64,000 nucleotides of DNA, from NCBI GenBank assembly GCA_038496445.1, contig JALMLS010000577.1:558001-622000 (forward strand). The letters are read 5' to 3'. The position numbers and the translations under genes were made by a program. Shown here one piece after another: positions 1 through 64,000 of this stretch. Every line of letters starts with the position of its first letter. The stretch's first letter is position 1. The notes under the pieces were generated by a model, which was not told the origin of the DNA, made no database searches, and saw only the letters and a program-made list of their open reading frames with translations. This stretch comes from Trichosphaerium sp. ATCC 40318. Taxonomy: Eukaryota > Protista > Tubulinea.

Positions 1-11
1 ACTTGTTGTAG

Positions 12-503
12 ACGTTCAAGAACCAGTTCAATTACAATAAAGCTGAGCCGTTGTTTATTAAAGCAATAGCTATCTCAGAAAGGTAACAACCAATTTTATT
101 TTTTTCCATGGTGCTCTATTCGTTTCAGATCATAGCTGGCTTGTTTGTTTCCTGTCTGTGACAGGGTACAACCATCCAACGATCAAAATGACGTTTTTTT
201 GTCATTGTCATTCATTACTATTTTTTGTGCTTATTTTGTGCTGTAGGACTCTAGGAGAAACGCATAGACATGTTCTCAACAGATACAGTAAGTAAAAATA
301 CCATTCCTTTACACATTTTGTGCACATGTTTCGCAAACGCTCTTTGTCAATGTTAGAAAAAGTTGTTTTTTTTTGACATTTTGTAAGGAAATCTTGTTGA
401 TCTCTATGAGAAAATGGGAGTTGTAGCAAAGGCTAAGCCAATACAAGAAAAACTAGATAAATTAAGAGCTAGGGCTAAGCGTGAGAAGACTACATTTATG
501 TAA
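12..503 (+). CDS. 3' end of TPR (kinesin-light-chain-like) repeat protein, partial, 3 exons
   Basis: Spliced translation TFKNQFNYNKAEPLFIKAIAISER|TLGETHRHVLNRY|RNLVDLYEKMG...TTFM*; matches KLC-type TPR pattern AEPL..AL.I.E..LG..H. Confidence 0.75.
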
Positions 504-714
504 AACAACAGTAATAGAAAAAATAAACAAAGTATTCCGCGAATATCTAGCATGATATCAGAAAGGAGACCGTAAGACTGCATTAGCTCTACATGTTTTG
601 GTATGAGGTATTAGTAGCATTGTGGCTTGCCTAGTTTATTATTGTAATACCGTCTTGCTTCAATTATTGCTGAGGCAAATCAAAAACAGTAAGTGTATGG
701 CTTGGTTTTTAACT

Positions 715-1116
715 TCATAGTTTCTTTTGAGATCTTTCTGGCCACCCAACCAAGTATGCACCAGCGATAAGGTCATATGTTAAACAAAAAACAGGGTACC
801 ACGCAGGTACATATCCAGGATGTCCATTAGGATGCAACAACATGTCCCAAGCGGCATGCAACATCCATCCAACGCCAATAATAGGTCTCATCTTGAGCTT
901 CATACCAATAAGAGCGATAGCACCATAAATACATACTCCTGTCATTTCAACAAAGATCCAAGATGTAATCGGGTCAAAAAACCAGAAAATCAAGTACATA
1001 TTAGCTGCTACGATTAAGGAAATACCCCAGAGGTTACGTTCAAGTGTAGGTGAAAAATAGCGTAACCCTATTATTGACAAGACTCCTGTGATTACTCCTA
1101 AGGCAATATCAAACAT
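715..1116 (-). CDS. Intronless small membrane protein, DUF6010-like
   Basis: 133 aa, about 4 hydrophobic segments, GWMLHAAWD..LH and PAWYPVFC..YD motifs recalled from bacterial DUF6010 proteins. Confidence 0.6.
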   Translation of the reverse strand: MFDIALGVITGVLSIIGLRYFSPTLERNLWGISLIVAANMYLIFWFFDPITSWIFVEMTGVCIYGAIALIGMKLKMRPIIGVGWMLHAAWDMLLHPNGHPGYVPAWYPVFCLTYDLIAGAYLVGWPERSQKKL

Positions 1117-1802
1117 TTTGCTGCAGACTAGGGGTTGTTGTGTTGTATTTTATTTGCTATGAACTTTACTTAAGGCCTGTTAAGTCTCAAACGGGATGTA
1201 GTTTACCCGAGAATTGTAGCGTGCTCTTCGCCTGCTTGTGTCCACGAAAAATACAGTGATTGAACTCTGTGGTGCAAATTACCTTTCAAAACGAAGTTTT
1301 GCATCAACAACAAGAACATAGCACACTTTTTCTAAAAACTTCATTTTTTTAACATTGGGTGTACTTATTACATTCTTTGTTTTGACTACAGTGGGGTGAT
1401 AGTGAATCGGCTGTATTTCTGATTTCGTGTCTACAATTGATATAGAAAACTACATGCCACGTGGCGAACCTTCACAGATAAGCATCTAACAAAACTGATT
1501 GCCGTTTGATTGTTGGTTTATTTAGCGCCTACTTCATTGCTTATAGCTGAGGATTCGTATCATTTACAAATCTCCAACACCTTGAGATAGAATATAACGA
1601 CTATGTCGCACTCTAAATTCTGTTGTACTACCAGTGGTGAGGTAATTGAATGCTCTAGATGTTAGTTTAATAATCACTACGTAGTGGAATACTCATTTAA
1701 GCTTGTCAAACTGGTTGCAAAAAGAACAAAACACTAACAATTCTTGGCTTCGGTTTATGGATTTAAGTGTTTATTATTTCAAGGTGTTGAATGATCTAGT
1801 GA

Positions 1803-3745
1803 TTATTCATGTCTGAGTATAATATGAACTCCAGAAGCAGAAGATACAACGTCACTCATATCACCAACTTCAAGCGCAAATCTGTAGAATTAATGAGAAG
1901 CAGGTTAAAACAAGAAAAAAAAGAGAACAAAAAGTCAAACTACAAAAAAAAACCCAAAAAACCCTTCGTTGTTCGATGACGCACGATGCTTTTTCAAATG
2001 GTGGTTGCATTTTTCCTCTACCAAAAAATCCTAAATCACCTCCTCTCTTTGCAGATGAGCAGTCACTCTTTTCAGAAGCAAGTTCTTTGAATGTTATTTT
2101 TTTACTTGCTATTTCTTCTCTGTATCCTAAGACTCTATCGTAAGCATTTAAGCAACTCAACACAACTTCGCATGTGTAAAAATAATTTAAGTCCAAAATA
2201 GGAAAGAAAATGAACAAACAAAACGTGTCAGCAATGCCGTTTTTGGCATGAAAAAAGTTTGTCAGAAAAGTACTTTCACTTATTGAGTTCAATCAAAATG
2301 TACTACTTTTTTGTAGATGTGTGACAGTTATGAAATGGAAAATGGTGTTGTAGTAGTGAATTATATGCACTTGTTTACTAACAAGACATAGTTACACTTC
2401 CAAAAAAAAGAAGAAAAGATTCTTTGAATTGACAAGTATGTGGTATACCTTTTAATATCTCAATAGCTTCTTCTTTTGTTCTTGTAATAGTTTCTCCACG
2501 CCATGTTTTTGGGTTTCTTAATTCAAAATTGTTACTTCAAAGAAAATATATGAGAGTGATGTACAGTACCTGCTTTCGTTGTGTTTGACGAGAAGATGAG
2601 AACAACGAACTTTTTCTGATGATGATTCTTTCTTTTGTCTCTTAGATGAACTACCATCGTCTTGTTTTATATCTCTTTTGCGTTTTTTTGCTGATGGCGT
2701 TAACAGCTAAAAATAAAAAGAATAAATAACCCACAAAGTCATGACAGGACGAAAAAAAAAGAAGAGAATACAAAACAAAAGGTTGGGTTTTGTTTAAAAG
2801 TCAAAATCAATAATCACAAGGAGCCACAATACTATGAAATCGAGCTTGCTCATAGTGTACATATATATGTATTCTAATAGTATTGTAACAAATTGTGACA
2901 CTTCCTAAGATTACAAGTGCTCTTAGGTACCAAGAGTTGAACAGAAAACCAAAAAAAAAAAGCAAGAAACAAAAGAAAAAAAAAAACCCGTTGTTTAACG
3001 TGACTTTAACATACCTCAGCGATACTGTCACAACCTCCTCTATTACCAATTTTGTATTTACGAGTAGAATGACCAAATTTCATGACACTATCCTCTATCG
3101 ACATGACAGTTGGTTATTATGAACGAAAATACCACTGAACTAAGCGTACCATCGACAATATGTGGTTTATATGGCTCTATCTTTTGATCATCGACAAAAG
3201 TCCCGTACGCTTTTTTAAAAATCAGCTAGATGTGCGCATACGCGGTTTTTATTGCCAATAATGGCGTACCTGACTTTAAATCAAGAATAAACGAGAATCC
3301 TTCCTTGTGGTGAATTAAAACCGCTTGTTGTCGTGAAATGGATTCGTGAAGAAGTCTGTAACGTTGCTGAGCAATCAACAGACATTTTAATGTACCTGTA
3401 ATGAACCATCTCTGGGTGACGGCCAAAAACGTAGTAGCTTTGCTCATTCACCGGCAATACCTCAAGTACAGTCTCTTGCTTCCATACCTGACATTTGTTA
3501 GATGTTATGCGCATGCAATGATAAAGCTATTACTTGTAGGTACAAAGGGTTTAATTCGCCTGGAGCAGCAGCCCTATGAGTATTTTAGCAAGATTGGTAG
3601 GTAATTGTTCGTGTTGGTTAAAATTACCAGTCAGGAGCAACAAAAGGATCATCTCTGTTCTCTGGTGGCGTATATGGTGCTGGTGGAAGTCTAAAAAACC
3701 ATTGTTAGCTCGTAAAAAATTGGTGCAAGCGCACTCGTCTGCCAT
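1803..3745 (-). CDS. FHA-domain + parvulin (Pin1-type) peptidyl-prolyl isomerase, multi-exon
   Basis: Exons give MADELPPAPY..., FHA motifs YYVFGR, HESISRQQAVL, ILDLKS, GTFV; rotamase motifs VRCSHLLVKH, SDCSSAKRGGDLGFFGRGKMQPPFE, SGVHIILR. Confidence 0.92.
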
Positions 3746-3843
3746 TTTGTAAAAACAAAAAAAAGATACTCGATTTTTTTTGGGCTTAACATGATTAAGT
3801 ACGTTGACCGAACACGTGATAGAGAGCATGCACAATGATTTAT

Positions 3844-5302
3844 TTACAATATATTTAATTTAAATACAAGGGTTTTTCTATCATTAATAAAAGGTAGTTG
3901 CTTGAGAGTGCCTTTGCAAGCGCCTTCAATAAACCATGTTCCAAGGCTGTATCTTTTGAGTACTTTGCCGAAATCTTTGCTTCCTTCTCTTGTGAATGGG
4001 AATTGTACTCTATAAGCTATTCTACGCTTTGCATGCTCTGGTGCATACATTACTTTTCCCCTAAATCCTACGCCTGGACCACCTGTCAACTTTATCGCTG
4101 AGCCTTTTCTCAGATCCCATTCCATTGTTTTCGTGTCACTTTTCAACCCAGTCGTAGGATCATAAGGTACTCTGAATACATTATTGCGCTTTGTTTTCGC
4201 TTCTTCTGGGATTGAGGGCGTGTATGGAACTGGATTGTAAGGGAGTTTCATCTCAATGGCTAGATGAAGCATAACTTCATCAATACTTGCAAAAATTCGA
4301 AGCGAAGCCAAAGGATCCAGTATTGTTCTTTGGAAACCAATAATGACAGACCCGAGACCCTTTCCTTTCCTTACATATTTCTTGCCGGCTGTCTTGACTA
4401 CACGATCGGCGTTCATACCGCATAGACTTGTTCCAAGTGTAAGAACAAGATCAGCTTTTTGCTCTTCTTCCAACATCCAGTTAAACAAGTCGTCTCGGAG
4501 ACTACCAGACATTGGTACTACAGGATTAGATGGATTGAACCAAGCACCATGTATCTCGTTTATATCTTCTTGTGGGAACCCAGCCTAAAGAAACCAGTCA
4601 GAAACAAAAACCAAAACCAGCGTGAAACATAAAAAATCACTTGTTCGTGTGCATAAACTATTTACCTTTTGTGGCAAGCCATCATGGTTTTGTTGTATCC
4701 AGTGCTTAAGATATCCTTCCTTTGAAAGAGCAGCAAGTGTATAATGTGAGAAAGTAGGTTCAGCGTCCAAACCAGATCGTTTCTTAGCTCGGCCTTTTGC
4801 TTTTGTTCCTGTTGCCATAGAATCATTGTGATGCATAGTCGTTTATCCCACTTGCAGTAGATATACCAGCACCTGTATAAGCGACACAATGCTTAGAAGC
4901 TTTAATAAGTCTTGCCAGTTCCTTCACTTTAATTCTCAACGTTTCTGGGTCTTCACTGTACTCATGTGCTTTCATTGAGTCGTAACCTTTCCTTGCTTCA
5001 ACATCACAAAATGTGCGTAAGATAGGAGGTTTCCAGCCTTTTTGTTTTCCCAGATGTCCGTGCATGTCGATGTCATCAACGTCATCCTCGATTTCGTTCA
5101 TACGACGAACGCCACTATCCTTTGAGATGTATTGTTAGAGTTTTTATCGTTTATGAGTTGTTTGACCTACTGTTTGCTTTTCGTTACCGTCTGATGTGCT
5201 TGTTGGCTCTAAGTTTAGTTGTTTAAAGTACTCCGCCAAGTATTTATTTACTTTAGCTACATCTTCGATAGTAAACGGTATATTTGTTTTAGGTGGTTGC
5301 AT
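3844..5302 (-). CDS. Sir2-family (class IV-like) sirtuin lacking Zn subdomain; +1 frameshift at about 4823-4836
   Basis: YTGAGISTASGINDY, PTFSH, QQNHDGL, EIHG, LGTSL motifs over 3 exons; frame breaks at CAA TGA and continues in +1 frame. Confidence 0.85.
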
Positions 5303-6531
5303 AATGGTTTGTTTGGCGTGTGTGAGTTGCTTTGTTGGTTGTTTTGATTTGTAAGTTATGTTGATAAAGCGTTTCAATGAATCAGCTTAACTTTGATATA
5401 CTCTGTGTCATATACATGCCTCACGTGATCACTTAGATGACTTACGCGTATTCATGGCGTATTCGCTATTGTTCTGTGAAAGCTCCAGAGACGCTCTTTC
5501 CTTATTCGCTAATTCTAGGTCCGTAAATTAACTAATCGTTCACATATTGGTTCCATAATGTTTCGTGCCACTCCAAGTAGCACGAGGGCTCATTGTGTTC
5601 ACAAACCATCTCGAAAAACTAGGTTTAGCGCCAGCAAAAAATAGTAAAAACGTTTTTCCAAGTAAAATCCACTGTGCCTTTCGATGAAAACGCTTTGCTT
5701 TGTAACTTCCACAATCATTTTGATACTTGTTCACGAACAAATACTGTTTGTTTAAAAGCAGATTGTACTCAAATACCACGAATACCACAATTTTTTTTTT
5801 CGATAATTCGTTGCACATAAATTATTTTTTGTAAATCAAGTCAGTAGGAAGCTATCCTCATCACATGTTCATTCAAAGTACAGTGACTTTGTACTTTGTC
5901 ACCACCCTAGAAGGTCAGTCAATGTAATTGTGCGCTTCGGCAAATCAACCACGCTCAATGCTGGCTCCTGCAAGAAATTGTTTCGGGGATAGGACATGGC
6001 TATAAATGCCTGACTGCGCGATGACCGCCTACGTAATTGTAAACGTGCTGATGTTGGAACGCAACTTTTTTGTGCAATTTCAAGGTACAAACACGCCTTG
6101 CTATTTCAACATAACAGCATATAGACATGGCGGTACAGCTGCCGCCCAAAAGTACAAGAAACAATCAAGAAACCATTTAGTAGTACCTGTACAGTGCGGC
6201 GTGTATAGGCTACTAGCTGTTAGCGTTTTGAACATTTAATCAGTACAATAATGATTTCCTAGTACTGTCTTCATAGCACGCCAGTTGATGATGGTTTATA
6301 TTAACTACCTGTCATATAAGCGCTTGTCTCAGATTGGTTATTTGTGCCAAATATCTATTCACATCATGTTTATCCCTACGCGTAAGAACCACAAACTGAG
6401 CATGTTTGTTTTATACAAGCGAATTTCTAAATGACTGCGGTTTTACGGGCGAACCTTATTTTAAGATTGCGAACTGTATGTTAAGTTATCTTGCTAGCGC
6501 TAGTTTGTTTGTACATTTTAATTTGTTTTAG

Positions 6532-6941
6532 TAAGTTTAAATGGTATTCGTATAGATTGTCAAAGGGATACTATACGTAGCTGATAATGGATTAAGTCGA
6601 CTTTTAAAAGTGTACCGGAATAGAACATATGTTGTTCTGTGTTCGGACCCAAGGTTCTTGCCACCATGTGGCACCCCAAATGACCTAGCTCTGATCTTCG
6701 TTTTGGCATTGATGGCATGAGAACTGATGTTATGGGTAATCTATATATTACCAGACCAAGCGAGTATGTATTGCATCACCTCTTACTACTTTACTGATAC
6801 ATACTTGTTAGAGGTGTAGTTGTTAAGTTAAATCCAAACGGAGACAGAATTCAGAATATTTCACTTGTGACAAATAAGTTAGGAAATGCTTTGGTAGTTA
6901 GAAGACTCGGCGAAGCAAGGCCTTGGTTAGTGAATCTGTAA
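6532..6941 (+). pseudogene. Decayed SMP-30/gluconolactonase-like beta-propeller fragment
   Basis: LNGIRIDC/(frameshift)KGILYVAD, FGIDGMRTDVMGNLYITR, then spliced GVVVKLNPNG; motifs are far closer together than in intact family members. Confidence 0.55.
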
Positions 6942-7381
6942 TAGTTATTTACTACTCTATTTGTTAATCTGTCGCTATAGTTGTGATATTTATGCACTTG
7001 AGCAGAAAAATGTGAGCGATGATATTCTCGGTACAATCGAGTACTATCATTGACACAACATGTCTAACCATTTTAAAGGTGTCAACAAAAACGACTGATA
7101 TCGAAGGACAAGAAAACGAGGGTGTGGACATACTTCATTAGAGGAGATGTTAATGGTGAATAAGGAAATGACAACAAGGCTAGTTGGTGGATCAGTGGGG
7201 GTTGATGTAACGTTTATTGTAGTATTACCATCGACAAACACAGTGTGGCAGTACAAACCGTGTAAACAGACATTGACACTAGGACATATATACCACAAAT
7301 ACTTTCTTTCAAGGGTAACTCTTTAATTTATTTGTTTTTTACTAAACTAGAATGGTGCATATCACTTGTGGTAAATGTTTG

Positions 7382-8431
7382 TTATTTTTTGGTTGCCCAA
7401 TAGTATGATATCGTTGAGTAACATGTGGTTGTAAAGTACCTAAACCAAGCATATACTGTGATATGTAACATGTGAAAAGGGAACAACAAGGTGCTTAATG
7501 AACGTATCATTAAGCTGCTTCTTTTGTAGTTTCTGGCAGTACCACCAAAGTGGTTTTGCTTCTTTTTTCTTCTACTAAGCCATGCGTTGATTTTGTTTCC
7601 TTGGTTTTCTACTAGCCTACCATCCTTAGTCCACTGTTTCATTTCACCACTTTGTTTACCATCAAGCCATACAGATTGTTCCTGAAGTTGTCCGTTTTCA
7701 TACCATACTTTGGCTGTGCCACTTTTTTCGCCATCTATCCACATGCTTTGTGCGAAGAGTCTACCATTTTTAAACCATGCTTTGTATTCACCATGTTCCT
7801 TGTCATCAACAAACATGCACTGTGCTTTGAGCTGTCCATTTTCATACCAATTTTTGGTTTCACCATTTTTTTTACCATCAATGACTATGGCTTGCAGCTT
7901 AATTTGTCCATTTTCATACCACCTTTGGTGTAGTCCGCTTTGTTTACCATCAACCCATACAGATTGTTCCTTAAGTTGTCCGTTTTCATACCATACTTTG
8001 CTTGTGCCACTTTTTTCGCCATTAACCCGCATGCCTTGAGCTTGAAGTTTACCATTTTTAAACCATGCTTTGCCTTCACCATGTTGCTTGCCATCAACGA
8101 ACATGCACTGTACTTGGAGCTGTCCATTTTTATGCCACATTTGGCTAATGCCATTACCTTTGCCATCAGCTAATGTGTATTGAAACGAAAGTTGTCCATT
8201 CTCATACCATCCGTTGCATTGTCCATTTTTAGCATACTCATGAGCCATCACTCTTCCACTTTTATACCATCTGATCCATTTTCCTTTGCGCTGTAATGAT
8301 TTGTCAAAATGTGTGTTGATTGCTGCTTTCTTTGATAATGTATGGAATTTTGTGAATGCTTCTGAGTTGAATGTACAGATATATTGTTGAATTTCACGTG
8401 GGAGATCAAGTAAAGTCAAGGCAGAAGACAT
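7382..8431 (-). CDS. Intronless F-box-like + MORN-variant repeat protein
   Basis: N-term LLDLPREIQQYI (F-box-like); 24-aa repeats WYENGQL..Q...DGK..G..K; internal 288-bp higher-order duplication (7652 vs 7940). Confidence 0.85.
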   Translation of the reverse strand: MSSALTLLDLPREIQQYICTFNSEAFTKFHTLSKKAAINTHFDKSLQRKGKWIRWYKSGRVMAHEYAKNGQCNGWYENGQLSFQYTLADGKGNGISQMWHKNGQLQVQCMFVDGKQHGEGKAWFKNGKLQAQGMRVNGEKSGTSKVWYENGQLKEQSVWVDGKQSGLHQRWYENGQIKLQAIVIDGKKNGETKNWYENGQLKAQCMFVDDKEHGEYKAWFKNGRLFAQSMWIDGEKSGTAKVWYENGQLQEQSVWLDGKQSGEMKQWTKDGRLVENQGNKINAWLSRRKKKQNHFGGTARNYKRSSLMIRSLSTLLFPFHMLHITVYAWFRYFTTTCYSTISYYWATKK

Positions 8432-8967
8432 CTTATTGCTAACGAAAAAACTGAAAAAAGTAAGAATATGAGTAGTATTACAAGTATTTGTAGGTTCAAG
8501 CACATTTGAAAAGGTTTACAGAACAAAAATTTTGCCACCTACTTTTATTTGTTGCGTTGTGGCTAAAAATAAACGTAGGTGGTAGGTAGCGTGTTAAAAT
8601 CGCCCATCAGCGCTGTTTATGTTCGCTTTTGGCGTACCTTAAAGTTTACACAATATTATTAAAAATGTTGTTTAAAAACCGCTGAGACACGTTATTACCA
8701 AATGATAGTACTAATACGACAATGTTAGGAGAATTAACAGCAAAAACATAAAAAATCTAACGCTACGCACGTATTCAATTGTGGTTGTTTAGGAATAACG
8801 ATTTACTGCATGCTTCATGTGCTCTCTATCACGTATGCTATTCCAGGTGAAATTAGTAGACTCACAAAGACTATGTCGACTCATTTAAACAGGGACATTT
8901 TCTTTGTGAGATTTTATCTTTGTACACATTATTTTATTACCTTGAAAGTTGTGTCAAGGGTTTTTTT

Positions 8968-11900
8968 TTAGTCAATAGAAATTACAGACAATGTTAAAGG
9001 CGCTTCATCATCACTTGGTTCTTTTACATAAGCTACAAGTGGTTGAGATATTAAAACACCTTCAAGATTACTAATACATTCATCATTTAATACATCACAA
9101 CCAATAGAAGACTTAACAAACGACCGAAGAATATCACCCGAAATCTATCGGAAAAAAAAAAGTCAAAAAAAAGTATACTTGAGAAAAAAAAGACGTACAT
9201 GGAGAAGAACTTGAGTGTTTGCATCGACACGTACTTCAAGTATAACACTTTGACTTAAATGTGATGTATCAACAAAGTTAAAAGTACTTTGAGAGTAAGA
9301 CATACTAACACCATCACATAAAAGGTCACGTGGTAGCGGGGTTTTAGGACCCAAAAATATTTTAAGTTCTTCATTTGAAATCGTCTTAAGTTCAGTTTCA
9401 TCTTCACCAACATCACATGAAGTCAAAGAATCCTATCATTAAAATTAAGTTATACACTCATTAATATACTTCTTGTACATACCTTTATAACAGATGTAAC
9501 TGTTCCAGTTACCCTGTATAAGCCATGTGTAGATGTTAAGTCAACATGTAATAATGTTGGAAGTTCTTCAACAGAAGCCAAAACGTCTGGAGTATTGCAT
9601 ATATCTAGAGATACTGTATCGATACCTTGGCTTACAAGAAACGTCTTCATACTATCATTCTTGCATATATGCCTTTGAGGTACATAGCGGACTGACTTCG
9701 GGATTAGAACAAGTTTTCTTGGTGGCATTAATTCTGATTTTTCTTCTGTTAATGTGTCTGTTATCACTATACGTTCTAACACCGTAAAGTCATCTGCTAC
9801 AAGTTTACCTAAATATACATTAAGGCAACGCACTGTCAATAAAGATACTTTATACTTTAGTAAAACCACGACTCAAGTAAACTTGTATAAATGTAAGTAA
9901 AACAAAAAGTCCACCTACCTTCATTATTGACCAAATCAGTAAATAACACCAAGTCTCCAGCATCAAAATCAGTAAGTGCATTACATTGGAAATATCCTTC
10001 AACAGTAACGCAAGCACTAGAATAATAAATAAGGATGAGAAAGAGAAAAAATTAGGAATCTGTACCAATTTGGACCAGTTTCTTCATGAAGAGAACTATC
10101 CGCAATAAAAATTCTAGTTTTGATAAAATCACAACTATAAGGGAGTACTTTTACGTCTTGTTTGACTAAAAGCCTTCCCATCACAGTACACCGAGGAGGT
10201 GCAGCCTACAAAAACACTTAAAAGACTCAAAAAATATTTGTCACAAAACATACCGAAGGGAACGTCATTAGCAAGTGCAATGAAAAAACGGGATTTATAG
10301 ACGCTTCAAATTCATGTGCGTTATCCTTAGAAGAAAGTTAAGAAATAAGCCACGAAAGTGATAGTGGCTGAAGACCTTCAGCGTCAGTTTTTATTGCCAC
10401 GTTTCAAAAAAAAAAAAAATTACGTTTTGTTGAGGCTGTAGAAACGTACTTCAATGATATCAAAGGAAGAATCATTTAGAACTCTGTATCTAGCACATTC
10501 ACAACTTTGGACAGTTATTTGTGTCTGTGCAGGCTTGGCTGGTGCTACTGAAACATGTTCATCTTTCGCTTGAGATGAAGGGAACTGAAGTAGTCCATCT
10601 GGTCCAAAATTGCTTTTACCAAGCTTAACATTTGTAGTTATTACATGATCTGGAGCTATTGTAGAAAATAGACTACAAATAGAAGGATCTCGTGTAATAA
10701 GGTCATCCTTTTCAACAAGAATATTTGTAAGATTAATAAACTTTCCATTCCCATTTTCTAGTAGAGTAAACCTAGTACGCTCAAGTTAATCTCACTTTAA
10801 CATTTGCAGTTGGTTAAAGTTCAACAACATACACCCATATGAGTGGTTGTGACTTACACAAGCAATGCGACAAATTCAAAAAAAAGAAAGAGAAAAAAAC
10901 GGAAAAATTGCAAGTTGTTTTCGTTGTTTTGTTTTGAGGTTGAGAGAGGTGCTGTGGTAATTGTTTGATGTTATAATGGTGTTTGCATATGTACCATTTA
11001 TCTGTACAAGTTTCAGGTATCTCTAATAGTCCAAGTTTTCCAGAAGGTGTTTGAATAACCAAGCTACACTCAGTTGCATTTTGTTCTACTCCAGCGAGAC
11101 TTAGTCTGTTTAGTTTATCCTGTACAGTTGATGTGTCGAGCTCAGGAGCTAGCGATGATTGAACATTTCTAGGTAATGCCCTTTGTACCATTGCTTGAAG
11201 ATTTATAACATAGGTATCAAAGAATGTTAAGGAGAAAACATCAAATCGAAACAAAACAAAGAAAAAAAAAATGGTAGTAAAAAAAAAGGATACCAATGCA
11301 CTTTTCTTGGTCGCGAACATAGTGTACTACTTCTATTATATCAATATCATGCTCATCCTTGTTATCATCATCTTTTTGTGAAACAAAACTATCTTGAAGC
11401 TGACCATCATCTTCTTCTGCCATATCGAAAAACAAAGTGCTTGGTATTGTCGCTAAAAACAAGCATTAGAAAAAACCCACTCCTTGTTTACTTTAATGTA
11501 CAGCGTGCTTGGCTTGTTGGTAAATGAAGGTCAAATACATCACTTATAGTAATAACACGGTAAGAAGATAGTAGAATCAAACGAGCACTCTCTTCGTCAC
11601 TTTGTTTCACCTCGTGCCTATAGCAAAGTTAACTCTTAAGAGAAGTTATTAGAAAAAGGTGACAGTACCAAGGAGAATCAATAGCAACTATAGCACCAGG
11701 TACGAGGTCAGGTTCTTCACTATTCCTCAAAGCCAAAATATCAGCATACGCCGCTCTGCTGAGTCCTTTGGATTCTAATATTTTACATACTATACAATCT
11801 ACATTCAAGCTCTCATTAAACGTTGTCTTTACAATATAAACAACAAGACAAGGTCCTAACAAAACTAAGAAACAACAGTCGAGATTTAATAAGGAAAAAA

Positions 11901-14436
11901 ACCGTACCGCTTGGTGCACGTGGCGTGGTATTTTTAGCACCGTTTCTCAAAGTTTCCAATACACGTTTAGCTGCTGAACTGCGCAAAACTCTGGATTTGG
12001 ACATTTGCTTCCCAGACTTATTTTGTGCCTTCATAGAATAATGTTAGTGACAGTGATACGTTATTTAATAGTACCTGAAATTGCGTGTTTTGGCCGACCG
12101 TTACGTTCATTTGTGCTATCCAAGCTTGTTTCTTGCCTGATTTACTCTGTAGCATACGTTGGCCAGCTTTTGATAAAGGTGAAACGTGATTTCGTCTGAA
12201 AGGATTAATAGTACTGTGCTGCGCAAATTGCGTCCATGGTTTCGCGGCCGATGGTGTGGGTAGTTGAGACGGTGCCTGTTGTGTTGCGTTTGGCGCAATG
12301 GAGTTAGACGCTCGCTGCTAAAAGTAAAAAGTAAGCAATCAGAAGAAAAAAGGAAGCTCCCCCTCCGGGAATCGAACCCGGGTCTGTCGCGTGACAGGCG
12401 ACGATGATAGCCACTACACCAAGGGGGATGCGTTGTTGGTGAAAAGAGCCAACGTCAAAAAAGGATTTGGAAAAAATTAGTTTTGTGATTTACGTACTGT
12501 GGCAATACCATCGTCAAAATTAAAGTCGGAACGAAAACTTGGCTTTGGTTTGGGTGTGGTACTCTTTGGCAATGATGAAGCAACAAAAGCCATTGCATTG
12601 GACATAGACCTTCGTGGGGCTGCCGGCCTTTGACTGCTGTCCCTGTGTAATTTAAAACTTGAAAACTCATCTTCATCCACAGACTCTACTTCGTCTTCGC
12701 CATTTGAGCCCGAGGCTGCCAAAATCTTGCACAAAATTAGTTGTGTTTCACAAGCACCTAAGTAAAGCGTACTTGTGTGTCCATGAACTGGCTATCATTA
12801 TAAGCCATTCTTACAGGTGGCTGTAGTTGTTGTGTAGGTGCTAAGCTATCATCTTCTTTGTCATCATCGGAATCAATGTCTTCTATTTCATCATCTCTAA
12901 CACGCTAATAACTACTATTACATTCTTGAACAATATAAAATGTCTGGATACGTACTAGCATATTGGAAATACTAACAGCGTGCTTTCCAAGAGGTGTTCG
13001 AGGTGTCTTTTGAGTTTGTTGTGTTTTTGTTGGTGTTCTATGTTTTAGACTATTTACAGCAAATATTGGAGTTTCTGGAGGTCCAGAGTCTTCTATATCA
13101 TCCTCTTCAAGTTCTTGAGAGTCGAATGGAGTACCAAAGAGGTTTGGATTTTTAGCAAATCGATGATCAACCTTTTCTTCAAAATCGATCATTTCAACAT
13201 CATCCTGAACAAGAAATGTTTAATTTAAGGTTTTCTTTCTTTGTCTTCCGTTTTTTAAGAACGTACATCACTACCAGTAGCTTTTATGTACTCTGGAGTA
13301 CTTTTATCATCAGTAGCAGATACACCATCTTCATCGTCATCAGATAAAACACGCTTTCGTAAACGCCTTTGGATTGAAAATGAGCTTTGTGAAAAGTGTG
13401 ATGAAATTATTACCTTCGTTTTGGAGGCGGTTCTACATCTTTGAGTAATTCATTTGATGTCAGTAAGGGTTCCCTTTGGTTGCTATTTTCGCTTGATTGA
13501 GAATCAAGTAATAAATCAAAATCAAGCTTTCGCTTGGGTTTGCTTAGACGATTATCTTGAAAGATACTATTGTCATTAGTACTTCTACTTGGCGACTTTC
13601 TCTTTTTCAACAACCGCTTCCCTGGCGAAATGATAGCTGGGAGTGAAATCTTTGGTCTCTCCTATATTCAAGGTAAGCTGGGAGGCCCAACAAGCAACAA
13701 GAGGATGTTTTTGAAGACAAAAAAAAAGGAATTTGAGTTGGTTCACTACTGCACCTCTTCCATCGGAGCCAGGTTGTTTAAAAATCCTGAACTACTCAGT
13801 GATGAGTTACTTATATTACTACCACCAGAAATCAAAGGTGGTTTGCTTTTTGTCTTTGGCTTTATCGGCGAGAATTCAACATCTTCTAAAAAAAGCAAAT
13901 TCTGTCATTATACTGATGATGTAATGCAACGTATCTCTGTTACTTACCTATAATTTTACGCTCTGGAGGTACAGGCTCATATTCCTTTAATTTAGAAAGC
14001 ATAGGTTGAGAGCTATCGTCGTTAATATCATCTAGATTAAGGTCGTCCAAAAAACTTCTGTTTTGTCTATGAAGAGGTATGTTTGCAATTTTCTGGGTGC
14101 TATCTAAGTCTTGTGACGCTGTTTCGTCGTAAAATATATTGTCTGGGCCAATTGGATCGTCTAGTTAAAGTTTTAGATCGATATTAATGTAATGTACTGT
14201 ACCACTACTTTCGTTGAGCGATGGAAGAACGTCAGAGGCTATTGATGAACTGTCGTTTAAAACAACCTGGAAAAATGTTAACCGCCTGTCAAAATACAAC
14301 AAATTGAGCGTATGGAGTAGTTTTCACACGTAGTTATGAGCATTTTACGCGCCTCATTACTATTTTGTTCATCCTTCTGTTCTACTGGCTTGTCATCTGG
14401 AATGGTGGTCCTAGCTGAAAGCCAGCTCTTGCTCAT
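8968..14436 (-). CDS. Large multi-exon protein, acidic/disordered N-half and putative OB folds (possibly SPIDR-like)
   Basis: Many phase-compatible exons from MSKSWLSART... to ...LSVISID*; D/E/S/P-rich N-half; C-half segments LVPGAIVAIDSPW and LYRVTGTVTSV resemble OB-fold strands. Gene is well supported, family call is tentative. Confidence 0.55.
12346..12351 (-). terminator. Pol III T-tract terminator of tRNA-Asp
   Basis: T6 run 6 nt downstream of the tRNA 3' end. Confidence 0.7.
12357..12428 (-). tRNA. tRNA-Asp(GTC), intronic
   Basis: TCCCCCTTGGTGTAGTGGCTATCATCGTCGCCTGTCACGCGACAGACCCGGGTTCGATTCCCGGAGGGGGAG: 72 nt cloverleaf, anticodon GTC, T-loop GTTCGATT. Confidence 0.97.
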
Positions 14437-14587
14437 ACCCTCACAACCAAAATTGTAATCTTCTGCGTCTTTTAGCTGGATAATCAATTGTAGCTCCCCG
14501 TAACGTTCAGACAGCAATCTCTCGTTATCATCAGTGTTGTACAAACTTACGGCGTTAAGTTGGCAAAATAAATACTAGGAACTGACA

Positions 14588-17500
14588 ATGGCAACACTTG
14601 ATTCTGAGGAGCTTCCTATTTGGCAAACAAGTCTAAGTGGCGCAGAATTTAATTACACTGCGTGGGACGAAGAACCAATTGAATGTACACCCTCTGATCC
14701 GTTTATCGCGTTCAAGTTGATGCTACAGCATAAAGAGGATGGCAGTGACACAACTGATGATATATTTCTGAACGGTGAAGAAGCAGTACGAGAGGCTGCC
14801 TCTCGCGTAGTATTCGCAACTGCCAGTTCAGGTACGCTGTTTTCTTGTAATTAGTTTTTTTGTTACAAAACAAAAAAAAACGCCAATAAATTAATTAGGC
14901 GTTTCACACGTTGTTATCGAAGCTGAGGATATACCTGCCTTTATTGAAACTCATTTGGACCGCATATGGATTACACAAAACAGTGCTCTCGAGTATTACC
15001 TCATGACATTCTTTTTGGAAGAACAAGGTACCGCTTACGCGTACAGCTGGAGCATTTGAGTAAAACCCTTTCAGAGCAAAACGCTTTTAACTTTAATGAC
15101 ACCTTCTGACGTCTTGTGAATAGATGAAACAGAAATATTAGAAGAGTGGCAAGGTTTGGTCACGTCAGGGCATATTCGTGACATTACATTACTTGATATT
15201 CTATTACGGTTGGCTTTATTTGATTCATACACGTTTACACGTAATTTTGAAACAATCGCACAATACTGGACTGGATTGAACTTGGAACAAGATACACTAG
15301 CCAAATACGGTCTAAGAAATATTGAGGAGAGCATACAATCAAAATACAGCGCAGTTGGGTACAATGAAATGCTATAAATTTGTTATTACCAACGATTTTT
15401 AACATTATTTCATAGCGAACTTAATGTTCATGAAGACAAGCTAGCCACGCAAGGACCTATAAGAGATGTAGTTGCAATGAACCTTGCATATAAGGCTATG
15501 CATACACGCGCTTTAGGATTGATGCGTGCGCACCATGGAGATTTTTTCGACAATGCTGCTGAAGTGAGGAGATATACAAAATGTAAATAATCGTAGTTAA
15601 CCAATTTCTAGTCGTATGGACCTCTCAGTGAGATCATACAAGTGAAAGGAAGTATAGGCTTATCTGGGATCACAATGAATGGCATGTTCATAGATATGAG
15701 CCGAGTAAAGTCCGTTAAAGCAAAATTAACTACAACACTTGACAATGCTGTAAAAAAATTAATGGACGATCCTGCGTATTCTGGTATGTTCGTCAACGCT
15801 TTTTTTAGATACTGTCGGCTTATAACGTTTCATAGGCTTGTTCAAAATGACTATCAACAATGGCGTCGTGTCACCTGCTAAAGAAGAAGGTGTAAGGCCA
15901 AGTTTGAACATGGATAAGCTTGTTGAAGTTTTAGAGAACTGCGTTGTTGAGATTAGGGAAAAATATGAAAAGGAAGTAACAATACCACCAACAGATAGCG
16001 GAAAACACATTTCAACATCTCGAAAAATATGGTACAAGAAGAGCCTAGCTGAGCAGTATTTATTTGCTAATGTATTTTTTAAAGGGGAGAGTATAGACAT
16101 GACCATCCGTTCATTGATGATTGGATGAATATGGAGCAATCTGGTCACTTCTTGAATTTCTTAAAGCACTTGAAAACATCAAGTTGTCACCCAAAATACA
16201 CGGTATGACTATAAGATTGAAACTGCTTTTATACATTTACTCTCTTGATTGACATTATTAAAACACCAATAAGGAAAGAAAACAGATATGAATCTGTTGC
16301 TTGTTTATGAAAACCTTTTACTTTTTTTATTCACGTGATTTTTTAGTTACAGTTTTTTTAAAGTTGAAATTCAATAAAGACGACTGAGTCGTCTTGTGTT
16401 CATCTAGCTTACCCTTTTTCTTTTAGGTGCTCGTACGAAATGGACGTACTAGTTGTAGTAATCCACCAATTCAACAAACACCACGTGCTGGAGGTTTTAG
16501 AGAAATGTTTGCTGCTCGTGATGGTCATGTACTGATGGCGATTGATTATAATTTTATTGAACTTTGCACCTTGTCAAGGTAAATAGCCTCAAAAGGTATC
16601 TAGAATGCCCTCATAATGTTTTTCATAGGGTATGCGAGGCTAGATATGGCGCTTCTGTACTTGCAGATGTTATAAGAGCTGTGCGTAGTTGTGGTCTTCT
16701 ACTTGCTCTAAAAAAGTCGTTTTAGGGCACAGATCCTCATGGATTCACAGCTGCTATGTTTGAGGGTGTTGATTTTAAGGATTTTATGGCTTGGAAGCAC
16801 TCAGATGATCTTGAACTACGAAAGAAATTTAAGAGCCTTCGCCAAAGAGCTAAAGCAATTAACTTTGGTATTCCGAGCGGTGAAAGTGCTAGAGGTCTTC
16901 AAGATTATGCAAAGAGCGCTTACAACGTTGAATTGGAATTCGCAGGTATTGAAGAACACGCCTACAAGTACAACAACGCGATCTAATACCTTGTGTAGAA
17001 GCAAAACTGTTCAGAGAAAAGTTGATAAATGAAGTATACCCTGAGCTTGGTAAATACCTTGCTGAGCGCGAAATGGCTACACTAGCGAGAAATTTAGGCA
17101 CAGATGAGAAGACATGCTGGAATACGTTTGCTTGGAAGAAAGATAAGAAAAAACGATCGCCAGCTCTTGCAGGTATGTCTCGCCATTTATTTACTATTTG
17201 GCAAGGTTTCTCTTTGTTTTTAGTCCTATGATTCATGAACTCCTTAGGATGCATCCGAAACATTGTACGAGGTAATCTAAGACGACGTAAGGATGGCCGA
17301 GAGTATAATCAATACTTTGTGGCTAAAGTATGGCGAGGATTACTTAAGTTATGTACAATACCAAAGCTTAAGAAACTAATATGGGAATGTAAAGAAAATG
17401 GTGGTAATGAGGTACGTAAAAAATTTACCTTTTCTTTCTACGATGTCTATATTGTGGCTAAATTCTGTGCACGTGTTGTACCAAAAAGTGTCTATTTTTA

Positions 17501-18043
17501 GCCTTTGATTACGTTGTACTAATTGATTTGTTTAGGATTGCTATAAGAACTTATTTGGTTCTGATTGTGTAACGTTAACAGGAAGAATCCGATCTAAAGT
17601 TGGTTTTACACAAGGATGTAACACACCATTTTCTGGTGGGTTTTTGCTTCTGTGTTGAATGGATTGCACAGTGACTTACTGTTTTGTTAGGGTTAGCTGC
17701 TGACGGAGCAAAATTAGCAATGTGGAACTTGACACAAATAGGATATCGTCTTGTTGCGTTTATACATGATGAGATTTTAATAGAACTACCTGATGATGAT
17801 ACACTAAATGACAATGTTAATTTTATCAATGAAGTAGTATGTCAATCTATGCAAGAGTTAACTGGTATGTTATGGTTTCTTTTTTTGTAGTAGAAAACAC
17901 GATGAGCTCATTCTTTCGTTTTAGGTACCATTCCTATCGGTTGTGGTGTTAGTGTATCAAGGACTTGGAGTAAAGAAGCTGAAGCTGTTTATGATGAACA
18001 AGGAAGAATTAAAGTGTGGGAAGCTAGCACACAAGTCCATTAA
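14588..18043 (+). CDS. Family A DNA polymerase (phage / kinetoplastid PolIB-D-like), multi-exon
   Basis: GRTSCSNPPIQQTPR, motif A AIDYNFIELCTL, motif B RQRAKAINFGIPSG, TLTGRIR..NTPFSGLAADGAKLA, motif C VAFIHDEIL; exons join in phase. Confidence 0.92.
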
Positions 18044-18156
18044 TGAAGAAACAAATGGTTATTTTCTTCCAAAAAAAATAAACGAAAATAAAAAAAATTA
18101 ATAGCACGTGCACCACGTTTAATACAAAAAATACAATAGATTCATTTCTTCTAATT

Positions 18157-20614
18157 TTACAAATCCGTGAGCTGTGGTAACTCCTTTTTTAAAACATCAA
18201 TGTTAACAACAAGCTCACAAGCCTCATATTCAACACTATTTCTCCACCAATTCAAATGAGATTGTACAGTTTCTGCAACTCCCGGATCTTCATCTTTATA
18301 AAGTTCCACTAAACGACTCCAAGTTGTCTCTATCAACAAGAATGGTTGTCGAATATCTAAAGACTTCCATGCACAGCGCCAAAGAACTATAAAAGCGTCA
18401 GCAAACGCAGAATTTTTGAGAAAACGAAACAGTCAAGTAATTGTTTCGTACGTTTGTGCGCAAGTGTTTTAGCATCTTGATGACCTGTAGCAATCAAAGC
18501 TTCAGCAGTAATACTCCAAAACTATTCTCAAAGAGTTAATTCAAGTGTCTATAAATCAAAAAACAACACGTACATTTAATACTTGAACAAGGAAGTAATC
18601 CATCTGCTTGTCAACTTTTTTTATAATTTTGTTCAATGAAGTCAAAAACTCCGTTGCATCTTCATTAGGTTTTGGAGGGCTTTTAAATAATTCAACTGCA
18701 TCCAAAACACATTGAAAGAGTTGATTATGAACAAGCCCTTTAGCTTTAGCGTCTTTCATAATCTTAGAAACCTCTTCAAGTACATAATCAGGTGTTGAGT
18801 TGTAAACAAGCATCAACAAAGATTGATGCCAAACAATCTCAAAACCAGATGCCTTAGTCAAAGTTAGGTAAAGCATTATAGGTAGTACTCCTCTGGCACG
18901 TTTCTATTCACTTACTTTTGAGAATTGTTTAGATGCCTTATCATACTGTCTTGTATTAAAATAGCACATGCCCAAGAGATAGTTAGGACTTTCAAATGCT
19001 TCATACTTGATCTTATTTTCTTCAGTTTCATTTGCAGTATTATCACACGCATGTTCGAGGTATGGTACAGCTTCTAATACTTTTCCTTGACTCAAAAGCA
19101 TCTTACCAACCTACATTGACAATAAATAGTTAAATAGGTGTATTACATCATTAGAGTAGCGAGTACCTCTACACTGATTTTAGAAAGGTTTATCATATTA
19201 TTCTCTTTTGATAGCTTCCAAATGTTCTCAGCGTGTTCTGCTATTCTATAGTATGGCTGTGATAGTAAAGCGTTTCCAGAAGCTAATATTGTTTCTATAA
19301 AAAGAAAGAGTTAAGAAAGTTGAGCGAAAGGAATAGTTACCTATTAACTCACAGTTGAATTCTTCACGGAGAGTTTTAGTCTCTTCATTGCAAAGCTCTT
19401 TGAAATGGTCTTCAATGTATTTCAAAGCTTCAAAAAACGCCTAAGGATGAAGTTCAGTAAGAAGCTATTAAATTGTATCATACTCGTCTAGACAGAGATT
19501 CCATTTCTGATACTTCGCCATTCTGAATGAGTGTAAGAAACTTACAAAAACATTATTAGTGTACGTTATTCTTTTCTGGATTATCGGTTTTGTTGACTTG
19601 TTCAAGCTTCATTGTTGTAGTATACACATTGAATAATGTCTTAACATGCATAATATGATGTGGTGTAGACACAGAAGTTAAGCTAAACAATTAATCAAAA
19701 AAATAGTTGAAAGTCAGTCAAGTTCGTACGCATTTAGTAAAGCACGTGCTAGGGTTAAGTTTTGAAGGGCATAATCCCACTTTCCTAAAGACATCCATTG
19801 CTCTCCTCTAGCTCTACAAAGTAATGTTTAATCTACAACCATAGCACATCAGAAAAAAAACAAACTTACGCGCAGAATGTCATAATCACAGGAAATTCTT
19901 CTAAACGTGTTTCTTAGCATTAACAAAACAATCACGTGATTTCTTATTTTGAAAATCAAATAGAATTACGTACCTTCAAGAAAATCTTCAGGAGTCCATG
20001 ATACCTTATGGTACTGTTCTAGAGGTATATCTAATAACATTAATTTCAAAAAAAGAAAGTTTTTTCCTTGTTTTCTTTTTCGAGCGGAGATTTTTTTTGA
20101 TGAAAGTGAGACTACTAAAGTACTTGAACTCACGGTTGTCTGATAATTTGTTATACAGCTCCTTCCACAGGTCTACGTTGATTTTTTCAAGTTTCATTGT
20201 GTATTGGCCCAATTCTTCAACCTTTTTCATCTCTACGACTGCTTCACGGCGTTGTGCGTCGGTCACAGCGTAAGATAGCCCGACAACTATTTCTTAAAGT
20301 CAGATACAAATTTACATCCCGTAATCGTATTTTACACGCGTTAAAACGCGTTTGCGATGGTTTTCAAAGGAATTCTCAAGTTAGCGTAACAAATAGAGAA
20401 AGTGCCTGCGAATAGTATTTTCATAGTGTCACTTACGATTGTACGCGTTTTCCATGACTGTAGTAAACAGGGAAGGCTCTCCTACAAAAAAATGTTACAG
20501 ACTAACTAAAACCAGCGAAATACACACTAGAATGTTCTCCAAATACACCCGAAGCAGTTTGGACTGTTCTGAGTTGTTGCTTGACAACACCACTATGTCT
20601 TCGCTTGATTTCAT
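18157..20614 (-). CDS. TPR/alpha-solenoid protein of unknown function, multi-exon
   Basis: RARGEQWMSLGKWDYALQNL, QGKVLEAVPYLEHA, YLLGMCYFNTRQYDKASKQF are TPR-like. Confidence 0.65.
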
Positions 20615-20876
20615 CCCGGTGTGATATACTTCTTACTCTAGCGATGCAGCGTAACCCGAACATTTGAAATAGTGGCACAACTAAAATAAATTCACCGATT
20701 TTCTAATTCAGGCAAGTCCCGCGCGTGAAAAGGCAAGAATGACTAAACCAACAGCAAATTAATGCTAATAATAAAGATAGCAATCGCGTCTACGTTCTTT
20801 TATAAATGGCTTAGTACATTGTGCATGGCATTTTACAAGAAAGCCTGGAGTATGGGTTCAAGAAAGCCATTATCAG

Positions 20877-22076
20877 TCAGATGTCATATGTCACACGGGT
20901 TCCAATTAGCGCTTTAGCACCTTCTTCTGTTACAGAAGTGTTATCAGCTGAAACGTAACTTGCCCCTTTCAGTGCTTTAATGCCTTCATCTGTCACTAAA
21001 GTGCCATTGAGGTAAATGGTATGAACACCTGCAAGCGCTTTAATACCTTCATCTGTTACTGAAGTATGTATAAGATTTATAGTGTGAACTCCAGCGAGAG
21101 CCTTAATGCCTTCATCTGTTACTGAAGTGTCACGTAGGACGATATTATGAACTCCAGCGAGAGCCTTAATGCCTTTGTCTGTCACGGAAGTGCTACCAAG
21201 GTGTATGGTATGAACACCTTTAAGCGATTTGATGCCTTCATCTGTTATTGAAGTGCTATTGAGGTAAATAGTATGAACTCCAGCAAGTACTTTAATGGAT
21301 TCATCCGTCACTGAAGTGTTACAAAGACTAATTGTATGAACACCTTTGAGTGATTTAACACCTTCATCTGTAACTTTTGTGCTATCAAGATTAATATTAT
21401 GAACACCTTTGAGTGCTTTAACACCCTTGTCTGTAACACAAGTGCGCGATAGATTTATAGTATGTACACCAGCAAGCGCTTTAACACCTTCATCTGATAC
21501 TGATGTAAATATAAGACTTATAGTGTGAACTCCGGCAAGAGCCTTAATGCCTTCATCTGTAATAGAAGTGCTTCCAAGGTTTATAGTATGTACTCCAGCA
21601 AGTGCTTTAAAGCCTTCATCAGTCACATTTTCACAGGCATAAAGGTCAATTGTATGTACTCCTGCAAGCGCTTTAATGCCTTCACCTGTTACTGAACTAC
21701 TCATAAGGCTAATATAATGAACTCCTGCAAGCGCTTTAATGCCTTCATCTGTTACTGAAGTCTCATAAAGGGTAATGCTACGAACACCTGCAAGCTTTTT
21801 GATACTATTGTCATCAAAGCAACCATCAAGTACAATCTTAGTGTTTTTGAGAATGCCTTTGTGTTGTAGAAGTGATTCTACTTCCGATGAGGATTCAATG
21901 ACGATACTTCCGTAGCCAATAACATCACGCACGATAGATGCCATAAAATGGCAGGTCTGGCAAGCTGCAAATCGCGATTTGGTTGTTTGGCGTAAAATAT
22001 GCGCTATTATCTCTGTAGGTAGTCGTAATAAACTCACACTGGTGGTGTCGTTGATTGTAACGTCTGAGGAAAGCAT
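20877..22076 (-). CDS. Intronless F-box + leucine-rich-repeat protein
   Basis: LLRLPTEIIAHIL (F-box-like) followed by about 13-14 22-aa repeats ALAGVHTINL..TSVTDEGIK. Confidence 0.9.
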   Translation of the reverse strand: MLSSDVTINDTTSVSLLRLPTEIIAHILRQTTKSRFAACQTCHFMASIVRDVIGYGSIVIESSSEVESLLQHKGILKNTKIVLDGCFDDNSIKKLAGVRSITLYETSVTDEGIKALAGVHYISLMSSSVTGEGIKALAGVHTIDLYACENVTDEGFKALAGVHTINLGSTSITDEGIKALAGVHTISLIFTSVSDEGVKALAGVHTINLSRTCVTDKGVKALKGVHNINLDSTKVTDEGVKSLKGVHTISLCNTSVTDESIKVLAGVHTIYLNSTSITDEGIKSLKGVHTIHLGSTSVTDKGIKALAGVHNIVLRDTSVTDEGIKALAGVHTINLIHTSVTDEGIKALAGVHTIYLNGTLVTDEGIKALKGASYVSADNTSVTEEGAKALIGTRVTYDI

Positions 22077-22920
22077 AATCGCGTATCTTTGAAGGTAGTT
22101 ATTATTTTTGCGCCTTGAAGCGGCACTGTGTTCTTTTTAAACTATTGGTAGGTTAAATAATATTAGTCTATTTTTTTCGGGGTTTGATTTCGCCATCAAA
22201 AAAAAACAGGCGGCAGCAGTCGCTTTTGAACAAGTTGCTTTAGAAATTCCAAAAAAAATGTTTTGACTGTCGGTACTTTTCCTCGGAACTGCATCAACGA
22301 ATCGCAAAATGGCTTTTGGTGGCTATAGCTATAGAATACTACGTCATGTTTAAAATAGTAATTCTGATGTGAGCAAAAATGTCTCAAAGATTCTCGAATT
22401 CCAAAACGTCTGAAAAGCGATGTTGCCCCAACCCTGTTTTTTTTAATGGTGAAATCAAACCATTCATTACGGACGGATCATCGACTCTCACGTACAGGTC
22501 ATAATTTACTACCTCTACTTGAGGAATATGATTGTGTAATTTTGGGCGCCTGCCTTAAACAATTGCATGATAAATTGGTGTTAAGAAATAAATAAACTAA
22601 TTATCCATTTCATTGAACTCTTAACAATTGTAATGCCGGCAATAAACTAATCAACCTGCTTGTTATAATGATAATAACATCGTCTTAATAGTAAACTACA
22701 AGCGACTTAGTTATACGTAGCGACAACGATATTTGTAAATTCACGTGAATACTGACGAGTATTCATAGATTGTAATGCACATCTGAAACTCCATCAACAA
22801 CATAAATTAACAAGTTACAACCAACAAACAACAACTCACAAAACAACACTCAACAGTAAGCACAGATCTTGTTTCCGTTGCTACCCTATTTGGGACTAAC
22901 TTGTAGATGATAGAAAACCA

Positions 22921-23787
22921 ATGTCTGACGAAAAAGTATACGCCAAAGAATACAAAGAAGCCATAGCCGACAATATGACCGAGGCTATCAAGTTATTCAA
23001 GGAATCTGTTCCTGAAGCCAGTGCAGCAGAAGTTAAAAAAGAGATTGAAGAGCAAAAGAAGACACTCCTTTCAAACAAAGGGACTGAAATCATCAAAGTA
23101 CCAGCGGCTACAGACAAGGATTTTGTACATAAACCTCGTAATGGATCATCGGATTGTCAAAAAGCAGTGATCAAGTTTGGTGTTGCTACTATCCGTAAGT
23201 GCACTTTCTCTTGGTTTAGTTTCATTTCTGACTTGTCTATGTTTAGGTTTGTTCCTTAAAATGCTTGGTCTTCCTGATGAGATTGCTGGAGGAGCTGCTG
23301 AGGAATTAATGAACGAAGAGAAAGATCCGAAATCCAAGTTCAAAGAAGCCTTTACAGTGATCAAGAAAGTATGGAAATTCCGCACAACACTTGCCAACAA
23401 ACTAATTCTATCTTTTAGGCAACAACACAAAAAGGAAAAGCAAAGGCTATCATTGGATTTCTCAAGGCAATATCAACCAAGAAAATAATCACCGCTATCA
23501 AGAATCAAATGAAGAAACATACAACTAAAACAAAGTATAGTTTTGAAGCTACTACTGTTGGTTTCTAACATGTTTTATTATTCAGGTTGAAATGGTTGAA
23601 ATGGGGATTAATACTCATTGCCAAACTGGTTGCTATCTTCGCAACTGATGGAGTTGCATTGATTGCTGTCATTATTTCAGCCATGTTTTCTGCTGCAAAA
23701 TGGGCCAAAGCTCTTAAAGATGTAAAGGAGAAATGCTTCGACACCAAGAATACTGCAAACAAGAAGACTGCTGTAAAGAATAAGTGA
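22921..23787 (+). CDS. Helical protein with C-terminal hydrophobic hairpin, 4 exons
   Basis: Spliced: MSDEKVY...FGVATI|RLFLKMLGL...|ATTQKGKAKAIIGFLKAISTKKII...|LKWLKWGLILIAKLVAIFATDGVALIAVIISAMF...*. Confidence 0.75.
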
Positions 23788-23819
23788 TTCTGGTAGTACT
23801 CATCTACTCAACGCTCAAA

Positions 23820-24163
23820 TGATATAGTACTTATTAACTCAACGCTCCAATAAAATAGTTTCTACCTCTAAGTCTGGCTGTTTGATCGCTCTATAAACCT
23901 TACTGCTGTTATAACAGAACTTCGAAAATACAGCCCATTTCTTCAATAAACGAGGATAATCTTGTTTACCAACTAAAAATCTGGTTGTCATGAAATACAA
24001 AACCCTTAATTTACAAAGCACGTGCGTGGATCTTCATGTGTATGTACCACAATAGGATACGGATAGACACGAATTGAGGAAGGGCGAGAAAAAACCCAGA
24101 AAAAACCGTGATATAGTACTTATAAACTCAACATTCAAATAAAATAGTTTCAACAAAGTCTGG
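23820..24163. repeat. About 55-bp imperfect direct repeat (23820-23878 and 24109-24163)
   Basis: gatatagtacttat.aactcaac..tc.aataaaatagtttc.ac..aagtctgg in both copies. Confidence 0.8.
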
Positions 24164-24649
24164 ATAAGGGTGTACAAAGAGATTATAGCGTACAATACGC
24201 AAACACAAGATGATTGTGACATAGAAGACAATGCGTGACATGTTGACTTGTGGAGCTATGGAACGCCAACTAAGCATCACATTCTTTTGTGGACTAGCAG
24301 ATATGATAGTCTGGCTTCTTTCTATTGCTACCCAAATTTTATCAATTGATTATTTGGGAATCCACCCAGTGTAATGAAGTAACATACGGGTGAGGGCGGT
24401 TTTATTTCCTGTAATTCCGCCCTTCTTTTTGATTTTTGTTGAAAAGGAACAAAAACTGAATTTTTACAAAACAAAAAAGGATTGTAGTGCAAGGAGTTTT
24501 GATTGGTTACTCTTGCCTTTGTTCAATCTACTGCGACTTTATTCGAATCATATCCATACATTAGTTCCTTTTAAAGCTTTAACTCCTCTTTTGTTACTAA
24601 AGTATAACGTGCATTTACTTTTTTTGTCCCAACATAATGCCTTTATCAG

Positions 24650-24860
24650 TCAGGTATGATTAAGGCCAATCAAATGAACTCCAACAAGCGCTTTTATACC
24701 TTCATCTGTTACTGAAGTGTTTTCAAGGTCAATGGTATGAACACCAGCAAGTGTTTTTACACCTCCATCTGTTACTGAAGTGCCACCAAGATCAATAGTA
24801 TGAACTCCAGCAAGTGCCTTTACACCTTTTACGCCTTCATCTGTTACTGGAGTATCATTC
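24650..24860 (-). pseudogene. 3' remnant of an LRR gene paralogous to 20877-22076
   Basis: About 3 repeats TPVTDEGVK..ALAGVHTIDL..TSVTD; no F-box or credible start; shares ttatcagtcag across the stop with the intact copy. Confidence 0.75.
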
Positions 24861-24941
24861 AAAAAACATGATTGTGATTTATTATCTATGTACAAGTATA
24901 AGAACACCGAGGTCCTTATTGATAGCATCGAAGGTCTTTAT

Positions 24942-26257
24942 CTACTCCGAAAAGACCACTCCTGCTGCGTAACTGACTGAAGAATCAGAAAAGGATTTAC
25001 ACTGGCTTGATTGCGAGTAATGAACAAACTTAATTTCGGCTTCTTTTGCAGTCTTAGCCATTGCTTTACGAAGAGAACTCATTAATACCTATTACAATGG
25101 ACATAAGTACATTACTGTGGTATATACTTTAACGGGTAAATTCAGACGTACAAGTATAGCATGTCGACCACAAATTGTGTTTCTAGTGGAAGTAATATAC
25201 TTCCAGAATTTATTGGGATCACCACTTTCTAACAATAAAAAATTAAGAAAACCAGTGTTGGTACAGTAGCAAACGTACCAATGGCTTCCATACCACGTTT
25301 ATCAAGTGCTGTTATAGACTCGTGTATTTTTTTATACTTCTTCTCGTAATACGTGTACCTTGGGATGAATAAAAAACGTGAAGATCGCGAAGGTGATGAA
25401 GATATAAAAAAAAAATTTTACACTAATTAAACAGTTTTTTTCATTTGACCATACCCAAAGCGACTACCCCAATGACAAAAGTCTGTTGAGATGATAATCA
25501 AGGTATGAGGATCGTCTATGTACTTCTCAAATATACCAGCATATTTATTTGATAATGAAGGTGAGACTTGTCCAGCAAGCATCGGTACAAGCGTAAACTC
25601 TTTTCTATGAACAGATGTAAGTGTGAGACTAGATCATAATTTGCTATTCACGTACTCGCCCATTACACGTTTAATAAAAGGTAAGTGCATCTCAAGGGAG
25701 TGTTCTTCCTCGTCATCGTCTTTGTCGAAGGAACCAAACATTCTCGTGTCGAGTAACTTCTTAACCTCTGTGAAGGCGTCAGACACGTTTAAAAAAAGTT
25801 GGCACCTTGTGTATCAATAGAAATGTTACCGAGAGGCGTTTCGTACTCAGACATTGATGATAATGCTAATCCTTCGTAACTCATGCGGTGGCTTGGTCCA
25901 ATGAGAATAATACGGTCTCTGAAGAAGTGTCAGGTTGTAATTTCAGTTTACGGTTATTACATGTGGTCAGAATTAACGTTTTTGTATGCCCACGCCAAGG
26001 TTTCTCCACAGTAGCTATAACCAGCATGCCTAACGTAGTCAAAAACAATACTGTACAGATTTATCGTACGGTCCAATAATTGCCTGAACAGCGCGATCCT
26101 CACTCTTTGCGTTGCCAAGATACGCATCAAGTTCGCTACGTAACTGCTTTCCTAAAACCCGTATTTAAACCCAGTATTTTGTACAAAACCAAACAACCCG
26201 CATACCTCTTGACGTGTACCACGACCCAGCGTGAGATGCTTCTCTTACGTTTTCCAT
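24942..26257 (-). CDS. MEMO1: MEMO1 family protein, multi-exon
   Basis: MENVREASHAGSWY, AIIGPHAGYSYCG, LIGPSH, YETPLG, EEEHSLEMHLPFI, ISTDFCHWG, NTICGRHAI, DSSVSYA. Confidence 0.95.
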
Positions 26258-26307
26258 CACGACAAACTGCGAGAAAAAAAAAGTCAAATGTAACAGTTAC
26301 ACGTACA

Positions 26308-27126
26308 ATGAGCATCACCTTAGACTCAATGTTGCCTTTTACAAACGACCTTCCGTTTCCCCAACCAAGCACCGTTGAAGTAGCTCAGGGCAAAGCAATT
26401 TCAAAAGACCGCGGCTACAATATAGAAGCTGCGCTCACTGCTACTGACGCAGACACATTTTGCGACCTACTGTTTGGTATTTCGACTACAAACAACAAAA
26501 AACCACAAAAAAGCACGCGAAAAAGAAAACTAGAGAAGGATAGACCCAAACGACCACCAAACGCATACATTCTATTTTGTCAAAGCGAACGCCCAGCACT
26601 TCGCCTTCAATACCCAGGTCTACACAACGTCACAGCCACAAAGATGCTAAGTGAGAAGTGGAGAGCGCTAGACGAAGACAAGAAACAACAATTTAAAGCG
26701 AAAGCAAAAGACCTTCAAGCAAAATTCAAGGCTGCTCATCCTGAATACTCATACAAACGGAGACGGTCATGTTCTAAGGTACTATTGATGCATTAAACAT
26801 TTTATTAACTCACTTAGCCTAAACCGAAAGCAACTCAGTCTGCGGTCCCACGTCAAACTACTAAACAGGCCAAAACAGTTTCAGAGCAACCGACCAGTAC
26901 AGCACAAGCGCCTCCTGCGTATCTTGACTTCTTGTACTCTTTACAAGATGCGCTTAACAGTTCTGACAGTATGACAACCACAGATGGTACGACACTACAC
27001 GGTGATATTGGTAAGTTTCCCGTTATCGGTACGTTCTTTTTAATAGTCCAAAATCAAAACATACAATGTTGTGCGGGTAAGAAAATTTTTGGTTTTTTTT
27101 TTTGCTTTGGTACAAAGACTGGGTGA
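26308..27126 (+). CDS. Single HMG-box protein (3' end uncertain)
   Basis: PKRPPNAYILFCQSERP...KMLSEKWRALDE...HPEYSYKRRR; exon 2 from 26818. Confidence 0.85.
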
Positions 27127-27607
27127 GTTTTTTTTTGTTGGAATTTTTGAATCCAAGTTTCGGTAAGTAAAATGGTACGGAACGACGGGTAATGATTTTT
27201 TTTTACTCCTTTTCTTTTTTTTTTTTTGTTGTTGAAAAATTTCTTGTTTTTTCTTGATGTCTCCTTTTGACAGCATCAAAATTCTTCTTTTTGCTTACCC
27301 ACATTATTGTAGAAATAAAATTATGATACTGGTACGTCTGGTGCGTGATTTTATACAGACAATAGTTGTAAATTATAAATAGAAGAAAAAAAATGCGAAA
27401 ACAAAACAAAGTCCATGTTCGTTATTTTACATTTGGATTATTACAAAGCAGAGAGTTATACTAAGCAATCACTTGCCATTTCCTGATTCATTTCCTTTTG
27501 GGTTTTTGTGAGCGGTCGCTGGCAGTTTTTTTTTTTGTACGTTGTAATAGAGAGGTGAGTTGGTAAGTTAAAGGTGAGCTTTCTTTTTTTTTTTTGACAT
27601 GTTTTTT

Positions 27608-28426
27608 TTAAAAGTCAACCTTTTGGCTTCTACCCTTCTTAATGTCTCCTCTGTACTTCTTTTTCTTTATTATATGGTAAGTAAGGGTACGTTAATGGTA
27701 TTAATTTACCTCTATGCGCTTGTTTTTGGAGTGCTCCGAAATGACTTCTGGTGGTTTCTCTCCAGGTATGAAACTGGCTTGTTCTAGATACTGACGAAGC
27801 TTTGTGTAACAATCTTCAATGTTACGTTCCTATACGATGATTAGGGTAAGAGGATTGCCAATAGTCTATTAATTAAGAACCTGATAACGTGTTTTCTGAC
27901 TTGTAATAATGAAATCTCCTGCCTTTGTGATTCTGTGCTTATTGAGGACTTGAAACTGCTCCTGAATACTGTTTTTAGATTGTTATTTTATGCAAAAGGT
28001 CGTACTAGAATCTCTTCTGGAATCCAAGTCGCTTCCGATACGTTGAACCGCATTTCAGCTTTTGTCGCTACTTTATTGACATTTTGACCTCCGGGACCTG
28101 TTGGAGGGTTAGTTTGCAAGTTGTGGGATGCACTAATACCGCTTGAGTGAATAAACTTCATATCGATCTTATCTCTTGGTATTTCTGGCACCTAGCGTTT
28201 AGATGAGTTGAGCTACAGCGAGAATCGTGCCGTTAGCTTTTTGGCTTTCTTCAATTCCACCCGTAGATCATCTATGTTGTTCTTCTGTTGCCGTACATAG
28301 AATTTTGCGTGTACTAGTGGATGTCACAAAAAAAGCAGTTAGTTGTAACTTACAGCGCGTTTTAGGTTGTTTTTGAGTTCGCACTGCTTGTTGGGCACGC
28401 GAGATGCGTGTGCAGGCTTGCAACAT
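27608..28426 (-). CDS. Mitochondrial ICT1/ArfB-like peptidyl-tRNA hydrolase
   Basis: Basic presequence-like N-term MLQACTRISRAQQAVR; SSG|PGGQNVNKVATKAEMRF; basic tail KKKYRGDIKKGRSQKVDF*. Confidence 0.9.
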
Positions 28427-28470
28427 TTTTTTGTTCGGCTTATTCAGCTTAAAGTCAAACAAAACTTTTA

Positions 28471-29893
28471 ATGTCTCGCTGGACGCATCCAAAGGTGTCA
28501 TGGAGTCAAATAAAAAAAGTTCTAGAGGCATTTCTGCCTAAACTTGTTACACTATGTCAAAACCTGCCCTCTGTCGACAATCATACGTTTGCAGTTCTAA
28601 TAAAACAAGCTGAATACATAGAAAAGGTGAAGTGTATTAGATGTCAATTTAAATTAATAATACGTAAAGGTCATTGCTACTACGAATTCATCATCTCTTG
28701 AGTTCTTGGAGCGCTATCTACGCGTTTTGAAGCAAAATAACTTAGAAATTAAAGTACGACATACAAATTCGGTCAAAACCCTGATTATGGCATATATTGA
28801 CACTTGAGCACTTAGTTTGAAATAACGGTTAACGCTCTGGCAAACGCGCAAAAGCTTCTACTCCAAAGGATCCTGTACAATCCTACACTAGCTATGGAAG
28901 AGAACCAGAATATTCTCACGCTAGTACGCCAACTCTAACACGTTTTAATAGTCATTTACGAATTTTTTGGAAAGGCAGTTGCACATTACGAAAAAATCGC
29001 TTCTGGTACTGACAATGAGTTACTATTATCAGATGTCATGGCCTTCCAAGAGTACCTAAAACCATTGCATACACATACAATAAAAAGATCGGCGGAAGAT
29101 GGTACGTGGTGATAATAATCAAACAAGTTTGATCAATGTCTGGTTATATTTTTGTTTTTAGTTAGACCACTTACTCCCCTACAGATGTACCCAAGTTCGT
29201 TTCTCATCCTTCTTACACATATAAAAGAGGGGCAGCTCATTTACTACGCAAAGATTGGGAAGAAATATACAACGATAGCATGCTTATTGATACACAAAAG
29301 TCACTTCAAAGACATAAGGAGCATTTTGCAAAAAACCATATTAAGTTGCTAAAAGATCCTCAATTTGTCGTATGGTTAATACTACATACTCTGTATTTAC
29401 TCATTTTTAAGTATAGGAGCTACTGGTATTAGCACTTGTACTACCTTTTCTGGATAGTACATCATCGGTTCCTGAAGCTTCTGAAAATGCTTGCAATACA
29501 GCAATGATAGATATGATTTTGACAAACACAGCTAAGAAGCTGCTATGGAATACAGACTCTTGGCTTCTTGCAAAAGCATCACTACAATTCTCTAGTATAA
29601 GAGAACCGTATATAATGGCTTTATCATATCTACTAAGACAAAGATTACATGTAGTCGAGAATAACATGAGTCAAGAGCAAGGTAGTTGTTTTAAGAGATT
29701 TTTTTTGTAGTTGTGTGCTTAGTAAGATGTAGGTTGGTATCAAAAGGAGATGGCTTGTAAACAAGATGCTGCACGTATTAGAATAAGATTAAACCTTGTT
29801 ATGAAACAATCACATGATATTCAAGAGGAGTGTAAGGCTGTACTTAGAAAACAAAGGGTTGATCTAAGTTTTCCTTGGGAAGAAGTAATATAA
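28471..29893 (+). CDS. Multi-exon helical protein, weak resemblance to FANCF
   Basis: Phase-compatible exons MSRWTHPKVSW... to ...FPWEEVI*; KQAEYIE and LANAQKLLLQRILYNP loosely recall FANCF N-terminal motifs. Confidence 0.5.
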
Positions 29894-30757
29894 AATCACT
29901 GTCATAGGTTCAGTCAATTATGGCCGCGCCAGCTGCCACTTTAAAGGTTTCTGTGCTATTTCTAAAGGGTCGTAGAGTTGTGTAAAGGTCTTCAAACATG
30001 AAATACTACAGATTTTTTTGCGATTATGCGTTACTTATTGTAAACTCCTACGCAATATCTACCAGCTGGGCTATACTTCAGTTGTTGGGAATTATTCACG
30101 TGGCCATTAATGACCAACCCTTGGCTGCTTTCACTTTCGTATCTCACTTTTTTCTTTGTGCACTATTTAATTCCAACTTGAACTTTGCTCCATAGAATGT
30201 TTGTGTGAACTGTTAGAAATAAAGTAAAAAATGCCCCTTTGCCTCACTTGGGGTTAGTATAAGGGGTTTTTGACTTGTTTAAATATATATATATAATCAG
30301 GTAAAAATCAGTTTATTCGCTAGAGATACCGAATAGACTATCGCCTGTGCCAACATGCTGCAAAAAAGACTACAAAGCTGTATTCCATTGTTGTTATAGA
30401 TAGTTGAAAGCACAGCTAACCCTAGCAGTACTCAAAGCCGTAGAGCAGTTAATAACAAAGGAATCAAAATACAGTGACGTCAGCTCCGCTTTTAGAAAAT
30501 ACTATCTACCTTTGTTCTATTTAAACGAAAACGTACGCTAGCAGATATTTTGAACGTGTCTTGGTCTGTTTACAAGCCTAGAAAACATTGTACGATTTTC
30601 GGTAATCTGTACTAGCTTTTGTACCTTTCGTTGTGTTGTAAATTACTATAGACGGCGAAAGGAACTGTAAAGAGAAACAAACAGTGCAGTCCGGAAATGG
30701 AGATATTGTTACGGCGGAGAATACTCCACAGTTTACTCATTTTCAATAATAACCACC

Positions 30758-32146
30758 ATGATAAAAGCTCTTCTATGTGTACTATGTCTTATAACAGTAG
30801 CAATGTCTCTAAGTACGTACGCTTTACGAAAAACAAAGTTCTTTTCTAAAAAACTCTAAAATGCAAGAAATTAAATACAATGTAGCTGCTGGCGATGAAG
30901 GTAACTGTGAGCTTGTGCTTAGCAGTACTGGGGCCAATTTGATAGAAAACTCTACAGAACCTAACAATCCAGACTTCTTTGTAACCACTGGTACCACGGA
31001 GTATATATTTGCAACATCAACGAACACGTACTCCCTTGACATTGAGCCAACAACATTCACTTTGTCTATCTTCGCAGACAGAAACGGAGCTCTATTTTCA
31101 AGTGACATGGTAATGACATGCGTAATGTTTCAACCAGTTGTAACAGGTACATTTCCTTCAAGGCATTTTTTTTGTAGAGCGCTCCAAAAATGGAAACTTT
31201 GTTCAGCTACTCATTGAGATTTCCACGCAGTAGATTTTGTTTAAAGTTGTTTGTAGGGTTTTTTTTGACGTCATCTGGTTTCATGAACCCTCCTACTAGC
31301 ATAAGCTACAATTCTACATTATTTACGTACGTCATTCCATCATTGAACGTTAGCATTAATTGTGTTTTTAGCTTTACACTGCCAACGCCAGTTCTTACCC
31401 CCAGACAGACAACATCTATCGAATTCTCATTTGCGCCACCCCCAACAACACTACCTCCAACAACACTACCTCCAACAACGCTGCCACCAACTACTCTACC
31501 TCCAACAACACTGCCTCCGACAACGTTGCCACCAACTACACTACCTCCAACTACGCTACCACCAACTACTCTACCTCCAACAACACTGCCTCCGACAACG
31601 TTGCCACCAACTACTCTACCTCCCACAACGTTACCACCAACTACTCTACCTCCAACTACGTTACCACCAACTACACTACCTCCAACAACGTTGCCACCAA
31701 CTACTCTACCTCCAACAACACTGCCTCCGACAACATTACCACCAACTACGTTACCACCAACTACACTAGCTCCAACAACTTTATCCCCAACAACCCTGCC
31801 TCCAACCAGTCTACCTCCAACAACTTTACCTCCGACGACTCTACCTCCAACAACGTTACCACCAACTACTCTACCTCCAACTGCGCAACAGCCAACGACA
31901 GCTACCCAACAGCCAACGACAGCAGCTCCAACAACAGTCCCACCAACTAGCCTCACTTCCACACCACCGCCACAAACAACGCTAGCACCTACTACAGTCC
32001 AACCTACTACAGTCGCGCCTACCTCCACCATTGTACAAACACCAACTGAAGCAGTACCTGTAGATGCAACGTCATTGAGGTCTTCAGGTAACACCCTTTA
32101 CATAGCTGGCATTCTATTGTGTAGTGTATTACTCGTTTCTTTATAG
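30758..32146 (+). CDS. Secreted/GPI-anchored mucin-like protein with PPTTL repeats, 3 exons
   Basis: Signal peptide MIKALLCVLCLITVAMSL; beta-rich domain; Pro/Thr stalk; C-terminal SSG+hydrophobic tail LYIAGILLCSVLLVSL. Confidence 0.85.
31437..31880 (+). repeat. Coding 15-bp tandem repeat (PPTTL), about 29 units
   Basis: Units such as ccaccaactactcta / cctccaacaacgttg vary mostly at synonymous positions. Confidence 0.95.
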
Positions 32147-32399
32147 ACACGAGAAACAATAAAACCAATTTGTACACCTTAGCACCTAATTGAACGTGTA
32201 TCATTTACAGCTTCGCGTCAGTACTTTTTCAGTAAACAACAATCCAGGTCTATGTTAACCTTCTACTCGTGTGGCTCCTGGGAAGTGTACGCTTCTCTAG
32301 CTTATCTAAATTATGATAATGGATAACGCTCTTGACCTCTCAGAGTGCTCAAAATTTGTTAAAAAAGTCAACTGGTTTCATAAAGCCTACAGTACAACA

Positions 32400-33319
32400 A
32401 TGCAAACAATATTGCTTTTCGTAGCTGTAGTTATACTGGGAGTATATGCTCAGCCTATTTTTACGCCTCTTCCAGCGACTTTTAACTCTGCAATGTTTGA
32501 TTACCTCACGTTGAGCCCCAGTACCATTGGTGGTCAGCCAGCAAGAGCCAAGGGTACAATTAAGTACAGAATCACAGGTCAAGACGAATGGCAGCTAGTA
32601 CGTAACCCAGCATTATCTATACTTCTAAACCGCGCTTAATATCATTTTTAAACGATATCCTCCATAATTAACCAAAACGCAGGTTATGAGTGGCGCTATT
32701 CAGTCTGGACTGTTCTCTCCTTACACAAACGTTACTACCTATCAATTCTACGGTGCCGGTAAAGTACAAACTACTTGCTTGTTTTAGAAAAAAAACTAAA
32801 ATATTAATTCTACGCTTAGTTGATAGAATACACCATAGCAAAAGGTGGCTGTGTGAACACCACAATATCTTCTAAAGAACGCAGGTGCCGTTGGACCGAG
32901 GTACCAGCTCTAGAGAGAGAAATTAATCATCCAAAATTCTGATTTTTTTTTTGCGTAGAAACAACCTTCACCTAAATTCACGGTTGATACACTCACCTGT
33001 AAATACGCTATCGGTGGAAACAATACTGTTGCAACTACTACAATAGTTACAAATGAGGCAACTTTACCTACGCCTCAAATATCATCTTCAAAGCTAAGAA
33101 TGGGTGATACAAGCTTTGATTACGCTGTGTTGAAATGGAGCGATGAAGATCCAACTGACAACGACTTTAAGGTATTGGAGTATCTTTTTGTTTTGAATTA
33201 ATATTGACAATGTTCATCACTTTAACGCACAGTTTTCTGATGAGACGTTCCTCTACACAGACATTAATTACTTACTGACACTCCTCTAGTTACCTGCTAT
33301 TTGTACTACATCCCATTAA
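32400..33319 (+). CDS. Secreted protein, possibly ependymin-related (EPDR)
   Basis: Signal peptide MQTILLFVAVVILGVYAQ; beta-rich; ends DPTDNDFK|LPAIC, like the F..P..C end of EPDR proteins. Confidence 0.55.
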
Positions 33320-33983
33320 GGGGATATACACAACTGCTAAAGCAGTTAATTTGTAAGACAACAGGTGTTGTCTTTTTCTGTACTTGTTGTGTTCTGGACG
33401 GTGTCCAAAAAATAAAGAAATATCAGTTCAAACAACATTTTGGAAGCCGATAAGCCATCAAACATCAAACTTCTAAGCACTAGTGCTAATCTACCATCTA
33501 TAACGTGCAAACCCTGTATTTTTTTTCAGTACTGCTAATTCAAGGTATGATGGTGACCTGGAAAAGCATGGAAAAAAAACATCCAACAAATACATAGTAC
33601 TGTTTGTTTACCACATTGTTAAATCTTAATAGGAGAGTACAACGGCCAATTGGGCATCAATACAATACGTACATGGTACCAAAAATAACAAATTCATTCA
33701 AAAACGGACAAAACTATAAATAGTTATTTTATCACCAAAAACGGAAAAATACGGTTATGCTTTAAGTAACAGCGGTATGTATTCGTCAATTTAGATTGTC
33801 ATTTAAAACTGGGACCATTTTCCTAATATAGTATAAAAATACGACGTTTCGACACCTAAACGTGTTGCATTCATGTTCACTATTTACAAAACGTGATGCT
33901 ACACAATACCTCCCCCTTGGATGCGGTTGAAGGTAAGAAAAAAGAAAAAAGGTGGTGTTTAAATAAAGAAACGGACAATGGTT

Positions 33984-34352
33984 TTATTGGTTGTACATCT
34001 CTCGTTTTATCTTTTTATACTCTGTGCGTATTGCATCTAGCTCATTAAATACATGAATGGTTGTATTTGCAATTTGCTTTATCTGGTTATCCTTCTCTCG
34101 TTTTTCAGCACAGGTACTCATAGCGAGTTCCATGTTAGCTTTCTTTAATGCTTTACGTTCTCTATCAGCTTTAATGAACTTTTGCTCAAAATGAGTTGCT
34201 TTGAATACAGCGTCAGAATACTCCCTTAGTAGCCTATCTACATCAATTATACCATGTTGCGTAACGGTCTGTCTACTTGCTATATTGGCACTTGTTTCAG
34301 GTTCTTGTTTAGGATGATAAAAATGATTCCAAGTCGCTTCTGAGGGTTGCAT
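33984..34352 (-). CDS. Small intronless coiled-coil protein, unknown
   Basis: 122-aa ATG-started ORF with heptad-like C-half. Confidence 0.5.
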   Translation of the reverse strand: MQPSEATWNHFYHPKQEPETSANIASRQTVTQHGIIDVDRLLREYSDAVFKATHFEQKFIKADRERKALKKANMELAMSTCAEKREKDNQIKQIANTTIHVFNELDAIRTEYKKIKREMYNQ

Positions 34353-34697
34353 GAGTTGTTAAGAGTTGGCCGATAAGTTATTTAACAAACTGCACAACTT
34401 TCTATTTTGGTGAATTGACTTTTTTCAACAACGCTCATATCTCAACCACGACCTCATTTCCTTATTGTGTAATCAACCGTACGAGTTTTAATCCCGCGTA
34501 GAACAAAAACTCTTTTTTGTAAACTACGTCATTTTTACTTCACAGTTTTCACCCCAAGTAGTTGTTACTTATTTTATACTATGGTCTATTTTAGACTTTA
34601 AACGCATGCTTACTTGTTTTTATTGTTATGTAAACTACATTTCGAAAAAAGAAAAATTTGAAACAAACGTAGTCGAATAAATTTCACACATGCATTT

Positions 34698-36942
<2,245 letters not shown>

Positions 36943-37328
36943 ACTATACGACTTGTTGTTCAAAAGAGTAGGAAAGCCTAAAAAGTACTTTGGTGGCAAA
37001 TCCACTGACGGCCAAATTCTACTTAAGCCACCAAAAATCGTTGCTGTAAACAACGAAAATAGCAACGGGCTACTCAGGTACAATGTTTGATGCTGTTCGA
37101 AGTATTGATTGAAATATTTGAAATCTATCGCTAATAACTCTTCAACTTGTGTCAAAGTACCATTAATTATACCTTACGCGTACTAGAAAGCTACACAACG
37201 CGTAAAAAGTAATTGAAACGCACTACTAGTCTCACACCGTTTCACAAATGAATTCTAAACGATCAAATACGGACGTAGGTACAGATTACATCATAAAGTC
37301 TGTTCCTAGCGCCAAACAACATAACAAT

Positions 37329-40300
37329 ATGGCCAACGTAAACAAAAAACTACAACAACTGCAAAAACAATATGAAGGTGAGCCACTAGAGCGTCTGTGT
37401 AAACGGTATCTAAATAAACTAAAACAATCCAGGAATAATTGAATCGAATGTTATACTCGGAGTGTATGAGGTAACAACATACCTTTGGCGCTTTTATTAT
37501 TTTCTAACATAATATTTCTAGAGTTGCGTTTCAATCGATCAAACTGCTAAAATGCTTAAAGATATGGCGTTTACAGTCCAAGACGACAAACTTGGCGAAT
37601 TACAGGTACAAAAAAAAGTCAGTTTATCCAAAAACTAGCGTGATTGCACTCACACATTGTCGTTTGAAGGAAGAATTTAGCTCCAGATTCGATATTGGTG
37701 TACTGGAGATGATTCTTGAGAATAATGGAATGGACGTTGAAAAAGCGCGTTGTGCGCTGTATGGGATGCTAGTACGTTCTCCACGTGATCAATGGGTGGC
37801 TAAAAATAGTTTAGGATATGCCACAAGAAAGCATTCAACAACTAAAGTCAAGTGTCAATCAACCTCAAGACAGCAATGTTGATAGTGGCTCAGATGCATC
37901 GTCTCTCGCTATAAGTAGAGATTCAGTTGACTCAGTAAGCACCATTCGCGAAGCTGTTCTCTAACGTAAGTTGTTAGGAAACAGACCAAGGTTTAGAGCA
38001 ATTAATAAAACAGTTTCCAGATGTTGAAGTGTCAACAATTAAAACACTATTTCAACAGAATCAGTATAATACTTATCATACAGTACAGCATATTAGTTTA
38101 GTAACGGGTATAGTACCGCTTACAAAAACTACGCCTGAAGTACAGAGAACTCCCTCTCCTCAGAGAGACGTTGATAATAGTCAAGATAATCAACGTATAC
38201 CTGAATAATATCCTTATCTCTGTCTGATTGACTTTTCGCTAGAATCTTGCGATACATTAAAGGAGAGATTCCCGCAAGTAGATCCTTTGGTAACAGAGAT
38301 GGTATTGGAGCGTATGTATCTCATAAATTGGCTGTTTACTAACTTGAAAAAAAGAAAATGGGTATAACTTAAATGAATCTTCTGATGCCCTGAGCCAAAT
38401 GTCTGAGGATATGGTGGATTCCCCTTGGAGATCTAGCGACTCAGCAGATATGCAAAAATATGTGTATCAGAAAAAACAAGTATCAGACGCCTGTACAGAA
38501 TCAGACTCCAAAGAAAACAAAGAAGATGATGTTAGATTTCTTGAAAAAATGTTCCCAACTCTAGAATACCGAGTCTTATACTTGGTACGTCAAGTTTACA
38601 GAACCTATTTTTAAATACAAACAAGGTATGGGATGAGAAGGGCCGAGATTTGGAGGCTACCATGGAGGCGCTATTACCGCTAGTGGAGCTTGTGAGCCAA
38701 AAAGTACAAACCGAAAAACGTTTATGAATTGTCTTTATAGGATGATGACGACTCAGAAGGCGAGGAAGAGCCGCCACCGTATGAATCTATGCCTACAGAC
38801 CCGACCGAAAAATCTGCCATCATCGTTCGCGTCAGCGATATGTTCCCGGGCGTTTCTGTACGTCTATTTTTCAATCCCGTTTCGGTTATTTTCTGTTTGA
38901 TAGAAAGTTACATTGTGTTTTGGGAAATTGACTCAAATTTCTGTTCGGAAATGTGTCGTAATGTTTTGGTTTAGTTAACAAATATTATTTCTACGCTCGA
39001 GAAGTATGATTATAATGTTGATGAGGCGACACAATATATTCTAAACAAAAAAAGCGCGATTTCGAAACGGAGGGCTAATTCTCAAAAAAATGCTCGTCAA
39101 CGTACGTTTTATGACGTAAAACAGTCACGTGATTACAAAAAAAACAGCCATAATCAGAAGTTTTTCGTAACTTTATTAGTCCTTTTCAAAGTTCTAGTCA
39201 CTTTTTTGTGTTTTTTGGCGAGTTCACGCAAAATCTTGTTGTTGCGTGCTCCAAAATTATTATTATATTTCACTATGTACATACACTTTCTCTTTTTACA
39301 AATCTACAGTTCCTTTTTTTTTCCATCGCTGACGTCAACATGGTGTTAGAAATTTTTTTTTTTTTTGTGGCAGCTGGCTACTACTTCTAGTTCTAAAGCG
39401 TTGCCATAACACTATTTCTTTCTTGTTTTAAAAGTCTTCTCATCTCTTCCCATTGTTTCATTGTCACGTGATGATCGGCCATATTTGTGCTTATGCTAGT
39501 CATTTTCCGCCGCCTTCTCTTTGTTGTTGTTCTCTGAGTTCCCAAGTGATCCAAGAACTGATAAAAATGTTCGAATCGTAAAAATTTTAAAGCTTCTTTA
39601 TACCCAGCTTCAAATGGGTCTTGACTACCACGTCTAATATTTAATTCTATAGTCTAAAGAAAAAACTACATTAGTTTTTTTTTCTTACTGTTGTGTTTAC
39701 GGTCTTGAGAAATTTCGGTTTTTTAGAATCGTAACAAAAAAGTTGGGCGAACTTTTTTGTAAAGCAAGACGCTTTATGATTTACAACGCAAAGTTGAATT
39801 CTACAAAAAATTAACAACGTACCCTGAGTGTAGCGTGTGAAAAATTGAGAGCGTCAGGTGCTTCTGGAGCGCAGTACTTATTCCATATTGTTTTAACTCT
39901 GTTTCGTCGTCTTGTGAGGTGACATAGCTCAACTTCAATGATAAAACGAAGTATTTCGCCAACTTGATGTGCACATAAATACTGGTAGAATTGTGCCACA
40001 AACACTCTGTCTTCCCATATACTATCGAAACAAGGCTCGTGTACTCTATATTATTCATGTCAGAACAATTCAGTTATCGGTAGAATCAAGCGCAGTTACG
40101 CGTTTCGAGAAAATTCTTTTTTTGATTAGAAACTAGCAAGGGTAGAGTACGCACGCTGAAGCGAATGACCTGGAGCGGCTCATTTTAACTTTAGATTTCC
40201 CACCTCGCATAAAAGTACGTAATGATCGTAGAAACACTATCAAAACGTTAGAGAATATAACTCTTGTATGTTTGAAGGCGAACAAACCGTCACGTACTTG

Positions 40301-42217
40301 CGGGAATAGCTTGTAGAGTTGCTTGAGGATGTTTATATTATTGTATAAGTTGGTTTACTGAAGAATCAGCGGGAGATGATGTTATCTTGAGGGTTCTACA
40401 CGTTTTTCCTATTTTTTATATCACGTGAACATTTATTTTTTTTTGCAGAACACAGATCTCCGTACTGACTGAAAGTCTATCACAACACGCGACCACATGC
40501 GTTTTTTGACGTTTTTTTTGGGTTCGAGGGAGCGTGTAGATGTTCCGCTTGTCAGTGACTGAAATTTCAAAGTCAACGGGTTTTCTGAAACACAACTATT
40601 TTTATTATGGTTATAGCGTCAACTAGCGCTGAATTGCTCTTTTGTTATTTATGTTTGTGACATGTTAGCCTTCTCGGAGTTGGTCTTGCTTAGTTTAACT
40701 ATTTTTGTCAAATTTCGGAGGACAGAAAATTATTTCAAACACAACCAAGTTTAATGACTTTTTTTTTTGAATCTCTTGTTATTCTTACATTTCCCGCTCG
40801 TTCTAACTTTTGTATTTCTTTTCTTTAGGTAACTGGCGTTCTATTAGAGTAGATAATCAACCTGACTTTGCTACACAATTAAAACTTAAAGAGCTTCTAC
40901 AAAAGTTTAAGCACTACAATCCAAAAGTTGTTGAAGAAGTATTTAGAGAAAACAACTATCGCCTGGAACCTACAGTTAAACTCTTAACTCCTGAATCAGT
41001 TCACAAACACCGTCCTAAACATTCTGTCAACAGAAGAAAACAACGATCATCTCCACCTATCAAGCGTGTATCACAATTTCGACAAAAGGATAAAGTCAAA
41101 GTTGCAGTGCGTGCAGGTTTTGTGTTTTTTTACCTTCGTTCACTTCACCTCAAATCAGCTTTTTTTATCACGTTTTCAATTGCGTCACGTGATTATCTGT
41201 ATGGATAGGTTATATTTAATACATATTAACCAAATTATTTCAAGCCTGTTAATGACGGCTTCGTAAAAGTTCAAAAAAAGAAGAAAAAGACCTCTCATCG
41301 TCATAGAAGATACAATAACTTGAGTGCGTAATCACAACCGTTTTTTTTAGCGTGTGCAGTTTAATGTAATGATCTTGAAGTATTTTTTCAATAGTTTCAT
41401 CAAAAAAAAAACTGTTTGGTTATTGCGAAGTTTTAATGCACTTTGGTTAACCTCCTATCGATCAATTAGGTTTTGAAGAACTCACACACTCTGGTTTTCA
41501 ACTGTATCATCTTCGCAATAATTGCTTCCGTGAAGCAGCAAGAGCGTATATGTGTGGAGATGGAAAGAGAGCAAAAGAAATCTCAAAAAGGGTACACCGA
41601 AATTAAAATAAAAGACTCAAAAAAAAACCCCACACAAACTTCTCTGCAAATTAATAATTTTTGTTCATTACTACACACTTTCTGTTTTTCCTTTTTTTGG
41701 CCTCTAATCACGTGTAGGGTCGGAACTACGAGCATATGATGAGACAAATGCATACTGTATCAGCGCAACAACATCTAGCAGATCATAGAGGGTACGTCCG
41801 TTGAGTATTTGTAACCGCCGTGGAGAGAAGGATTATTTAACTGAAAAAAATCGCCCAACTGTTTCACAACAAAATAAATAAGCAACCTTACTAATGAGAT
41901 TTCTTCTTAAAGGTCCGACCAAAGCCAGCTAGACCTGCATGGATACCATGTCAAAGAAGCGTTGGTTACATTGAAAGCAACATTGGAGCAATATAAAAGA
42001 TCAACAACAGGTAACAATTACTACCAGAAGTAATTAGTTTTAACGGGTTTTTTTAGCCCCGAAAACTTTATTGGTTATCACGGGAGCTGGTAGACATAGT
42101 CACGGTAATATAGCGAAACTAAAGCCTGCAGTAAAAAACTGCTTGAAGGAAGGAGGATACAAGTATCGTAGTAGCCATGATGGTGCATTTGTTGTCAACC
42201 TTGATCCAAGGGTTTAA
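37329..42217 (+). CDS. Multi-CUE + Smr-domain protein (N4BP2/Cue2-like)
   Basis: Repeated CUE motifs (L.EQFPD, LKERFPQ, FLEKMFPTL, DFATQLKLKELLQKF); Smr motifs LDLHGYHVKEA and LVITGAGRHSHG; 1727-nt intron 39102-40828. Confidence 0.9.
39393..40298 (-). CDS. RGS-domain protein nested antisense in the intron of the CUE/Smr gene, 4 exons
   Basis: Spliced: MFLRSLRTF...SA|VHEPCFDSIWEDRVFVAQFYQYLCAHQVGEILRFIIEVE...KTIWNKYCAPEAPDALNFSHATLR|TIELNIRRGSQDPFEAGYKEALKFLRFEHFYQFL...; canonical GT-AG phase-matched introns. Confidence 0.82.
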
Positions 42218-42957
42218 CCAAACGCCCCAAAAAGAAGGCGGGGTTGACTCTTGCTTGTATATATTTGTACATAGTGGTTTTGTATTGTACAATAAACAAT
42301 GTTACGTGCACTAAAGAAGCAAGTTCACTGGAAACGTAAAACACTTGTCCGTATTTTATAATAGGTGTTACAAGTAGAATTGTTATTAGTTCAAGTTCTT
42401 TGAACTTTTGTAAAAATTATTGGAGATTTTTTTAAGACTCCCTTATGAGCACGTGATACTTTCTTTGTTCTTTGGTTTTGCCTGTTTGTATTCATTTATG
42501 ATTCCATAACACGCTATAATTGTTATAATAACGTCGGAGCATCTATGACGTCAACAAGCTACGCTAGTGACAAATAGCGAAAAATGGAAGTGTTTAAAAG
42601 CGCTATGAAGTCTGTATCGCGTAGCAGATTTTGTTAGAAAAACGGCGCGTCCCAAATAAAGGAGGAATATTTGTCAGTTTTCTGTGTTTATGGCGCTATA
42701 TTAACTCACAGTCTAAGCGTCATAACTTCGGTAGCGTTATATTAACCGTTTTAAGGGTTGTCTGAAAACCTATTCAGGCACGTGAGTGCTGTTTAGCGAA
42801 AAAAGTGAGGAACGAAAGTATGGCTTACAACAATTTACCTACAGATGTAGTCAAGCACTAGAACAAGAATTCAACATGAATGGCCAAAGAGCTTGACTTA
42901 GCATGTTTCAGAAAGTAAACTTAACGCTGGCACGTTTTTTTTTCGACGGTAGCCCCT

Positions 42958-43372
42958 ATGGCAAGCTATAAAGGAAACGCTGCTCTCTTACGAGAATTAG
43001 AGGTCCTAGAAATGAAGGAACAGCTAATCGAGGCCGAAAAAGAGGTCAGTTGCGTTTGTTACGCATATTATACCTAACTATACTTAGGAGGAAGTACTGC
43101 GTATTATATCAGGTGAAGTTCGTAGCGTTAAGCCAAACAAGGTACAAAATGTTATTAACGCGTTATTATGTATATTAACACGATGCTAGGCCGTTTACGA
43201 GAAGCGTGGCGATATATTTTTTTTAGCAGACAAAGAACAACTTCAAACGCAACAACAGCGCAATTATGCCACTAAGCAACAACAAGTCAAACAATTAAAG
43301 ACAAAAATTGAACAAACGGCTGCTAAGCTTCCATACCAAATCCGCCAGACTACTGGCGCACCACTTGTATAA
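42958..43372 (+). CDS. Small beta-prefoldin-like protein (ASDURF-like), 3 exons
   Basis: Coiled coil - VKPNK|AVYEKRGDIFFLADKEQL - coiled coil; about 106 aa. Confidence 0.7.
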
Positions 43373-44033
43373 ATACACCACTCTAGAAAAGTTACCAACT
43401 GTTTTATAATTGACACTTTCGGCAGCTTGGTAAATGTGTAGTTTGTCACAACTTTCCATGTAAACTGTACCACTGGGCTTGAGTTACCAAGACAGTCAAT
43501 GGCAGAGTTATGACAGAAAGTGTTACAAGATCATAGTATGATTTCTAACAAGCATCTCAATACATTTACCGCAAGGCCTTGTGCTCAAGGAAAATTTGCT
43601 ACAACTGAGTTCCTAACTTAGTAAAGGGAAATCAAGTTAACTAGGTAAAAACTTCATTTTTTTCTACTTTGAACAAAGTCTCAGAAGAAACATTAGTTGT
43701 AGGTGTCATGTGACTCTCCAAAATGTATGAACTAAGAACTTCGCATCTCCTCTAGGTTTGTATAATTCCAAGCTCTGGTACGTCAGTGGTCAACAATATA
43801 AGCGGCACAACAGAATTGAATAAATCCTTGGCTATGTTCTCAATCCTATATACACGAGTGTCAAATGATTCAGTTGTAGAGTATTATTCAGTCTTACAGT
43901 TATGTTAAAATTAGTCTTACTTTCGTTGTATTCGACATTGAAGCAATATCTTGGAGTTGGATGTTTTTACAATGGTATTATAGTAATCTACAATCTACGC
44001 GTGTACTATACTTGTCTAACTAACTACACTGAC

Positions 44034-46034
44034 TTACTGATAACAACCCCGACTAATCTTAAAGCAATATTTCATAGTTTGTACTTTATTGTTTTTTAGA
44101 CTGAATAATCTTTGGTACAACTGTAACCAAAAAGCTAGCACTGCGTAAAATAACAGATGCAGAGCTTTTTTTGAGGTTTGGCAATTCGATGTTATGTTGT
44201 ACTACTTCACCAGCTATTGGTACAATCTCCAAATTAACCTCAAACTCTGAATCTGAAGTGTGTTCCCACTTATAATAACATATTAAAAAAAAACCTATTG
44301 TATTCTAGAGAAACTGTACCGCTTCACTAATAGGTGCATTTCTGATAGTAACATCAAAAGCAACATTAGTATTTTCTTTAATATCTGTGCAATCGCATAT
44401 AACCTTTAGTTTAAAGTTCCAACTATTTAGTAGTTAGTTGTATGTCTGTTTGAACTAGTGTTTAAGACTTAACATTTTAAGTCCGACAAGTATTCAAGTG
44501 TGTCAAGCCACTTACCTTGACTTTACGTTAACAGTATTACTCTAAATACGTACCAGTATTTATTGGGCCATTCCGTATACGTTGTTGTATGTGACAAGTG
44601 CACTTTAAGAAAGCCAAGCAGGACTGTTTTATCATATGGATCTCCATCTGTTGCACTTTACAAAAAAAAATTATTCATCTCAATGTTAAATGTTTGTAGT
44701 ACTGTAGCTTAGCCTGAAAGATCACGCGGTCCAAACTTGTATTTACATCTTGAATATGACATTTTGATAGTTGTAACAACAAGTTCTGTGCAGCATTTAT
44801 ATCTTCTTCATCAAAAAGGTTGTACTCTTCCATTTCTTTTAGTTGATCTAGACTACGACAGCACGGAAGGAACTTAGCTAACGTGGCAATTATGAGCGGG
44901 TAATTCTCCTTATTTAGTCGGTATTTGTCGATCTCTATGTCTTCTCTGCCTTTATCTCTTGATATCTCTTTGTCACTTCCGCTTTCATCCTCTTGGCTGT
45001 CTTCATTTATGTCGTCTTTGAAGTACATACTTTTACCTTCAGGTACTAGAGTTTCAACCCAATCGCAAGCTACTCTAATACGAGTCTCTAGTGAGCAAAC
45101 CATTGTTGATAGCACATGGAGTAATGTTCTCTTTGAAAGATGCATTCGTTTTAGTTTGCTAGAACTCCATATATAACCACTAAAACGTCCTATTTGCTTA
45201 GACCATAACTCTTCAAAGTTAGGGATAGTATGTTGGAGGAGCATCAACCTCTACAAAGTACATATTAGTCTCACCAAGTAAGTGCTGTACTGGAGGACAA
45301 CATACTTCTAAATTTAGAATGTTATACTTATGTGAATAGTCTTTTTCAAACCACTCTTCCATCACCCATTTGACAAGCCAATTGAACTCAAAGTATTGAC
45401 TCAACTTAAAGACTGGTAGTGCTATTGTTTTAAACCACTTTTCTTCTGATAACGATGTGGTGCTTGAATCATATTTAAGTTCCATGCCATACAATGTTTT
45501 AAAAAATATATCCACGTGATCGTGAGTTAGTCCTGGAATCTCAGGAGTTGACAGTGTTAATCTAGAACTTGTAAATAGACGCTATGATATTCAAAACAAG
45601 GTAACACGTGAACAGGTAAACAAGAAAAAGAAAGAACAACAACTTACATATTTTTTTCATCGTTTTGTTTCCAATCCTCTTATTCAAAGAATCAGTACTT
45701 TAAAACAACTTAATTTACACCCGAACGTACTTGATAGAGCCTTTTTGAAGAATCCAGCACGTAATAGAATAAATCTATGCACTTTGTACTCTTTTTGGTT
45801 GATAATCTATTTGACGTTAATATTATTCGTAATATGCGTTAATAGAACGTGTGGAGCGCTACGGACCACTAAAAAATCTGTAAACTGTTTTTCAGCGTAA
45901 ACAGCGTGAAGCAAGTCTGTTACGCCCATATCTAACCATTGGCTTGATTGAGCCACAGTTTTAGCTTTTTTGGCTGCTTTAAATGAGTCATTGTCTATTG
46001 CGGAGCGTTCTCGCTTTTTGCGTCGTGGTATCAT
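44034..46034 (-). CDS. BTB/POZ-domain protein, multi-exon (3' exons tentative)
   Basis: QFTDFLV|IINQKEYKVHRFIL...FFKKAL, IFFKTLYG, FKLSQYFEFNWL; basic NLS-like N-term. Confidence 0.8.
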
Positions 46035-46184
46035 GTTGCTGCTCTTACTTGATTATTAATAACACAGGTGTAACGTATTGCTTTGTTTTTCGCGAACTCC
46101 GTTTTTGGTTTCACGAAAACCTGACACAAAAAAGACGTCTACGTAAAACAATTCAAAGATTTACGTCGACATGATAATTAAGGC

Positions 46185-46325
46185 AATCAAAACAATAGAC
46201 GTTTCATAATATTTTTAGATTGTTTTTTTTTGTATCTTTAGTTAACTAACGGCTCTATCTTGTTCTAAGTGTGAACGCTGTTATTTACTTTTACATGTTT
46301 TTGTAGCTATTTTTTTACATACCTA
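46185..46325. repeat. Degenerate direct copy of the M36 peptidase last exon/3' UTR (47514-47650)
   Basis: aatcaaaacaatagacgtttcataatatttttagattgtttttt identical in both; similarity decays through gaacgctgt, ttttaca, gtagcta. Confidence 0.85.
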
Positions 46326-47579
46326 AAAAGCTTCAATCGAGCTTCATGACGAATAAGCAGATGATTAGAGCCTGGAATCATTCATCAACGTGCTCTTGCA
46401 AATAAATTTATGCGTTATGGGCAAAATAAAGCTTATGCGTACCCAATATGAACGTGTATTATAATGTACCGTTAAACGACGTTTATCGCTCGGAAAACGC
46501 TTAAAACGTTGGTTTGCTGTGTTAATATTCTAGTCAAATCGAGTACCCTAATACCGATGTAGGGCAAGCGTGTACCAGCGTTTAAATGGTGTACATACAT
46601 TTAATAGCTATTTGTACATGAAAGAAGGTTTCCAAGTCTGTACAGCCTTGCGTAATCTGTAAATTCAATATTCCGTCCTCCGTTACCATAAGCAATTTTA
46701 CATTGTATGAAATACCATGAGTAATTGAAGGTCCCTTACTCTTTGAAAGTACAGTCCATACACTGTATATGATACAGCATAACTTTCAGCAATAGTTAAA
46801 CAATTGTAGCAGCATAGTTTCAAAGAAACTGTTTTTGGTAAGTACTCAAGTATCTCCATGTAAAAAGTAAGTTCTGTCTCTAAAACTTCTGTAGTGGTAA
46901 AACATAACTACAGTAAGCTTTATGGACCTCTGATTCAATAAAGTACCAAGCAAGAGTGAGTATTTTGACATTTTGATTTGAATATTATGTTCATCAACTT
47001 CTATGAAAAAGTAACCTCTGTGTTTTGATACCTAAATTATCAAATAATCTATAACTGCATATATGTAGACAATGGTTTATTGAGCACCTGCCGCCAAAAG
47101 GAAAGATTTGAAAAAGGTATCTGTGGGTTAGAATGATTGTTCAAAATAATGACCAATTTTCAGCAATCAGGTCTAGAGACGGGTGATGCTAGCTTTATGT
47201 GGAACACTGAAAGTGATAAAAAAATGCAAGAAACGACAGAATGTAATCCTTAATCACTATGTTGTTCAAGAATTACTTGCAAAACATGGTGGTGTTAGAG
47301 GAGAAGAATATGATCCCAGGCAGAAAAAACTCGGTTTTAGATTCAATGAAATGGTTGATTGAAGTACACTATTAATTACCAGCAAGTTCTGGTTCAAAGA
47401 AATTGTAGACACAAATGTGCTCTGAAGCATACCCAAAATTTGGCCAAAAATAACGTTTTTGAGGTGTGCTAGACTTTTTTTGAAAATGTGAACTGCTTAC
47501 AAAAATCGTCCCTAATCAAAACAATAGACGTTTCATAATATTTTTAGATTGTTTTTTTACATTATTAGTTAACTAACAT

Positions 47580-50214
47580 CTATCTACAGTTGTCAGGAAC
47601 GCTGTAATCTTCTTTTACAGGGTCCGTGGTAGCTACTGCGTTTACACCTAGGCCTCTTCTAGCAAAGCCCTAACGACGAAATGAGTACTTGCGAAAAAAA
47701 CAAACTGGTTGACTACTATCACGTGATAAAACAAAGGGTAATTCATACCTTCCACATTGTGCACACGTGTTTGCTAGCGTAGTTTACTTCATCAGCATGA
47801 ATTATAGCATCTCTCGCTTGAACCCAATTAGGACTGCAAGGTTGCAATCTAATAGAGATATTAGTTTAACAAGCAGTCTTAAAACAAAAGTCAAAAAAAC
47901 CCCGTACTTTAGACCATCTACGACGTTTTGCCATATAATGTTGTTTCCAGCAGTACCAGAAACCCAATCACCGTCGTATCCGTACTCCAAACGCATCTCC
48001 CAGTAAACACTGAAGAGAATGGTTGTCCAAATACTTCCCTTTGCGTGTACTTCATAGTAACGAGACTCAGAAGTCATTCCATAGGTTTGTGGGTTTACAG
48101 TAAGATTGTACGCATATGGGAAAGCACGGATGCCAGTTTTATTACTAATAACTAAAAGAGTTAGCAAATATTAGACACTGAAAAAGCCATACCATAAGCA
48201 CCCATAACAAACTGAGTGTCTATAGTATCCTCAGCTTTTGTTGCTAGCATTGTAGCCCACCAGTCTCCCCAACCTTCTCCCATGCCTGCTGCCTTGTTTG
48301 TGAATAAGCAATTCACGTCTTTTGGGCCACCAGTGAGACTAGTAGATAGTAAGTATATCAATAATGATTAAAAAATGAACTGAAATACAAATTAATACAG
48401 CAAAACGAAAAGCCATACCGAGTTGAGACACCATGACCGAACTCGTGAATCATGATTTGAGAATCTAGTGCACCATCGCGTTGAGGTTCTGTTTCGTCCC
48501 ATTTGAACATAACCATCATACCATGCTGACCTACAAACAAAAAGTTAGTTTTCTTGTTTTTTTCTGATAGTATTTGTTCAACGTACCATCAGGTGGTGTA
48601 GAAAAGTAAGCGTTATCCATGCCACTACCGTCATGCGCCTTGGCAATGACTGCGTCATTACCATATCCTCCTCTACCGAAGTTGCTTGTTTGAAAGTTTC
48701 CAGCTTCTTCAGTAAAACCGCTTAGATAGAACAAGTCATGTACAACATTATTCCAATAGAATAAGTTTGCAATAGTGGCGTCTTGGTATGAGAAAGGCTC
48801 TTTAGTCAAGTCTAGTGTGAATTCGAATTCAAGATGTTTTTGTTTGCCACCATCAGGTCTGTAATTGAATTTCCAATCGTCACCTCCGTTATGATTTTCT
48901 TGTGCAAAAACATTGTTACCAACAGTCACGTGGTAGTCAGTATCTTCGTCCTATACCGTTGTATTTAGTTAACGATTTAGCAAAGTATTAGAGTTGTACC
49001 GTTACAGTGTGCCATCCGTCCTGACTGGCTTTACCAAATTTTAGCCATGGATCAGTTCTACATACCAAGTTATATAGTGATTAAATAAGAAGCTGGCGTA
49101 CACTTCAACACGTTCTATCCCATGGTATGGACTTAAATTATCTGGGTATGTGAACACAGAGTATTTTGCGTGAGTTGATATGGATTGGTATGCAACATTG
49201 TTTTCTTTCTATTGTTACGTAAGTGCTGTATAAAAGAAGAGCGTGTGTATACCTCATGCCTGACCCAGTTGTAACAAGCGTGAATGTGTCCTGAAGTTAC
49301 ATCTACAAACGTATGGAACAAGCCTACGCTTTGGAGATCAACTACCATCTATGAATGTACATGAGCTTCAGGATGAGAAAATAAAAAGAATAGGACATAC
49401 ATGGTGAGCAAGAACAAGAGTTTTGTCTGCAAGCATAATATATCCAAGATCTGTTGTTGGTACTGTTTCTTGAACTTTGTCAAGACGTTCCAAGTGATTC
49501 AAAGCGTGAAAGAAAGCCTGTTGACAAATATATTAAAGCGCGAACTTTATTTTGTTGTTGGAATACAAAAACCGTACTTCTTTGTGAGATACTTCAGTGG
49601 CTTGAACCTCTGGTGCTTCTCCTTTAAAAACTGTAGCGCCCATGCTTATTACATGTCCATCACGTATATTCACATTAGCAACAGCGTTCGTAACCTTTTG
49701 GAAACAATCAGAAAAGTTGTAAAACAGTGCAACACAAAGTCGTGATTGATGAAAGTTCATCAGGCTTTCTTGTTGTATGACAGCCACGTACAGGGATACC
49801 GTTTACGATCTGTCGTAGGTACACATGTTCCACGTTATTATGTTCAGTTTTATAGTCACTTGTTACTTCCCAAGAAGTACCAGGATGCATTCTAGAGACA
49901 TGATCGACAGCAATCTTTGTCTAACATGGTTCGTCAATATACGCGATAGTCAAACAATAAAAGGCAATCAATGTAGTTTTAATGGTGAGAATTCGTACCC
50001 TGTGTCCTCCGTATGGACCACCAAATGAATTTATAGCTATTAGTGGTTAGATCTATAGTGTAGGTGCATGCTAAAATAGCGTACCAACGTTCGTTGTGGT
50101 TTTATAGAATGGAATGTGAGTAGGAACAACTTCGTAGTTTCTTTGATGTTTGTTGAGTCCTACTAGTGCACAGGCAATGCCAAATGCTATAGCTAGTACG
50201 AAAAGGTGCTTCAT
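47580..50214 (-). CDS. Secreted fungalysin (M36) metallopeptidase, multi-exon
   Basis: Signal peptide; propeptide [12 protein letters not shown]; [62 protein letters not shown]. Confidence 0.96.
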
Positions 50215-50683
50215 GTTTGTGTATAAGCGAATTGTAAGTGATTTGGAACATTCCAAAGCTCGATTCACTTAAACCTTCTTGAAAATTAGGGCAATTGCTC
50301 AACCGCCCAAACACAATATACTAGGACTAATCTATCCTAACTGTTATGAAAAAACAGGAACTGTGGTCAGAACTTTCCATCTCTAGAATGTTCCTGAGAT
50401 AAATCTCTCAGCTTGGTAATACTCGTTTAAGAGCATTCAAGAGCGTATTTACGCTTGAAATCACTTTTTTACATTCTTTCCATTCCAGTTTACTTCGTTC
50501 TCTGATTGTCTTCGATGCTTTTTCGAAATCTCCTTTTTGTATTGTAAGCTTATTCGTATACTAGCAGAACTAGTCATTGTGTGTTAGTACTTTGTAGTTG
50601 ACAAAGTAACAGCACACAATCACGTGACTACGCCACTACGTAACGACGATTTCAACGTGAGTCAAACAGATGATCATCGCGGA

Positions 50684-53600
50684 ATGATGGACGTCCAAGT
50701 TGAGAATGAGGAGTCTGTTCAAAATTCGCGTTGGGGCAAGATATATGAGTCTACAGTAAAGAAAACACAATATGGTAAGTTATTACAGCCGTATGTAAAA
50801 TTTAGATGTTGTAGATAGGCCAAATATTAAAGTTGAGGAGGTTTCTACGCTATTAGATGCAAAATGCGACGATAGGTTGCTTTTGGTTGACTTTCTTTTT
50901 ACTTACGCTTAAAACGTAGAGGGTACTTACCTATTCACTATGCAGTGCAACAGGGCAGCTTAGACGTTATTAAAGAATTCATTGACTTCAAAGGCACGTA
51001 AATCAAATACTCTAATCCCCTACGCTGTTGCGCCCAACGTAAAGGCGATATAATGTGTTTAATTACTTACAAACAATAGCGGACCTAAATGTGAAAACAA
51101 CTTGCGAAAATGGCGTCAGCGTAGCACACATAGCAGTGGAATGTGGATCCGTAGCAATACTTGACACTATAGCCAAACATGGAGCAGATTTATTGACAAC
51201 AGGCAGAAAAAAACAAGGTTGAAAATTATTTTAATACTCTCATCCTAGATGCCCGTGGCCAGACACTTATACATTCAGCGGTTATTCACGATCGATACTT
51301 AGTACTTGCTTACCTTTTGTACGACTCAGGGGTCAAGAATTTGCTATACAAACTAGACAACAGCGGACGAACGGTACTCTTAACAACCCTCTTCGAAAGC
51401 ACTATGCCGGAACAACAAATTTTAGCGATATTAATTTTGTTTTGAGGCTCTTCATTGGGCTGTTGGTACTGGACAGATTGAATCAGTAACAATGCTTATA
51501 GATTTATACAATAAAAACTTATGCACAAGGGACAACAAAGGTAAAAAGAACTTAATAAGAAAAAAAGCAAAAAATAAATTGTCCGATGTTAATGGCCACT
51601 ATAGGTAAAACCCCACTACACCTGGCAGCTCAGGTAGGAGATAAATTGATCTTGAAGTCTATTCTCGAGTCAGGGAAGATAACACGAGCAGACATAAAGC
51701 TCGTTGATAAAAGCAACAAAGGCGCTATAGACTATGCCAGAGAACGTGGAGATACAAACGTAGTCAGAGCCATACGTTATTACTATGGGGTTCTACGATA
51801 CCCTCCACAAACTGTACGCTTATAGTAGTAATCTCTAGTATGTTGTTTCCCCTTAAATTGTCGTAGAAGGACCTTGCTTTTCTATTGTCAGGATTCCTTT
51901 GGCTTCCGGTTTGCTTCGCTTGCTTCAGCTTTAATTTCTTCCTTGCGACATGTGGCACGTGTTGCGTTCTATTTATATTAAAATCTAACGGTTGGCTCTA
52001 GTTTTTTGCACGTGGGTAGGCGCACTCATAGCGTTTTCTTTAACGCCGTTAGCACAAGAGAAAAACTTTCTACTTGTGTCAATAGTCGCCAGTACAATAT
52101 CTATTTCTTGTGTTAATGGATGGATTCTTTTACTCCCTTGTATCCCCCTTTAACAATTTTATCACTACCAATCATATGAAGCGTTTCCTTGACGTCTAAA
52201 GATAACGGAGGTTGGATACTTTTTACTTCTGTTCATCTTATTCTATGTTATGGCAGCTACACCTTTTACAAGGTACCAACAGCTTTTTTTGGGTTTACAA
52301 CTTTTACCAAATTCTTTTTATATTTATGTCAAAATAGGCTATTGTATCTGATCCTGGCTTTGTATTAAAGTCTCAAGCGCATTTATTGGTACGTATTTTT
52401 AGTTTCAAATCTGCACTAACGTTAAAGTTCGAAAATGTTTTTCAAACATGTCGGGCTAACATTTACGCCCCAATTGGTTTACCCTGCGTCGGACAAATTG
52501 AGTTCCGCTATCACATTTTCTAACGAAATCGTTACCTTGGGGGTGAACTGTCGTGTTAAATTCGTATATTTCGAACTCAATCCGTTTTTTTCGATCTTTT
52601 TAGTGTGGACGCAAATACAACGCCAGACATGACTTATTTTCATTTTAGGCAATCGAATCTGAATTAAAAGCTAATAATGTACCTAAAGAATACTGCGCAA
52701 CTTGCCTCGTAAGCTCTTTGGGATTGTTTTCATGAAAAAAAAATCACACACGTGTCGTTGAAATTTCTTACAACTTTGATAGATAAAGAGACCGTTAAGA
52801 TCGAAACACTGTACCTGCTGCAATAGGTAATATACCATAGAATATCCAGAATATAAGAAAAAATGAATAACGGAAAAACACGTGGCAGGTTTCTGCCTTC
52901 AGTGCTTCTAAAAAACAAAATTATCTGATTTTTTTTTAGGTGTACTCATGCGTTTGATCATCACTGTCCATGGATAAATAATTGCGTTGGCGAAAGAAAC
53001 CGGGGTTACTTTATTGTGGCGCTATTTTGTCTTTCGTTGTGCTTGATATACATCAACTGGGAACACTATGGTTGTACGTACTAACTTTCTCTAGTATTTT
53101 TTTTTTTCTAAAGTTTCAAAACATAACTACGCCGAAAATTACGCTATTCTATTCAAAAATAGATGTATCGTAAACGCTTTTTATAGCCGATATAAAAAGG
53201 GGTACTTATTTCAGGCTACCCACTCCAAAAAAAAACTTTCCGAACCACAAACAAAAGGGTTTTACCTTTCGGCGCACTCATTGGCGTTTAGATTTAACGG
53301 ATTATGGTAAGACTATACCAGCAACATACCTCGAAGCGGTTATGTATATGTATGAAAAAAAATCGTGGGTGCTTGGCATTGCCATGTGGTACGTCTACAA
53401 CAACAGACATCCAAATATCTCCGATGGTTTTTTGTCTGATTTTTCGATCACATATCATTAGGGACTGTATGATGATGACCTGGACAATTTTGTTACTCTG
53501 TATACAAGTATCTCTTGCCTCTAGAGGTCTAACTACGAATGAAGCTATAAATTGGAGGAAGTACGTTAGAAGTAGCGTAAAAAAAAAACGTCACTTCTCC

Positions 53601-53796
53601 ACGTGTTTTTTTTTCTTTTCTTTCTGTCACTTACTTTGTAAAAACAGAAAAGACTCAACGTTAATTTAGGTATACTCACTTACAAAGTGAAGATGGCACA
53701 TTTAATAATGTGTTTTATAAAGGGTTTATAAATAACTGGAATCAAATCCTGTTCATAACAAACCCAGCGTCAGATGCTTTAAATAAACGTGTTTAG
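50684..53796 (+). CDS. Ankyrin-repeat DHHC palmitoyltransferase (Akr1/ZDHHC17-like)
   Basis: Ankyrin repeats ([17 protein letters not shown]), [38 protein letters not shown]; one junction near 51955-52040 is ambiguous. Confidence 0.93.
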
Positions 53797-54780
53797 TAGT
53801 TCTACACTTGAACTTTCATATACTGCACTTACATCTAGAACCTTAAGTGATTTATTTACACACTGGGAAAGGTAAAGTGAATCGCGTTGAACATTTCCAT
53901 TTTAATGGCAAAGTGAACGAAAAAAAAAACAACACAAAAAAAGAACCACTCAAAAAAATTCACGTGACACACACCACCAGCCATACAAAAAATGTTTACA
54001 ACAGTTATATCTACAAGTAGGTTAAATGTACCAAGCCTAAGCTGTTACATGAAGCATTCGACATCTACAATAAACAAAGAAAAAAAGGCTGCTGAGCAAC
54101 CACCCAAGCGCGTTGTACGTTCATTTACAACCCCAAACTTTTGAAAAAAAGTTGATGATCTTATTTTGTTCGAGTTCTTGGCGGAGCCTTGTTTTAGGAT
54201 TTTACGCCTCAAACACCACGTTGTGTTTGGCACAGTCTGGTTACAACAAAAATATTACCATACATGTTTACGCACGTGTTCACTAAATATCTGTAGTATC
54301 CAATAGAGCTATTCACACTACGCTATGCCCCTTCTTTAAACAGGTATTTTGGAACTAATACAAGGCCTATTCTTTTCGCTCTTTGCATGACTACACACCT
54401 TCAAATTGGCGTAAAACCGACAAGGGAAGTGAATGTTTTTCAAGTAACGTACGGCAAGTTTGCCCAACATTTTCGTTCAGGGTTGTGCCCTGGTAGGGCA
54501 GGGTAACCCTGGGGAAGGTTATTGGAAAAAAAACTAACAATTCACTTTTTGGTAAATCCGTTTCAAGCACGTGCTAATTTGTGTAGAAACCATGACCAAT
54601 TCATGCTTGGGATATCGCTATTTACGTCTAAGAAGTTCAAAAAACCAACGAGCGAGTATAGCACGTACAGGTCGCTTGCCAGGTAACGGAAGAACAAAAA
54701 AAAATTCACTTTTTATTTCGAAATGGTACCCATCCGTTATTTTGTTCTTCTCTTCGTAGTTTTTATTCTATTTATTTAGA

Positions 54781-54972
54781 TGGGTGGACATGCTCGATGC
54801 ACGAAAAAGAGGGCGTCAATGGAGATATAAAGTACGAAATAGTGAGCTAGAGAGATGGTGGGCTGTCAGAGATGAAGTACGAGATTTGTTATCTACACCT
54901 TTGAATGTTGAATGGATTTGGTCCCATGACGGGCAACAATTTAACATGGAGATCCCTTCTTTCGATTTTTAC
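54781..54972 (+). pseudogene. Possible RNase H-like fragment
   Basis: VEWIWSHDGQQFN resembles the RNase HI W+.xH.G...N motif, but the following E.AD and the N-terminal DG motif are not found. Confidence 0.3.
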
Positions 54973-55380
54973 GTATGTTTGGACTCAGTGTCGTGGGCTG
55001 CGTCCTTATAATAACCAAAAACGGTGATTGTGTACTTCTATAAAATTATATGTAAAAAGTTAAAATTAACTATTATTAAAAACCATATTACAAGCTACGC
55101 CAGTTTTTCCAAGCACGTGTTGCAAAAGTAGACTCGAACAGGCAATGATACGAAAACCAGTTTCGCAGCCACATAACATAACCAATTATAATAAAGCGCT
55201 GGTTAGTGTAGTAATGCATATTTATAGCTATCGAATGTTGGGTGTCCAGTTGTTAAACACTACTCTAGCGAGATAGAATTGTATTAGAATGTAGAGCGCC
55301 GGAACAACCGCATCTTCCCTTGAAAAGAGATTGTCACTTACTTCAAATAGGCCAGGGTTACAGGTGACAGTATTTTTGTT

Positions 55381-57374
55381 TTACACTTTTTTAATAGCGA
55401 TAGAACAATTTGTTCCACCAAAACCAAAAGAATTCGTTAATACAGCCTTTGACTGTTTCTGTATAGCAGTATTAGGTATATAGTTCAATGTGAATCCTTC
55501 TTCGAGAGTATCAAGGTTTAGAGTAGGTGGTAACTCTCCCTGAAACAGCAGGTAAGCAAAACTCAGACATAGTAAGAAAAAAATAAGAATTACCTTTTCC
55601 ATTGCCAAAGTGGCAAAAATTGCTTCTACAGCTCCTGCAGCTCCTTGCAAGTGACCAATAGCGCCTTTTGTAGAAGAAACATATAAATCTTTTTCACAGT
55701 TAGCAAATACTGTCTTAATTGCTTGATTCTCTATGCGATCACCTAAAGAGTGAATAAGTTTTTGAAAAGCTAACTTCTTGGTATTACCAAGTGGTGTGGA
55801 GGTCGCATGAGCGTTAATGTATCCAATATCTTCCGGCTTTAATCCTCCAGATTTCATAGCACCATTCATTGCTCGAATTGCGCCATCACCGCTTGCATGG
55901 GGTTGTGTAATATGAAAGGCATCACCTACAAAGAAAGCGTCAACCACTGTATTAAGTTAAGAACCAAAACGAACCTGAGTAACCGTATCCTGCTACTTCA
56001 CCATAAATATGAGCACCACGTTTTTTAGCATGTTCATATTCCTAACAAATTAATCCTCTAAAAGAATGTAGTATTATGCACCTCAAGTGTGACAATGCCA
56101 GCGCCCTCACCAATAACAAAACCTGATCTATCTTTATCAAAAGGACGCGATGCTTTTTCTGGTTCGTCATTGAAAGAAGAAGTTAAAGCACGTGCTCTAG
56201 ATGTTATAAGAACAAAACACCTTCCAAAGTCTAAACAAATTCCTCGTACCGTGCAAACCCTGCCATGACAATCTCGTTGTTAGGTGCTTCAGAGGCACCA
56301 GCCATCATGAAATCGGCGTCACCATACTTAATAAACCTTACTTCAAAGTTACAAAAGGCACACTGGATGTAGTAGAATGTACCGAACAGCATCTGCTATT
56401 GCATGCCCACCTGTTGCACAAGCTGTTGCGCAAGAGTGGTTAGGTCCCTTGTACAGTATTTAACTTAATTTTGTGGACTATGTATTACCTTTAAACCATA
56501 CTGTATACTTAGTACACCAGCAGCCATATTTGTGAGAATTCTGGGTAAGAAAAATGGTGACACTCTTTTGAAGCCCTTTGGTTGGATTAAGACCGAAAGT
56601 AATGTTATAAATAGTATCGCACCTTCTCATCATATATCTTAACAGTCTTTGTAATATCGTGGCATATTCCTACAGCACTACCACCAACAGCAATACCCTT
56701 AGAGCACAAAGTGTTACCAAGGTTTTTCAAAAAAAGAGATAAAACAATTATCATACTGCACGTGTTCGCTCTTCCTCAGTTTGTGGTGCCCAACCACAAT
56801 CGTCCATAGCCATTTTGGCTGCTGCCATTGCATACCGAGAAAATGTGGCGGCTTCTGAGCGAAACTAAGGCAGTGAGTTTGGTGAAGTTCCGTTGGTAGA
56901 AAAGTATGATAAACGCACTTTTTTAGGTATCCAATCTTCGTCGTTATACTCCCCAGGGTTATTTCCTTGTGGAATGCTTGCAGCTAGCACGCTTTGGTTA
57001 GTTTTTTAAAGTAATAATTTCGAATTGACATGATAGGCATCAATAATGGCATAAACAGTACTTTTGCGCGTAAGAGCGGTATTTGAAGGTGCGTACCGAT
57101 TTTAACTGGCAATTGTGACGTATCAAACGTTGTAACCTTTTCAACGGCACTACAATATCATTAGCAAGGTACGAAGCCTAAACCGAAGTAGTTACCATTT
57201 TGATGCCACCAGGTTGCTCCATGACTCTTTCACGCCAACACCCAACGGCGTAACTAACCCGAGACCAGTTATTACAACTCTACGTCCACTATGTTGTGAA
57301 TAGCATCGTGTCACTGTATTATGTTGTGATGGGCGTTGTGCGATACTACGGTGGCCAAGCGTTCTTGATAGCAT
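55381..57374 (-). CDS. OXSM: Mitochondrial beta-ketoacyl-ACP synthase (FabF/OXSM-type), 13 exons
   Basis: Presequence-like N-term, RRVVITGLG, catalytic [41 protein letters not shown]. Confidence 0.96.
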
Positions 57375-57632
57375 CCAAAATACAGCCAACAAACCTTCTA
57401 TTAAGTTTTTATTGTGATTTCATTGATTTTGGTCATTCACTGATTTCTACGAATTCATTTGCAATGGGATTAGCGGAAGTTGATAATCTGCACGTGGAAC
57501 AGGAAACGAAGTCTTAGTAGGAGTCTTGTGGACGTTCGGGTTTGGTGCAAAGATACTAGCTCTTAGAAAATAGACAAGACTTTTTTTCTTTTTTTTGAGA
57601 ATTTTTTTTTACTTACAATACAATTACTTTTC

Positions 57633-59614
57633 TCATATACCTACGTACACATGACCTGATCCATCTAATTGTTCAGCATAGGTATTCTTTATGACAGAGT
57701 TAATACTCCTGTCTTCCTCTTGCTCTTCGACTTCAAAATTAAATAAAACATCATCCATAGCAGACCAATCTTGCTTCTCATTCTGTTTGGCTTTTACTTT
57801 TTTCTCTTCCCAATATGATGCCATCTTTATTACAATAAGATAAAATTATACTACAATACAATAGCAAAATATGGAGTAAAAAATAAGGAAATAACTCAAA
57901 GTGGAGAGGAAGAAGGTTTCACTTTAAAACAAAAAGTTAAAGTCGCTTTTCTCGAAATTCAATTTCCTTCTTACCGTGCCAAAGTTGAACATCATGATAA
58001 GCATGTGCACCATTAATACGATGCGTACAATCAATGCAATAACAGAAACAAATATGAAAATAATTGAGAGCGCTCTGATATGGTACTTGTTTTCTTTTGC
58101 CAATGACTTTGCTGTTAAAACAAATTGTTAGTTTTCTTTGTCTTATTTTTTGAGTCGCACATGTAATTATTTGGACGTAGTAGAATACGCAATACCCAGG
58201 TAGAATCCAACATATACCAACGCAAGTCCAAGACATAGCAGAGTTCTCTTTTTTAAGCTATAATTAAACTGTTAAGCGCTGTGGCAACAATCGAATAAAA
58301 ACAACAAAAAAAAAGAAAACAAAACTTACACCAAACCAAGCCAATACGAAAAACAATATTGTAAAAAACAAAGATCCAAGGTCAAGAGCAAGTCTCCAAT
58401 CCCTTTTAGAGACGTAAGAATTAATATAAAACCAAGAATCTGGAAAACACAAAAAAAAATATCTTTCATACTTGTTGAAGACTCCTTCGCCAGACATGAA
58501 AGATACGAGTATAAAGAACTCTAGATCCAATAATAACAATGCACGACATTTTAATAGAGTCAAGTATACATCTAAGGAAGAGTATTAAAGCTTTTTAATC
58601 GCGATTTCTTGAAAAAATGAAAAAAAAATACGTTTGAATTTAGTGTCAGCGCCAATCTTCCTGTATAGTCTCCATGCGTATTCTTGGTATAGAGGATATG
58701 CGTAAATAATATTAAGAACAAAAAATAATGATGTTGAAATGATAGTTGTCCAATCAATCCAATCTACAAGGAATTATCAATGTTGGAATGTCGTTAATCA
58801 TTTTAGTTGTGTTCACAACAAAAAAAGGCAAAAGGAAAAGTTTTGCCGTACCATTTGGAAAAGGCTCAAAGAATCTCCAGTAGGCGTATCCAGTATTAAC
58901 TATAGTAGAAGAAGCTGCAGTATATAGAGCGTAGAGATTCGAATACCACAACTAGAAAGCAAGAATTCAGGAAACATTTCCATAACGTGCACCACAAAAA
59001 AAATAAAAACCAATAGCAAGTCGTACACCATAAAATAGCTGAACGAGCAACAGAACCGAAAAAACGATGTTCAATATTCCTTTGTTGATACTAAACAAGC
59101 GTAAGATTCACGATTTACGCATAAGTATAGTGCGTTGAGTGCAGTGTAAGTGAGCGTACCTGAATTCTCTTTCACACTTTTGAGAAACACCGTTTATTGA
59201 TGGACACTTGTCACCTTCGCCTGTGAAGATAGTAATGCAAGCGATGACAAGCCATAGAGCAACCATAATGATTGTTGTATAGAGAACGACCTGCAATCAT
59301 TAGTAAATAGTGCGAGCTTCGTTGTAGTGGTGAAAAAAGAACCTTTGAAGCTCTGCCCATATTATTATACCGCTTTAGCAGATTTGATACAAATTCTGCA
59401 GGGCTAGGAGTGTCTATTAACGTTGTAAAAGGAACTGATTATTTGCGGTTTAAACATTATTTGAAAGCATGCGCAAAAGCTGACACCGCGCGATCACTGT
59501 GCGTGGTGGTGAGTATATGACGTACTTGAAGGACTCTGTTGTTTTCGTGCTTTTTGTACCGGTATTTCCCGGTTCAGTGTCCCCATTTTCATCAACGAGT
59601 AGTTTCTCGTCCAT
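57633..59614 (-). CDS. Multi-pass membrane protein of unknown family, multi-exon
   Basis: MDEKLLVDE... start, several hydrophobic exons, acidic C-tail; internal exon structure only partly resolved. Confidence 0.6.
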
Positions 59615-59929
59615 TGGTAACGCTTTATGAATGACGTCGGAATAACTTTTAAGTCGGCTGCTAAAACTGCTGTTTACAGCAAGTTAAGGCGTAACCTTCT
59701 GTTTGTGGTCACGATGTTAATGCTAACGGTGCCACTACTACTAATTAATTGAGTTAGAGCTTGTTTCATTTGTGTCAGACATACAAACAATAAGAGGTCT
59801 AAGTCAGGAAAGTACTGGTAGTGCACCTACGTTCCCCATATCCCGTGTAGGCATTATTAGACGGCTTTTCATAAAAATAATCCTGTTTTGTCGTACAGTC
59901 ATAACATTTCATAATTAATGTGCACAACG

Positions 59930-62900
59930 ATGCGGCAACTCCTTGCGCTTTGCATTATTTTATTGGTTTATCATTTACATGCCAGAGGTAGAGCCACCGG
60001 AGATAAATAACACGAGCAACTAATAAAGCCTTTACAGAGTACAGAAATATTACAGGACGCGACACGCAACGCGCTTCTTTAAACGGGAGACATATTGGAG
60101 AAGTTCATTCATCTTTTATTAACAATCTCAATCTACCTCTGTATGCTGATGGTATATACGAACCATCTGGACAAAACCAGAAATCAGCACGAGAAATAAG
60201 GTCATTTTCGTAAAAACTCACCACTTACTAACGCCGTAAAGTAATCGTTTGGCAGAGATACCATCAGCAGGTCCTAACGAGAACTTTGTTAACTTGCTTC
60301 ATTTGTTTTGGGGAGAAGCTATTAACCATGACATGGATGAGACTCCTCAAACGTCAACACAGCCTCTAGCCATTAAGGTGCCTTCTTGTGATAGATTTTT
60401 CGGAGCACCTTCACACTCACCTTCTACTGGTTTCTATACAGGCGTAGCTAAGGCAAGTATCAATGAAAACGAAGTTTATCGGGTAGTTTCGTAAGAAAAA
60501 AAAAACCTAATTGCCGAAATTAGACGTATATTGGCGGTTGCAACAGTACCTCTGCAGATTTGATAGAAGCACCTACTGGATGTACAGGATTCCAAGCTAG
60601 TATAGCTTTTCAAAGGTCTAAAATTGCTGTGGGTACGTTTTAAACTGTAATCTTTTTTCTGCTGTTGTTTTTTTGAAGTTTTCCGAAAACAGGCGCTAAA
60701 AATAAAGTAAATAGGAACTGGAACTTCTACCCCAAGACTGCCTCCAAATGAAGTATCACATTACCTCGATTTATCTTGGATGTATGGATCAACTGAAACA
60801 CCTTCTTCTGTTAGTGGGTGCAAGTTTGAATTCACAACTTATGAGTAAGTTTGCCGCATTCCTTCATCTGTCACAGTGTTCATTGATGATCTCTTTAGAG
60901 AACCTGTATCTCGTGCACGTCTTCAAGGATGGTTTAGAGTTACTGGCGATGTGAGAATTAACCAAGTAAGAAAAATTTAAGAGAAGAGATCTTCGTACTA
61001 AACGAAGTTGCTTAGAACCCTTTGGCTTACGCTATTCATGAAATTTTCATACGTGAGCATAATAGACTTTGCGATGAGTATTTCGAATCAAATCCAGATT
61101 GGACTGATGAAGTACGATACCAAGAAGTACGCCGTATGGTTATTGCTATGTGGCAGAAGATATCATCACGAGAGTACTTGTCAGCTTTGCTAGGTACTTA
61201 ATTCGAAGTGATGGTACTTTTATTGACAGTGCTATTTAAAGGTGAACCATTACCGCCATACACTGGCTATAATTCTTCTGTTGATCCACGTGTCGATGTT
61301 TTCTTTGCCACAGTTGCTTTCAGATACGGGCACGCTGCAATGCGGAGTCAACTTGAACGAGTTGACAACAACAATGATGAGATACCGGAAGGACATATTT
61401 TACTCCGAGACGTTTTCTGGAAGCCTGGCCAGTTCTTACACAAACTACAAAGCAGCGAGCATGATATGATTGCTTCCTATTTAAGGTACACTTTGGGCTA
61501 TTTTATGTTTAACTCACCGCCGTTCTAGAGGCTCCGCTAATCAAAGGGAGGGCAGTGTATGGCGCAATCAATTATTTCCAGTATAGATTGTTAACAAGGT
61601 TGGTAGGTTGGGCCAAAACTGGTGGACGATTTGAGGAATTTTCTCTTTTTAGATGATAAGAACGGTCTAGATCTGTTATCTATTGATATTCAAAGAGGAA
61701 GAGATCACGGCATGCCACCTTACAATTCTGTAAGGCAACGCTTAGGATTAGCACCAGTATCTTCTTTCTCAGAGATATCGAGCATGCCGGAGATTGTATC
61801 GGCACTACAAGAGCTATACGCAACTGTTGATGATATTGACGTGTGGGTTGGATGTGTTTGTGAAGGTACAAAGTTCATTATACGGTTACCGGGATAACAT
61901 ACCTTCTAGATCATATTCAAGGAGCGAGCGTTGGAGAGACTTTCCATGCTGGTATTATAGAACAGTTTCTTCGCACAAGAGATGGAGATAGGTAAGTGGT
62001 TTTTTTCTATGTCCACTTTCTCAAACTGTACTAGGTTCTGGTATGAGAATCCGGATCAATTCACGACTGAAGAGATTAATACTATCTACGGAACAACATT
62101 ACATGATCTTGTTACACGTAACTTTGATGTGAGTACAGAAGCATTCCCGTTATCTGGCTTCTTTACACTCAACAGACAGCTTGAAAACCTAGGTACCTGT
62201 CTTCCGAAACTACATATCAATCTAACAAAGTTATGTAGCTTCTACAACCTTCTTTGAAGAGTTTCCTTCAAGTTTCGATGAAGTGATTGACTTGTCTTCG
62301 TTGTATAGACTTGCATACAGGTAAGCTTGCTCGGAATCATAAATTCATTCTTATTTTTTTCTTTCTAAAGGATTGATGAGAATGAGTACGAACTTGAGAT
62401 AATGCTTCAAACGAAAACGACCGGATGGGTTGGTATTGGTTTAGAACCATACGAAAACACAATGAAGGATGCAGGTACAAGATAAAAGTCAAAAAATGTA
62501 TATTCACGTCTACTACTTGTAGATATTATTTTATGTCGCACCCTCGAGAACGGTACAGGAATATGCGATGATAGATATGCTGTTGATGTTGGAATACCAA
62601 CACTTGATACAGGTAAGAGTCCTAGTGCCATGTAACACTTATATGTTGTTAGATCTTGGCGGATCAAATGATATTGTTATGATTTCTGGAAAAGTGGAGA
62701 AAGGAAGATCGTACGTTTTGACAGTATTTGCTTGGAGTGTGTTTTACTTACAACGAATATTGTAGTTTGTACAGGTTTATAAGACCATTAAAAGCCACAG
62801 ATGATAAACTAGATAAGTCAATAGATCCACGAGATATGAAAGTTATTTTTGCTTTTCACCCGACATCTTCTGATCTAAAATATCATGGACCGTCAAGGTC

Positions 62901-64000
62901 AAGTTCTATAATGATTAACTTCCACGAAGGCAAGTAAAATCATTCCTAATAATTCAGTCACCAAAACCTTCTTGAGATTTTGTGTAGTACTGTAAAACAT
63001 GCAAGTATCTAACTTCTTTTTTTAGTTCTACTTTTAGATAAGGTTTCCCCTGCTATTGTATGGACTTCTGTAGTAGTAGCATCAGCAGGCGTTTTGCTAT
63101 GTATTTTCATCGCAATAACTATGGCTCTGTTTCCTAAATACTTTCACTACCAAGATCTCGTACGCGCTTTGTAAACAGAACCCTGTTTTTTTCCTTATTT
63201 TTTTGAACTAGGTCTTTTGTTCTATTATATTGATTGGCGTGGTTTTTGCCATGATGACTACTTTTATTGAACTTCCAGATCAATCTGAACTAACGTGCAC
63301 GATAATAACATGGTTTTTGGGATACGCCTTCGTTTGTGTCTTTGGGTACGATACTTTCCTTGTTGCCTTGTTTTCTGCTTCGCATTTTATTCTCACGTCA
63401 CATAGTTCTTTATTTGGACGTACATGGAGGATATGGCGTATAGTAAGCGGAGGAAAAAAAATCAAAGTAGTCAGGGTAACCAGGCTAGATGTTTTACAGG
63501 TACAATCATTCAACTATTTACGTAAGCTTGTTAAAAAACCAACTTTGTTCTTAGGTTATTGGAGCATTATTTGTTTTTGAGAGCATTTTCCTTATAATAT
63601 GGACCATAGTCGACCGTCCCACACCCACAAGAAGTACGATTAACTAGTTTTTATCACGTACAATGACCTCTCTGATAAAATATTTAGCTGGTAGTAAATC
63701 TATATGCATGAGTAGGTCTCTATGGTGGTGGGGATTTTTTACATTATATAAAGTCTTGTTTCTATTTATTGGAGTTGGCCTTGTACGCACCTCCCTCTTT
63801 TTGAGTTTCTAATGAATCTAATGATATAATATTAGGGTATTAAGACTAGGAAGTATGCCAAGGAATTCAATGACTCAAAGGAGATTGGATACTGTATTTT
63901 TGTTATCACGTTTACAATTATGATTGTTGGTCCTATTGGGTTTTTCCTTCGTGATATCATCTTTGCAGTATATTTGTGCTTATCACTAGGTACTAGCACT
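59930..64000 (+). CDS. Heme peroxidase + DOMON + class C GPCR 7TM fusion protein, truncated by window end
   Basis: Signal peptide; FWGEAINHDM, GDVRINQN, REHNRLC, FRYGH, IQRGRDHG; DOMON GWVGIG..TMKDADII..YHG; 7TM SLFGRTWRI, YKVLFLFIGVGL, KTRKYAKEFNDSKEIG. Confidence 0.9.

Follow-up and report, generated by a model that had tools for sequence, protein, structure and literature searches.

Introduction

Cytochrome b561, with its four conserved transmembrane histidines, is the usual partner of DOMON domains. The perception of extracellular peroxide and redox state by cells is only partly understood, and to our knowledge no GPCR whose ectodomain is a heme enzyme has been characterised. In the CYBDOM protein HYP1, the DOMON b-heme has been assigned to the conserved Met90 and His174, whereas DBH has a heme-less DOMON domain without such ligands (PMC10784544, PMC4846438).

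An earlier note on the DNA studied here had taken the Venus flytrap as the normal ectodomain of class C receptors. This holds for the canonical members, whereas the main texts of two reports describe non-metazoan class C 7TM domains as having recruited diverse, often species-specific new ectodomains (PMC3971589, PMC12716839). The flytrap-free forms given there include GPR158 and GPR179 (Cache+EGF), as well as choanoflagellate and other non-metazoan receptors with 5_nucleotid_C, Ephrin_rec-like, OpuAC or Bmp ectodomains; peroxidase and DOMON domains are mentioned in neither main text. Here we describe a Trichosphaerium gene that encodes, as the earlier note proposed, a signal peptide, a peroxidase, a DOMON domain and a class C 7TM domain in one frame and without a Venus flytrap, an architecture of which we found no description in the literature searched.

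Results

The gene model was rebuilt independently and consists of 23 exons on the + strand, running from the ATG at 59930, with an in-frame stop five codons upstream, to position 64000, the end of the window (the entire 64-kb stretch of DNA analysed), where the gene is truncated within TM7, its last half-helix and cytoplasmic tail falling beyond that point (Table 1). Its 22 introns measure 40-96 nt, 20 of them GT-AG and two GC-AG, and the spliced frame is open throughout its 962 residues. The exons joined in the earlier note are thus phase-compatible, and the positions it gave for the peroxidase (~60040-62190) and DOMON (~62240-62929) parts are correct. In frame, the signal peptide is followed by a complete An_peroxidase domain, a DOMON domain, a stalk of ~9 residues, six transmembrane helices and the beginning of a seventh. 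Intron 3 was assigned the GC donor at 60453, which is the one spliced in an RNA contig, in preference to GT donors at 60474, 60483 and 60491. No paralogues of the gene were found within the 64-kb window. The three introns at the module borders, one each behind the signal peptide, the peroxidase and the DOMON domain, are all in phase 1, which makes it probable that the modules were joined by exon shuffling.

Table 1. Positions of the gene parts, border introns, pocket codons and motifs within the window.
Feature	Position	Strand	Remarks
Exon 1: start codon and 19-residue hydrophobic signal peptide	59930..59987	+	followed by a phase-1 intron
Intron 1	59988-60037	+	GT-AG
Exons 2-12: complete peroxidase-cyclooxygenase (An_peroxidase) domain	60038..62192	+	residues ~21-562; collinear Pfam exon matches
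Intron 12: border of peroxidase and linker-DOMON	62193..62238	+	46 nt, GT-AG, phase 1
Exons 13-17: linker and DOMON	62239..62929	+	residues ~563-728; Pfam DOMON, language-model neighbours
Intron 17: border of DOMON and TM1 exon	62930..63025	+	96 nt, GC-AG, phase 1
Exons 18-23: ~9-residue stalk, TM1-TM6, start of TM7	63026..64000	+	class C (GABA-B-like); Pfam 7tm_3
Peroxidase E99 codon	60315-60317	+	
Peroxidase N102 codon	60324-60326	+	
Peroxidase distal His103 codon	60327-60329	+	
Peroxidase Arg243 codon	60954-60956	+	
Peroxidase Q246 codon	60963-60965	+	
Peroxidase proximal His336 codon	61331-61333	+	
Peroxidase D423 codon	61685-61687	+	
DOMON motif TMKDAD	62459-62524		spliced across an intron
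DOMON Met621 codon	62462-62464		
DOMON motif YHG	62881-62889		
DOMON His714 codon	62884-62886		
7TM motif ELTCTI	63287-63304		TM3 Cys
7TM motif GRTWRI	63416-63433		
7TM motif LYKVLF	63744-63761		
7TM motif FNDSK	63866-63880		

RNA contigs from two public runs contain spliced joints at 7 of the 22 introns, belonging to the peroxidase part (introns 3, 4 and 7) and the 7TM part (introns 18-21), one of them GC-AG. All seven differences between genome and RNA are synonymous, at residues 345, 517, 531 and 532 of the peroxidase and 802 and 861 of the 7TM domain, and the codons of E99, N102 and H103 are unchanged in an RNA contig. The gene is intact, transcribed and selectively constrained.

Judging from the gene structure, the peroxidase, DOMON and 7TM domains very probably reside on a single chain, since the introns at the module borders are all in phase 1, the modules lie no more than 46 and 96 nt apart and the gaps bear the same kind of splice signals as the confirmed introns, and neither a start codon nor a TM1 is available for an independent 7TM gene. 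Intron 12 has the same donor, branch and acceptor style (GTAC, CTAAC and TAG) as the RNA-confirmed introns. Intron 17 has the donor context aag/GCAAGT of intron 3, itself confirmed by RNA, a CTAAC branch site 13 nt from the acceptor, and a possible alternative in-phase acceptor 12 nt downstream. The fusion could instead be an artefact of the gene model, or the locus could yield separate isoforms, a secreted peroxidase or peroxidase-DOMON protein next to a separate 7TM protein, with the full fusion rare or absent as protein. Such an outcome would agree with the lack of RNA contigs over 62229-63050, which leaves the DOMON exons and both border introns uncovered, with the 17 nt of intron 11 kept in one RNA contig, and with the in-frame stops that retention of intron 12 (at ~62255) or intron 17 (at ~62935) would introduce, giving secreted forms. 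We consider it very unlikely, as the RNA coverage is fragmentary everywhere, reaching about one third of the gene, which renders the hole uninformative, and as both short gaps carry canonical in-phase signals like the seven confirmed introns. Furthermore, the DOMON exons lack both a start codon and a signal peptide of their own, and a separate 7TM gene would have no usable ATG to start from, the sole Met near the TM1 exon sitting inside TM1.

In the exon-level Pfam scan, seven exons match An_peroxidase (PF03098) in collinear fashion, covering positions 65-523 of the 530 in the profile, with best E-values of 3.6e-27, 1.3e-18 and 5.6e-11; three of them (95.6, 67.3 and 42.1 bits) pass the 25-bit cut-off alone. 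When the most conserved peroxidase exon is compared with the structures in PDB, 8s6c_A (E 5e-27) comes closest, followed by Dictyostelium peroxinectin A (6erc_A, E 3e-22), while DUOX1 chains (E 2e-4) and the cyclooxygenase/alpha-dioxygenase branch match more weakly.

The pocket residues were aligned against 74 homologous peroxidase domains, with residue roles assigned according to what we take to be established for MPO and LPO. Distal His103, Arg243, proximal His336 and the Ca2+ site (Asp104, Ser195, Asp199 and Ser201) are kept, in columns conserved in 65-74 of the 74 relatives; the column of Ser195 is Thr in 65 and Ser in nine. On the other hand, four near-invariant pocket positions are swapped (Q→E, D→N, E→Q and N→D): the distal Gln is replaced by E99 (Q in 72/74 relatives), the ester-link Asp by N102 (D in 69/74), the ester-link Glu by Q246 (E in 70/74), and the proximal-side Asn by D423 (N in 69/74). 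The covalent heme of the MPO, LPO and peroxidasin type depends on an Asp and a Glu esterified to the heme methyls, positions held here by Asn102 and Gln246, and with both ester-link carboxylates lost the heme would be non-covalent. Over the whole domain, 15 of 83 near-invariant columns are changed, the median for the relatives being 2, and the domain is 36% identical to the relatives, which are 46% identical to one another. A Cys-containing insertion of 34 residues and a shortened loop are further peculiarities.

The four swaps in the pocket are just as compatible with a dead enzyme. The peroxidase would then be a binding fold without peroxide turnover and the DOMON domain a binder of sugar or small molecules, with the receptor sensing an ordinary ligand. 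By analogy with the non-covalent-heme cyclooxygenase/dioxygenase branch, the peroxidase fold might for example bind a lipid hydroperoxide or oxylipin or, by analogy with the peroxinectins, an adhesion partner. The unusual divergence, the insertion and the shortened loop are congruent with this, as is the loss of both covalent links, a trait of the cyclooxygenase/alpha-dioxygenase branch, to which the PDB match is weak. We nevertheless regard a pure binding role as quite unlikely, considering that all residues for holding the heme and splitting H2O2 are kept, which would be unexpected after a long time in such a role, and that the swaps are conservative and isosteric (D→N and E→Q) rather than signs of decay.

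Alternatively, the protein may mainly be a membrane-anchored cell-surface peroxidase, serving for example cross-linking of matrix or cyst wall, or peroxide detoxification. The DOMON domain would then supply electrons or bind cell-surface carbohydrate, and the 7TM domain would be an anchor, a dimerisation scaffold or a regulator of the enzyme from the inside. That the catalytic His-Arg pair is intact, together with the proximal His and the Ca site, is in line with such an enzyme, and DUOX offers a precedent of a peroxidase-type ectodomain on a polytopic membrane protein. Among relatives of the peroxidase domain, fusions with binding modules that do not signal, such as beta-helix, NPCBM, CBM and dockerin, are moreover common, and DOMON domains bind heme or sugars (PMC4846438, PMC10784544). 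However, the two ester-link carboxylates lost here are near-invariant in active relatives, and the distal Gln is replaced as well; the 7TM domain, described below, also bears on this question.

DOMON (PF03351) is matched by two collinear exons, at profile positions 11-45 (20.9 bits, E 4e-4) and 95-124 (12.1 bits, E 0.24), each below the 32.7-bit cut-off alone and with a rough sum of 33 bits. The language-model neighbours of exon 17 are families of the DOMON clan (DOMON, CDH-cyt, EB_dh and AIR12), and sequence searches of PDB with the short DOMON exons gave no match. The TMKDAD and YHG motifs, in which the earlier note had seen the heme-ligating Met and His preserved, are both present, placing Met621 and His714 93 residues apart, plausibly the ligand pattern of a heme-type DOMON at the level of motif and spacing. 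Peroxidase and DOMON domains would then plausibly be the two extracellular heme modules previously proposed; for the peroxidase, that proposal stands as regards the heme histidines, the Arg and the Ca2+ site, but has to be qualified by the lost ester carboxylates and the four swaps.

The DOMON domain ends only ~9 residues above TM1, and before the window ends six hydrophobic helices and an incomplete seventh are found behind the signal peptide. Three collinear exons match 7tm_3 (PF00003) and no other transmembrane family, at profile positions 45-88 and in a further stretch (19.7 bits, E 7e-4 to 0.05), as well as at 185-223 (22.3 bits, E 1.2e-4); each exon scores below the whole-protein cut-off of 33.5 bits, while the sum lies above it. 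Among the 100 Atlas feature neighbours of exon 23, 62 are 7tm_3, with a top score of 0.92. Aggregated, the Pfam matches and Atlas neighbours agree with the class C nature claimed earlier, and the hallmarks then quoted (the TM3 Cys, GRTWRI, the TM5 YK, here in LYKVLF, and FNDSK) are all in place. The class C disulfide cysteines are likewise present, Cys802 at the top of TM3 and Cys882 in ECL2. GRTWRI (TM3/ICL2), W..VD.P (TM4) and TR...FNDSK.IG (ICL3/TM6) are motifs that we take to resemble GABA-B, and a GABA-B1 chain is the only receptor match in PDB (E ~1). PDB sequence searches with the short transmembrane exons were uninformative, and PPR-protein matches to exon 23 were discarded as repeat artefacts. 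A transmembrane region of the cytochrome b561 type was rejected, with no Cytochrom_B561 match at E <= 10 and a single His, H769, which is located in a loop. No ectodomain exon matches ANF_receptor (Venus flytrap), and An_peroxidase and DOMON together explain the ectodomain in full.

For an anchored peroxidase, a seven-helix class C domain would be a costly anchor. The motifs of its signalling face are kept, with the basic TM3 residue in GRTWRI and FNDSK before TM6, together with the TM3-ECL2 Cys pair, and its variants are synonymous. We therefore find it rather unlikely that the protein mainly acts as a tethered enzyme.

A protein library of 1.84 billion representatives was queried with exon 10, the most conserved peroxidase exon, yielding 4198 matches; among the best 150, identity to the query does not exceed 62%. 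The long peroxidase matches scanned are bacterial-type multidomain or tandem double peroxidases, and none of them aligns with the DOMON/7TM part. Similarly, none of the 80 loci from a metagenome scan with the peroxidase exon has DOMON or 7TM coding sequence within 10 kb, and no match was obtained for the TM2-TM3 stretch in a word-indexed protein search or for the TM5-TM7 exon in a metagenome scan. These blanks are weak, as exon-length queries see short proteins only and single-sequence scans near-identical relatives only. Considering that no orthologue or paralogue of this architecture was found, conservation cannot support function. The architecture is new in the literature and sequences searched, whereas the swapping of class C ectodomains in non-metazoans has already been documented.

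Discussion

We favour, at a rough probability of 45%, an explanation of the whole in which an exon-shuffled fusion gene would encode a receptor with an ectodomain serving as a heme-based sensor, rather than as a halide-oxidising enzyme. The peroxidase, with its His-Arg pair for the reaction with H2O2 and its proximal His, would hold a non-covalent heme, and this heme would change state upon reacting with H2O2 or when a peroxidase substrate binds. Through electron transfer, the state of a b-heme held by Met621 and His714 of the DOMON domain could be altered as well. The change may then be passed on to the 7TM domain, since the DOMON domain is placed directly upon it, and from there to a heterotrimeric G protein, the receptor probably being a dimer, as other class C receptors are. 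We infer that G proteins could plausibly be made to respond to peroxide or redox state in this way. The more specific proposal, of a first heme-based GPCR in which the peroxidase heme reads extracellular H2O2 or redox state, the DOMON b-heme relays it and G proteins are engaged directly, appears doubtful at present; if true, it would establish a class of receptors for reactive oxygen species at the cell surface.

If the protein signals, it would form a direct connection between reactive-oxygen chemistry and G proteins. Losing both ester links to the heme through isosteric swaps, while keeping the catalytic residues, would then be a clear case of retuning from enzyme to sensor. Even as a tethered enzyme, the protein would illustrate how freely the class C 7TM domain takes foreign ectodomains, through phase-1 exon shuffling in a non-metazoan genome.

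Compared to GABA-B and other class C GPCRs, including Dictyostelium Grl, the protein shares a signal peptide followed by a large N-terminal ectodomain, the 7tm_3 domain and the TM3/ECL2 cysteines. It is like GABA-B in that a short stalk leads straight to TM1 without a cysteine-rich domain, and differs from GABA-B and mGluR in having peroxidase and DOMON in place of the Venus flytrap. With the non-flytrap class C receptors it has in common a 7tm_3 module that takes unrelated, even enzyme-derived ectodomains, whereas none of the ectodomains described in the main texts of the two reports is a heme protein. Dictyostelium peroxinectin A (PDB 6ERC) and PDB 8S6C, secreted peroxidases of the family-6 type, agree with the domain in fold, heme histidines, Arg and Ca site. 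They are however soluble enzymes, while the Trichosphaerium domain is tethered to a receptor and has N and Q for the ester-forming D and E, and E and D for the distal Gln and proximal-side Asn.

DUOX1/2 are likewise polytopic membrane proteins with an An_peroxidase-type domain at the extracellular N-terminus, their membrane part being an NADPH-oxidase electron-transfer module rather than a GPCR; the match to DUOX is weak, and the Trichosphaerium protein retains both heme histidines. Finally, CYBDOM or SDR2-type proteins such as Arabidopsis HYP1, which combine DOMON with cytochrome b561, also place an extracellular Met/His DOMON domain directly on a multi-helix membrane domain, with a Met-His spacing of 84 residues in HYP1 against 93 here (PMC10784544). 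In contrast to these, the membrane domain of the Trichosphaerium protein is of the 7tm_3 type, with seven helices and a single His, and would thus be without a transmembrane heme wire feeding the DOMON domain.

Gene structure and transcription

The region is eukaryotic coding sequence interrupted by very short introns. For model building, open segments from the three forward frames were connected by all frame-preserving GT/GC-AG joins, and the short canonical joins were kept. The resulting 23-exon model opens with the ATG at 59930, five codons 3' of a stop codon in the same frame, and remains open over 962 residues to the window end at 64000, bearing out the phase-compatible exon joining of an earlier note made from the sequence alone. 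The 22 introns (40-96 nt, median 50; window 59988-63835) display an unusual splice-signal style, with GTAC donor starts in 12 and TAG acceptors in 18; 20 are GT-AG and two GC-AG, both of the latter within aag/GCAAGT. In many introns a CTAAC-like branch site is placed 10-16 nt from the acceptor. Such a style may aid placement of the organism or gene-finder training.

Contigs from two public RNA runs were then exploited, covering the gene thinly over about one third. Their spliced joints coincide with seven modelled introns (see table), and thus the gene is transcribed, its modelled splicing being borne out in the peroxidase and 7TM parts alike. The differences between contigs and window, located in six codons (four peroxidase, two 7TM), are synonymous in 7/7 cases, supporting the frame as well as purifying selection at both gene ends. 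We conclude that the gene is real, intact and expressed. Intron 19 is 60 nt, stop-free and in frame, so that retention would add 20 residues inside TM3; it is removed in the RNA contig. One contig of run X2 reaches 17 nt into intron 11 (62018-62034), pointing to unspliced precursor or DNA contamination of the RNA library. Elsewhere in the window there are three long single-exon ORFs, for an F-box/LRR (398 aa), a MORN-repeat and a proline-rich extensin-like protein; the public contig collection lists no exact match to the F-box product.

Features of the window and substituted residues of the peroxidase pocket (numbered in the spliced reading frame)
Feature	Position	Strand	Remark
RNA-confirmed intron	60453-60523	+	GC-AG; spliced contig joint
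RNA-confirmed intron	60633-60714	+	spliced contig joint
RNA-confirmed intron	61194-61241	+	spliced contig joint
RNA-confirmed intron	63160-63211	+	spliced contig joint
RNA-confirmed intron (intron 19)	63346-63405	+	spliced contig joint
RNA-confirmed intron	63500-63554	+	spliced contig joint
RNA-confirmed intron	63634-63687	+	spliced contig joint
Long single-exon ORF	20877-22076	-	
Long single-exon ORF	7382-8503	-	
Long single-exon ORF	31190-32146	+	
Pocket residue	E99		Q in 72/74 relatives
Pocket residue	N102		D in 69/74 relatives
Pocket residue	Q246		E in 70/74 relatives
Pocket residue	D423		N in 69/74 relatives

The RNA-covered part includes none of the DOMON exons and neither inter-domain intron, and the unity of the product was judged from gene structure. 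Introns 1, 12 and 17, at the signal peptide/peroxidase, peroxidase/DOMON and DOMON/TM1 borders, are all phase 1, the classic signature of shuffled modules. The inter-module gaps of 46 nt (intron 12) and 96 nt (intron 17) leave no room for promoters, and both introns resemble the RNA-confirmed ones in donor, CTAAC branch and TAG acceptor; RNA support for a GC-AG intron establishes the GC donor type of the DOMON/TM1 border as real in this organism. Moreover, the DOMON exons lack a start codon or signal peptide of their own, and the sole Met near the TM1 exon lies within TM1. Thus, peroxidase, DOMON and 7TM very probably form a single chain, and separate products only, without a fused chain, are quite improbable. 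Transcripts that retain intron 12 or 17 could give secreted isoforms.

Domain assignment

Pfam profiles were scanned exon by exon. An_peroxidase gave collinear matches in seven exons (profile positions 65-523 of 530; best exon E-values 3.6e-27, 1.3e-18 and 5.6e-11), DOMON matched exons 14 (11-45, E 4e-4) and 17 (95-124, E 0.24), and 7tm_3 exons 19-20 (45-88, E 7e-4) and 23 (185-223, E 1.2e-4). At this exon level the DOMON exons matched no other Pfam family, and the TM exons, at E up to 10, matched beyond 7tm_3 only DUF6704, at chance level (TM1 exon, E 0.33). Among the Atlas neighbours of exon 23, 62/100 are 7tm_3 clusters (top score 0.92). After residue 738, hydropathy reveals six helices plus the beginning of another, whereas the ectodomain has no hydrophobic helices. 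Cytochrome b561 was considered for the TM region and rejected, since the membrane part holds only one His. Congruent with the earlier note, every quoted 7TM motif is present; these motifs resemble those of GABA-B receptors, and there is a weak PDB match to one GABA-B1 chain. The note's class C reading stands, as does its observation of a peroxidase-DOMON-class C chimera, on the gene model and on exon-level matches to all three anticipated profiles.

The DOMON sequence reads as complete. In language-model space, exon 17 is surrounded by families of the DOMON clan, among them the heme-binding CDH-cytochrome, EB_dh and AIR12 types. Met621 belongs to the GW.GIG...M.DAD strand and His714, 93 residues away, to the YHG motif; the two resemble by motif, on sequence rather than structure, the conserved Met90/His174 pair to which the b-heme of the CYBDOM protein HYP1 is assigned (PMC10784544); the DOMON of dopamine beta-hydroxylase is heme-less, without Met/His ligands of that kind (PMC4846438).

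Peroxidase pocket

The peroxidase domain was aligned to 74 homologous domains from library matches to exon 10, its most conserved exon. Distal His103, catalytic Arg243, proximal His336 and the Ca2+ ligands are retained, while four near-invariant positions of the relatives are substituted: E99, N102, Q246 and D423, corresponding in MPO numbering to distal Gln91, ester-forming Asp94 and Glu242, and Asn421, the partner of the proximal His. The isosteric swaps at the ester-forming positions are predicted to abolish both covalent heme links, while the residues for heme binding and H2O2 splitting are kept.

At 15/83 near-invariant columns the domain departs from its relatives, whose own median is 2, and it shares 36% identity with them, compared to 46% among themselves. 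It also harbors a 34-residue insertion with two cysteines (residues about 131-170; window about 60410-60600), absent from the aligned relatives shown. An RNA contig covers the splice junction of this insertion and its middle, up to 60590. The loop downstream (residues about 205-232) is shorter than in relatives.

Proposed function and comparison with known receptors

We favor a heme-based sensor receptor, at a probability of roughly 45%. The retuned peroxidase heme would react with peroxide or bind a donor, and the DOMON, placed between peroxidase and TM1 on a 9-residue stalk, may pass on to the 7TM a change in redox state or conformation. Of the rival readings, a surface enzyme with the 7TM as anchor or regulator is rated unlikely, and a pseudo-enzyme module binding an ordinary ligand improbable. 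Peroxide or redox sensing via a G protein, as put forward in the earlier note, is a hypothesis.

None of the best 150 peroxidase relatives aligns with the DOMON/7TM part; those of the long relatives that were scanned proved to be multidomain peroxidases of bacterial type or tandem peroxidases. Several library proteins of 1044-1589 aa (P0001-P0005 and P0008) consist, as far as Pfam domains go, of a tandem pair of complete An_peroxidase domains; they rank at the top only because the scores of the two domains sum. Receptor-side searches and two metagenome scans, with insensitive exon-length queries, recovered no related fusion. Full-text literature searches gave no 7tm_3 and An_peroxidase combination and no description of a peroxidase-bearing GPCR, and 7tm_3 and DOMON co-occurred there only in a single, unrelated paper. 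As far as searched, the architecture is undescribed, in keeping with the earlier note. While the peroxidase-DOMON version is new within these searches, ectodomain recruitment by class C 7TMs is known in general: non-metazoan glutamate-family 7TMs acquire species-specific N-terminal domains (PMC3971589), and choanoflagellate class C receptors carry enzyme-derived ones, such as 5'-nucleotidase (PMC12716839).
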